Virus record (IMG/VR): IMGVR_UViG_2711768016_000013 | Source: a virus | Taxonomy: Duplodnaviria > Heunggongvirae > Uroviricota > Caudoviricetes | DNA: 48,174 bases | Strand: one strand, 5' to 3' | Shown: positions 1 through 48,174 of the stretch, piece after piece | How positions within the stretch are numbered: the stretch's first letter is position 1 | How the letters are laid out: each line of letters begins with the position of its first letter | Program-made: the position numbers and the translations under genes | Notes under the pieces: model-generated | What the model was told of the DNA's origin: nothing | The model's database searches: none | The model's input: only the letters and a program-made list of their open reading frames with translations

Positions 1-1236
1 CTACGATAACCGCGCATTCAACATGGCTACCTGTTCGTCGTTCATGTCATCAATCCACATACCGTAAATTTCATACACCATCTGCGCAGTTTCATGCCCC
101 ATCTGGCTGGCTATAAACGCCGGGTTCGCTCCTGCCGTCAACAGCCAGCAGGCAAAAGTATGCCGCGTATGGTACGGATTACGGCGGCGAATACCAGCAC
201 GTTTTACTGCTGCATTCCATCTCGCACCCAAACTGCTTACCGAGTAATAAGGTTTCTGTTTTCCGTTACACACTCTGGGCATGAAAACAAAATGCAGTTT
301 TTGCTTTTCGGTTCTGCCGTACTCCCGATGATAAAAAGTGATTTCGCTTTTGCGATGATGCCCGGTCAGTTTGTATTGCTCCTTCAGTGCTTCAAGAGCA
401 GGCTGCAGTAGTGTTACCGTCCGGATCCCCGCATTTGTTTTTGGGGGACCGAACATATCCAGTATCGTCAGGTTTCTTCTGACATTCACAACTCCCTTCT
501 CGAAATCCACATCCTCCCACGCCAGAGCAGCCAGTTCCCCGTGACGAAGCCCGGAGTATACGGCAAATTTCCACAAGTTCTGGCTCTGTCCTTTTTCACT
601 TTCCATTAATGCATTGAATTCTGTTTTAGATAACGGGTCAGGCTTTATTCTGTTTCTCTGTAATTTCTTTACTCCTTCAAATGGTTTGGTTGATATAAAT
701 CCCGACTGATACGCAAAACGTAACAACGAACAGAGCAGGGCGATATAGTTATCAACTGTGCGCACGGTTCTTCCTTTTTTGTTGGATCTTGGATTATCCA
801 GGTAAAGCGTTTCTCCATGCAGCAGTTCATTCCGGTAGTTTAAGATATCGCTATAACGAATATGCGATATCGGAGTACTCTCACAAATTATTATCCTGAG
901 TGTTTTTAATTGTGATTTCGTTTTCTTCATTGTGTTTGTTGTTAACTCTGTTTCTTTAATTTTTGTCCAGATATCACAAAGCTCCCCGAACGTTTTTATG
1001 ACCCTCGTTGTCACCATTTTTGCCCCAGTGCTGGACTGGGGAAAACGTCTTAAATACTCAAACTCACCGGAATTGATTTCATGAACTATCAACGCTCTTA
1101 AATTCCCGGCTTTTTTAATGTTACTGTTAGTAACCTCCCAGCCTTTCAATGTTTCCCGACATCGTTTTCCTCGAAACATGAACCAGATGCGAATGTATTT
1201 ACCTCGAATCTCGACACCTGTTGGTAATTTAGACAT
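1..1236 (-). CDS. intR: Tyrosine-type phage integrase (Rac IntR-like), 411 aa
   Basis: Complete 411-aa ORF with C-terminal R..HxxR..Y tyrosine-recombinase region; translation matches Rac integrase as remembered; excisionase-like gene directly upstream. Confidence 0.9.
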   Translation of the reverse strand: MSKLPTGVEIRGKYIRIWFMFRGKRCRETLKGWEVTNSNIKKAGNLRALIVHEINSGEFEYLRRFPQSSTGAKMVTTRVIKTFGELCDIWTKIKETELTTNTMKKTKSQLKTLRIIICESTPISHIRYSDILNYRNELLHGETLYLDNPRSNKKGRTVRTVDNYIALLCSLLRFAYQSGFISTKPFEGVKKLQRNRIKPDPLSKTEFNALMESEKGQSQNLWKFAVYSGLRHGELAALAWEDVDFEKGVVNVRRNLTILDMFGPPKTNAGIRTVTLLQPALEALKEQYKLTGHHRKSEITFYHREYGRTEKQKLHFVFMPRVCNGKQKPYYSVSSLGARWNAAVKRAGIRRRNPYHTRHTFACWLLTAGANPAFIASQMGHETAQMVYEIYGMWIDDMNDEQVAMLNARLS

Positions 1237-1237
1237 A

Positions 1238-1453
1238 TCATGAGTCTTTGATAAACTGATTTATCTTTGGATAGTTATACCAGATAATCCCTCGCTTACT
1301 GTCTGGCTTCCCTAAAGGAGATACTCGTTTGAAGTGGAAGCCTTCCACCCAACAGTTCTGGCGGTATGCTTCAATTTGTCTGGCCCCCAGACCAGTGCGA
1401 AGCATCAGGCCGTATTCAACCATCCACTCTTCATTAAAGATTACTTGTGCCAT
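1238..1453 (-). CDS. xisR: Excisionase-like small DNA-binding protein (YdaQ/XisR-like), about 71 aa from the ATG
   Basis: Small ORF abutting the int start; ATG at 1453 inside the longer TTG-initiated ORF 1238..1477. Confidence 0.7.
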
Positions 1454-1552
1454 CGCATCACCTCTGGCAGGCGCCAATGTTAGACTTAAATTGACGCCCG
1501 ATGTTGATTATTAATAATCAGCTATGAAGTTTTAATTTGAATACAATGCAAT

Positions 1553-1813
1553 TCACGAGGACTGAAGTTTCTCGCAATTAAAATTTATCAGTTTTACTTT
1601 CTGCTCTCTGGAAACGCCTGCTTCTTTTTTACCTGAGAGCATTTTTTCGCATTCTGATTTCGTTAGTTTAGATTTTGAATATCTTGTCCAGTTAGTAGGA
1701 GTGCCACCTTCCTTTTCAATAGTGGCGGTAATTTTATACATGAACACCTCCATTATTATTTCCAGTGGTTCGTTTATTTCATCGTTCGAGTGCTTCTTTT
1801 TCACTTCCACCAT
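1553..1813 (-). CDS. ydaC: Small hypothetical early protein (YdaC-like); start uncertain
   Basis: 86-aa ORF between xis and recT; several in-frame Met candidates (MEVFMYK...); overlaps the 3' end of the ralR frame. Confidence 0.5.
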   Translation of the reverse strand: MVEVKKKHSNDEINEPLEIIMEVFMYKITATIEKEGGTPTNWTRYSKSKLTKSECEKMLSGKKEAGVSREQKVKLINFNCEKLQSS

Positions 1814-1928
1814 AACCGGTTCGGGATTCGCATCCGTTACACTTCGCTCGGTAATATCCTGAAATGGCTTTCACCGTTACTGATGGACAACCACAAAATG
1901 GACATGGTTTAACATTGTCATATCTCAT
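1779..1928 (-). CDS. ralR: RalR-like small toxin / restriction-alleviation protein, truncated at 49 codons by an in-frame TGA
   Basis: Minus-strand translation MRYDNVKPCPFCGCPSVTVKAISGYYRAKCNGCESRTGYGGSEKEALER then TGA (plus 1779-1781); same frame continues NKRTTGNNNGGVHV to a TAA; below the 60-aa cutoff of the ORF track. Confidence 0.6.
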   Translation of the reverse strand: MRYDNVKPCPFCGCPSVTVKAISGYYRAKCNGCESRTGYGGSEKEALER

Positions 1929-1983
1929 AATTTTTCTCATAAAAATATTTCAAGTTGGCGGTGCATTACACCGCCAGGCTGAA

Positions 1984-2793
1984 TTATTCCTCTGAATTAT
2001 CGATTACACTGTATTCCCCGGTTAATACAGAGGAATCTGCAGGATCGATTGTCAGTGGTTCCTTTTCATCCATTGATACTGCACGCTGGATCTCAATTGA
2101 TACGGGCAGATATTTGAACAGGCGACGAATAGCCGTTTTCTTTGCCATTTCTTCCCAGTGAGTTACCCACGGCCCGTTATTACCAGCTTTACTCTGGCTG
2201 CGCACCAGCTCAATCTGTTTGCGCGTCATAACTTCAAACTGAGTACCTCCGTCTTTCAGTCTTGCGACAGCATAGACGTGGGTAACAGGGGCATCTTCGT
2301 TTTCTCCTGGGCGGTGTATTAACTTTTCATCAAGGCCAAATTCGAAATTAAACTCGTCACCTTCACGGACAACACGGGCTGACAGGCTGGCGATTTGACC
2401 TGAACGGCGAGCCAGATCAATCATGCCGCGATAGCCAATGATTAGCTGAACGTTTTTTTTACCGCTCTTTTCGTTTTTATTACCAAAAGGCAGTAAATAT
2501 GCATGACCGAGGGCGCTACCGGGCTCAAGTCCGAGCTGTGAACACTGTACGATTGCACTGACAAAACTCATAGTGTCACAGTTTCCTAACGCCGGAACTT
2601 TACGAATTTCTGTGGTGGCGATACGGATCATACGTTCAGCCGTCATATGGCGTGGAAGAGCTGCTGCCAGTTGCTCTTTCATTGATGGCTGGTTAATAAA
2701 ACTAATCACGTCGTTATTTTTAATTGCTGCTGGTGCACGGTTTCCCTGAGTTTTTTGCAGATCGGCTTTTGCGATTGGTGGTTGCTTAGTCAT
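1984..2793 (-). CDS. recT: RecT single-strand annealing recombinase, 269 aa from ATG at 2793
   Basis: Translation [23 protein letters not shown]... matches RecT as remembered; overlaps the recE stop. Confidence 0.93.
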
Positions 2794-5386
2794 TTGCATA
2801 TTCCTTAGCCCAGCGGGGCAGTGATAACGTCTTAATAGCTGGCCATTCATCGGTATTGAGGCAGTCAGCCAGGGTTCGCAGATTGCGGTGATATTCCAGC
2901 TGACCTGCCAGTTTTGCTTCTTCGCCCATCATGAAAATTTCAACCGGATAACGTCCGCATTCAATAGTTGTGCTGGCAACCAGAAAAACGAAAGTTGGCT
3001 GCACTCCAAACTGTGCTTCATAACCGTCACTGTAGAATGCATCCTGAACGTGATAGCGGTAGTCGTAATAAGCGGTTTTGAATCGTTGAATATCCGCCGT
3101 AGTTTTCACGTCCATGATCCAGTGAAATTCAGGGATAATTTTGTCCGGACGGCACCGACACAAAATTGCTGTTTCAGGATCTTCCCAGTAAATTGATGAT
3201 TCAGCGTGTCCGGCGCTTTCAACAAGCCATTGCCCCAGCGGCAAAGCCATAACGCTCTGATACATGAGTTCAATTTTCCGGCCTTCTTCGGCAGTGATAA
3301 CCGTTTTTCCTGTGCTTGCGCATTCCCTCAGAAACGCTTTCTCTTCTTCTTTTCCGGAGTTTGTCCGGCGGTTAAATTCAGGTGCTACGATAAAGCGGTT
3401 ACTGAATTCTTCCGGCTCAAGTACCCGGCAGTGGAAAGCGGTTCCTAAATCGAGCGTTTTTGTCTTTGTGGTGTCCACGGGGGCATTTTTACGCCACAAA
3501 TACAGTGCCGGAGTATCAGCAATGTCATCGAGCTGAGACTTACTGACACCGGGACCCGCGTGGTAATTCTCATTCGAAATTCCGTAATAAATACCTGGCT
3601 CTATGTCTTCTACGATTACGGGATCTGCGACTTCGCCAGTTTCATCACTGCAATCGCGATGCGGATCGCTGCCAGCATTCTCATTGTGCGGATGTTCAGC
3701 GCCTTCCATTTCCTCCGGATCATTTTCCTTAGCTTCAACCTGACTCTCTTCATCGAATGTTTCCTGGTATGTTGCGTCGCCCATCACCGCACCACAGTCA
3801 GGGCAGTTATCCCCGCCAGTCTGGCCGCAGGCATTGCAGGCTATTTCCGGTTCCTGTTGCACTACTGGCTCAGGTTGATTCATATCCGGGCTGGTTTTTT
3901 CCGTTTCTGGCTGGTTCTGGTACACACAATCGCGAGTCTGGATCCCCTTTACCCATTTCGGATCGTTCGGGTCGCTAATTCCGTCAACAAATTCACCACG
4001 TGATGCAGCAAGCAATTTATCGGCATCGACAGGATTTTTTGATGGAATGTTTTTCCGGGCTTCATGGAGTTCTGCCCGCAGTTCCTGATATTTCGCATCA
4101 ACAGAATTTACCTGTGACTGAGCATCCAGCGGCTGCGTGTCCTGATGATGTTCAGTTGCGTCCGGTTCCATTGTTTCAGCCTCTCCCTGTTCAACTGCCG
4201 TTGTTCCAGATGGTTGCGGTTTTTCTTCATCATCCTGTTTTCCTTCTTCTGTTACTCGCTGCGGCATCGGGGCAGAGGAGCGACCGCAGGCAATATCCAC
4301 GATTTCCGGATCAGGGTTGGCATGATCGGTTTCAGTCAGTACTTTGTTCAGATATTCAGTGACGTGCGCGGGGATGACCTCGATCCCAATTGGTGCTTCT
4401 TTTACGGACGCAACCACGATGGCGCGGGAATAATCCAGCCCGCCAGGCATGGTGATGAATTTGTCGCGGAAAACAGAAAAGGGCGGTTTATTTTCAGCGA
4501 TAATTTCCTCAATGCGTTTAGCGTGTGCCGGATGAAGGTTATAGATGTCCAGATCCATTGAACGGGCCAGTACGCCAGTGGCTACGTCCCGCGCCAGTGA
4601 CGTCAGATCGTGTACGAAACCTTCGCCGCGATCGGTGAGGTTTCCGCCGCCAGCATTAGCACCGGAAGCCGTGCGAGTGATGTGTGAAACACGATTACCC
4701 TTCATCCACTCTTTTGTCAGCAGTCCTCGATCGGTGTAGTCAGCGTTCAGGTATGCTTCGAAAAAAGCAGTTATCAGTCCCAGGTTTGAATTACCAGGAT
4801 TAGGGAAAACTTTGTCAGTGTCACGAACCAGTTTGTGGAGTTCGCGAATTTCCAGCGGGTCGAGCAGGCTGGTTTTGTGGGAAACAGCCAGGGCAGTAAC
4901 AGCCGGTAGTTCTTCAGCCCGAGCAATGTGTAATGCCTGGAGTCCGTCGCGTGAAACGTGCGTTACCGGTTTTTCGCTGCCGTGTTGAGCAAGCCAACGA
5001 ATGGGCAGTTCCTGGCCAGAAATTGGGAGTAGCATATTCTCCTCAATCTCAGTCATGTCTTCGCCGTTGACGTTGGTATTGCCTTGATAGTGAGCGTTGT
5101 CTGGTGCTGCTCCCGGTTTTAGTTCCCATGTCATGGAGTCTTTGCTGAGTTGATAGCGTTCACTCCAGGTAAAATCGATCTCACCTTCAGCGGGCAGGTC
5201 ATTAACGACAGGAAAATTCGTGGCAACAGCTTTAAAATAGCTGCTCAGTTTTTTACCTGACTTAACGATCAGGTAGTCCAGAGTGGCACAGGTCGATTCA
5301 AAATCGTTGCTTGCCCACAGGACGACGTCAGGTTCACCGGATGATTTTTTCGCTTTCCGTAACAGGAAGAGTGGTTTTGTGCTCAT
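2786..5386 (-). CDS. recE: RecE exonuclease VIII, 866 aa
   Basis: 866-aa ORF, length and sequence consistent with RecE; acidic N-terminal half, C-terminal nuclease region; coupled to recT. Confidence 0.93.
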
Positions 5387-5487
5387 TGTTTTTTAACCTC
5401 AACTCAGATTAAAATTCGTTTTGTTCAGTGAATGATCTTGCCGGATACACACTGTTCATAGCCTGCGCCATACGCAGGCTATTTCTT

Positions 5488-5763
5488 TCAGATTTCACCT
5501 TTTAATTTCATTGCAATTAGAGTTGCCAGAAATTCGGCTTTTTTTTCTGCGGGCAGATTCTTTCCGATATGCACCAGGCACATTTTTTTGACACCTTCAT
5601 CAAGTGTTTTTACGTTGCCTGATGGACCATCGATATCAACCACAGTGAATGGGGTTTCTTTATTTTCTGTTTTAATTACGTAGCCAATGCGCTTTCCTTC
5701 CAGATTCACCTCGTGAACAATGTCATCGGTAGTTACAACAGTGGCTTCATAATTGGTAATCAT
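5488..5763 (-). CDS. racC: RacC-like small protein, 91 aa
   Basis: MITNYEATVVTTDDIVHEVNLEGKR... from ATG at 5763 inside the longer ORF. Confidence 0.8.
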   Translation of the reverse strand: MITNYEATVVTTDDIVHEVNLEGKRIGYVIKTENKETPFTVVDIDGPSGNVKTLDEGVKKMCLVHIGKNLPAEKKAEFLATLIAMKLKGEI

Positions 5764-5837
5764 GTTTTTCTCCTTAATTAAGGTTGAGCGAATACCTGCC
5801 ATTTCTGGCATAAATTCAGTTTCGAATAGTCAATTAA

Positions 5838-6008
5838 TTAAAGTTCATGTGCCATCTGGTCTTTTTCGGCACAAGCTTCACTGCAATATTTTCTCGGTTC
5901 GTCTTTTGATAAAATCCCGTGCATGAAGTGAAGCATTCTTTCAATAGCTTTGCTTTCTTCAACGTCTTTTTTGCAAAGGTGGTAAGCACATTTTATTTTC
6001 TTAGTCAT
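5838..6008 (-). CDS. ydaE: Small Cys/His-rich protein (YdaE-like), 56 aa
   Basis: Hand translation of minus strand [56 protein letters not shown]; below the ORF-track cutoff. Confidence 0.75.
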   Translation of the reverse strand: MTKKIKCAYHLCKKDVEESKAIERMLHFMHGILSKDEPRKYCSEACAEKDQMAHEL

Positions 6009-6229
6009 CACCATGACTCCGCCTTTACAGGTAAACCATCACGACCGAGGAAGACTTTAATCATGCGGTCAGTAATGCATGTTTTTGTGGTCAGGTTACG
6101 AATATATAGTTTTCGCTTTTTAATATTGTTTGCCGAGGCAATATATGTCCGGCCTTCATGAAGAACATAATCGCCAGGAGTCACACACTGACGTGGTATT
6201 TCATCAGTTCCGAAGTGATGTGCAATCAT
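6008..6229 (-). CDS. kilR: KilR-like host killing / cell-division inhibitor, 73 aa
   Basis: [45 protein letters not shown]...; GGAG about 6 nt upstream of the ATG at 6229. Confidence 0.82.
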
Positions 6230-6670
6230 AATTATCTCCATTTTTACAAATGAACTTTGTTGATGCGGTGCCTGGTGCCTCCAGGTGACTGCAACCAGTT
6301 AACAATTACAGTCGGCTTTCCCACCCAAACCAATAAGGACTAACATGACTTTTAACTGTGCCACGTGCGCTTAGCCGCATTCACCGCATCACAAAATTCA
6401 CTTTAAAAAGGGCGGACATCAGCCGAACTTCAAGAAAAAAACTGATGCCGCCAGGACTACACACAGCAATGTCGTTATTTACAACCGGAGGCGCACTCCC
6501 ACCATTTAAATTTAACAGACAAGACCGACTCTTTATGGATATCGGAAATGCGCCTTCGTGTTGTGCCCGGTTTTATTTCACCACCTCCGGGCTTCGGTGG
6601 TCTCGGCTATACCCCTACAGCGAGAGCTTGTGTTAACATTTCAATACCCTTACAGTTGAGAGTTATTGAT

Positions 6671-7159
6671 ATGTTGGATGTATTTACTCCATTGTTGAAA
6701 CTTTTTGCTAACGAGCCACTCGAAATACTTATGTATACGATTATCATTTTTGGTCTCACTCTCTGGCTGATACCGAAAGAGTTTACTGTCGCATTCAATG
6801 CTTATACTGAAATACCTTGGCTCTTTCAGATTATCGTTTTTGCCTTTTCTTTCGTGGTCGCCATTTCCTTCTCAAGATTGCGAGCACATATTCAAAAGCA
6901 TTATTCATTACTACCAGAGCAACGAGTATTGCTTCGTTTATCTGAGAAAGAAATCGCTGTATTTAAAGATTTCCTTAAAACAGGAAATCTTATTATCACT
7001 TCTCCTTGCCGTAACCCGGTTATGAAAAAATTAGAACGGAAGGGCATCATTCAACATCAGAGTGATAGCGCAAACTGTTCTTATTATCTCGTCACCGAAA
7101 AATACTCCCATTTTATGAAGTTATTCTGGAACAGCAGGAGTAGACGTTTTAATCGTTAG
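6671..7159 (+). CDS. sieB: Superinfection exclusion protein B, membrane protein, 162 aa
   Basis: MLDVFTPLLKLFANEPLEILMYTIIIFGLTLWLIPKEF... with hydrophobic helices; ATG at 6671 within the longer ORF. Confidence 0.85.
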   Translation: MLDVFTPLLKLFANEPLEILMYTIIIFGLTLWLIPKEFTVAFNAYTEIPWLFQIIVFAFSFVVAISFSRLRAHIQKHYSLLPEQRVLLRLSEKEIAVFKDFLKTGNLIITSPCRNPVMKKLERKGIIQHQSDSANCSYYLVTEKYSHFMKLFWNSRSRRFNR

Positions 7160-7311
7160 CTTACTGTGTGCTTCTCCAACCATCGGCGCGCACCAGTTTC
7201 GGTTTTAAATGTTTTGCTTTTGGTATACGTCATGGCAGTGAACGTTCCATCCTGGTTGGGGAACACGCCGCACACCAGGGATTCGTTGTTGCCGAGGTCG
7301 ATTTTTTGCAT
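7156..7311 (-). CDS. ydaF: Small protein YdaF-like, 51 aa
   Basis: Hand translation MQKIDLGNNESLVCGVFPNQDGTFTAMTYTKSKTFKTETGARRWLEKHTVS; below cutoff. Confidence 0.65.
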   Translation of the reverse strand: MQKIDLGNNESLVCGVFPNQDGTFTAMTYTKSKTFKTETGARRWLEKHTVS

Positions 7312-7321
7312 TTTGCGAATC

Positions 7322-7456
7322 TCACATCTTGTTGCTGTGTATAGCGACTTCTGCCTGCCAGAGATCCCAGTCGTTGCTGCGTAAAGCCTGCACAGCCTGG
7401 TTGTAAGTGATACCGCAACAATCCATCAAATACTGAACTACTTCGTAATGCACCAT
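7322..7456 (-). CDS. ydaG: Small protein YdaG-like, 44 aa
   Basis: MVHYEVVQYLMDCCGITYNQAVQALRSNDWDLWQAEVAIHSNKM from ATG at 7456. Confidence 0.65.
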   Translation of the reverse strand: MVHYEVVQYLMDCCGITYNQAVQALRSNDWDLWQAEVAIHSNKM

Positions 7457-7626
7457 CTTATCTCTCCCCTTAACGCCGGGTGGCGGAACTGAAACCTGCT
7501 GCACTGCAAAATCTGAACCCTGCCGTCATGTTCATACGCCTCGGGCTGGCTACTTAACCCCTGACCACTGCCTGGTAACTCGAAGTATTGCCCTGCGTTC
7601 TGTGGGGCGGGGTGGGTTGGTAGGTA

Positions 7627-7670
7627 TATAATGTACTTTGTGTTCATTGATGTAAAGTACTATAAGTACA
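7627..7670. promoter_or_regulatory. Candidate leftward promoter/operator (OL-like) with GTAC-core inverted repeats downstream of the repressor gene
   Basis: GTACTTT (7633-7639) and AAAGTAC (7654-7660) form an inverted repeat; further AAGTAC copy at 7665-7669; TATAAT-like hexamers nearby. Confidence 0.35.
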
Positions 7671-7746
7671 TTTTGTGTGTAAAAAAATGAGATGGGATAA
7701 AGTGAAGCACAAACCCGGAGGGGGACGCTACCGGATTTATGCTGGT

Positions 7747-8184
7747 TTAAGAGGCTTTTTGTTTTTTCTTTCGTGCTAGCTCTTCGTAAATTGCATTGTA
7801 CTTCTGTTTTTTCTCCTCAAGAGTTTTTAAAAGTTCATCTGTCTCACTGTCAGGGAGCTCGTCCAGAAGGTCAATGATGATTTTTTGTCTTGGATTTAAC
7901 TCCTGATAGAAACGTACCTGTCCACTTTCTTCTGTATCCTCTCCCAAAAGATAGGTTGGTGTTGTTCCAATGAGTGTTGCTAATTCCCTTAATTTCTCTC
8001 GGCGAGGAATTGTTTCGCCATTAAACCATTTGCTAACCGCTTTTGGTGTTAATTTCATTCGACGGGCAATTTCTGCCTGCCTTCCATGTTGTTCATAACC
8101 AGCGTTTTCACAGGCTAGCGCAAGCCTACTGGCGAACTCTTTACGCGCTTTATCTTCATGAACCATAAGTTCAATGATATTCAC
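7747..8184 (-). CDS. racR: Prophage repressor, XRE-family HTH (RacR-like)
   Basis: HTH segment GRQAEIARRMKLTPKAVSKWFNG; divergent from ydaS/ydaT as in CI/Cro arrangements. Confidence 0.85.
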   Translation of the reverse strand: MNIIELMVHEDKARKEFASRLALACENAGYEQHGRQAEIARRMKLTPKAVSKWFNGETIPRREKLRELATLIGTTPTYLLGEDTEESGQVRFYQELNPRQKIIIDLLDELPDSETDELLKTLEEKKQKYNAIYEELARKKKQKAS

Positions 8185-8245
8185 TCTTGAATGTACTGTC
8201 AGTTCTGTTATAGCATGTACTCAAAGTTCACATTGTGAGGGTGAT
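8185..8245. promoter_or_regulatory. Divergent promoter/operator region between racR and ydaS (OR-like)
   Basis: 61-bp intergenic region with two direct ATGTACT copies (8191-8197, 8214-8220) sharing the GTAC core seen on the other side of racR. Confidence 0.4.
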
Positions 8246-8500
8246 ATGAACCAGAAAACACTTGAAGATGTAATCAAAACTGTTCGCGTTTCTGTTGTGG
8301 CCGACGTTTGTGGTGTCAGCCAAAGAGCAATCTACAAATGGATGGATAACGGAAAATTGCCTCGCACAGAATATACCGGCGAAACAAATTACGCTGAAAA
8401 AATCGCTCATGCATCAAACGGATTATTTTCTGCTGATGTAATTTTAACTATTGGCAGAAATAAAACTACTACGAAAAAGCTGATGGGAGTTGATTCATGA
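8246..8500 (+). CDS. ydaS: Cro-like small HTH protein (YdaS-like)
   Basis: ATG at 8246 preceded by GAGGG; VSQRAIYKWMDNG HTH-like segment; overlaps ydaT start. Confidence 0.7.
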   Translation: MNQKTLEDVIKTVRVSVVADVCGVSQRAIYKWMDNGKLPRTEYTGETNYAEKIAHASNGLFSADVILTIGRNKTTTKKLMGVDS

Positions 8501-8919
8501 AAATCAAGCATGAGCACATCGAGTCAGTGTTGTTAGCCCTGGCAGCCGAAAAAGGGCAGGCATGGGTAGCCAATGCCATTACTGAAGAATATCTGCGCCA
8601 GGGGGGCGGCGAATTGCCCCTGGTACCAGGCAAGGACTGGAATAATCAGCAGAATATCTATCACCGTTGGTTGAAAGGTGAAACGAAAACGCAAAGAGAA
8701 AAAATTCAGAAGCTGATCCCAGCAATTCTGGCAATCCTTCCGCGCGAGCTGCGTCACCGACTCTGCATCTTCGATACCCTGGAACGCCGTGCATTACTGG
8801 CGGCGCAGGAAGCGTTAAGTACGGCAATTGATGCGCATGATGATGCAGTCCAAGCCGTTTACCGGAAAGCGCATTTCAGCGGCGGCGGGTCTTCCGACGA
8901 TTCTGTCATTGTTCATTAA
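8497..8919 (+). CDS. ydaT: YdaT-like protein, 140 aa
   Basis: MKIKHEHIESVLLALAAEKGQAWV...; coupled to ydaS (ATGA overlap). Confidence 0.8.
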   Translation: MKIKHEHIESVLLALAAEKGQAWVANAITEEYLRQGGGELPLVPGKDWNNQQNIYHRWLKGETKTQREKIQKLIPAILAILPRELRHRLCIFDTLERRALLAAQEALSTAIDAHDDAVQAVYRKAHFSGGGSSDDSVIVH

Positions 8920-8931
8920 GCAAAAGTTTCC

Positions 8932-9789
8932 ATGCTGTTTGTGCTTATTCTAAGCCACCGGGCAGCATCATACGGGGCAATTATGGCCGCATTACCATAC
9001 ATGCAACTGTACATAGCTGATTACCTGGCTGACACCATGCATTTGTCAGCAGAGGAGCATGGTGCGTATTTGTTGCTGATGTTCAATTACTGGCAAACAG
9101 GAAAGCCAATACCTAAAAACAGGCTGGCAAAAATTGCCCGTCTGACTAACGAGCGATGGGCTGATGTTGAACCATCCTTGCAGGAGTTTTTTTGCGATAA
9201 CGGCGAGGAATGGGTGCATCTTCGGATTGAGGAAGATCTGGCATCAGTCAGGGAAAAATTAACCAAAAAATCAGCCGCAGGAAAAGCATCTGTTCAGGCC
9301 AGAAGAAGCAGAAAGGAAGCAGATGTTCAAACAAAACAAGAGAGAAATTTAACAGGTGTTCAAACAGATGTTGAAGTGGTGTTTGAACATGATGTCAACA
9401 CAAAGGCAACTAATAAAGATACAGATAAAGATCTAAAAACAGATCCCCCCCTAAATCCCCCCCGGGGGAATCGAGGTGTCAAAAAGTTTGACCCTCTGGA
9501 TATTGCTTTGCCGAACTGGATTTCTGTCTCGCTTTGGCGTGAGTGGGTTGAATTTCGCCAGGCATTGCGAAAACCGATTCGAACGGAGCAGGGCGCTAAC
9601 GGGGCGATACGGGAGCTGGAAAAATTCCGCCAGCAGGGTTTTTCACCTGAGCAGGTGATTCGACACAGCATCGCCAATGAATACCAGGGCTTGTTCGCGC
9701 CGAAAGGTGTTCGACCTGAGACGTTACTCCGACAGGTTAACACCGTCTCGTTACCGGATAGTGCGATCCCGCCAGGCTTCAGGGGGTAA
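8932..9789 (+). CDS. ydaU: Replication initiation protein (YdaU-like, lambda O analogue)
   Basis: 285-aa ORF immediately upstream of the DnaC-like gene; family assignment from memory. Confidence 0.75.
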   Translation: MLFVLILSHRAASYGAIMAALPYMQLYIADYLADTMHLSAEEHGAYLLLMFNYWQTGKPIPKNRLAKIARLTNERWADVEPSLQEFFCDNGEEWVHLRIEEDLASVREKLTKKSAAGKASVQARRSRKEADVQTKQERNLTGVQTDVEVVFEHDVNTKATNKDTDKDLKTDPPLNPPRGNRGVKKFDPLDIALPNWISVSLWREWVEFRQALRKPIRTEQGANGAIRELEKFRQQGFSPEQVIRHSIANEYQGLFAPKGVRPETLLRQVNTVSLPDSAIPPGFRG

Positions 9790-9795
9790 CTGACC

Positions 9796-10542
9796 ATGAA
9801 AAATATTGCGACAGGCGACGTTCTTGAACGTATCCGCAGACTGGCCCCGTCACATGTAACCGCGCCATTCAAGACGGTAGCGGAGTGGCGCGAGTGGCAA
9901 CTTTCCGAAGGCCAGAAACGTTGTGAGGAGATCAACCGTCAGAATCGTCAGTTGCGGGTGGAAAAAATTCTGAATCGCTCTGGCATCCAGCCATTGCACC
10001 GCAAATGCTCGTTTTCGAATTACCAGGTGCAGAACGAAGCGCAGCGATACGCGTTGAGTCAGGCGAAATCCATCGCTGATGAACTGATGACCGGGTGTAC
10101 AAATTTTGCGTTCAGCGGAAAACCTGGTACCGGGAAGAACCACTTAGCGGCAGCTATCGGGAATCGCCTGCTGAAAGACGGTCAGACAGTGATTGTGGTT
10201 ACCGTGGCTGATGTTATGAGTGCCCTGCACGCCAGCTATGACGATGGGCAGTCAGGCGAAAAATTTTTGCGGGAACTATGCGAAGTGGATCTGCTGGTTC
10301 TTGATGAAATTGGCATTCAGCGCGAGACGAAAAACGAGCAGGTGGTGCTGCACCAGATTGTTGATCGCCGGACAGCGTCGATGCGCAGCGTGGGGATGCT
10401 GACAAACCTGAACTATGAGGCCATGAAAACATTGCTCGGCGAGCGGATTATGGATCGCATGACCATGAACGGCGGGCGATGGGTGAATTTTAACTGGGAG
10501 AGCTGGCGTCCGAATGTCGTCCAGCCAGGAATTGAGAAGTAA
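9796..10542 (+). CDS. ydaV: DnaC-like helicase loader ATPase (YdaV-like)
   Basis: Walker [14 protein letters not shown] and Walker B LLVLDEIG motifs. Confidence 0.85.
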
Positions 10543-10564
10543 TTTTTACCGGGAGGAAATTTTT

Positions 10565-11326
10565 ATGGAGACTGTTTTTGACGCACTGAAAGCAATGGGA
10601 AAAGCCACATCCATAGAACTTGCTGCGCGACTTGATATCAGTCGTGAAGAAGTGCTGAACGAACTATGGGAACTGAAAAAAGCTGGTTTCGTTGATAAAA
10701 GCGCGTACACCTGGCGTGTGGCTGATAACAACGTTCAGCAGGAACAGCCAATGCAGGCAGAACTGCCGGAAGAAACCACCACGGCAACTGTAGTGAAAAT
10801 CTCAGAGTGCGATTTAACCGCGACGATTGAACAACGCGGACCACAAACGGCGGATGAACTGGCTACGCTGTTCGGTACAACATCCCGCAAAGTTGCTTCA
10901 ACGCTGGCAATGGCAATCAGCAAAGGACGCCTGATTCGCGTAAACCAGAACAGTAAATTTCGTTACTGCATGCCGGGCGATAATTTACCAGCAGAGCCGA
11001 AAGCTGCATCGGTAGCGGAAACTGATGGTAAAGCCTTTCCTCAGCCAGCCGGTGTTGCGTTACCAGTACAGGAAGCGGCAACACAGGAAGATATTAAAAC
11101 AGAAACTGTGGCGGACATTGTGCAGTCGCTGCCATCGTTTACTGAAACGCAAGCGGATGACCTAGTTTTACCATCGCTGCATATGGCAAACCGCGAACTG
11201 CGTCGGGCGAAAAATCATGTCCAGAAGTGGGAGCGAGTCTGCGCCGCGCTGCGGGAGCTGAACAAGCACCGGGATATTGTCCGACAGATTGTCGATTCCT
11301 CCAGTCGTATTGTGTCGGAAAAGTGA
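10565..11326 (+). CDS. ydaW: Hypothetical phage protein (YdaW-like, full length)
   Basis: ATG at 10565 preceded by GGGAGG; [24 protein letters not shown]... Confidence 0.65.
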
Positions 11327-11341
11327 TTGCCGGAGGCGCTT

Positions 11342-11758
11342 ATGGCAAAAGTTTTTACACAGGAAGAGCGTGAAAAAATTAAGGAGCAGGTTGTTGAGTT
11401 GGTACGCCAGAGTGGGCGCGAGACGTTAAGGCAACTGGAGGCCAAGACAGGTGCGACAAGATATCTGATGAGCATTCTTGCCAGAGAGTTGGTTGCCAGT
11501 GGCGATGTATACAACTCTGGCTATGGGTTATTCCCGTCTGAACAGGCTCGTAAGGATTGGAAAAACGCCCGCAAAAAACTATCCAGGGCAAAGGTGAAAA
11601 AAACGGTTGTGGTTGATCCTGACCTTATCTGGTCATTACCAGACGGAGAAATACGCCGCTATGACAGGCGTCAGAACATAATCTGTCGCGAGTGCCGGAA
11701 GAGTGAAGTTATGAAACGTGTACTGGCATTTTATCAAGGAAATCTTCGGTATTTATAG
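11342..11758 (+). CDS. Hypothetical phage protein
   Basis: ATG at 11342 with GGAGG 5 nt upstream; basic C-terminal half. Confidence 0.55.
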   Translation: MAKVFTQEEREKIKEQVVELVRQSGRETLRQLEAKTGATRYLMSILARELVASGDVYNSGYGLFPSEQARKDWKNARKKLSRAKVKKTVVVDPDLIWSLPDGEIRRYDRRQNIICRECRKSEVMKRVLAFYQGNLRYL

Positions 11759-11914
11759 ACGTTACTAGATCAAAGAGCATTAGTTCATATGTAAATTGAC
11801 ATTTTTCTGGCACAGGGGAGAGCTAGCGTGGTTGTCCGCTTTGTGCCAATAGCGGACATTGCTGGCTCATGGTATGTTAGTTTAAGGAGGCAGGTTATGC
11901 CCTGTATTTCGCTG

Positions 11915-11923
11915 TGGTATAAT
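11915..11923 (+). promoter_or_regulatory. Extended -10 promoter element (TGgTATAAT) upstream of the accessory operon
   Basis: TG at 11915-11916 and TATAAT at 11918-11923, about 34 nt upstream of the GTG at 11957. Confidence 0.4.
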
Positions 11924-11956
11924 AGTTGCGCAATTGATACAAGGGAGCGTTACATC

Positions 11957-12919
11957 GTGAAAATTGTTTTCGAGGTTAATGGAAAGAAAGTTCCACTAAA
12001 ATCTTTAAAATACATAAGCAAAAAAGATCAACTCGAAGTAATGAAAAACTGGTTCTTTGAAAACTTTGAAGATCCGGCAAATGCTTGTCCGTATGAAAGT
12101 AGAGAAGGTGGCTATGCTTACATATATGGCGGGCCGTATGATGCGAGCGAAGAACTACAATCCATCTTCGGTCAATATGTTAAATCTGAGTATATTGAGG
12201 AATTAGTAGATGAATTACAAACACAATGTTTTGACTGGTCTGGAAACTCAAATAATATAGATGATTGGTACGATGATGATATCTACGACGCTGTAACGTC
12301 TTCCGGTAATCCGTATTTAAAATTCATTGATAATATCGATAAAATAAAAAAACTTGCAAAAGATAAAACTGAACAACAGCAAAAAAACCACTTGCTTAGT
12401 TTGCTCTACACGAATGTTATTACAGCTTTGGAAACGCTTTATGTTGAGCTATTCATTAATTCTATAGAGAAAGATGATGTCTACATAGCCAATTGTATAG
12501 AAAAAGGTAAGACTGAATTTAAAGTAAGCAAAGATATTGCTGCGTTGCCTTTCAAGGGTGAACCCATCGAGAAAATTAGGGGAGAGCTAATCAGGTCAAT
12601 CAAGGAACACTTGATCAGTGCAAGCTGGCATAGCACTAAAAAGGTAATCGACCGCTATGAAGCTACATTCGATATAAAAGTACAAAAAGACTGTCCGATA
12701 GAAGCTATTGAATTGGCAACCCTCAATCGAAATCACTTAGTGCATCGTGGTGGAAAGGATAAAGAAGGGAACCTCGTAGTGATTACAGACCAGGATCTTG
12801 AAACGCTGATTGAAAATGCATCGAACCTGGCAATTATGCTCTACAACAGTTTAAATGTAGCAACGAATAAAACCACCATTTTGCAACCAGATGACAAACC
12901 GTTCATTCATGAATTTTAA
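11957..12919 (+). CDS. Uncharacterized protein with C-terminal Rx4H (HEPN-like) motif; first gene of AT-rich accessory operon
   Basis: Start uncertain (GTG 11957 with AGGGAG 9 nt upstream; longest ORF starts 11828); LNRNHLVHRGG at codons 299-309 follows predicted helices; low GC. Confidence 0.6.
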   Translation: MKIVFEVNGKKVPLKSLKYISKKDQLEVMKNWFFENFEDPANACPYESREGGYAYIYGGPYDASEELQSIFGQYVKSEYIEELVDELQTQCFDWSGNSNNIDDWYDDDIYDAVTSSGNPYLKFIDNIDKIKKLAKDKTEQQQKNHLLSLLYTNVITALETLYVELFINSIEKDDVYIANCIEKGKTEFKVSKDIAALPFKGEPIEKIRGELIRSIKEHLISASWHSTKKVIDRYEATFDIKVQKDCPIEAIELATLNRNHLVHRGGKDKEGNLVVITDQDLETLIENASNLAIMLYNSLNVATNKTTILQPDDKPFIHEF

Positions 12920-12934
12920 TAGCGCAGGTCATAC

Positions 12935-13936
12935 ATGGATATTCGCACACGAAAGACAAAATTTTTAGAGTCGTTAGATTCAACTGAAGTGATACGCAAA
13001 GCAGTAAGTCTCGCTATAGATTGCATTATTGATAATCATAATAGTAATGAAGATACCCCCTTAGTTATTACCAGCTATGATGATCTCTGTAGAATCCAGG
13101 TGCTAAATTATGTACAGGAGTTTTGCGAAGCTGCATTCCCTGATATGGATGAATATTACTTTAGTCCTAACATACTTCGCATCAACGGCAAGACTAGTGA
13201 AGAAGCTTGTATTAACTTAATTAAACTCTTAAGAAGTACAAAAGGCATGCTATTCTGGTCCGATGCCCCATCGTGGTTCGCTAGCCTCCCCGACGGATTA
13301 TTCCATGTTGTTAACATTGATCAAAAAATCGTTACTCGCGGCCTTAATAAGAAAAACTCTAAGCCGACAATAATCAATAAAGATTACAGTGTAGATACAC
13401 TACTATCAGAGCTATTTTTGAATGGCGCACACATGGAGCAACCCAACGTACACAACGTTTCTGAGGGAAACATGAAGTTCTATGATGAATGCCATGCTGG
13501 ATTAATCAGACCAATACCCGCTCCAATAGGCGCGTCATACGATGAAGAGATCACAATTAATTCTCCAGATTGGCAAAAGCTCGCGTGTGTAGCTTTACGC
13601 CGCTATCAGTCGAAGGAATGTCATGACGGAATGCAATGGGATACAACCGATCATGGTTGGACTGATGTAATCGCGTATCCATTCGTCGAAGAAATACAAT
13701 CAATGGATAATAGTGGTTATCGACAATGTTTAGTTGGGCTGGTCACAATAAACAATTCAAATGCAAATTCTCCGTACCTATCTACCGTTTGGATACATCC
13801 ATTTTATCGCAGGAGAGGGTTATTAAGTAAGTTATGGCCAAAATTACAAGAGTTATATGGAAGTAACTTCGAAATTGAGCGACCTAATGAAAATATGAAA
13901 GCATTTCTGAAAAGTGCGAAACACGCAGATTACTAA
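12935..13936 (+). CDS. Uncharacterized 333-aa protein with C-terminal GNAT-like motif; second gene of accessory operon
   Basis: ATG 15 nt after upstream stop; VWIHPFYRRRGLLSKLW resembles GNAT acetyl-CoA-binding motif A. Confidence 0.65.
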   Translation: MDIRTRKTKFLESLDSTEVIRKAVSLAIDCIIDNHNSNEDTPLVITSYDDLCRIQVLNYVQEFCEAAFPDMDEYYFSPNILRINGKTSEEACINLIKLLRSTKGMLFWSDAPSWFASLPDGLFHVVNIDQKIVTRGLNKKNSKPTIINKDYSVDTLLSELFLNGAHMEQPNVHNVSEGNMKFYDECHAGLIRPIPAPIGASYDEEITINSPDWQKLACVALRRYQSKECHDGMQWDTTDHGWTDVIAYPFVEEIQSMDNSGYRQCLVGLVTINNSNANSPYLSTVWIHPFYRRRGLLSKLWPKLQELYGSNFEIERPNENMKAFLKSAKHADY

Positions 13937-14113
13937 TTTATGAATCAGTCTGTGGAGTTAGGGTTGGTGTGAACAAGTAGGGTAAGAGCCTCAACGTGAT
14001 GCTATGCCGACCTGCTCCCTGAGAATTCACACAGAAGGCTGCTAGCAATGTCTGCAGATCGCTCAAAGCGGACTAAAATGTTGGCTTGTTTCTGACTTAG
14101 AGCATTTAAGGAA

Positions 14114-14338
14114 GTGCTGGTGGTGACTGGTTGTTGTGTTCCATTTCTACAGAATAAAATCACAGAAACTATACCCAATAGTTGTATTGAATCACTGACG
14201 AGACAGCCTCATATTTATCAGGACTGGTGTGCGTCTAATACAGGGGGTTGTCGTGCTGGTTCTCAAATGTGCGCTGGCTATTGCGGCTGTAATGGCAATT
14301 TATTGTCTTGCTGTTGTTCTTATGGAGCGGCTTTCTGA
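14114..14338 (+). CDS. Possible small Cys-rich peptide (9 Cys in the last 35 residues); weak call
   Basis: GTG-initiated ORF; C-terminus CRAGSQMCAGYCGCNGNLLSCCCSYGAAF; no convincing RBS. Confidence 0.2.
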   Translation: MLVVTGCCVPFLQNKITETIPNSCIESLTRQPHIYQDWCASNTGGCRAGSQMCAGYCGCNGNLLSCCCSYGAAF

Positions 14339-14496
14339 TTGATTACATACTGGCTAGAAAAAAGGTGTTACCTTGGTTTATCTTTGTCCGGCAAGGTGCG
14401 CTCATTAATCTTAAGTAAATTTATTGCTCAAGTATTCAGATTACTTCTTATGGTTGAAGTCTCCTGTCAATGTAGAACCAATATATTTACAAAAAT

Positions 14497-14535
14497 GAGA
14501 CCCGTCGGGGATAGCCCTGCCGGGTCTGACTGTTA
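14497..14535 (-). terminator. Hairpin plus T-run downstream of the minus-strand gene 14557..14895
   Basis: AGACCCG...CGGGTCT stem followed by CATTTTTG on the minus strand. Confidence 0.4.
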
Positions 14536-14556
14536 AAGCATTTTTAATATGATCAT

Positions 14557-14895
14557 CTATTTTTTGGTGCTATAGACTTTTTCGCCCGAAAAGTCTGGAG
14601 CGACCCAAAAGTTAATATTAAACTGAGCATCATCGCTTAGTTCAACACGGTGCCAGTATTGTGGTGGGCTTGTTGCAAAAGCGCCAGCATTAATGACTAC
14701 TTTTATCTCCGGTTCAGTAGCATTCTCATCAGTAAAACCATAATATGTTACAGTGCCTTCCATTACGCACAACTGCCCAAAAACACCTGCTGCTGTATTA
14801 TGATGTGTTAATAACGCTGAAGGTACGTTCTCTTTTGTGAAGAACGGAGTTGAGCGTTTGATTACCCAATCTTTAGGAATTCTCTTGTGTGTCAT
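14557..14895 (-). CDS. Hypothetical protein, possibly cupin-like (DUF1971-like); accessory gene on opposite strand
   Basis: ATG at 14895 with GGAGGAGG 7 nt upstream; MTHKRIPKDWVIKRSTPFFTKENVPSALL...; fold assignment tentative. Confidence 0.55.
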   Translation of the reverse strand: MTHKRIPKDWVIKRSTPFFTKENVPSALLTHHNTAAGVFGQLCVMEGTVTYYGFTDENATEPEIKVVINAGAFATSPPQYWHRVELSDDAQFNINFWVAPDFSGEKVYSTKK

Positions 14896-15708
14896 AACCA
14901 CCTCCTCCAAAACATGCATTAAAAATGCATCTTTTGGAGGGTTATGTCAAGCTGTTATGAAACACATAATTGATATGTTGATTAGAGGAGAAGATAGAAT
15001 AAATATGGTTGTTTTTCGTATAACTATTTGTTTTACTTTTAGTTTATGCATTCTGTGTGTTAGGAATAAGTTATTAAAGTTTAATCAAAAAATCTCGATG
15101 TAGTCCACATAGATTACTGTTACTGAACCTTATTGTGTGTATTAGTTGTGTTCTGAAATTTCAGCTTAATTATTTATGATGTATTTTTTAACGATAAATA
15201 TTTTCCCAGGATACCTTTACTGTGTATATAAATAAATTATATACGCATAAATAATGTAAAGGCGTCCTTTTAGATATATCTTATCAAATGTTAATGACTT
15301 GAGTGGGAAATATGATTCCAGCAACTTATCATGTGGCTACTTTATAAAAATAATGCCCATATAAAACAACAAGCGAAAAGGATTACGGATAAAAAAGGAG
15401 CGAGATGTGCGAACTTGTTATTTTCCATGTTTAACCACCTTAAATAATTGATGATGACGGGATGATTGCATCTGTAATGCTTTTATTGAAATGTTATGAT
15501 AAAAAAGAACTTTTGCATAACATTAAAATGTAATTTATCTAATCGTTTTTAATAATAAGTGTCGTATTTCTATCCTTGTACCAGCTATTTGATATGTAGT
15601 GTTTGTTCATGCTATGTGGGGCTTTACACCATAGCCAGTTTATTTATACTTTATTCGTCAGCCTGAACAACTGGCATCTGCTGCGCTGCGCCATCGAGAG
15701 ATTGAGAA

Positions 15709-16308
15709 ATGGCGCATATACAACTGGTCAAACAAACCTCTTCTGGTTTACTTCTCCCGGCGACGCCGGAGAGTTGCGATTTTCTGCATCAAATCAAAAT
15801 AGGTGAGTGGATACACGCAGACTTTAAGCGTGTGCGTAACTACGCATTCCACAAGCGTTTTTTCAAACTCCTGCAACTGGGATTCGATTACTGGACTCCG
15901 GTCGGTGGGGCGATCACGCCTCGCGAACGAGAACTGCTGTCTGGTTTCGTTGATTACCTGTGCGAATCAGTTGGTCGGGAACACACGCCAGCCCTGAGTG
16001 ATGCCGCAGAGCAATACCTTAACACCGTTGCGACTCGTAGAACCCGGGATACGGCGTTGCTAAAGTCGTTTGAGGCTTTCCGCGAGTGGGTAACCATTCA
16101 GGCCGGATTTTACACCGAGCATATTTATCCGGACGGTAGCCGTGGGCGTCGGGCAAAATCCATCGCTTTTGCGAATATGGACGAAGTCGAGTTTCAGCAG
16201 GTTTATAAATCTGTACTGAATGTGCTGTGGAACTGGATTCTGTTCCGTAAATTCTCCTCTCAGGAGGAAGTTGAAAATGTGGCCGCACAACTACTGGAGT
16301 TTGCGTAA
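15709..16308 (+). CDS. Lambdoid nin-region protein (DUF1367-like, tentative)
   Basis: 199-aa ORF in the position of nin genes upstream of Q. Confidence 0.65.
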   Translation: MAHIQLVKQTSSGLLLPATPESCDFLHQIKIGEWIHADFKRVRNYAFHKRFFKLLQLGFDYWTPVGGAITPRERELLSGFVDYLCESVGREHTPALSDAAEQYLNTVATRRTRDTALLKSFEAFREWVTIQAGFYTEHIYPDGSRGRRAKSIAFANMDEVEFQQVYKSVLNVLWNWILFRKFSSQEEVENVAAQLLEFA

Positions 16309-16598
16309 TGGTGAATTTACGTAAAGCGGCTAAAGGCCAGATGTGCCAGATCAGAATCCCTGGCTACTGCAATCACAATCCCGAAACCTCTGTGCTGGCG
16401 CATTACAGGCTGGCGGGGACGTGCGGAACAGCGACAAAACCACATGATATGCAGGCGGCGATAGCCTGTAGCTCATGCCACGATCTAATCGACGGGCGGG
16501 TAAAAACCAGCGATTACACCAAAGAAGAATTGCGCCTGATGCATGCTGAAGGGGTTTTTCGCACACAAGAAATCTGGAGAAAGAAAGGTCATTTATGA
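16308..16598 (+). CDS. Small Cys-rich nin-region protein (YbcO-like, putative nuclease)
   Basis: 96 aa with CQIRIPGYCNHNPE...CSSCHDL Cys cluster; start overlaps upstream stop. Confidence 0.65.
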   Translation: MVNLRKAAKGQMCQIRIPGYCNHNPETSVLAHYRLAGTCGTATKPHDMQAAIACSSCHDLIDGRVKTSDYTKEELRLMHAEGVFRTQEIWRKKGHL

Positions 16599-17137
16599 TT
16601 TACCCAACGAATACAGGAAAAAGCGGAGAACACCTTCGCCTCACCACGCTGGAAAGTGTCTGGATTCAGGGAAAACTACGTATGTGGGGGCGCTGGTCGT
16701 ATATTGGCGGTGGCAGGTCAGGGAATATGTTCAATCAGTTGTTGGCATCCAAAAAACTGACGAAAACAGCCATTAATGAAGCCCTGCGCAGAATGAAAAA
16801 AGCGGGAATAGAGAAAGCTGAGCTGGAAGCGTTTTTGCGAGAGATGATCAACGGCAAGCAAAAGAGCTGGCTGGCGCATTGTACTGATGCAGAGGCGTTA
16901 TGTATTGATCGAGTCATAAGTGAGGTGCTGGCAGAGCATCCAGGATTGATTTGCATTCTCCGGCAACGCTATGAAGGGCGGGGGATGACTAAGCGCAAAA
17001 TGGCTGAATTGCTAAATGATGCACACCCAGAGTGGTGTTTTAGCACATGCGAAAAACGGATTGCTAATTGGTTAGCTGTTGCTGAGTATGCCCTATATAT
17101 TCCCATGCGTGAATCATTTGCTGAGAAAATGGCTTGA
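16595..17137 (+). CDS. Putative late-gene antiterminator Q-like protein
   Basis: Position just upstream of terminator hairpins and the lysis cassette; N-terminal W-x-G-R-W pattern reminiscent of Q proteins; assignment from memory. Confidence 0.5.
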   Translation: MIYPTNTGKSGEHLRLTTLESVWIQGKLRMWGRWSYIGGGRSGNMFNQLLASKKLTKTAINEALRRMKKAGIEKAELEAFLREMINGKQKSWLAHCTDAEALCIDRVISEVLAEHPGLICILRQRYEGRGMTKRKMAELLNDAHPEWCFSTCEKRIANWLAVAEYALYIPMRESFAEKMA

Positions 17138-17220
17138 TTTCTTACGTATAAACTGCTTCAATTTTGCTATGCTTCGCAAAGCTGTATCGCGAGGCGGATT
17201 GCAGACATGGACATCGTAAA

Positions 17221-17244
17221 AAAACCGCTTAATGCGGTTTTTTT
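17221..17244. terminator. Rho-independent terminator hairpin with A-run/T-run flanks (possibly bidirectional)
   Basis: AAAACCGC-TTAAT-GCGGTTTT followed by TTT. Confidence 0.6.
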
Positions 17245-17564
17245 ACGTCAGGAAAGCAGGGGAGAATGCTGCTAGTTGGGCAACTGGTCTTTCTGCTCCA
17301 AATTATAACAGAGACCAGTTATAGTTTCGGTGCTGTGTTTTTTTTACAATATTGTGATAACACATTGCTGGCGGGAGTTTTGATATTTCTTGGCAGGGGC
17401 TGATGATGCGTTATCCTGATGTCGTCAACTCATATAAAATGAGATGAGAGATCATTGCAGGGTGGTTTGTAATTCGCTGTTTAGCGGGACAATATGTTGT
17501 CTGATACAAGACACCCGACGCCTCAGATTACTATAATAAAGACGAAGCATCCTTTGTATTGACC

Positions 17565-17590
17565 AACCGCCTGTTTAGGCGGTTCTTTTT
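17565..17590 (+). terminator. Rho-independent terminator, candidate tR'-like site for Q antitermination
   Basis: AACCGCC-TGTTTA-GGCGGTT followed by CTTTTT; TATAAT at 17533-17538 just upstream. Confidence 0.5.
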
Positions 17591-18181
17591 GGGCTGGTTT
17601 ATTGTATGCCAAATGATTATTAAAAAGGTTGTGTTAATAACAAGATCCGAAATAATATGCCTGCATATTTTTATCTTGCTTATATTCTGCATATTGTGCA
17701 TAGCAGGCTCATCCCTGCAATCAAAACTGTATGATGAGTATTTTTTGTTTTCCTTTTTTCCAGTCATCTGATGATGACCTGCTTCTTTTTAATCCGGATC
17801 GACATCAGTTTTTTAAGATAATTCCTGCGAGTTATATGCATAAATGCCACAAACTCCGCATTTTATGTGGTTGGGAGTTGCCGGGCGCGCAGTGAGTTTG
17901 CTAAGAAAACTCCTGCATGGTGAATCCCCCTGTGCGGTGGGGTGATACCATTAACCTTTTCTGTCGCCGACAGGTATCACGAACATTTTGTTCACCGGGA
18001 GGCACCCGGCACCATGCACTTCAATAGATTCTCTCCACATTATGGATATTCTTTCAGAATATCCCACGCAGACTTTGTGTAAATGTTAACAAATGTGCGT
18101 TTTATTTGATCTGATTCGCTGTTTGAGCGTCCAAAACAACGGTATATATAATCCTTTACTATATGACATATGTGAGGAAAA

Positions 18182-18610
18182 ATGGGTTTTCGTAGCGCAT
18201 CAATTCTTACGTTGATTATTAGTGGGATTATTATCGGGTGCACTGATGCTGTATCGACAAATTATCATGACCGTACATCATATTACTCCGATAAAGCAAT
18301 AGAGACACAGTATGTGAGTTCATCTGAACGTACTTCTGATGTTAGTGAGGATATCCGTCTGTATGCCCATCAAATCAAGAGCGCCATCGAAAAACAGTTC
18401 GGGGATGCGAGTAAGTATTCAGGAAAAGAGTGTACACTGAGAATGCATATGGCCCCGAATGGCCTTCTACTGGAGGTTAAAAGAGAAAGTGGAGACCTCG
18501 ATTTATGTCGTGAAGCGATGAATGCGATAAAGAATGCTGATATACCTGCCCCCCCTTCGCCGGAAGTATATAAAGTATTTCAAAATGGGGTGCTGGATTT
18601 TAAACCCTGA
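18182..18610 (+). CDS. Lipoprotein with TolA C-terminal (domain III)-like domain
   Basis: Signal peptide and Cys; C-terminus ...CTLRMHMAPNGLLLEVK...PEVYKVFQNGVLDFKP closely resembles the TolA C-terminus as remembered; RBS GAGGAAAA. Confidence 0.65.
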   Translation: MGFRSASILTLIISGIIIGCTDAVSTNYHDRTSYYSDKAIETQYVSSSERTSDVSEDIRLYAHQIKSAIEKQFGDASKYSGKECTLRMHMAPNGLLLEVKRESGDLDLCREAMNAIKNADIPAPPSPEVYKVFQNGVLDFKP

Positions 18611-18760
18611 TATTTATTGTTTTGTAATAAACGGTTTCGGCTTAGGTTTGTTCTGACACAGCTACGGCACTGAGCTAAATTTAGCGGATAGTCAGCTCTG
18701 AGCCAGTGGCGGACGTAACAACTACTATTGCTGAGATTTTAATGGATTGAGGAGCAAGAA

Positions 18761-19156
18761 GTGGGATTAAAGAAAATCGTTATGTTGACTTTTTGGGTCG
18801 GTTTTGTTGCGGGATGCACACCTTTACACCCTTCAGATTGCCACAAAACTACTGCTACAGGTAGTTGCAGTTCAGGACGCTGGGATGATCAGGATGAATG
18901 GGGGGCGCAAGCGCGGGGAATCAGAGCTGCAATTAATGCCAAACTTGATGAGCCGCATAACTGGAAAGGGAAAAAATGCAGGTTGCATATGGAATTCTCT
19001 CAGGATGGCACGGCGTTAAAAATATCTACCAGTAACGGTGATAAAGCCTATTGCGAAGCGATAAAGTCCGCAGCTCATAAAGCCAAATTTCCGGCCTTCA
19101 ACAATCCGGAAGTCTACAGAGATTTTCAGAAATCTGGCTTTGACATGCGAGGTTAG
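18761..19156 (+). CDS. Paralogous lipoprotein with TolA-domain-III-like C-terminus
   Basis: GTG start with GGAG RBS; lipobox VAGC; C-terminal KCRLHMEF...AFNNPEVYRDFQKSGFD aligns with the upstream paralog. Confidence 0.6.
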   Translation: MGLKKIVMLTFWVGFVAGCTPLHPSDCHKTTATGSCSSGRWDDQDEWGAQARGIRAAINAKLDEPHNWKGKKCRLHMEFSQDGTALKISTSNGDKAYCEAIKSAAHKAKFPAFNNPEVYRDFQKSGFDMRG

Positions 19157-19407
19157 CTCTTCAATTACTATATCTCATTCATAGCAAACTGACAGATTTG
19201 ATGATGTTCTATATACGAAACCTGTGATGTCAAGTCTGAGCTAATACAAATAAACATAATATCAGAGAAATACATTTTATTAGCTCGCTACGGCGAGCTT
19301 TTTATATTGCATCGTCTCCAGCATATATATCAATTAAGGCTCTGATTGATGTGTCTGAAAGCCTACACATAATAACTATGCCATCCGTTCCGTGCGGAGG
19401 TGAGGCT

Positions 19408-19623
19408 ATGAAATCCATGGACAAAATTTCAACAGGCATTGCCTACGGCACCTCCGCAGGCAGTGCTGGCTACTGGTTTTTACAGTTGCTCGATAGAGTA
19501 ACTCCGTCACAGTGGGCTGCAATCGGTGTGCTGGGTAGTCTGGTATTTGGCCTGCTGACGTACCTGACAAACCTTTATTTCAAGATTAAAGAAGATAAGC
19601 GCAAGGCTGCGAGAGGTGAATAA
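19408..19623 (+). CDS. Pinholin, phage 21 S-like, with dual-start motif MKSM
   Basis: [29 protein letters not shown]... two TM segments, charged C-terminus; GGAGGTGAGG RBS. Confidence 0.85.
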
Positions 19624-20120
19624 TGCCTCCATCATTACGAAAAGTCGTTGCTGCTGCTATTGGTGGCGGAGCAATTGCTATAGCATCAGTGTTAATCACT
19701 GGCCCAAGTGGTAACGATGGTCTGGAAGGTGTCAGCTACATACCATACAAAGATATTGTTGGTGTATGGACTGTATGTCACGGGCATACAGGAAAAGACA
19801 TCATGCTCGGTAAAACGTATACCAAAGCAGAATGCAAAACACTCTTGAATAAAGACCTTGCCACTGTCGCCAGACAAATTAACCCGTACATCAAAGTCGA
19901 TATACCGGAAACAACGCGCGGCGCTCTTTACTCATTCGTTTACAACGTGGGTGCTGGCAATTTCAGAACATCGACGCTTCTTCGCAAAATAAACCAGGGC
20001 GATATCAAAGGCGCATGTGATCAGCTACGTCGCTGGACATATGCTGGCGGTAAGCAATGGAAAGGTCTCATGACTCGTCGTGAGATTGAGCGTGAAATCT
20101 GTTTGTGGGGTCAGCAATGA
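19623..20120 (+). CDS. SAR endolysin (lysozyme with N-terminal signal-anchor-release domain)
   Basis: Gly/Ala-rich N-terminal TM segment [18 protein letters not shown] followed by lysozyme-like domain; start overlaps holin stop. Confidence 0.88.
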
Positions 20121-20581
20121 ACAGAGTAACCGCGATTATCTCCGCTCTGGTTATCTGCATCATCGTCTGCCTGTCATGGGCTGTTAATCATTACCGTGAT
20201 AACGCCATTACCTACAAAGCCCAGCGCGACAAAAATGCCAGAGAACTGAAGCTGGCGAACGCGGCAATTACTGACATGCAGATGCGTCAGCGTGATGTTG
20301 CTGCGCTCGATGCAAAATACACGAAGGAGTTAGCTGATGCGAAAGCTGAAAATGATGCTCTGCGTGATGATGTTGCCGCTGGTCGTCGTCGGTTGCACAT
20401 CAAAGCAGTCTGTCAGTCAGTGCGTGAAGCCACCACCGCCTCCGGCGTGGATAATGCAGCCTCCCCCCGACTGGCAGACACCGCTGAACGGGATTATTTC
20501 ACCCTCCGGGAACGACTGGTAATGATGCAGGCCCAACTTGAAGGTGCTCAGCAATACATAACCGAGCAGTGTTTAAAGTAA
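20117..20581 (+). CDS. Rz i-spanin
   Basis: N-terminal TM then coiled-coil periplasmic domain; ATGA overlap with endolysin stop. Confidence 0.85.
20337..20522 (+). CDS. Rz1 o-spanin lipoprotein embedded in +1 frame of Rz
   Basis: Lipobox VVGC, proline-rich (PPPPP) mature part, fully inside Rz. Confidence 0.75.
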
Positions 20582-20718
20582 AATCTTAACTACAATATGA
20601 TTCATTTTGATGATTGTTTCATAAGGAACAGTGAAGTAAGATCTAAGAGGAGTTAAATTTTATACAGTATAATCATAATATTGCAGCAAGGTGGTTATAA
20701 TTGAAAGAATATTTAGAT

Positions 20719-22176
20719 ATGAATACATCTCATGTAAGAGTTGTTACTCATATGTGTGGGTTCCTGGTTTGGCTCTATAGTCTTTCAATGTTGCCACCAA
20801 TGGTTGTAGCATTGTTTTATAAAGAAAAAAGCCTGTTCGTTTTCTTTATAACTTTCGTTATATTTTTTTGCATTGGTGGCGGAGCGTGGTATACAACTAA
20901 GAAATCTGGCATTCAATTACGTACCCGTGATGGGTTTATTATAATTGTAATGTTTTGGATTTTGTTTTCTGTTATTAGTGCATTCCCTTTATGGATTGAC
21001 TCAGAACTTAATTTAACGTTCATTGATGCTCTGTTTGAAGGGGTTTCTGGAATAACAACAACAGGAGCAACTGTAATTGATGATGTTAGTTCATTACCTC
21101 GGGCATATTTGTACTATCGGTCACAGTTAAATTTTATAGGTGGTTTAGGAGTTATTGTTCTGGCGGTTGCAGTATTGCCATTATTGGGTATTGGTGGTGC
21201 AAAGCTTTATCAGTCAGAAATGCCGGGGCCATTTAAGGATGACAAACTCACTCCCCGCCTGGCCGATACGTCACGGACACTGTGGATAACTTATTCTTTA
21301 TTAGGTATTGCTTGTATTGTCTGTTATAGACTTGCAGGAATGCCTTTGTTTGATGCTATTTGTCACGGGATTTCCACAGTTTCGCTTGGTGGTTTCTCAA
21401 CTCATAGCGAGAGTATCGGATATTTTAATAACTATTTGGTTGAGCTGGTGGCTGGTTCTTTTTCCCTGCTATCGGCTTTCAACTTCACTCTTTGGTATAT
21501 TGTTATTAGCAGAAAAACGATAAAACCTTTAATCAGAGATATTGAACTTCGTTTCTTTCTGTTAATAGCCTTAGGGGTGATCATTGTTACCTCTTTCCAG
21601 GTCTGGCATATAGGTATGTATGACTTGCATGGAAGTTTTATTCATTCGTTTTTTCTTGCCAGCTCCATGCTCACTGATAATGGTTTAGCTACGCAGGATT
21701 ATGCAAACTGGCCCACGCACACGATAGTGTTTTTGCTGTTGTCAAGTTTCTTTGGGGGATGTATAGGTTCAACCTGTGGTGGAATTAAGTCACTTCGATT
21801 TCTTATACTTTTCAAACAAAGCAAACACGAGATAAATCAGCTTTCTCATCCCAGAGCGTTGTTGAGTGTAAATGTAGGAGGGAAGATAGTTACAGATCGT
21901 GTAATGAGGTCTGTATGGAGTTTCTTTTTTCTTTATACTCTCTTCACGGTGTTTTTTATACTGGTGTTAAATGGTATGGGATATGATTTTCTTACATCAT
22001 TTGCAACAGTGGCTGCATGTATTAATAATATGGGATTAGGTTTTGGGGCTACTGCATCGTCATTCGGAGTGCTTAATGACATTGCAAAATATTTAATGTG
22101 CATAGCTATGATTCTTGGTCGCCTTGAAATTTATCCTGTTATTATATTGTTTTCAGGTTTTTTTTGGCGCTCCTAA
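20719..22176 (+). CDS. trkG: TrkG potassium uptake protein, 485 aa
   Basis: Multi-pass membrane protein; translation from MNTSHVRVVTHMCGF... matches TrkG as remembered; AT-rich. Confidence 0.9.
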   Translation: MNTSHVRVVTHMCGFLVWLYSLSMLPPMVVALFYKEKSLFVFFITFVIFFCIGGGAWYTTKKSGIQLRTRDGFIIIVMFWILFSVISAFPLWIDSELNLTFIDALFEGVSGITTTGATVIDDVSSLPRAYLYYRSQLNFIGGLGVIVLAVAVLPLLGIGGAKLYQSEMPGPFKDDKLTPRLADTSRTLWITYSLLGIACIVCYRLAGMPLFDAICHGISTVSLGGFSTHSESIGYFNNYLVELVAGSFSLLSAFNFTLWYIVISRKTIKPLIRDIELRFFLLIALGVIIVTSFQVWHIGMYDLHGSFIHSFFLASSMLTDNGLATQDYANWPTHTIVFLLLSSFFGGCIGSTCGGIKSLRFLILFKQSKHEINQLSHPRALLSVNVGGKIVTDRVMRSVWSFFFLYTLFTVFFILVLNGMGYDFLTSFATVAACINNMGLGFGATASSFGVLNDIAKYLMCIAMILGRLEIYPVIILFSGFFWRS

Positions 22177-22313
22177 TATATGGCTGATTTATAATTGTGA
22201 GTTTAATATTATGTTGACTCACTCATTGATCCAATACCTAACTTTACCAGCAACACCTCCGCCCCCAGTAGCACTGGCTGCTGGGGTGCGTTTTATTCAT
22301 AAAGCAAGGCTGT

Positions 22314-23102
22314 ATGAGCGAGAAATTAAAGATAGTCTATCGCCCATTACAAGAATTGTCACCGTATGCGCACAACGCCAGGACGCACAGTACTGAGCAG
22401 GTGGCACAACTGGTAGAAAGTATTAAGCAATTCGGCTGGACTAATCCGGTGCTGATTGACGAAAAGGGCGAAATTATTGCGGGTCACGGTCGTGTTATGG
22501 CGGCTGAAATGCTCAAAATGGATTCTGTTCCGGTCATTGTTCTGTCTGGCCTGACGGATGAGCAGAAAAAGGCGTACCGCCTGGCAGATAATCGCCTGCC
22601 GATGAATGCTGGCTGGGATGAAGATCTGTTGCGGATGGAGCTGTCGGACCTAATCAATGCTGATTTTGATGTCTCCCTGACAGGCTTCATCCCGGCAGAA
22701 ATTGATGAACTGTTGACGGATGTTTTGCCCGGTACAGGAAATGAGGAGGAGCCGTATACGACGAAAATTGATACGCCTGTTTATGAGCCGTCAGGCGGTA
22801 AACCGGATATCAGTGAACTGTACGACGATACGAAAACTCAGGAGCTGATCAGCCGGATACGTTCGGCGTCCCTTGATCCTGATATTGAGAAATTCCTCCT
22901 GTGTGCAGCAGAACGTCACACGGTGTTTAATTTCAGCAGAATTGCGGACTATTACGCTCATGCCCCCGCTGAAATTCAGTGCCTTTTCGAGGAGTCGGCG
23001 CTGGTGATCATTGATTATCAGCAGGCTATTGAAAATGGATTTGTCCGAATGACGCAGCGCATGGTGGAGATCATGCATGGCGGGGAGGAGGAATATGCGT
23101 GA
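22314..23102 (+). CDS. ParB-like nuclease domain protein (full-length YnaK-like)
   Basis: ParB/Srx signature ...IIAGHGRVMAA...; 262 aa; overlaps the start of the next gene. Confidence 0.7.
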   Translation: MSEKLKIVYRPLQELSPYAHNARTHSTEQVAQLVESIKQFGWTNPVLIDEKGEIIAGHGRVMAAEMLKMDSVPVIVLSGLTDEQKKAYRLADNRLPMNAGWDEDLLRMELSDLINADFDVSLTGFIPAEIDELLTDVLPGTGNEEEPYTTKIDTPVYEPSGGKPDISELYDDTKTQELISRIRSASLDPDIEKFLLCAAERHTVFNFSRIADYYAHAPAEIQCLFEESALVIIDYQQAIENGFVRMTQRMVEIMHGGEEEYA

Positions 23103-24027
23103 TGATTTTTGCGCCTTTATTCTGACTCACGGGCGACCGGACAAAGTTCTGACTTACCGGACGTTGCGTCGTGCTGGCTATACCGGGAAAATTTTTATCG
23201 TTGTTGATGATGAAGATAAGACACGGCATCAGTACATGGCTGAATTTGGTGAACAGGTGCTGGTATTTTCCAAAGCCGATATTGCTAGTCGTTTTGACGA
23301 AGCCGATAATTTTAGTGACCGCCGCTCAATTTTTTACGCCCGTAATGCCTGTTTCGACCAGGCAAAACTGGTCGGGTGTAAATACTTCATTCAGCTCGAT
23401 GATGATTATCACGAGTTCCAGTTTCGGGTGGATCGCAACTATGACCAGGCCTATTTCCCGATAAGGAAACTGGATGAGATCCTTTCTGAAATGCTTGCGT
23501 ACTACGAATCAATACCTGCTCTTTCCATCGCTATGTCGCAGGGCGGGGATTTTCTTGGTGACAATGGCGGCCATGCTTCGTGGGTGAAACGCAAGGCAAT
23601 GAACAGCTTTATCTGTTCGGTTGATCGACCGTTCTCATTCATGGGGCGCATTAACGAGGATGTGAATACGTACACGAATCTCGGTCGCTGTGGTGAATTG
23701 TTTATGACGATCGGTGCTGTCCAGTTAGGGCAGAAACAGACGCAGAAAAACAGCGGCGGAATGACCGAGCTGTATCTGGATTCCGGAACCTACGTTAAAA
23801 GTTTTTACTCCGTCATGTATGCGCCGTCGTGCGTAAAAATCTCACTTATGGGTGCCAGTCATAAACGCATTCACCATCAGGTCACCTGGAACAACGCTGC
23901 AGTAAAAATCCTTCACGAAAAATACAGGAAGAAGACACCCTGCATATCAATGGGGGTGACAAATGATTCCGTATTCGAAAGTCGAGTCTCTGGCAGCGTG
24001 CCGGATGACTGCACAACAAATCGCTGA
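23095..24027 (+). CDS. Glycosyltransferase-like protein (GT-A fold pattern with DxD), function unknown
   Basis: N-terminal ILTHGRPD...IFIVVDDED and downstream IQLDDDY resemble GT2 motifs; ATG with GGAGGAG RBS, 8-nt overlap with ParB-like gene. Confidence 0.45.
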   Translation: MRDDFCAFILTHGRPDKVLTYRTLRRAGYTGKIFIVVDDEDKTRHQYMAEFGEQVLVFSKADIASRFDEADNFSDRRSIFYARNACFDQAKLVGCKYFIQLDDDYHEFQFRVDRNYDQAYFPIRKLDEILSEMLAYYESIPALSIAMSQGGDFLGDNGGHASWVKRKAMNSFICSVDRPFSFMGRINEDVNTYTNLGRCGELFMTIGAVQLGQKQTQKNSGGMTELYLDSGTYVKSFYSVMYAPSCVKISLMGASHKRIHHQVTWNNAAVKILHEKYRKKTPCISMGVTNDSVFESRVSGSVPDDCTTNR

Positions 24028-24214
24028 CGTTCTGGATGTTGATCTGAACCGACTGAAAGAAAATCGGGAAGCAATGACAGATTTTTATGCGGCCATCCGT
24101 AAGGGCAGAGCGAAAGGTGAAGCCGAGTTACGAGCGGCATTGTTTAAGCTTGCCAGAAAAGGGGATGCCTTTGCTCTGCGCGAACTACTCAGGGTGGATA
24201 AAAATCAGGACTAA
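24005..24214 (+). CDS. Small hypothetical protein upstream of terminase small subunit
   Basis: ORF 23963..24214; likely start at MTAQQIADV (24005); basic, helical. Confidence 0.4.
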   Translation: MTAQQIADVLDVDLNRLKENREAMTDFYAAIRKGRAKGEAELRAALFKLARKGDAFALRELLRVDKNQD

Positions 24215-24217
24215 CTG

Positions 24218-25312
24218 ATGAGCAGACCGGACTGGGGGGCGTTGCAGCAGGAGTATATTGCTGAATACACCCGCTCCGGTATATCTCCGGTGGCATGGTG
24301 TGAAGCAAGGGGACTGAATTACGCAACAGCCCGTCGTTACATCAAAAAAACTCCGAAAAATGCGCAGACAGAAATGTGCAAAACTGCGCAAAAAAGTGCG
24401 CAGAAAAAATCTGCGCAGACTGCACAAAAGCGGAACGAAAAATCTCAGGAAAAAAAGCCAGTATTCGATGCGGGCCTGAATGAGGGCGACGCGGAGGAAT
24501 TTTCGTTCTGTCCCGATGAATTCGGCATTTCTGACCAGCAGGCTAAGTTTGCGATGCTTGTTGCTCAGGGTAAAAAGCCGACAGAGGCGTACCGACTAGC
24601 CGGTTATGAGGGGCAAGGTGCGACAGCTAACAGCAACGCCAGTCGTATGCTTAGAAATGCCAGGGTTTTTCGCGCTATCAGCTACTTCCGCAATCAGTAC
24701 CAGAAACGCTATACCGCAGACCTGGATTTACTAGTGAGTCAGTTGATGGCTATTGTCCTGGCCGACCCCAATCAGCTTGCACAATTTCGCCGTGTTAACT
24801 GCCGTTATTGCTGGGGCGAGAATCATCTCTACCAGTGGCGCGATATAGCAGAATTCGACAAGGCAGCGGCGCAGGCTTCCAGAGATGGCAAACCCGAACC
24901 GGAATATGGAGGCCTCGGCTTTGTTGATAACGCCATACCCAATCCGGACTGCCCGAAGTGCTGCGGTGAGGGAACGGGACAGCTTTATATGGCTGATACC
25001 ACTCTGCTTGATGGGGATGCGCGGCAATTATATGCAGGGGCAAAATTCGGAAAATTCGGCGTTGAGATCCTGCTGGAGGATAAGGCTGCCGCCCGGCGTG
25101 AATTGTTGCGTTTGTTTTCTGCTGGCGGGGCTTTATGTGCAGATAAGCGGCTACGGGAACTGGAAATTGAACGGCGCAGAATGGAAAACCAGAAGCTGCG
25201 CAAAGAGATCGAAACGGTGGAAGATAATGAACATCCCCAGCCTGTGGCGATCAATATTAATGTGGTTGATGCCAGAGTAAGGAGTGATGAAGATGATCTC
25301 TCCGACGCTTAA
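24218..25312 (+). CDS. Terminase small subunit
   Basis: Position immediately upstream of the large terminase; N-terminal HTH-like region; coiled C-terminal part. Confidence 0.7.
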   Translation: MSRPDWGALQQEYIAEYTRSGISPVAWCEARGLNYATARRYIKKTPKNAQTEMCKTAQKSAQKKSAQTAQKRNEKSQEKKPVFDAGLNEGDAEEFSFCPDEFGISDQQAKFAMLVAQGKKPTEAYRLAGYEGQGATANSNASRMLRNARVFRAISYFRNQYQKRYTADLDLLVSQLMAIVLADPNQLAQFRRVNCRYCWGENHLYQWRDIAEFDKAAAQASRDGKPEPEYGGLGFVDNAIPNPDCPKCCGEGTGQLYMADTTLLDGDARQLYAGAKFGKFGVEILLEDKAAARRELLRLFSAGGALCADKRLRELEIERRRMENQKLRKEIETVEDNEHPQPVAININVVDARVRSDEDDLSDA

Positions 25313-26594
25313 TGTGCCTCAGGCGCGATTTCTTTCAATGCCCCATAAATTTAAAGCCTATATTGCTGGTTTTGGCTCGGGCAAAACATGGGTTGGGTGT
25401 GGCGGCATATGCAAGGGGATTTGGGAGCATCCAGGTATAAATCAGGGATATTTTGCGCCAACGTATCCCCAAATTCGCGATATTTTTTACCCTACAGTGG
25501 AAGAAGTTGCTGCTGACTGGGGATTGAACGTAAAAATTAATGAGGGAAATAAAGAGGTTCACTTTTATTACGGACGCCAGTATCGGGGAACCACTATCTG
25601 CAGATCGATGGAGAAGCCACAAACGATCGTCGGTTTCAAAATTGGTAATGCGTTGGTGGATGAACTGGACATTTTGCCGAAGGAAAAAGCCAGAACGGCG
25701 TGGCGCAAGATAATTGCACGTATGCGTTATAAGATTGATGGACTTCGCAACGGTATTGACGTTACAACCACGCCGGAAGGATTCAAATTTGTCTACGAGC
25801 AGTTTGTTAAAGCCGTGCGTGAAAAAACAGAGCTGGCCTCACTGTATGGTCTGGTGCAGGCATCTACTTTCGATAATGAAAAGAACCTGCCAGCAGATTA
25901 CATTCCTTCGCTTCTTGAATCATACCCTCCAGAGCTGATTAAAGCCTATCTTCGAGGACAGTTTACTAACCTGACAAGTGGTACTGTTTACCATCAGTTT
26001 GACCGGAAACTGAATAATTGCGAAGAAGTGGAGCAGCCAGGGGAGCCGATTTATATTGGGATGGATTTTAACGTTGGAAAGATGGCGGGAATCGTCCATG
26101 TGCTGCGTTTGGGGCTTCCATGTGCGGTAACTGAAATCATCAATGCCTACGATACGCCGGATATGATCCGCATCATTAAAGAACGCTTCTGGCTGTATGA
26201 TGGGAATGATTACCGGAAAGTGAGGGAAATTTATATTTATCCAGATGCTTCCGGGGATTCCAGAAAATCAAGTAACGCAAGTACGACGGATATAGCCCAG
26301 CTTAAGCAGGCTGGTTTTAACGTTGTGGTGAACAGCTCGAACCCGCCAGTAAAAGATCGCGTTAACTCAATGAATGCAATGTTCTGCAATGCCAATGGTG
26401 AGCGTCGCTATAAAGTTAATGTGAAGCGTTGCCCGTTATATGCCGAATCTCTGGAGCAACAGGTCTGGGATGAGAAGGGGGAGCCTGATAAAAAATCTGG
26501 CAATGATCACCCGAATGATGCCGGAGGTTATTTCATCGTTAAGCAATTCCCTATTGTCAAACCGACCGGAAGAGTCACATCACTTCGGATTTAA
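25293..26594 (+). CDS. Terminase large subunit (ATPase/nuclease)
   Basis: Walker A-like GFGSGKT; acidic nuclease-region residues; AAGGAG RBS about 9 nt before ATG 25293. Confidence 0.88.
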   Translation: MISPTLNVPQARFLSMPHKFKAYIAGFGSGKTWVGCGGICKGIWEHPGINQGYFAPTYPQIRDIFYPTVEEVAADWGLNVKINEGNKEVHFYYGRQYRGTTICRSMEKPQTIVGFKIGNALVDELDILPKEKARTAWRKIIARMRYKIDGLRNGIDVTTTPEGFKFVYEQFVKAVREKTELASLYGLVQASTFDNEKNLPADYIPSLLESYPPELIKAYLRGQFTNLTSGTVYHQFDRKLNNCEEVEQPGEPIYIGMDFNVGKMAGIVHVLRLGLPCAVTEIINAYDTPDMIRIIKERFWLYDGNDYRKVREIYIYPDASGDSRKSSNASTTDIAQLKQAGFNVVVNSSNPPVKDRVNSMNAMFCNANGERRYKVNVKRCPLYAESLEQQVWDEKGEPDKKSGNDHPNDAGGYFIVKQFPIVKPTGRVTSLRI

Positions 26595-26596
26595 TT

Positions 26597-28003
26597 ATGG
26601 CTGATATATCAACACCCAACCTCGACTATAACGATATGCTGGAGGCGTGGGATATTAACGACGCACTGATGGGCGGTACGCTTGAAATGCGCAGGCAGGG
26701 GGAAAATTATCTCCCAAAATGGCCTAACGAAGATGAAGACGCTTATAAAAAACGCCTGTCTGTGGCTACGCTACTTCCTGTGTATGAAGAAAGCATCAAG
26801 CAAAATATTGGGCGCATATTTGCAGAGCCGACAGTATTGAGTGAGGAAACGCCGGCAAAAATCAGGGAATATGCAGAAAATATCGACATGGAGGGGAGCC
26901 GACTGGATGTGTGGGCGCAGCAATTTTTCAGCCTCGCATTTCAGTATGGTGTGGCACATGCGCTGGTGGACTATCCACGAACGGATATGAAAGAGATTCG
27001 GACAAAAGCCGATGAAAACGCGACCGGTGGTCGTCCGTACGTTACGATGCTGAATCCACGCCAGGTTATTGGATGGAAATCGAAAGTTGAAAAAGGGAAA
27101 GTTGTTCTCACTGATTTGCGTATAAAAGAGGTCATCATTATTGATGGTGATGATTTCGGGCAGAAGAAGGTGGAGCAGATCCGCCATATTATGCCCCGTC
27201 GAGTTGAAATTTATCGACGTAGCGAAGGCACTAATGGCGAATCTGTCTGGACGCTTCATGAGTCATGGAATACCAGCCGTGATGATATTCCTCTGGTAAC
27301 ACTGTACACGAAGAAAACAGGATTTATGCGTGGTACACCGCCATTGCTTAATCTTGGCTTGCTGAATATCAAGCACTGGCAAAGCCAGAGCGAGCAGGAC
27401 AATATTCTTCATGTTGCCCGCGTTCCATTGCTGGTGGCCTACGGGCTGGACAGGAATGAAGAACTGACGGTTGGTGCATCCACCGCTACGATTTTTGAGG
27501 ACAGAACAAAAAATGGCCTCGAATATGTTGAACATAGTGGCGCAGCGATAGAATCTGGCGAAACATCACTTGAGAAGCTGGAAAATCAGATGCGTCATGC
27601 CGGCGCTAAACTTCTGCGTGCTGAAAATACATCCACCAAATCTGTTGATCAGACTAATGAAGAGCGAATGCAGGAAAACTCGCCGCTTTATACAATGGCG
27701 AACTCCCTCGAAGATGCCCTCGATAATATTCTCCAGATAATGGCGGAATGGATCGGAGAGAGTTGCGGTGGCAATGTGGATGTGCGCACTGAACTGGATG
27801 TATCTGCCCAGGTGTTTGACTCATCCTCCGCGCTGGCTGTTCAGTCATTGCGTCAGGGCGGTGATATACGTCAGATTGATGCGGTTCGGGTGTTGCAGGC
27901 GTTGAAATTTATCGATCAGGATTCCCGTCCAGAGGAAGTGATCGATGAATTAAAAAATCAGAGTGTAATGCTGATGGAAATCAATGATGCAAACCGTGAA
28001 TGA
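26597..28003 (+). CDS. Portal protein
   Basis: 468-aa ORF directly after terminase, size and position typical of portal. Confidence 0.75.
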   Translation: MADISTPNLDYNDMLEAWDINDALMGGTLEMRRQGENYLPKWPNEDEDAYKKRLSVATLLPVYEESIKQNIGRIFAEPTVLSEETPAKIREYAENIDMEGSRLDVWAQQFFSLAFQYGVAHALVDYPRTDMKEIRTKADENATGGRPYVTMLNPRQVIGWKSKVEKGKVVLTDLRIKEVIIIDGDDFGQKKVEQIRHIMPRRVEIYRRSEGTNGESVWTLHESWNTSRDDIPLVTLYTKKTGFMRGTPPLLNLGLLNIKHWQSQSEQDNILHVARVPLLVAYGLDRNEELTVGASTATIFEDRTKNGLEYVEHSGAAIESGETSLEKLENQMRHAGAKLLRAENTSTKSVDQTNEERMQENSPLYTMANSLEDALDNILQIMAEWIGESCGGNVDVRTELDVSAQVFDSSSALAVQSLRQGGDIRQIDAVRVLQALKFIDQDSRPEEVIDELKNQSVMLMEINDANRE

Positions 28004-29099
28004 ACGGCTGCGTGATGAATCAATTGCTCATGCAGTCTGGATATCCCGCTATAGCACTGGCGTGGCTGCCAGAATGGTGAAAATACTGAATGACAGCGAT
28101 GCGGAACTTACTGCTCGCCTGCTGATAGCACTGGACAGCCTCGATCCAGGTAGTTTTACCGTTAAGCGCCTGGAGTCACTTCTGGCGAGCGTCAGAGAGG
28201 TTAACCGCACTGCTATTAACAGCATGTTTACCAGTCTCTCCGGAGAGCTGAACGAGCTGGCAATTTATGAGGCTGGTTATCAGTTAAGTCTGTTTGATTC
28301 TATGCTACCTGATTTTGTTGCTGATGTTCACCCTCTGGTTGGTATCTCTCCTGATGCACTTTATGCCGCTGCAATGGCGCGACCATTCCAGGGACGACTG
28401 CTCAGTGAGTGGGCCTCAGATCTTGAGGCGGATCGGCTCAGACGCATAACAAATACAGTGCGTCAGGGTTTTTTGCTGGGGGATACCAATGAGCAGATCG
28501 CAAGAAAAATTCGGGGACATGTCAGTAAGGGATTTCAGGATGGTGCATTGCAGATGAGCCGGGCTAATGCGGCCAGCATTGCAAAAACAGCGGTTGGACA
28601 TCTTGCTGCTACTGCCCGTGAGAGTTTTGCCAGCGCGAATAATGATTTGATTAAGGGTAAGCAATGGTTATCAACGCTTGATAATCGTACTACGCCACAA
28701 TGTCGAATCAGGGATCGCCTCAAATATACGCTGAATAATAAACCTGTAGGTCACAGCGTGCCTTATTTGCAGGGGCCGGGAAAAATTCATTTCTGCTGCC
28801 GCTCAACGGAAACGTTCATTCTGAAATCAGCGAAGGAACTGGGTATTGATGTTCGCGATATTTCCCCGGCTGAGCGGGCCAGCATGGATGGCGTGGTGGC
28901 CGGAGATACAACCTACAGGGAATGGTTTTTGCGTCAGCCTTACACCAGACAAAAACAGATTGTGGGGGAAAGCCGAGCAAAGCTGATTCGGGATGGTGGT
29001 ATGTCGCCAGATGAATTTTACACCGATAAAGGCGAATGGCTGACGCTGAAGCAGCTCCGTGAGCGTGATGCACAGGTATTCAGAAAAGCAGGGATTTAA
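27984..29099 (+). CDS. Head morphogenesis protein (Mu F / SPP1 gp7-like minor head protein)
   Basis: 371 aa following portal with overlap; family assignment from motif memory. Confidence 0.65.
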   Translation: MMQTVNERLRDESIAHAVWISRYSTGVAARMVKILNDSDAELTARLLIALDSLDPGSFTVKRLESLLASVREVNRTAINSMFTSLSGELNELAIYEAGYQLSLFDSMLPDFVADVHPLVGISPDALYAAAMARPFQGRLLSEWASDLEADRLRRITNTVRQGFLLGDTNEQIARKIRGHVSKGFQDGALQMSRANAASIAKTAVGHLAATARESFASANNDLIKGKQWLSTLDNRTTPQCRIRDRLKYTLNNKPVGHSVPYLQGPGKIHFCCRSTETFILKSAKELGIDVRDISPAERASMDGVVAGDTTYREWFLRQPYTRQKQIVGESRAKLIRDGGMSPDEFYTDKGEWLTLKQLRERDAQVFRKAGI

Positions 29100-29118
29100 A
29101 TAAATCATTTATTACAAC

Positions 29119-29143
29119 AGGCTACCTTCGGGTGGCCTTTTTT
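29119..29143 (+). terminator. Intra-operon hairpin with UUCG tetraloop and T-run
   Basis: AGGCTACC-TTCG-GGTGGCCT followed by TTTTT. Confidence 0.55.
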
Positions 29144-29203
29144 ATTGCTGCGATCCGGATGGTGAGCAGCGTAACTGTCGGAAGACTTAAACCAGGTACT
29201 AAT

Positions 29204-29968
29204 ATGAAACTGAAAACGGTCGAGATTAACGGAAAACAATACGCAGAAATTGATACTGCTGGCCTGCCAGTTTATGTGCACGACGATGGTAAAGAAATTG
29301 GCTTCGATGCACCGCTGGCGACAAAAAAAATTACAGAGCTTAATGGCGAGGCAAAAAATCATCGCCTGGCTAAAGAAGCTGCAGAGGAAAAACTGGCTAA
29401 GTTTGCCGCTATCGAAGACCCGAAGAAGGCGATCGAGGCACTGGAAATGCTGTCAAAAATCGACCAGAAAAAGCTGCTCGATGCGGGACAGGTTGACCAG
29501 GTTAAGGCAGAAATTACGAAAAATTTTCAGCAGCAATTAGATGAAGAAAAGCAACGCTCTCAGATGCTGGAGAAGCAGCTTTACGATTCTATGATTGGCG
29601 GTAGTTTTGCGGGTTCAAAATATATTGCCGATAAAATTGCGATTCCGGCAGATTTATTACAAGCCCGCTTCGGGCAGGCATTCAAAGTGGAAGAAGGGAG
29701 GATCGTTGCTTATGACGCTTCCGGCAACAAAATTTATTCCCGCGCGAAGCCTGGCGAACTGGCGCAGTTTGATGAGGCGCTGGAGTTCCTTGTCGAAAAT
29801 TACCCTCAGAAAGACTACATCCTGAAAGCCAGTGGCAACAATGGCGGCGGCTCCCGTCCGACACAGCATGATATTGGTCAGAAAACGATGAAACGCTCTG
29901 CTTTTGATGCACTGGATGTTGCAGGTAAGCAAAACGCATTGAAAGACGGTATCACAATCGTTGATTAA
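29204..29968 (+). CDS. Putative scaffolding protein
   Basis: Charged, helix-rich protein (EEKQRSQMLEKQL) between head morphogenesis and capsid genes. Confidence 0.55.
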   Translation: MKLKTVEINGKQYAEIDTAGLPVYVHDDGKEIGFDAPLATKKITELNGEAKNHRLAKEAAEEKLAKFAAIEDPKKAIEALEMLSKIDQKKLLDAGQVDQVKAEITKNFQQQLDEEKQRSQMLEKQLYDSMIGGSFAGSKYIADKIAIPADLLQARFGQAFKVEEGRIVAYDASGNKIYSRAKPGELAQFDEALEFLVENYPQKDYILKASGNNGGGSRPTQHDIGQKTMKRSAFDALDVAGKQNALKDGITIVD

Positions 29969-30066
29969 CACATTTGTCAGCTTCCGGATGGGAGCTGGTG
30001 TCAGGGCTGGATAGCTCATTACTCCATCTATTCACAATTACGCAAATTTTTAAGGAATATTTAATT

Positions 30067-31206
30067 ATGGCTGGAAATACCCTGACCGGGTTGATCCCGA
30101 CTATTTATACCGCCCTGGATGTTGTATCCCGTGAGCAGGTAGGTTTTATCCCTGCGGTAGCAAAAAACGCAAAAGCTGACGCCGCAGCAAAAGATCAGAC
30201 GGTAACCGCGCCAGTTGCGCCTGAGGCGAAAACCGAAGATATCGTACCGGGGCCGTCAGCTCCGAATACCGGTGATCAAAATATTGGCACTGTTGATGTA
30301 AAAATTACTAAATCCAAAATGGCACCGGTTAAATGGAATGGTGAAGAACAACTGGCTCTTGGCCCTTCAGGGACTTACAACACCATTCTGGCTGATCAGT
30401 TCAAGCAGGCTTTTCGCGCCCTTGCAAACGAGGTTGAGGCTGATCTTGGTGCGTTGTATTTCGGTGCTTCCCGCGCCGTGGGAACCGCAGGGACAACGCC
30501 GTTTGGTGTTAAAGATGATCTTTCTGATGCTGCTCTGGCTCGTCAGGTTCTGGAGGATAACGGCGCACCGACAACCGATCTGCAGATGGTGCTTGGCTCC
30601 ACTGCCATTGCTAATTTGCGCGGAAAACAGTCTGTATTGTTTAAAGTGAATGAATCCGGCACTGAACAGCTACTGCGTGAGGGCGTGTTGGGGCGTCTGG
30701 AGGGATTCAATATTCACAGTTCGGCAGGTGTGAAACGAGCGCCAAAGGTTGCTGCAACTGGTTATCTCGTGAATGGAGAGAAAAAAGAAGGCGATGTTCT
30801 TATTTCCATTGATACTGGTTCGGGGAGTATTTCTGCAGGTCAGATTGTTACGTTCGCTGGTGATCCGAATCAGTATGTTGTGGCAGCAGCGACCAGCAAT
30901 CTGATTACTCTTGCAGCGCCCGGACTGCGTCAGGATCTGGCCGATGATACTGCCATCACAGTTGTTGGGGCCTTTACTGCAAATATGGCGTTTGATCGCA
31001 ACGCGTTTCTGCTGGCATCCCGTACTCCGGCAATGCCGGAAGGTGGCGATAATGCTGATGATGTAATGAATGTTACGGACCCGATTTCAGGGATTACGTT
31101 CCAGATTGCACTGTATCGTCAGTATCGCCAGGTGCGCTATGAAGTTGGACTGGCATGGGGTGTTTCATCAGTGAAGCCGGCACATGGTTGTCTGATTCTT
31201 GGTTAA
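30067..31206 (+). CDS. Major capsid protein
   Basis: ATG at 30067 with AAGGAA RBS; about 380 aa; followed by a strong terminator hairpin. Confidence 0.78.
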   Translation: MAGNTLTGLIPTIYTALDVVSREQVGFIPAVAKNAKADAAAKDQTVTAPVAPEAKTEDIVPGPSAPNTGDQNIGTVDVKITKSKMAPVKWNGEEQLALGPSGTYNTILADQFKQAFRALANEVEADLGALYFGASRAVGTAGTTPFGVKDDLSDAALARQVLEDNGAPTTDLQMVLGSTAIANLRGKQSVLFKVNESGTEQLLREGVLGRLEGFNIHSSAGVKRAPKVAATGYLVNGEKKEGDVLISIDTGSGSISAGQIVTFAGDPNQYVVAAATSNLITLAAPGLRQDLADDTAITVVGAFTANMAFDRNAFLLASRTPAMPEGGDNADDVMNVTDPISGITFQIALYRQYRQVRYEVGLAWGVSSVKPAHGCLILG

Positions 31207-31216
31207 ACATTCAAAC

Positions 31217-31236
31217 GGGGCTTCGGCCCCATTTTT
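31217..31236 (+). terminator. Rho-independent terminator hairpin after capsid gene (UUCG tetraloop)
   Basis: GGGGC-TTCG-GCCCC followed by ATTTTT. Confidence 0.6.
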
Positions 31237-31248
31237 AATGGGGGGCAT

Positions 31249-31425
31249 ATGGCCGGATTAACTAAAGAGCAAAGAGCACAGCGTGAAGCCGCACAAAAAA
31301 CGCAAATTGAGTTAGTGGTTATGGTGACCGATTATCAGATGTTTCCCGGCGCACCAACTATCGCTAATGTTCATCCTGATGAAGTTGACAACTGGAAGGC
31401 TATGGGCTGGAAAACTCAGGAGTAA
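31249..31425 (+). CDS. Small hypothetical ORF (58 aa) between capsid and head-tail genes
   Basis: Hand translation MAGLTKEQRAQREAAQKTQIELVVMVTDYQMFPGAPTIANVHPDEVDNWKAMGWKTQE; fills an otherwise empty gap. Confidence 0.3.
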   Translation: MAGLTKEQRAQREAAQKTQIELVVMVTDYQMFPGAPTIANVHPDEVDNWKAMGWKTQE

Positions 31426-31428
31426 CAC

Positions 31429-31824
31429 ATGATCACTTACGTGACCTGTGATGACGTTGATAATGCGTTTGGGAACGCCTGGACGAGTGAGAACGCTAAA
31501 AATAAAGCTGTTTTAATGGCTAATGCCTGGCTTAATGGCTTCAACCTGAAAATTAACCCATCCCGTATTCCGGAAGAGGTAAAACTTGCGGGAGCATATG
31601 CAGCCAGAATTGCCTCATTCGGTAAGTTGTTTCAGCAGAAAAATGATTCTGGCGTTGTTATCAGTAAAGCCGTGTCGGCTGACGGGGTCAGTGTATCGAA
31701 ATCATTTTCTGAGTTGCCAGCAAACAGCACTGCATTGCTTGAACCCGATTTACAGCTTGCGATAGCACTGCTGAAACCGTACGGACTTAGTCGCTCACAA
31801 GTCAGGGTTGTGAGGGGGGGATAA
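31429..31824 (+). CDS. Head-tail connector / head completion protein (putative)
   Basis: 131-aa ORF in canonical position, translationally coupled to downstream genes. Confidence 0.55.
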   Translation: MITYVTCDDVDNAFGNAWTSENAKNKAVLMANAWLNGFNLKINPSRIPEEVKLAGAYAARIASFGKLFQQKNDSGVVISKAVSADGVSVSKSFSELPANSTALLEPDLQLAIALLKPYGLSRSQVRVVRGG

Positions 31825-32207
31825 TGGGGCTTCGTGAAGAGATTCAGTCAGAGGTTGCCGCTGCTTTTGATGAGGATTTAGCGGACGCCGTGAGTGATTT
31901 TTCTGGTTCTTACGTTACGCACCGGCACTGGGATCCTGTGACGGAAACTGGCGGCGAATCAACCGCAATCTATACCGGGCGAGGCGTGTTGACACGTTAT
32001 AAGCTGGGCAGAATTGATGGGATTAATATTTTGCATGGTGACCTTAAATTAACCGCTCTGGTATGCGAGGTTACGGATAAACCAGCTGTCGACCATATTA
32101 TTGAGATTTATGATCCTGTATCAAGGCAGTTACAACGATACGAGGTAATTACAGCAAGTGTAGATCCTTCCGCATCAGTTTACTCTATCCAGTTAAGGAG
32201 AGCGTAA
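31824..32207 (+). CDS. Head-tail joining protein (putative)
   Basis: 127-aa ORF; start overlaps upstream stop; G7 tract in RBS region. Confidence 0.5.
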   Translation: MGLREEIQSEVAAAFDEDLADAVSDFSGSYVTHRHWDPVTETGGESTAIYTGRGVLTRYKLGRIDGINILHGDLKLTALVCEVTDKPAVDHIIEIYDPVSRQLQRYEVITASVDPSASVYSIQLRRA

Positions 32208-32588
32208 ATGGCAAAGGCATGGGATATAGAACCGTCAATATTTGCCGGGATGATTGAGGAAGATGTAGGGCTGAAGATTCGCTACATCGCTATGCAGATT
32301 CTTACTGCTATTGATATTGCTGCTCCGGTTGATACCGGACGTTTCAGAAATAACAACCTGGTGTCGTTACAGCATCCCGATTTTGGTATATCTGATAACG
32401 TGGATCCGAACGGTACGATTGCTGTTCAGCGTGGGATCGGGGTTATTTCGAAAGCTGCAAATTACGGGGTTATTTATATCCAGAATAACCTTCCTTATGC
32501 AGAGGCTCTTGAAAACGGTCATTCACAACAAGCGCCAACTGGCGTGTATGCCAACGCTTTTCATGGTGTTTTACAGGCTTACAAATGA
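32208..32588 (+). CDS. Head-tail joining / tail completion protein (putative)
   Basis: 126-aa ORF in tightly packed array. Confidence 0.5.
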   Translation: MAKAWDIEPSIFAGMIEEDVGLKIRYIAMQILTAIDIAAPVDTGRFRNNNLVSLQHPDFGISDNVDPNGTIAVQRGIGVISKAANYGVIYIQNNLPYAEALENGHSQQAPTGVYANAFHGVLQAYK

Positions 32589-32977
32589 AGTTTACTGAAA
32601 TCAGAAATACGGTTATTTCCAGAATGACGGCACAGACGATTATTGATGGAAAAGACGTATTGTATCCGAACGGGCCAACGTTCGATCCTTCCGGTAAGTT
32701 AATCTGGGCGCGGTTAAGTAATATTCCCGGGCAGGCTGGAGTTAATGAAATTGGCGCGGGGCCGGTTGTTTATCGCACGGGGATAATCATTATTCAGTTA
32801 TTTGTCCCCGCAGGTTCTGGTTCAAAACTCATTACTGAGACAGCCGATAAATTGCGGGAACTGTTTGAGTTTCAGGATGACGATCGTCTCAGTTACCAGG
32901 CTGTTTCCTCAATAGCCGTTGGCGAAAAGAATGGCTGGTTCCAGCTTAATCTTCAAATTCCATATCGCGCGCTCTAG
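32585..32977 (+). CDS. Tail terminator / completion protein (putative)
   Basis: 130-aa ORF preceding the major tail protein gene. Confidence 0.5.
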   Translation: MKFTEIRNTVISRMTAQTIIDGKDVLYPNGPTFDPSGKLIWARLSNIPGQAGVNEIGAGPVVYRTGIIIIQLFVPAGSGSKLITETADKLRELFEFQDDDRLSYQAVSSIAVGEKNGWFQLNLQIPYRAL

Positions 32978-33003
32978 CGCAATTAATGACATAGGAGGCT
33001 CCT

Positions 33004-33966
33004 GTGAGTTCAGGTGCAAAGGTTATCTCGGCATTTATCCGGGAGACGGTTGCAGGCACTACGCCAGCAAGTGGTGACTGGAGTTTATTAAAACGCACAA
33101 GCTGGGGAGTAAAACCCACCCAGAATAAAGGCGAAAATAATGAGATTGGTGGCTCCCGGATGGCTCAGGGGGCGACGCCTGGCACTGTGGATGTCGGCGG
33201 TGATGTTGGTACCAAATTTCGCTGGGGTCAACATGATGATTTTCTTGCATCCTGTTTCGGCGCGGAATGGTCAGGCGATTCTCTGACAATGGGGAATGAG
33301 CGAATAACATTTTCTCTGGCGACCTATGCGTCCGATGTCGGAATTGCCTCTGTCGTCAGAGGAGCGCAGGTTGGCTCATGGAAAATGCAGATCCCTAACG
33401 ACGGCGATATTACAGCGACCGTAACCTTTGCCGGACTGGACTGGGAATCAAAGGCCGATGATACGAATTTTATCAAAGGCGAACCTGTGGATAGTGCAGG
33501 AAAGCTACGTTATTCGTTTAAGGAGGTTTCAGCAGTAAGCCTGAATGGTGTTGCCGGAGGTAACGGTTTTTGTATCGACAGTTTTGATATTCAGTTCGAT
33601 AACAAACTCCAGACACAGCGTTGTATCGGGACTGGCTCGCCTTATGCAGGAGCAAATATTCCGACTACTTTTACACCGTCCGGTACGGTGACGCTTTCAT
33701 GGTCTAAAGCCGCGTGGGAAATCTGGAGTAAAACACTGACTGGAGAAACAGTTCCGTTCAGCTTCACGCTTTCGAATGGAGAGGGGGCATACACTTTCAG
33801 TTTCCCGAAGGTTCAGGTGTCAGGTGAATGGCCTGATGGGGGTAATAGCGACATTATCCAGGTTCAATTGAGCATTACCGCAGCAGATGAAGCACCTACG
33901 ATAACCAGAAAAAAAAATTCCCCGGCTGCCGTGATCGCAAAAGCCAGTGCTGAGGCGATTAGTTGA
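33004..33966 (+). CDS. Major tail (tube) protein
   Basis: GTG start with AGGAGG RBS; 320 aa; upstream of chaperone and tape measure genes. Confidence 0.7.
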   Translation: MSSGAKVISAFIRETVAGTTPASGDWSLLKRTSWGVKPTQNKGENNEIGGSRMAQGATPGTVDVGGDVGTKFRWGQHDDFLASCFGAEWSGDSLTMGNERITFSLATYASDVGIASVVRGAQVGSWKMQIPNDGDITATVTFAGLDWESKADDTNFIKGEPVDSAGKLRYSFKEVSAVSLNGVAGGNGFCIDSFDIQFDNKLQTQRCIGTGSPYAGANIPTTFTPSGTVTLSWSKAAWEIWSKTLTGETVPFSFTLSNGEGAYTFSFPKVQVSGEWPDGGNSDIIQVQLSITAADEAPTITRKKNSPAAVIAKASAEAIS

Positions 33967-34014
33967 TTTTCCGTTATTCCTCCTGTGGTACTGCCCTACA
34001 GGGGGACGCATTGA

Positions 34015-34476
34015 ATGAGGTTATGGATGTTTATTCTTAATCAGAAAATTATCATTGGTGGAGAACGCTGGTTTACGCCAATGAAGGACTTAAAACCTGT
34101 AGACGGGTTAAAACTGTTGGTGGCAAGCAGCGATAACGATCAGTATCGCTCCCGTAATGCATTAATCCGTCGCCACATTGAGAAAATGGATGCCAGTTTG
34201 CACGTCGGAACGAAGGAGTTTGATATTTCAAAGGTTTCCGAGGTGGATTCTGTTGATGATTTACTCATTGATAATGCCGCTCGTTATCTGCTGAAAGACT
34301 GGAAAGGGGTTGGTGAACTGGTTAATGGTGTTGAGGTTGCACTGGAATATACGGCAGAACGAGGGATCGCGCTGCTTAAGCAGAATCCAGAGTTGTACTG
34401 GCAGATCCTTGCAGAAGCAGCCAGCATCGCCCAGGGTAAAGAGCAGCAGAAGCAGGATACGATAAAAAAGCCATAG
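34015..34476 (+). CDS. Tail assembly chaperone (lambda G-like)
   Basis: Position between major tail and tape measure genes; ends 4 nt after slippery heptamer A AAA AAG. Confidence 0.7.
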   Translation: MRLWMFILNQKIIIGGERWFTPMKDLKPVDGLKLLVASSDNDQYRSRNALIRRHIEKMDASLHVGTKEFDISKVSEVDSVDDLLIDNAARYLLKDWKGVGELVNGVEVALEYTAERGIALLKQNPELYWQILAEAASIAQGKEQQKQDTIKKP

Positions 34477-34784
34477 CTGCCCAGCGGTGGTTATCGGAGT
34501 TCGGGGGAGAAAGGGGGGAAAAGGCAAGATGGAAGCGAGAAAAACTCAGGTTGCCACCGATACCGGAACCAGAAATAGACCCGGTGCTTAAGGAGTTGTT
34601 GTACGCCTATTCGGTAATATCCCGTGCCCGACGTTATGCTGGAATGGCTGGGGTGCCTTTGCCTTTATCTCTGACAGAGATAAATGAATATTTAGCCACT
34701 CATCCGGTATTGATTGAGCGCGATGAATTTGAAGCAGTGATCTTTGCACTGGATGACCAGTATTTTCAGGAGCAGTGTGTGTAG
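34015..34784 (+). CDS. Tail assembly chaperone frameshift fusion (lambda GT-like) via programmed -1 frameshift at 34464-34470
   Basis: A AAA AAG in frame of ORF1; -1 frame is open from the slip site to the stop at 34784. Confidence 0.55.
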
Positions 34785-34904
34785 TTGTTAATTACGTACA
34801 CTCTGTTACAGAGATGTGATGGTGTCTTTAATTAAATCGATGATGCTCCTGGAGAAAAGCATTGCGTGGCCTCGTAATCGCTATATCTACTATTATGTCG
34901 CCTG

Positions 34905-34930
34905 AAACCCACTTCGCGGTGGGTTTTTTG
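34905..34930 (+). terminator. Hairpin plus T-run between chaperone and tape measure genes
   Basis: AAACCCAC-TTCGCG-GTGGGTTT followed by TTTG. Confidence 0.45.
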
Positions 34931-34949
34931 TTGTCAGGAGTTTTAATAA

Positions 34950-37900
34950 ATGGCAGAGCAAACCTCGCGTCTCGCAATAATTATTGATAGCACTGGAGCG
35001 AAAAATAATGCTGACAATCTGACCTCCTCATTAGTCAAAATGACGCAGGCTGGGGAAACTGCTGCAAATAGCGCAGGGAAAGTGACTAAGGCAACAGAAG
35101 ATGAGAAGAACGCGCTCGCAAAATTAAAAGCAGCTATTGATCCAGTTGGTGCCGCAATTGATACTGTCGGTCGACGCTATTCTGAATTAAAGAAATTTTT
35201 CGATAAAGGGCTTATTGATAAAGAAGAATATGAATTTCTTGTCCGTAAACTTAATGAAACCACAGAGGAATTGAGCGGGGTTGCGCAAGCGCAGAGAGAA
35301 GCCGAGAAGGCCGGAAAACTTGCTGCCGCCCAGCAGGAAGCGCAGGCTCAGGCCTTTCAAAGAATGCTGGACAAGATCGACCCTCTGGCTGCGGCGCTAA
35401 GAAATCTTGAACAACAGCATGATGAACTTAATGCTGCGTTTGCATCCGGGAAAATAAATGGTTCTCAGTTTGAGAATTATAGCCGAAAAATACAGGAAAC
35501 ACGGCGAGAGCTTACCGGAGAGGCTCAGGCAGAGCGAGAAGCAGCAAAAGCGCATGATGAACAGGTTGTTGCTTTGCAACGTCTGATTGCTCAACTTGAT
35601 CCTGTCGGAACTGCTTTTAATCGTCTGGTAGAACAACAGAAACAGCTCAATGAAGCAAAAGCTAAGGGGATGCTTTCTCCTGAAATGTATGAGGAGCTTT
35701 CTGGAAAACTTCGTGCTATGCGGAGTGAGCTTGAGGTTACTCAATCACAATTAAGCAAAACCGGAATGTCGGCAAAACAAACGGCTTTTGCTATGCGCAT
35801 GTTGCCTGTACAAATGACGGATATTGTTGTTGGGTTGTCCACTGGTCAGTCGCCATTTATGGTGTTAATGCAGCAGGGCGGCCAGCTAAAAGATATGTTC
35901 GGTGGGATTGGCCCGGCGATCAAAGGTGTAGGTTCTTATGTGCTGGGATTAATTAATCCTTTTACCCTGGCCGCAGCAGCCGTTGGGGTCTTAGGACTGG
36001 CTTACTATAAAGGCTCTCAGGAGCAGGACGAATTTAATAAATCTCTTATTCTTACCGGAAATCAGTTGGGGACAACCAGCGGGCAATTGGGCGATATAGC
36101 TCAACGTGCCGGGAATGCGGCTGATTCGACAACTGGTGCTGCGGCGGCAGTATTAAATCAGCTTGTGCGTTCGGGAAAGGTAGCGAGCAGTTCGCTGGAG
36201 CAAGTGACGACAGCGATAGTAAAAACGAGCGAAGTAACAGGAATATCAACCGAACAACTGGTTAATGACTTCAATGAAATTGCAAAGGATCCTGTCAGTG
36301 CCATATCAAAACTTAATGATCAGTACCATTTTCTGACACTTGCGACTTATAACCAGATTAAGGCGCTACAGGATGAAGGGAACCAGCAGGAGGCCGCCCG
36401 CATTGCGACAGAAGAATACTCATCCTCAATGATCCAGCGCACCAACCAGATTAAAGAAAATCTTGGTTATCTTGAGACTGCATGGAAAGCTGTCGCAGAC
36501 TCCGCAAAATGGGCATGGGATTCCATGCTGGATATTGGCCGTGAGGCCTCCCTTGATCAAAAAATCTCAGATGTTCTCCGTCAAATTGATGAAATAGAAA
36601 AAAATACCCGACCCGGAGTTTTCGGGTTAGGTGGCATTGGAGATGGCGGAGCTCAAAATAAAAGGCTGGCACGATTAAAGCAGCAATTGGGCGTACTTCA
36701 AGCAGAAAAAATTGCTCAGGACGTACTAAATTCATCAATAAACGATTACAACAAGCGACAACAGGAAGGAATTGAACTCAGACAGAGAGCAGATGCCTTT
36801 TCAAAACAATATCAGACCCGGGAGCAGCAGAGAGCTAGTGAACTTGCAAAACTGGAAAAGCTAAAGAATCAGTATTCAAAGGAAGAATATAATAATCTTA
36901 TCGCTCAAATAAATGAGCGTTATAAAGATCCAAAGCAACCAAAGGCGAAAGGTTATTCTGATGATGCAGCCCAACGAATGATTGATCATCTGAATCAACA
37001 GAATGCGTTACTAAGTTCACAAGCTGAGTTGACCGTTAAATTAAGTTCCTCTGAACAGGAACTGGTTAAGTGGCGTCAGCGGATTGCCGACCTAGAGTCA
37101 CGACCATCATCGAAATTAACCCAGGATCAGAAATCGCTTCTCTTACACCGGGAAGAAATAACCACGTTGATGGAGAAAAATGTTGCGATTGAAAAAAATA
37201 ACAGGCTAATCAAGGAATCCGCCGAAATAACAGCATGGCGTGATTCATTGCAGGCTTCGATTGATAATCGTCAGCAGGGGTATGATATTCAGATTGCTGG
37301 TTATGGGGTTGGCGATAAAAATCAGCAACGCCAGCAGGAATTACTGCGGATTGAACATGGATATAACAATCAGCGTCTGCAACTTGAACGTGACTATGCA
37401 GATAAATCCCGTGGAATGTCAGATCATGTTTTTCAAGAGAAAATGCAGGCTCTGAATGATGCTCTGGAACGGGAAAAAGAAATTGTCAGACAGAAAAACG
37501 AGCAGCTCGATATTCAGGCAGGAGACTGGGTTAGTGGTGCCTCCCAGGGATTCAATAACTGGCTGGATGACACTAAGGATATCAGTGAGCAGATAAAATC
37601 AACCACGACTCAGATGTTTGATGGGATGACCGATGCGCTGGGTGATTTTGTCACGACAGGCAAGGCAAATTTTCGTTCTTTCGCTACTTCCGTGATTTCG
37701 GATCTTAGTCGAATAGCATTAAAGGCTTCAATTACTGGGATTTTCGACAGCATTAGTAACAGTTCTTCTGGGGGGATTTTAGGAACTATCGGGAGTGCTA
37801 TTAGTAAATTTATTCCGAATGCAAAGGGCGGTGTTTATGAGTCTCCGTCATTGAGCACGTATTCGAACGGTATTTATGATTCCCCGCAATTTTTTGCTTT

Positions 37901-38183
37901 TGCAAAAGGGGCTGGTGTTTTTGGTGAGGCTGGACCGGAAGCCATTATGCCATTAACACGAACTTCCGATGGTTCTCTTGGTGTCAGAGCTATTAATAGT
38001 AAAAGTGGTAATGGAGGCGGAGATATTACCTATGCCCCTGTATACCAAATCACTATTCAAAATGACGGCCAGAATGGAGAGATTGGCCCTCAGGCAATAA
38101 AAGCACTTATGGGGATGGTTGATCAGCGGGTGCAGGGCAATCTGTTAAATATGCGACGTGATGGGGGAATGTTAAGTGGCTAA
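34950..38183 (+). CDS. Tail tape measure protein
   Basis: 1077 aa, coiled-coil-rich N-terminal two thirds, hydrophobic central segment. Confidence 0.9.
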
Positions 38184-38514
38184 TACGGAAGAATTTCACT
38201 GGTTACCAGAGGATGGAATGAAAACAGAAAATAAACCATCGATAAAAACTGTAAGATTTGGTGATGGTTATGAGCAACGAAGTCCAAATGGACTTAATCA
38301 TTCTCTGCGCGTTTTCACCTGTGATTTCAAAGTTGAGGCGAATGAACGTGATTCATTTGAAAAATTTTTAGCCCGGCATGAAGGCTATAAATCTTTTTTT
38401 TGGCGCCCGCCGGGTATTAACAGAAAAATCAGAGTGGTGTGTCGAACGTGGTCAGCGACAGAACATATCACCTATACCGATTTTTCGTGTCAGTTTGACG
38501 AAGTGGTGATCTGA
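38176..38514 (+). CDS. Minor tail protein M (lambda gpM-like)
   Basis: 112 aa immediately after tape measure gene. Confidence 0.82.
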
Positions 38515-39212
38515 TGCAGGACATACAACAGGAAACGCTGAATGAATGCATTCGTGCGGAGCAGTCGGCCAGCGTGGTGCTCTGGGAAATCGACCTGACC
38601 GAGGTAGGCGGGGATCGCTACTTTTTCTGCAATGAGCAGAACGAGAAAGGAGAGTCTGTCACCTGGCAGAGTCGGCAGTATCAGGCCTATCCCATTCAGG
38701 GGAGTGGATTTGAGATGAACGGCAAAGGTGCCAGTGCAAGGCCAACGCTGAAAGTCTCTAATCTGCACGGCATGGTCACCGGGATGGCGGAAGACCTGCA
38801 GAGTCTGGTCGGCGGAACGGTGGTCAGGCGTAAGGTTTACGCCCGTTTTCTGGATGCGGTGAACTTCGTCAACGGAAACAGTGACGCCGATCCGGAGCAG
38901 GAGGTGATCAGCCGCTGGCGTATTGAGCAGTGCAGCGAACTGAGCGCGGTCAGTGCCTCCTTTGTACTGTCCACGCCGACGGAAACGGACGGCGCTGTTT
39001 TTCCGGGGCGCATCATGCTTGCTAATACCTGCACCTGGACCTATCGCGGTGATGAGTGCGGTTATCACGGTCCGGCTGTCGCGGATGAATATGACCAGCC
39101 AACGTCCGATATCACGAAGGATAAATGCAGCAAATGCCTGAGCGGTTGTAAGTTCCGCAATAACGTCGGCAACTTTGGCGGCTTCCTTTCCATTAACAAA
39201 CTTTCGCAGTAA
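38514..39212 (+). CDS. Minor tail protein L (lambda gpL-like)
   Basis: 232 aa with C-terminal Cys cluster (CTWTYRGDECGY...CSKCLSGC). Confidence 0.85.
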   Translation: MQDIQQETLNECIRAEQSASVVLWEIDLTEVGGDRYFFCNEQNEKGESVTWQSRQYQAYPIQGSGFEMNGKGASARPTLKVSNLHGMVTGMAEDLQSLVGGTVVRRKVYARFLDAVNFVNGNSDADPEQEVISRWRIEQCSELSAVSASFVLSTPTETDGAVFPGRIMLANTCTWTYRGDECGYHGPAVADEYDQPTSDITKDKCSKCLSGCKFRNNVGNFGGFLSINKLSQ

Positions 39213-39217
39213 ATCCC

Positions 39218-39961
39218 ATGACACAGACAGAATCAGCGATTCTGGCGCACGCCCGGCGATGTGCGCCAGCGGAGTCGTGCGGCTTCGTGGTGAGAACACC
39301 GGAGGGGGAAAGATATTTTCCCTGCGTGAATATTTCCGGTGAGCCGGAGGAGTATTTCCGGATGGCTCCGGAGGACTGGCTGCAGGCAGAGATGCAGGGT
39401 GAGATTGTGGCGCTGGTCCACAGCCACCCCGGTGGTCTGCCCTGGCTGAGTGAGGCCGACCGGCGGCTGCAGGTGCAGAGTGATTTGTCGTGGTGGCTGG
39501 TCTGCCGCGGGGCGATTCACAAGTTCCGCTGTGTGCCGCATCTCACCGGGCGGCGCTTTGAGCACGGGGTGACGGACTGTTACACGCTGTTCCGGGACGC
39601 TTACCATCTGGCGGGAATTGAGATGCCAGATTTTCATCGTGAGGACGACTGGTGGCGTAATGGTCAGAATCTCTATCTGGATAATCTGGAGGCTACAGGG
39701 CTGTATCAGGTGCCGTTGTCAACGGCGCAGCCGGGCGATGTGCTGCTGTGCTGTTTTGGTTCATCGGTGCCGAATCATGCCGCCATTTACTGTGGTGACG
39801 GCGAGCTGCTGCACCATATTCCTGAACAACTGAGCAAACGAGAGAGGTATACCGACAAATGGCAGCGACGCACACACTCCCTCTGGCGTCACCGGGCATG
39901 GCACGCATCTGCCTTTACGGGGATTTGCAGCGATTTGGCCGCCGCATCGACCTTCGTGTGA
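39218..39961 (+). CDS. Tail assembly protein K (lambda gpK-like; JAMM/MPN plus NlpC/P60)
   Basis: HSHP JAMM-like motif and DCYTLFRDAY NlpC/P60-like Cys region. Confidence 0.85.
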   Translation: MTQTESAILAHARRCAPAESCGFVVRTPEGERYFPCVNISGEPEEYFRMAPEDWLQAEMQGEIVALVHSHPGGLPWLSEADRRLQVQSDLSWWLVCRGAIHKFRCVPHLTGRRFEHGVTDCYTLFRDAYHLAGIEMPDFHREDDWWRNGQNLYLDNLEATGLYQVPLSTAQPGDVLLCCFGSSVPNHAAIYCGDGELLHHIPEQLSKRERYTDKWQRRTHSLWRHRAWHASAFTGICSDLAAASTFV

Positions 39962-40506
39962 AAACGGGGGCCGAAGCCATCCGGGCACTGGCCACACAGC
40001 TCCCGGCATTTCGTCAGAAACTGAGCGACGGCTGGTATCAGGTGCGCATTGCCGGGCGTGATGCAGGCGAAAATGAATTATCTGCCCGTCTTAATGAACC
40101 GCTGGCAAATGGTGCCGTGATCCACATCGTTCCGCGTCTGGCGGGTGCCAAAAGTGGCGGTGTGTTTCAGGCGGTGCTGGGTGCGGCGCTGATTGCGGTG
40201 GCATGGTGGAACCCTGTGGGCTGGCTGGGGGCCGCGGCTGTATCGGGTATGTATGCAGCAGGGGCCAGTATGATCCTGGGTGGTGTGGCGCAGATGCTGG
40301 CACCGAAAGCCAGGACGCCCACGGCAGCCAGTACAGATAACGGCAAACAGAACACGTATTTCTCGTCACTGGATAACATGGTTGCCCAGGGTAATGTTCT
40401 GCCTGTTCTGTACGGGGAAATGCGCGTGGGGTCACGTGTGGTTTCTCAGGAGATCAGCACGGCAGACGAAGGGGATGGTGGTCAGGTTGTGGTGATTGGT
40501 CGCTGA
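39859..40506 (+). CDS. Tail assembly protein I (lambda gpI-like)
   Basis: MAATHTLPLASPGMARICLYGDLQRFGRRIDLRVK... matches lambda I N-terminus as remembered; overlaps K 3' end. Confidence 0.8.
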   Translation: MAATHTLPLASPGMARICLYGDLQRFGRRIDLRVKTGAEAIRALATQLPAFRQKLSDGWYQVRIAGRDAGENELSARLNEPLANGAVIHIVPRLAGAKSGGVFQAVLGAALIAVAWWNPVGWLGAAAVSGMYAAGASMILGGVAQMLAPKARTPTAASTDNGKQNTYFSSLDNMVAQGNVLPVLYGEMRVGSRVVSQEISTADEGDGGQVVVIGR

Positions 40507-40524
40507 TGCAAAATGTTTTATGAG

Positions 40525-40548
40525 AAACCGCCTGCGGGCGGTTTTGTC
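40525..40548 (+). terminator. Hairpin between I and J genes
   Basis: AAACCGCC-TGCG-GGCGGTTT followed by T-rich tract. Confidence 0.4.
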
Positions 40549-40566
40549 GTTTATGGAGCGTGAGGA

Positions 40567-43500
40567 ATGGGTAAAGGCAGCAGTAAGGGGCATACCCCGC
40601 GCGAAGCGAAGGACAACCTGAAGTCCACGCAGCTGCTGAGTGTGATCGATGCCATCAGTGAAGGGCCGGTTGAAGGTCCGGTGGATGGATTAAAAAGCGT
40701 GCTGCTGAACAGTACGCCGGTGCTGGACAATGAGGGGAATACCAACATCTCCGGCGTCACGGTGGTGTTCCGGGCAGGTGAGCAGGAGCAGTCACCGCCG
40801 GAGGGGTTTGAATCCTCCGGCTCCGAGACGGTGCTGGGTACGGAAGTGAAATATGACACGCCGATCACCCGGACCATCACGTCGGCAAACATCGACCGTC
40901 TGCGCTTTACCTTCGGTGTACAGGCACTGGTGGAAACCACCTCAAAGGGAGACAGGAATCCGTCGGAAGTCCGCCTGCTGGTTCAGATACAGCGTAACGG
41001 TGGCTGGGTGACGGAAAAAGACATCACCATTAAGGGCAAAACCACCTCGCAGTATCTGGTCTCGGTGGTGGTGGATAACCTGCCTCCGCGCCCGTTCAGT
41101 ATCCGGATGCGCAGGATGACACCGGACAGCACCACAGACCAGCTGCAGAACAAAACGCTCTGGTCGTCATACACCGAAATCATCGATGTGAAACAGTGCT
41201 ACCCGAACACTGCACTGGTCGGCGTACAGGTGGACTCGGAGCAGTTCGGCAGCCAGCAGGTGAGTCGTAATTATCATCTTCGCGGGCGCATTCTGCAGGT
41301 GCCGTCGAACTATAACCCGCAGACGCGACAATACAGCGGTATCTGGGACGGAACGTTAAAACCAGCATACAGCAACAACATGGCCTGGTGTCTGTGGGAT
41401 ATGCTGACCCACCCGCGCTACGGCATGGGGAAACGTCTTGGTGCGGCGGATGTGGACAAATGGGCGCTGTATGTCATCGGCCAGTACTGCGACCAGTCAG
41501 TGCCGGACGGCTTTGGCGGCACGGAGCCGCGCATCACCTGTAATGCGTACCTGACCACACAGCGCAAGGCGTGGGATGTGCTCAGTGATTTCTGCTCGGC
41601 GATGCGCTGTATGCCGGTATGGAACGGGCAGACGCTGACGTTCGTGCAGGACCGACCGTCGGATAAGGTGTGGACCTATAACCGCAGTAATGTGGTGATG
41701 CCGGATGATGGCGCGCCGTTCCGCTACAGCTTCAGCGCCCTGAAAGACCGCCATAATGCCGTTGAGGTGAACTGGATTGACCCGGATAACGGCTGGGAGA
41801 CGGCGACAGAGCTTGTGGAGGATACGCAGGCCATTGCCCGTTACGGTCGTAACGTCACGAAGATGGATGCTTTTGGCTGTACCAGCCGGGGGCAGGCACA
41901 CCGCGCCGGGCTGTGGCTGATTAAAACAGAACTGCTGGAAACGCAGACCGTGGACTTCAGCGTGGGCGCAGAAGGGCTTCGCCATGTGCCGGGCGATGTC
42001 ATTGAAATCTGTGATGATGACTATGCGGGTATCAGCATCGGCGGGCGCGTGCTGGCGGTAAACAGCCAGACCCGGACGCTGACGCTCGACCGTGAAATCA
42101 CGCTGCCATCCTCCGGTACCATGCTGATAAGCCTGGTTGACGGAAGTGGCAATCCGGTCAGCGTGGAGGTTCAGTCCGTCACCGACGGCGTGAAGGTGAA
42201 AGTGAGCCGTGTTCCTGACGGCGTTGCTGAATACAGCGTGTGGGGGCTGAAGCTGCCGACGTTGCGCCAGCGCCTGTTCCGCTGTGTGAGTATCCGTGAG
42301 AACGATGACGGCACGTATGCCATCACTGCCGTGCAGCATGTACCGGAAAAAGAAGCCATCGTGGATAACGGGGCGCACTTTGACGGCGACCAGAGCGGCA
42401 CGGTGAATGGTGTCACGCCGCCAGCGGTGCAGCACCTGACTGCCGAAGTCACCGCAGACAGCGGGGAATATCAGGTGCTGGCGCGCTGGGACACGCCGAA
42501 GGTGGTGAAGGGGGTGAGCTTTATGCTTCGCCTGACCGTGGCAGCGGATGACGGCAGTGAGCGGCTGGTCAGCACGGCCCGGACGACGGAAACCACATAC
42601 CGCTTCACGCAACTGGCGCTGGGACGGTACACGCTGACAGTCCGGGCGGTAAATGCCTGGGGACAGCAGGGCGATCCGGCGTCGGTATCGTTCAGGATTG
42701 CCGCACCGGTAGCACCGTCGCGGATTGAGCTGACGCCGGGCTATTTTCAGATAACTGCCACGCCGCATCTTGCGGTTTATGATCCGACGGTACAGTTTGA
42801 GTTCTGGTTCTCGGAAACGCGGATTACCGATATCAGGCAGGTTGAAACCACAGCCCGCTACCTTGGCGCGGGGCTGTACTGGATAGCCGCCAGTATCAAT
42901 ATCAAACCGGGCCATGATTATTACTTTTATATCCGCAGTGTGAACACCGTTGGCAAATCGGCATTCGTGGAGGCCGTCGGTCGGGCGAGCGATGATGCGG
43001 AAGGTTACCTGGATTTTTTCAAAGGCAAGATAACCGAATCCCATCTCGGTAAAGAGCTGCTGGAAAAAGTTGATCTGACGGAGGATAACGCCAGCAGACT
43101 GGATGAGTTTTCGAAAGAGTGGAAGGACGCTAACGATAAATGGAATGCGATGTGGGGCGTCAAAATTGAGCAGACCAAAGACGGCAAACATTATGTCGCG
43201 GGTATTGGCCTCAGCATGGAGGACACGGAGGAAGGCAAGCTGAGCCAGTTTCTGGTTGCCGCCAATCGTATCGCGTTTATTGACCCGGCAAACGGGAATG
43301 AAACGCCGATGTTTGTGGCGCAGGGCAACCAGATATTCATGAACGACGTGTTCCTGAAGCGCCTGACAGCCCCCGCCATTACCAGCGGTGGCAGTCCTCC
43401 GGTATTTTCCCTGACATCAGACGGAAAGCTGACCGCTAAAAATGCGGATATCAGTGGTAGTGTGAATGCGAACTCAGGAACGCTCAACAATGTCACGATT

Positions 43501-43980
43501 AACCAGAACTGTACGATTAAGGGCATGCTGGAGGCGACCCAGGTCAGAGGGGATTTCGTTAAAGCTGTATCAAAAGCCTTCCCGAAAAAAGTCGGTACGT
43601 GGGGTAACACGGAAACACCAGACGGTACGGTTACAGTCACCATCAGCGATGATCATAACTTTGACCGCCAGATTATTATTCCGCCCATTATTTTTAACGG
43701 TATAGCGTATGACGATCCGGGGAGCGGAAATAACCCGGGAGGCACGCGATACACGGGTTATGGTTTTGAAGTTCGCAAAAACGGCGTATTAATCGCATCC
43801 AGAGAAACTAAAGGGGCCATTCCCGGTAGTTACAGTGCAGTTATTGATATGCCTAGTGGTGGTGGTAGCGTCACTCTGGAGTTTAAGATTTTCCAGAAAG
43901 GCAATCAGGGGGCAGGCAATATCACCGACTGTACGGTGATTGTGACCAAAAAAGCGGCTTCCGGCATCAGTATTCGTTGA
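40567..43980 (+). CDS. Host specificity protein J (central tail fiber / tip attachment)
   Basis: 1137 aa; N-terminus [21 protein letters not shown]... typical of lambda J. Confidence 0.92.
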
Positions 43981-44002
43981 AATATTTATAACCCCAATAA
44001 AT

Positions 44003-44026
44003 GGCGTCAGGAATGACGCCTTTTTT
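44003..44026 (+). terminator. Rho-independent terminator after J
   Basis: GGCGTCA-GGAA-TGACGCC followed by TTTTTT. Confidence 0.65.
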
Positions 44027-44050
44027 ATTGCAGAAAAGCGAGAGGTAATT

Positions 44051-44650
44051 ATGCGTAAAGTTTGTGCCGCCATTTTGTCCGCAGCCATTTGTCTGGCCGT
44101 ATCCGGTGCGCCTGCATGGGCGTCTGAACATCAGTCCACGCTGAGCGCGGGGTATCTTCATGCCCGGACCAACGTTCCCGGCAGTGATGATCTGAACGGG
44201 ATTAACGTGAAATACCGTTATGAGTTTACGGATACGCTGGGGCTGGTGACGTCATTCAGCTATGCAGGAGACAAGAATCGCCAGCTGACCCGTTACAGCG
44301 ATACCCGCTGGCATGAAGATTCCGTTCGTAACCGCTGGTTCAGCGTAATGGCGGGGCCGTCTGTGCGCGTGAATGAATGGTTCAGCGCGTATGCGATGGC
44401 GGGTGTGGCTTACAGCCGTGTGTCGACTTTCTCCGGGGATTATCTCCGCGTAACTGACAACAAGGGGAAAACGCACGACGTGCTGACCGGAAGTGATGAC
44501 GGTCGCCACAGCAACACGTCTCTGGCGTGGGGAGCTGGCGTGCAGTTTAACCCGACCGAATCCGTGGCCATTGATATTGCTTATGAAGGCTCCGGCAGTG
44601 GCGACTGGCGCACTGACGGTTTCATCGTGGGTGTCGGTTATAAGTTCTGA
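44051..44650 (+). CDS. lom: Lom/Ail-family outer membrane beta-barrel protein (intact)
   Basis: Signal peptide, alternating-hydrophobic beta-strand pattern, C-terminal ...GVGYKF. Confidence 0.9.
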   Translation: MRKVCAAILSAAICLAVSGAPAWASEHQSTLSAGYLHARTNVPGSDDLNGINVKYRYEFTDTLGLVTSFSYAGDKNRQLTRYSDTRWHEDSVRNRWFSVMAGPSVRVNEWFSAYAMAGVAYSRVSTFSGDYLRVTDNKGKTHDVLTGSDDGRHSNTSLAWGAGVQFNPTESVAIDIAYEGSGSGDWRTDGFIVGVGYKF

Positions 44651-44676
44651 TTAGCCAGGTAACACAGTGTTATGAC

Positions 44677-44703
44677 AGCCCGCCGGTTCAGGCGGGCTTT
44701 TTT
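44677..44703 (+). terminator. Rho-independent terminator after lom
   Basis: AGCCCGCC-GGTTCA-GGCGGGCT followed by TTTTTT. Confidence 0.65.
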
Positions 44704-44714
44704 GTGGGGTGAAT

Positions 44715-47543
44715 ATGGCAGTAAAGATTTCAGGTGTACTGAAAGACGGCACAGGAAAACCGGTACAGAACTGCACAATCCAGCTGAAAGCAAAACGTAA
44801 CAGCACCACGGTGGTGGTGAACACGCTGGCCTCAGAAAATCCGGATGAAGCCGGGCGTTACAGCATGGACGTTGAGTACGGTCAGTACAGCGTTATTCTG
44901 TTGGTGGAAGGATTCCCGCCGTCACATGCCGGGACCATCACTGTGTATGAAGATTCCCGACCCGGTACGCTGAATGATTTTCTCGGTGCCATGACGGAGG
45001 ATGATGCCCGTCCGGAGGCTCTGCGCCGTTTTGAACTGATGGTGGAAGAGGTGGCGCGTAACGCGTCCGCGGTGGCACAGAACACGGCAGCCGCGAAGAA
45101 GTCAGCCAGTGATGCCGGCACATCTGCCCGTGAGGCGGCAACCCATGCGACTGATGCTGCAGGCTCAGCGCGTGCAGCCAGCACGTCAGCCGGACAGGCC
45201 GCGACTTCGGCTCAGGAGGCGTCTTCCAGCGCAGGAACGGCATCAACAAAGGCCACTGAAGCATCAAAAAGTGCTGCCGCTGCAGAGTCCTCAAAAAGCG
45301 CGGCGGCCACCAGTGCCGGTGCGGCGAAAACGTCAGAAACGAATGCTGCAGCGTCACAAAAATCAGCAGCCACTTCTGCATCCACTGCGACAACGAAAGC
45401 GTCAGAAGCCGCCACTTCAGCCAGAGATGCGGCGGCCTCCAAAGAGGCGGCAAAATCATCAGAAACGAACGCCTCCACAAGCGCCAGCAGTGCAGCCTCC
45501 TCGGCAACGGCGGCAGGAAATTCCGTGAAGGCGGCAAAAACGTCCGAGACGAATGCTAAGTCTTCTGAAACGGCAGCGGAACAGAGCGCCTCAGCTGCGG
45601 CAGACTCTGAGACAGCAGCTGCATCATCGGCCCGTGAGGCGTCCATTAAGGCAGAGGAGGCAGCAGTCAGTGCCACCGCCGCCGGAAAATCGGCAGAAAG
45701 CGCCGCATCATCCGCTTCAACAGCCACAACGAAGGCTGGCGAAGCCACTGAACAGGCCAGCGCAGCAGCGAGGTCTGCTTCCGCAGCGAAGACATCCGAA
45801 ACGAACGCGAAAGCGTCGGAAACCAGCGCAGAATCCTCAAAAACGGCTGCCGCATCGTCCGCCAGTTCGGCGGCGTCATCGGCATCATCTGCGTCTGCTT
45901 CAAAAGATGAGGCGACCAGACAGGCGTCAGCAGCGAGGGGCAGCGCCACGACGGCATCCACGAAGGCGACAGAGGCTGCTGGCAGTGCGGCAGCGGCAGC
46001 ACAGAGCAAAAGTACGGCGGAATCCGCGGCAACGCGCGCCGAGACAGCAGCAAAACGGGCAGAGGATATTGCATCCGCCGTGGCGCTTGAGGATGCGAGC
46101 ACGACGAAAAAGGGGATAGTACAGCTCAGCAGTGCGACCAACAGCACTTCCGAGTCACAGGCGGCAACGCCAAAAGCCGTTAAGGCCGCGTATGACCTGG
46201 CTAACGGGAAATACACCGCACAGGACGCTACGACAGCACAAAAAGGAATTGTCCAGCTCAGTAGTGCAACCAACAGCACATCTGAAACGCTTGCTGCGAC
46301 ACCGAAAGCAGTGAAAGCAGCTAATGACAATGCGAATGGTCGGGTACCTTCTGCCCGTAAGGTGAATGGTAAGGCGCTTTCAGCGGATATAACACTGACG
46401 CCGAAAGATATTGGTACGCTTAACTCAACAACAATGTCATTCAGCGGTGGTGCTGGTTGGTTCAAATTAGCAACGGTAACCATGCCACAGGCGAGTTCTG
46501 TTGTTTCAATTACGTTGATTGGTGGCGCTGGATTTAACGTGGGGTCACCTCAACAGGCAGGTATATCTGAACTTGTTTTACGTGCAGGTAATGGTAATCC
46601 GAAGGGGATTACTGGTGCTTTATGGCAGCGCACATTGACAGGGTTTACAAATTTTGCCTGGGTTAATACATCTGGTGATACTTACGATATTTACGTTGCA
46701 ATCGGAAATTATGCGACTGGTGTAAATATTCAATGGGATTATACCAGTAATGCCAGCGTGACGATTCATACGTCACCAGCATATTCTGCTAATAAGCCGG
46801 AAGGGTTAACGGACGGTACAGTTTATTCACTCTATACGCCATCAGAGCAGTTTTATCCGCCTGGCGCACCAATCCCGTGGCCATCAGATACCGTTCCGTC
46901 TGGCTATGCCCTGATGCAGGGGCAGGCTTTTGACAAATCTGCATACCCGAAACTTGCAGCGGCTTATCCGTCAGGCGTGATCCCTGATATGCGTGGCTGG
47001 ACGATTAAGGGCAAACCTGCCAGTGGTCGGGCCGTATTGTCTCAGGAACAGGACGGCATTAAATCGCATACCCACAGCGCCAGCGCATCCAGTACGGATT
47101 TGGGGACGAAAACCACATCGTCGTTTGATTACGGCACTAAATCCACGAATAACACTGGTGCGCATACCCATAGTTTAAGTGGCAGCACGAATGCAGCTGG
47201 TAATCACAGCCATAGAGATGGCCGTCGATTTAACCCCAGTGTTTTTAAAGATACTTATCAATATGGTTATACAAGCTCAGGTCAAAATACCTGGGGTGTA
47301 CAAGGCTCAGTAGGTATGTCTACGGGGTGGTTAGCGAATACCAGTATAGATGGTAATCATAGCCATTCACTGTCCGGCACAGCAGCATCTGCAGGTGCAC
47401 ACGCGCATACTGTCGGTATTGGTGCTCATACGCACTCCGTTGCGATTGGTTCACATGGACACACCATCACCGTTAACGCTGCTGGTAACGCGGAAAACAC
47501 CGTCAAAAACATCGCATTTAACTATATTGTGAGGCTTGCATAA
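44715..47543 (+). CDS. stfR: Side tail fiber protein (Stf-like) with Ala/Ser/Thr-rich repeat shaft and His-rich C-terminal tip
   Basis: [26 protein letters not shown]... N-terminus; long low-complexity repeat; C-terminal HxH repeats. Confidence 0.85.
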
Positions 47544-48174
47544 TGGCATTCAGAATGAGTGAACAACCACGGACCATAAAAATTTATAATCTGCTGGCCG
47601 GAACTAATGAATTTATTGGTGAAGGTGATGCATATATTCCGCCTCATACAGGTCTGCCANNNNNNNNNNNNNNNNNNNNNNNNNNNNNNNNNNNNNNNNN
47701 NNNNNNNNNNNNNNNNNNNNNNNNNNNNNNNNNNNNNNNNNNNNNNNNNNNNNNNNNNNNNNNNNNNNNNNNNNNNNNNNNNNNNNNNNNNNNNNNNNNN
47801 NNNNNNNNNNNNNNNNNNNNNNNNNNNNNNNNNNNNNNNNNNNNNNNNNNNNNNNNNNNNNNNNNNNNNNNNNNNNNNNNNNNNNNNNNNNNNNNNNNNN
47901 NNNNNNNNNNNNNNNNNNNNNNNNCCCCGGAGGGGGGCATTTCATTATTTTTCTAATCGTTACTGGTGAGAAGGCGGAAGAAACAAAAAACAACCTGATG
48001 CAGGTAGCCAGTGAGCATATTGCGCCGCTTCAGGATGCTGCAGATCTGGAAATTGCAACGGAGGAAGAAATCTCGTTGCTGGAAGCATGGAAAAAGTATC
48101 GGGTATTGCTGAACCGTGTTGATACGTCAACTGCACCTGATATTGAGTGGCCTACGAACCCTGTCAGGGAGTAA
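47543..48174 (+). CDS. tfaR: Tail fiber assembly protein (Tfa-like), interrupted by an N-run gap
   Basis: Starts by ATGA overlap with stf stop; C-terminal reading after the gap ends at TAA 48172-48174; gap length breaks the frame. Confidence 0.55.
47660..47924. other. Assembly gap (265 N)
   Basis: Run of n characters in the sequence. Confidence 1.

Follow-up and report, generated by a model that had tools for sequence, protein, structure and literature searches.

A probable programmed -1 ribosomal frameshift site in the tail assembly chaperone gene of Rac-type siphophages and prophages

The window analysed here is the whole stretch of 48,174 nucleotides of a Caudoviricetes virus (IMG/VR record IMGVR_UViG_2711768016_000013), and all features described below lie on its + strand. 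The locus corresponds to an intact Rac prophage that carries trkG, ynaK, pinR and tfaR and adjoins ompN/uspF. In its tail gene region, the gene for the tail tube (major tail) protein (33004..33966; Phage_tube_2, E 9.4e-32) stands directly 5' of a gene that we call G (34027..34476), which is followed by a second open frame, T (34470..34784). Directly 3' of this pair lies the tape measure protein gene (34950..38183, 1077 aa; TMP_2 with E 3.9e-81, Tape_meas_lam_C and TMP_4), and 3' of the latter are lambda-like M, L, K, I and J genes. The order of tube gene, G, T and tape measure gene is repeated in relatives. Salmonella phage SPF_0923 matches the interval 33000-35000 at 100% identity, a series of induced E. 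coli phages matches it at 98%, and a 951-nt region occurs in 1074 of the 5426 complete E. coli genomes. The RefSeq name of the upstream ORF (G) is ydaY, and E. coli K-12 retains a 5'-truncated ydaY, the slip site described below, the entire T frame and the start of the tape measure gene (ynaA). Close records list 'YdaY' or a 'hypothetical protein', followed by a short downstream 'hypothetical protein' with varying starts, and an annotated frameshift is absent from all close records examined. Likewise, we found no paper in the searchable literature library in which ydaY or Rac is tied to a tail chaperone or to frameshifting.

The protein encoded by G has 149 aa when read from the ATG at 34027 (ORF list), which is the point where the N-termini of homologues align and which is preceded by a GAGG 6 nt upstream; an alternative start at ATG 34015 would lead to 153 aa. 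Direct reading of the 3' end of G gives the 0-frame codons GAT ACG ATA AAA AAG CCA TAG. The slippery heptamer A AAA AAG (34464..34470) is part of this sequence, a check of sequence and frame places it in X XXY YYZ phase, and it is the only in-phase XXXYYYZ heptamer in G. A preliminary description of this DNA had singled out the heptamer as in frame close to the stop of a G-like gene, which is correct, but had given the distance as 4 nt; the actual spacer is 3 nt (CCA), and the 0-frame stop TAG (34474..34476) is one codon past the heptamer. An all-frame scan revealed 15 stops in the -1 frame within G, from 34038 to 34437, and no further stop from 34440 until the TAG at 34782-34784. The -1 frame hence opens 24 nt 5' of the heptamer, and the heptamer falls within the overlap of the two frames, which covers 11 codons (34440-34473). 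The whole open -1 run has 114 codons. After the slip there are 104 sense codons, the first being GCC at 34470, which agrees with the approximately 105 codons to 34784 described before; with the terminal TAG they make up the T extension (34470..34784). Translation of the fusion predicts a GT protein of 252 aa, or of 256 aa from ATG 34015. The -1 frame has no possible start before the TTG at 34551, and the first 27 codons of T (34470..34550) are thus without one. As had been stated, the ORF list shows the downstream part only as a separate 77-aa ORF with a TTG start (34551-34784). Gene order, heptamer phase and the open -1 frame are all those of the G/GT arrangement that the preliminary description had recognised.

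The chance of 114 open codons is ~3e-6 at the stop density of this frame within G (15 stops in ~142 codons) and ~0.004 at a generic density of 3 stops per 64 codons. As a window-wide control we collected the in-phase XXXYYYZ heptamers in all stop-to-stop ORFs of at least 100 codons (n=106). After these, the -1 frame stays open for a median of 9.5 codons. A AAA AAG occurs four times in this set, and a long -1 ORF follows at 34464 only (104 codons vs 8-17 codons). An A9 run in the tube gene (33909-33917) was considered as a second recoding site and discarded, as a stop is reached within 14 and 7 codons in the alternative frames and relatives lack the run.

Profile searches identify the G part as a member of PHROG 313 'Tail assembly chaperone' (E 4.9e-46, profile positions 15-149 of 258). 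The T part has a significant match to phrog_1189 (E 1.4e-36) and a weak one to the C-terminal third of PHROG 313 (positions 173-246, E 0.0097). Against Pfam PF23812 Phage_TAC_18 the T part reaches 20.7 bits (E 4.7e-4, profile positions 12-78 of 79), which falls short of the gathering cut-off of 27 bits and is suggestive of relatedness. No model of Pfam-A or NCBIfam is at threshold for G or T, and lambda-type Pfam families remain unmatched when E values up to 10 are admitted; homologues of the G part carry the precomputed Pfam label PF27119.1. A sequence search of the PDB with the fusion GT returned nothing at E up to 1. The structure predicted for the G part was unusable (pLDDT 44.9). For the T part a model with a pLDDT of 69 was obtained, for which Foldseek found no match among viral models at E up to 0.001. 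Its top match, a 'pre-tape measure chaperone' of 268 aa from Caulobacter phage CcrColossus, is weak (E 0.065, probability 0.98, TM 0.51), and the similarity of the predicted fold is only suggestive.

We scanned one genome per bacterial species (185,579 species genomes) and recovered 34 loci, corresponding to 31 distinct sequences. Homologues of the T part are found in Klebsiella, Raoultella, Citrobacter, Salmonella, Serratia, Rosenbergiella and other genera, and in nearly all relatives a homologous tube gene is located 5' of G. At the aligned slip position, NNN-AAAG is present in phase in all 34 loci (31/31 distinct sequences). The slip position reads A AAA AAG in Escherichia, Citrobacter, Providencia, Dryocola, Siccibacter, Scandinavium and one Pseudomonas, G GGA AAG in Raoultella, Pantoea, Mixta, Rosenbergiella, Tatumella and one Pseudomonas, and G GAA AAG in the remaining Pseudomonas (seven loci). 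The 0-frame residue at the slip varies from Lys to Gly, and slipperiness is kept. In the relatives the 0-frame stop is found 3 to ~80 nt past the heptamer, and the -1 frame is open from the motif throughout. At every locus with an intact G, including those of the phages Gungnir39 and Aurca01, T lies in the -1 frame with respect to G; the single exception is a short contig with a broken G ORF.

The downstream ORF could be an ordinary separate gene that uses its own start (TTG 34551, TTG 34599 or a later ATG), in which case the heptamer would be incidental. Every close record annotates it in this way, for example as 'hypothetical proteins' of 61 aa, 46 aa or 41 aa, and an AAGGAG is located at 34590-34595, directly 5' of TTG TTG. 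However, the annotated T starts vary between records, and the T homologues, which are called as separate ORFs of 60-138 aa, have inconsistent N-termini. The AAGGAG is only 0-3 nt away from the TTGs, and its K-E codons are not conserved in relatives. Conservation and coding pattern of T reach up to the heptamer, 27 codons 5' of the first possible start. Alignments of T, both by tblastn and at the protein level, begin at post-slip residues 1-4, T is conserved from residue 1, and the residues after the slip share the motif A-[IL]-x-A-Q-x-W-L-x-E-F-G-G-E-x-G-E-K-x-x-W. Pairwise differences at the three codon positions are 0.38/0.35/0.60 in the 27 start-less codons and 0.35/0.30/0.64 in the rest of T. 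The stretch 34470-34550 is thus conserved with a coding-type pattern and has no start available, hence it should be translated in the -1 frame; a coding, start-less stretch after a heptamer is the signature expected of a frameshift extension. Also the slip motif and the -1 relation, which are kept across genera, argue against a separate gene, and we regard this explanation as very unlikely. Instead, the maintenance of motif position, -1 relation and post-slip coding confirms, at the level of sequence comparison, that the slip site is under selection. The frameshift in the tail chaperone gene that had been proposed from the letters of this DNA is therefore supported by what is kept in relatives, namely the slip motif, the -1 relation and the start-less coding stretch.

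The nature of the slip motif fits known ribosomal slippage. E. coli has a single tRNA-Lys (anticodon mnm5s2UUU), which is poor on AAG and readily re-pairs with AAA after a -1 shift (PMC5009743). For A_AAA_AAG in E. coli, the values tabulated in Table S3 of PMC4066793 are 0.29% for the bare heptamer, 4.3% with the IS911 stimulator and 39% with the IS3 stimulator, and for G_GGA_AAG the same table gives 0.28%, 3.8% and 43%, respectively. These near-equal efficiencies are consistent with the swapping of the two heptamers among ydaY-type relatives. In its genome statistics, that survey reports a strong avoidance of in-phase A_AAA_AAG in E. coli genes (z -10.1), and among its frameshift motifs it accepts a bare Z_ZZN tetramer, e.g. 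A_AAG (PMC4066793), which takes in the G GAA AAG variant of Pseudomonas. The latter variant is non-canonical, and perfect re-pairing is possible for the A-site tRNA only.

A fusion of G and T might also be generated by transcriptional slippage, with RNA polymerase inserting an extra A in the A6 run. There is a homopolymeric A run at the site, and such runs can cause polymerase stuttering; the Thermus dnaX gene is cited as using A9 runs in this way (PMC3711429). Transcriptional slippage needs ~8-9 A or more (An, n > 7), however, and the run here is short of this threshold with just 6 A. Moreover, ~40% of the relatives have GGGAAAG with three A only, so that stuttering is impossible there, and the X XXY YYZ phase-lock seen at every locus is relevant to ribosomes and irrelevant to polymerase. 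Slippage at the level of transcription is thus highly improbable as an explanation for the site.

It could further be argued that the frame break is damage, a frameshift mutation or sequencing error by which a once undivided G-T gene was split in a decaying prophage. The Rac copy of E. coli K-12 is defective, homopolymer runs attract errors, and in one E. coli strain, P0068, G and T are fused in frame. However, 1074 E. coli genomes share the identical -1 break at the same motif, and so do phages that were isolated or induced (SPF_0923, the vB_EcoS series, Klebsiella phages and Erwinia phage Gungnir39) and bacteria of genera as remote as Pseudomonas. The P0068 fusion is a one-off that arose from a deletion 5' of the heptamer. 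Its sequence, ...AEAGYDKKAIAAQRWL..., has the same junction frame as the predicted GT. Damage to a formerly continuous gene is accordingly extremely improbable, and a -1 shift by the ribosome is the reading that we follow here.

We searched for stimulatory elements on both sides of the heptamer. A G-rich tract downstream of it, GGGGGAGAAAGGGGGGAAAAGG, had been pointed out in the preliminary description. The tract is located at 34503..34524 as described, but a role in the frameshift signal did not hold: it is 32 nt off the heptamer, and it encodes GGERGEK in the T frame, of which the GGExGEK codons and not the nucleotides are conserved. RNA structure prediction downstream of the heptamer, which had been suggested as a check, returned nothing conserved or unusually stable. 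The fold of the 130 nt downstream of the heptamer is no better than that of shuffled sequences (z +0.59, single sequence), RNAalifold with 23 relatives gives 0 consensus pairs downstream of the heptamer, and folds of 45, 60 and 90 nt at the individual loci of relatives have a mean z of -0.2 to -0.5. An Rfam scan gave no match other than a sub-threshold one on the terminator hairpin. A local hairpin at 34471-34497 (-11.8 kcal/mol, z -0.14) has a spacer of 0 to the heptamer and is not conserved, and no conserved hairpin or pseudoknot of the dnaX or IS3 type is found in relatives 5-9 nt past the heptamer. On the 5' side, AGGA (34454..34457), 6 nt upstream of the heptamer, is a candidate for a weak Shine-Dalgarno-like element. 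AGGA is found at the equivalent spot in 12/30 distinct loci vs a background of ~7%, an excess that is confounded by shared ancestry and by conserved Gln-Glu/Asp codons. It is missing in the Providencia group, in the Rosenbergiella loci and in most Pseudomonas loci. The frameshift signal appears to be the heptamer alone, with A_AAG as its core, and the true efficiency of the shift may depend on further context beyond the heptamer.

A -1 frameshift at G GGA AAG has been described for the G/GT genes of lambda (Levin, Hendrix and Casjens, 1993; Xu, Hendrix and Duda, 2004, 2013, 2014; as cited in PMC5009743). As in lambda, the gene pair described here follows the major tail protein gene and precedes the tape measure gene, and a short 0-frame product is combined with a start-less -1 extension of ~100 codons. 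In both cases the heptamer is a few codons before the 0-frame stop (GGGAAAG and 15 nt to TGA in lambda) and no requirement for an RNA structure is known. Many ydaY-type relatives even carry the exact heptamer of lambda. Among the elements by which G/GT genes have been defined (Xu, Hendrix and Duda, 2004), the flanking genes, a start-less -1 ORF, an in-phase slip site and conservation are found at the locus; a fusion made at a low, fixed ratio and required for tail assembly, and binding of the tape measure protein by G and of the tube protein by T, are predicted. The present site differs from lambda in that its heptamer is A AAA AAG, the 0-frame stop is one codon away, and T and the tape measure gene are 165 nt apart, with a terminator-like hairpin in between, in contrast to the overlapping T and H of lambda. 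We detected no homology to lambda G and T, and hhalign of the family alignments gave probabilities of 0.10% and 0.22%. G and T are probable functional analogues of lambda G and T, not sequence relatives.

Other systems share aspects of the site. ECs1801 of prophage Sp9 in E. coli O157 Sakai is a tail chaperone with the sequence AGA AAA AAG TAG and a longer frameshift product, and Table S4 of the survey by Sharma et al. (2014) lists it as cluster A_AAA_AAG_25, with -1 frameshifting regarded as safely inferred (PMC4066793). It belongs to an unrelated protein family, however, and gives no BLASTP alignment with the protein described here, hence this cluster is not the present gene. Among the five prophage clusters of that survey, the ydaY-type family is absent (PMC4066793). 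A distant homologue of the T part is found in Acinetobacter phage vB_AbaS_TRS1 (TRS1_18/TRS1_19, NC_031098), with a tube gene upstream. In tblastn searches it has 39% identity over fusion residues 170-249 (E 4e-6), and 36% with T as query (E 5e-12). Its slip region is likewise A-rich (cacgAAAAAAAGcaaag), and among the related records that we found, only this one has the frameshift annotated, by means of a joined CDS. Its G part is not detectably similar, and host and genome are different. The dnaX gene of E. coli, with its products gamma and tau, has the identical heptamer and the same tRNA-Lys slippage chemistry (PMC4344849; PMC3711429). However, dnaX has an upstream Shine-Dalgarno-like element and a downstream hairpin, shifts with ~50% efficiency and makes a shorter product, while the site described here has no conserved hairpin, an inconsistent AGGA at 6 nt and a longer product.

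Taken with the family assignment and the conservation across genera, the anatomy of the site makes it highly probable that 34464-34470 is a programmed -1 ribosomal frameshift site in the tail assembly chaperone gene of a Rac-type siphophage or prophage. The majority of ribosomes would read through ATA AAA AAG CCA TAG and make the 149-aa G protein, known in databases as YdaY. In a small fraction, tRNA-Lys on AAA in the P site and on AAG in the A site would slip by -1 and re-pair to AAA AAA. The slipped ribosomes would continue with GCC ATA GCT ... and read 104 codons up to the TAG at 34782-34784, yielding the 252-aa GT with the predicted junction peptide ...QDTIKKAIAAQR or KAIAAQR. For lambda, a ratio of ~30:1 has been described, with G and GT binding to the tape measure protein and T recruiting the tube protein (PMC5009743). 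By analogy, the tape measure protein of 1077 aa would be coated by G and by the G part of GT, and the T part would bring in the tube protein. The slip would then set a fixed, low GT:G ratio that tail assembly requires, and neither protein would be expected in the virion.

It is conceivable, yet in our view rather unlikely, that the ydaY-type family reaches a lambda-like shift of a few percent without an RNA structure, through a context that has so far gone unrecognised, and that G GAA AAG in Pseudomonas works by single-tRNA slippage on A_AAG. Candidates for such a context would be the AGGA at its unusually short 6-nt spacing, the conserved nascent peptide ...Q-E-T-V-K/G-K and the nearby 0-frame stop. 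If this were true, its members would offer a natural series in which -1 frameshifting that does not depend on structure could be dissected. As a further part of this reading, the K-12 remnant, with its 5'-truncated ydaY, slip site and T frame, could still make a frameshift product in the laboratory strain.

The ydaY site is a real but ordinary case, which leaves the understanding of frameshifting and tail assembly unchanged, and its value is mainly one of annotation. The RefSeq "protein YdaY" would be the tail assembly chaperone of Rac-type phages, and the "hypothetical protein" fragments past ydaY would be the C-terminal half of a frameshift fusion. The RefSeq start of ydaY in intact prophages is an internal TTG (34117) that has been taken over from the truncated K-12 gene. 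This annotation concerns about a fifth of complete E. coli genomes as well as prophages in Klebsiella, Citrobacter, Providencia, Pantoea and Pseudomonas. The G/GT frameshift rule gains one more independent protein family, and the ydaY-type family offers a clean natural interchange of A AAA AAG and G GGA AAG. A function can also be assigned to the remnant of a y-gene in K-12.

The proposed frameshift region of the tail assembly chaperone gene is retained in the Rac remnant of E. coli K-12. The K-12 matches (H30-H38) cover query positions 126-951, corresponding to 34125-34950 of the window, with 100% identity. The remnant has kept the chaperone gene ydaY (G) except for its 5' quarter, together with an undamaged slip site, the T frame in full length, i.e. 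the -1-frame extension of G (34470-34784), and the beginning of ynaA, the tape measure gene. The list of annotated features given under the K-12 match does not include the T frame. In the reference record of phage lambda (NC_001416, 9711-10549), G and T are entered as two separate coding sequences without a joined GT product, and therefore a missing frameshift annotation in related records means little. Annotation also bears on the start of ydaY. In intact Rac prophages (L041, 20118-20477), RefSeq/PGAP places the start of 'protein YdaY' (119 aa) at an internal TTG (34117), which appears to have been taken over from the 5'-truncated K-12 gene. The N-termini of homologues and an upstream GAGG support ATG 34027 as the start codon, giving a protein of 149 aa.

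The heptamer itself varies among the loci compared. In seven Pseudomonas relatives (among L029-L036), the canonical X XXY YYZ is replaced by G GAA AAG at about position 2495-2501. Since the tRNA-Lys in the A site is the only one that can re-pair perfectly on this variant following a -1 slip, the sequence suggests slippage on the tetramer A_AAG in the Pseudomonas branch. A natural in-frame fusion of G and T was found in E. coli (P0068, NB16F79_39920, 240 aa), which arose via a deletion immediately 5' of the heptamer (...AEAGYDKKAIAAQRWL...). Judged from its sequence, this prophage would make GT as sole product and would lack free G, and by analogy with the lambda precedent its tail assembly should be blocked.

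Two further runs on the plus strand were considered. A stretch of nine A residues in the tube gene (33909-33917) gave no sign of being a recoding site: the -1 frame meets a stop after 14 codons and the +1 frame after 7, and relatives lack the run. The stretch is probably prone to errors in sequencing or replication. The sequence G GGG GGA (31815-31824) ends the gene at 31429-31824; the gene that follows lies in the -1 frame and has its own start codon, ATG 31824. The arrangement looks like an ordinary TGATG-type overlap and not like a frameshift. A row of 265 N at 47660-47924 indicates that the window derives from a scaffolded or masked assembly, and ORF and heptamer statistics overlapping this run are meaningless.

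While T and H overlap in lambda, in the window a gap of 165 nt separates the T stop (34784) from the tape measure start (34950). It holds a terminator-like hairpin on the plus strand (34904-34927, GAAACCCACTTCGCGGTGGGTTTT followed by TTGTTG; 10 pairs). A terminator would not be expected within a late tail operon, and the hairpin could tune tape measure expression.
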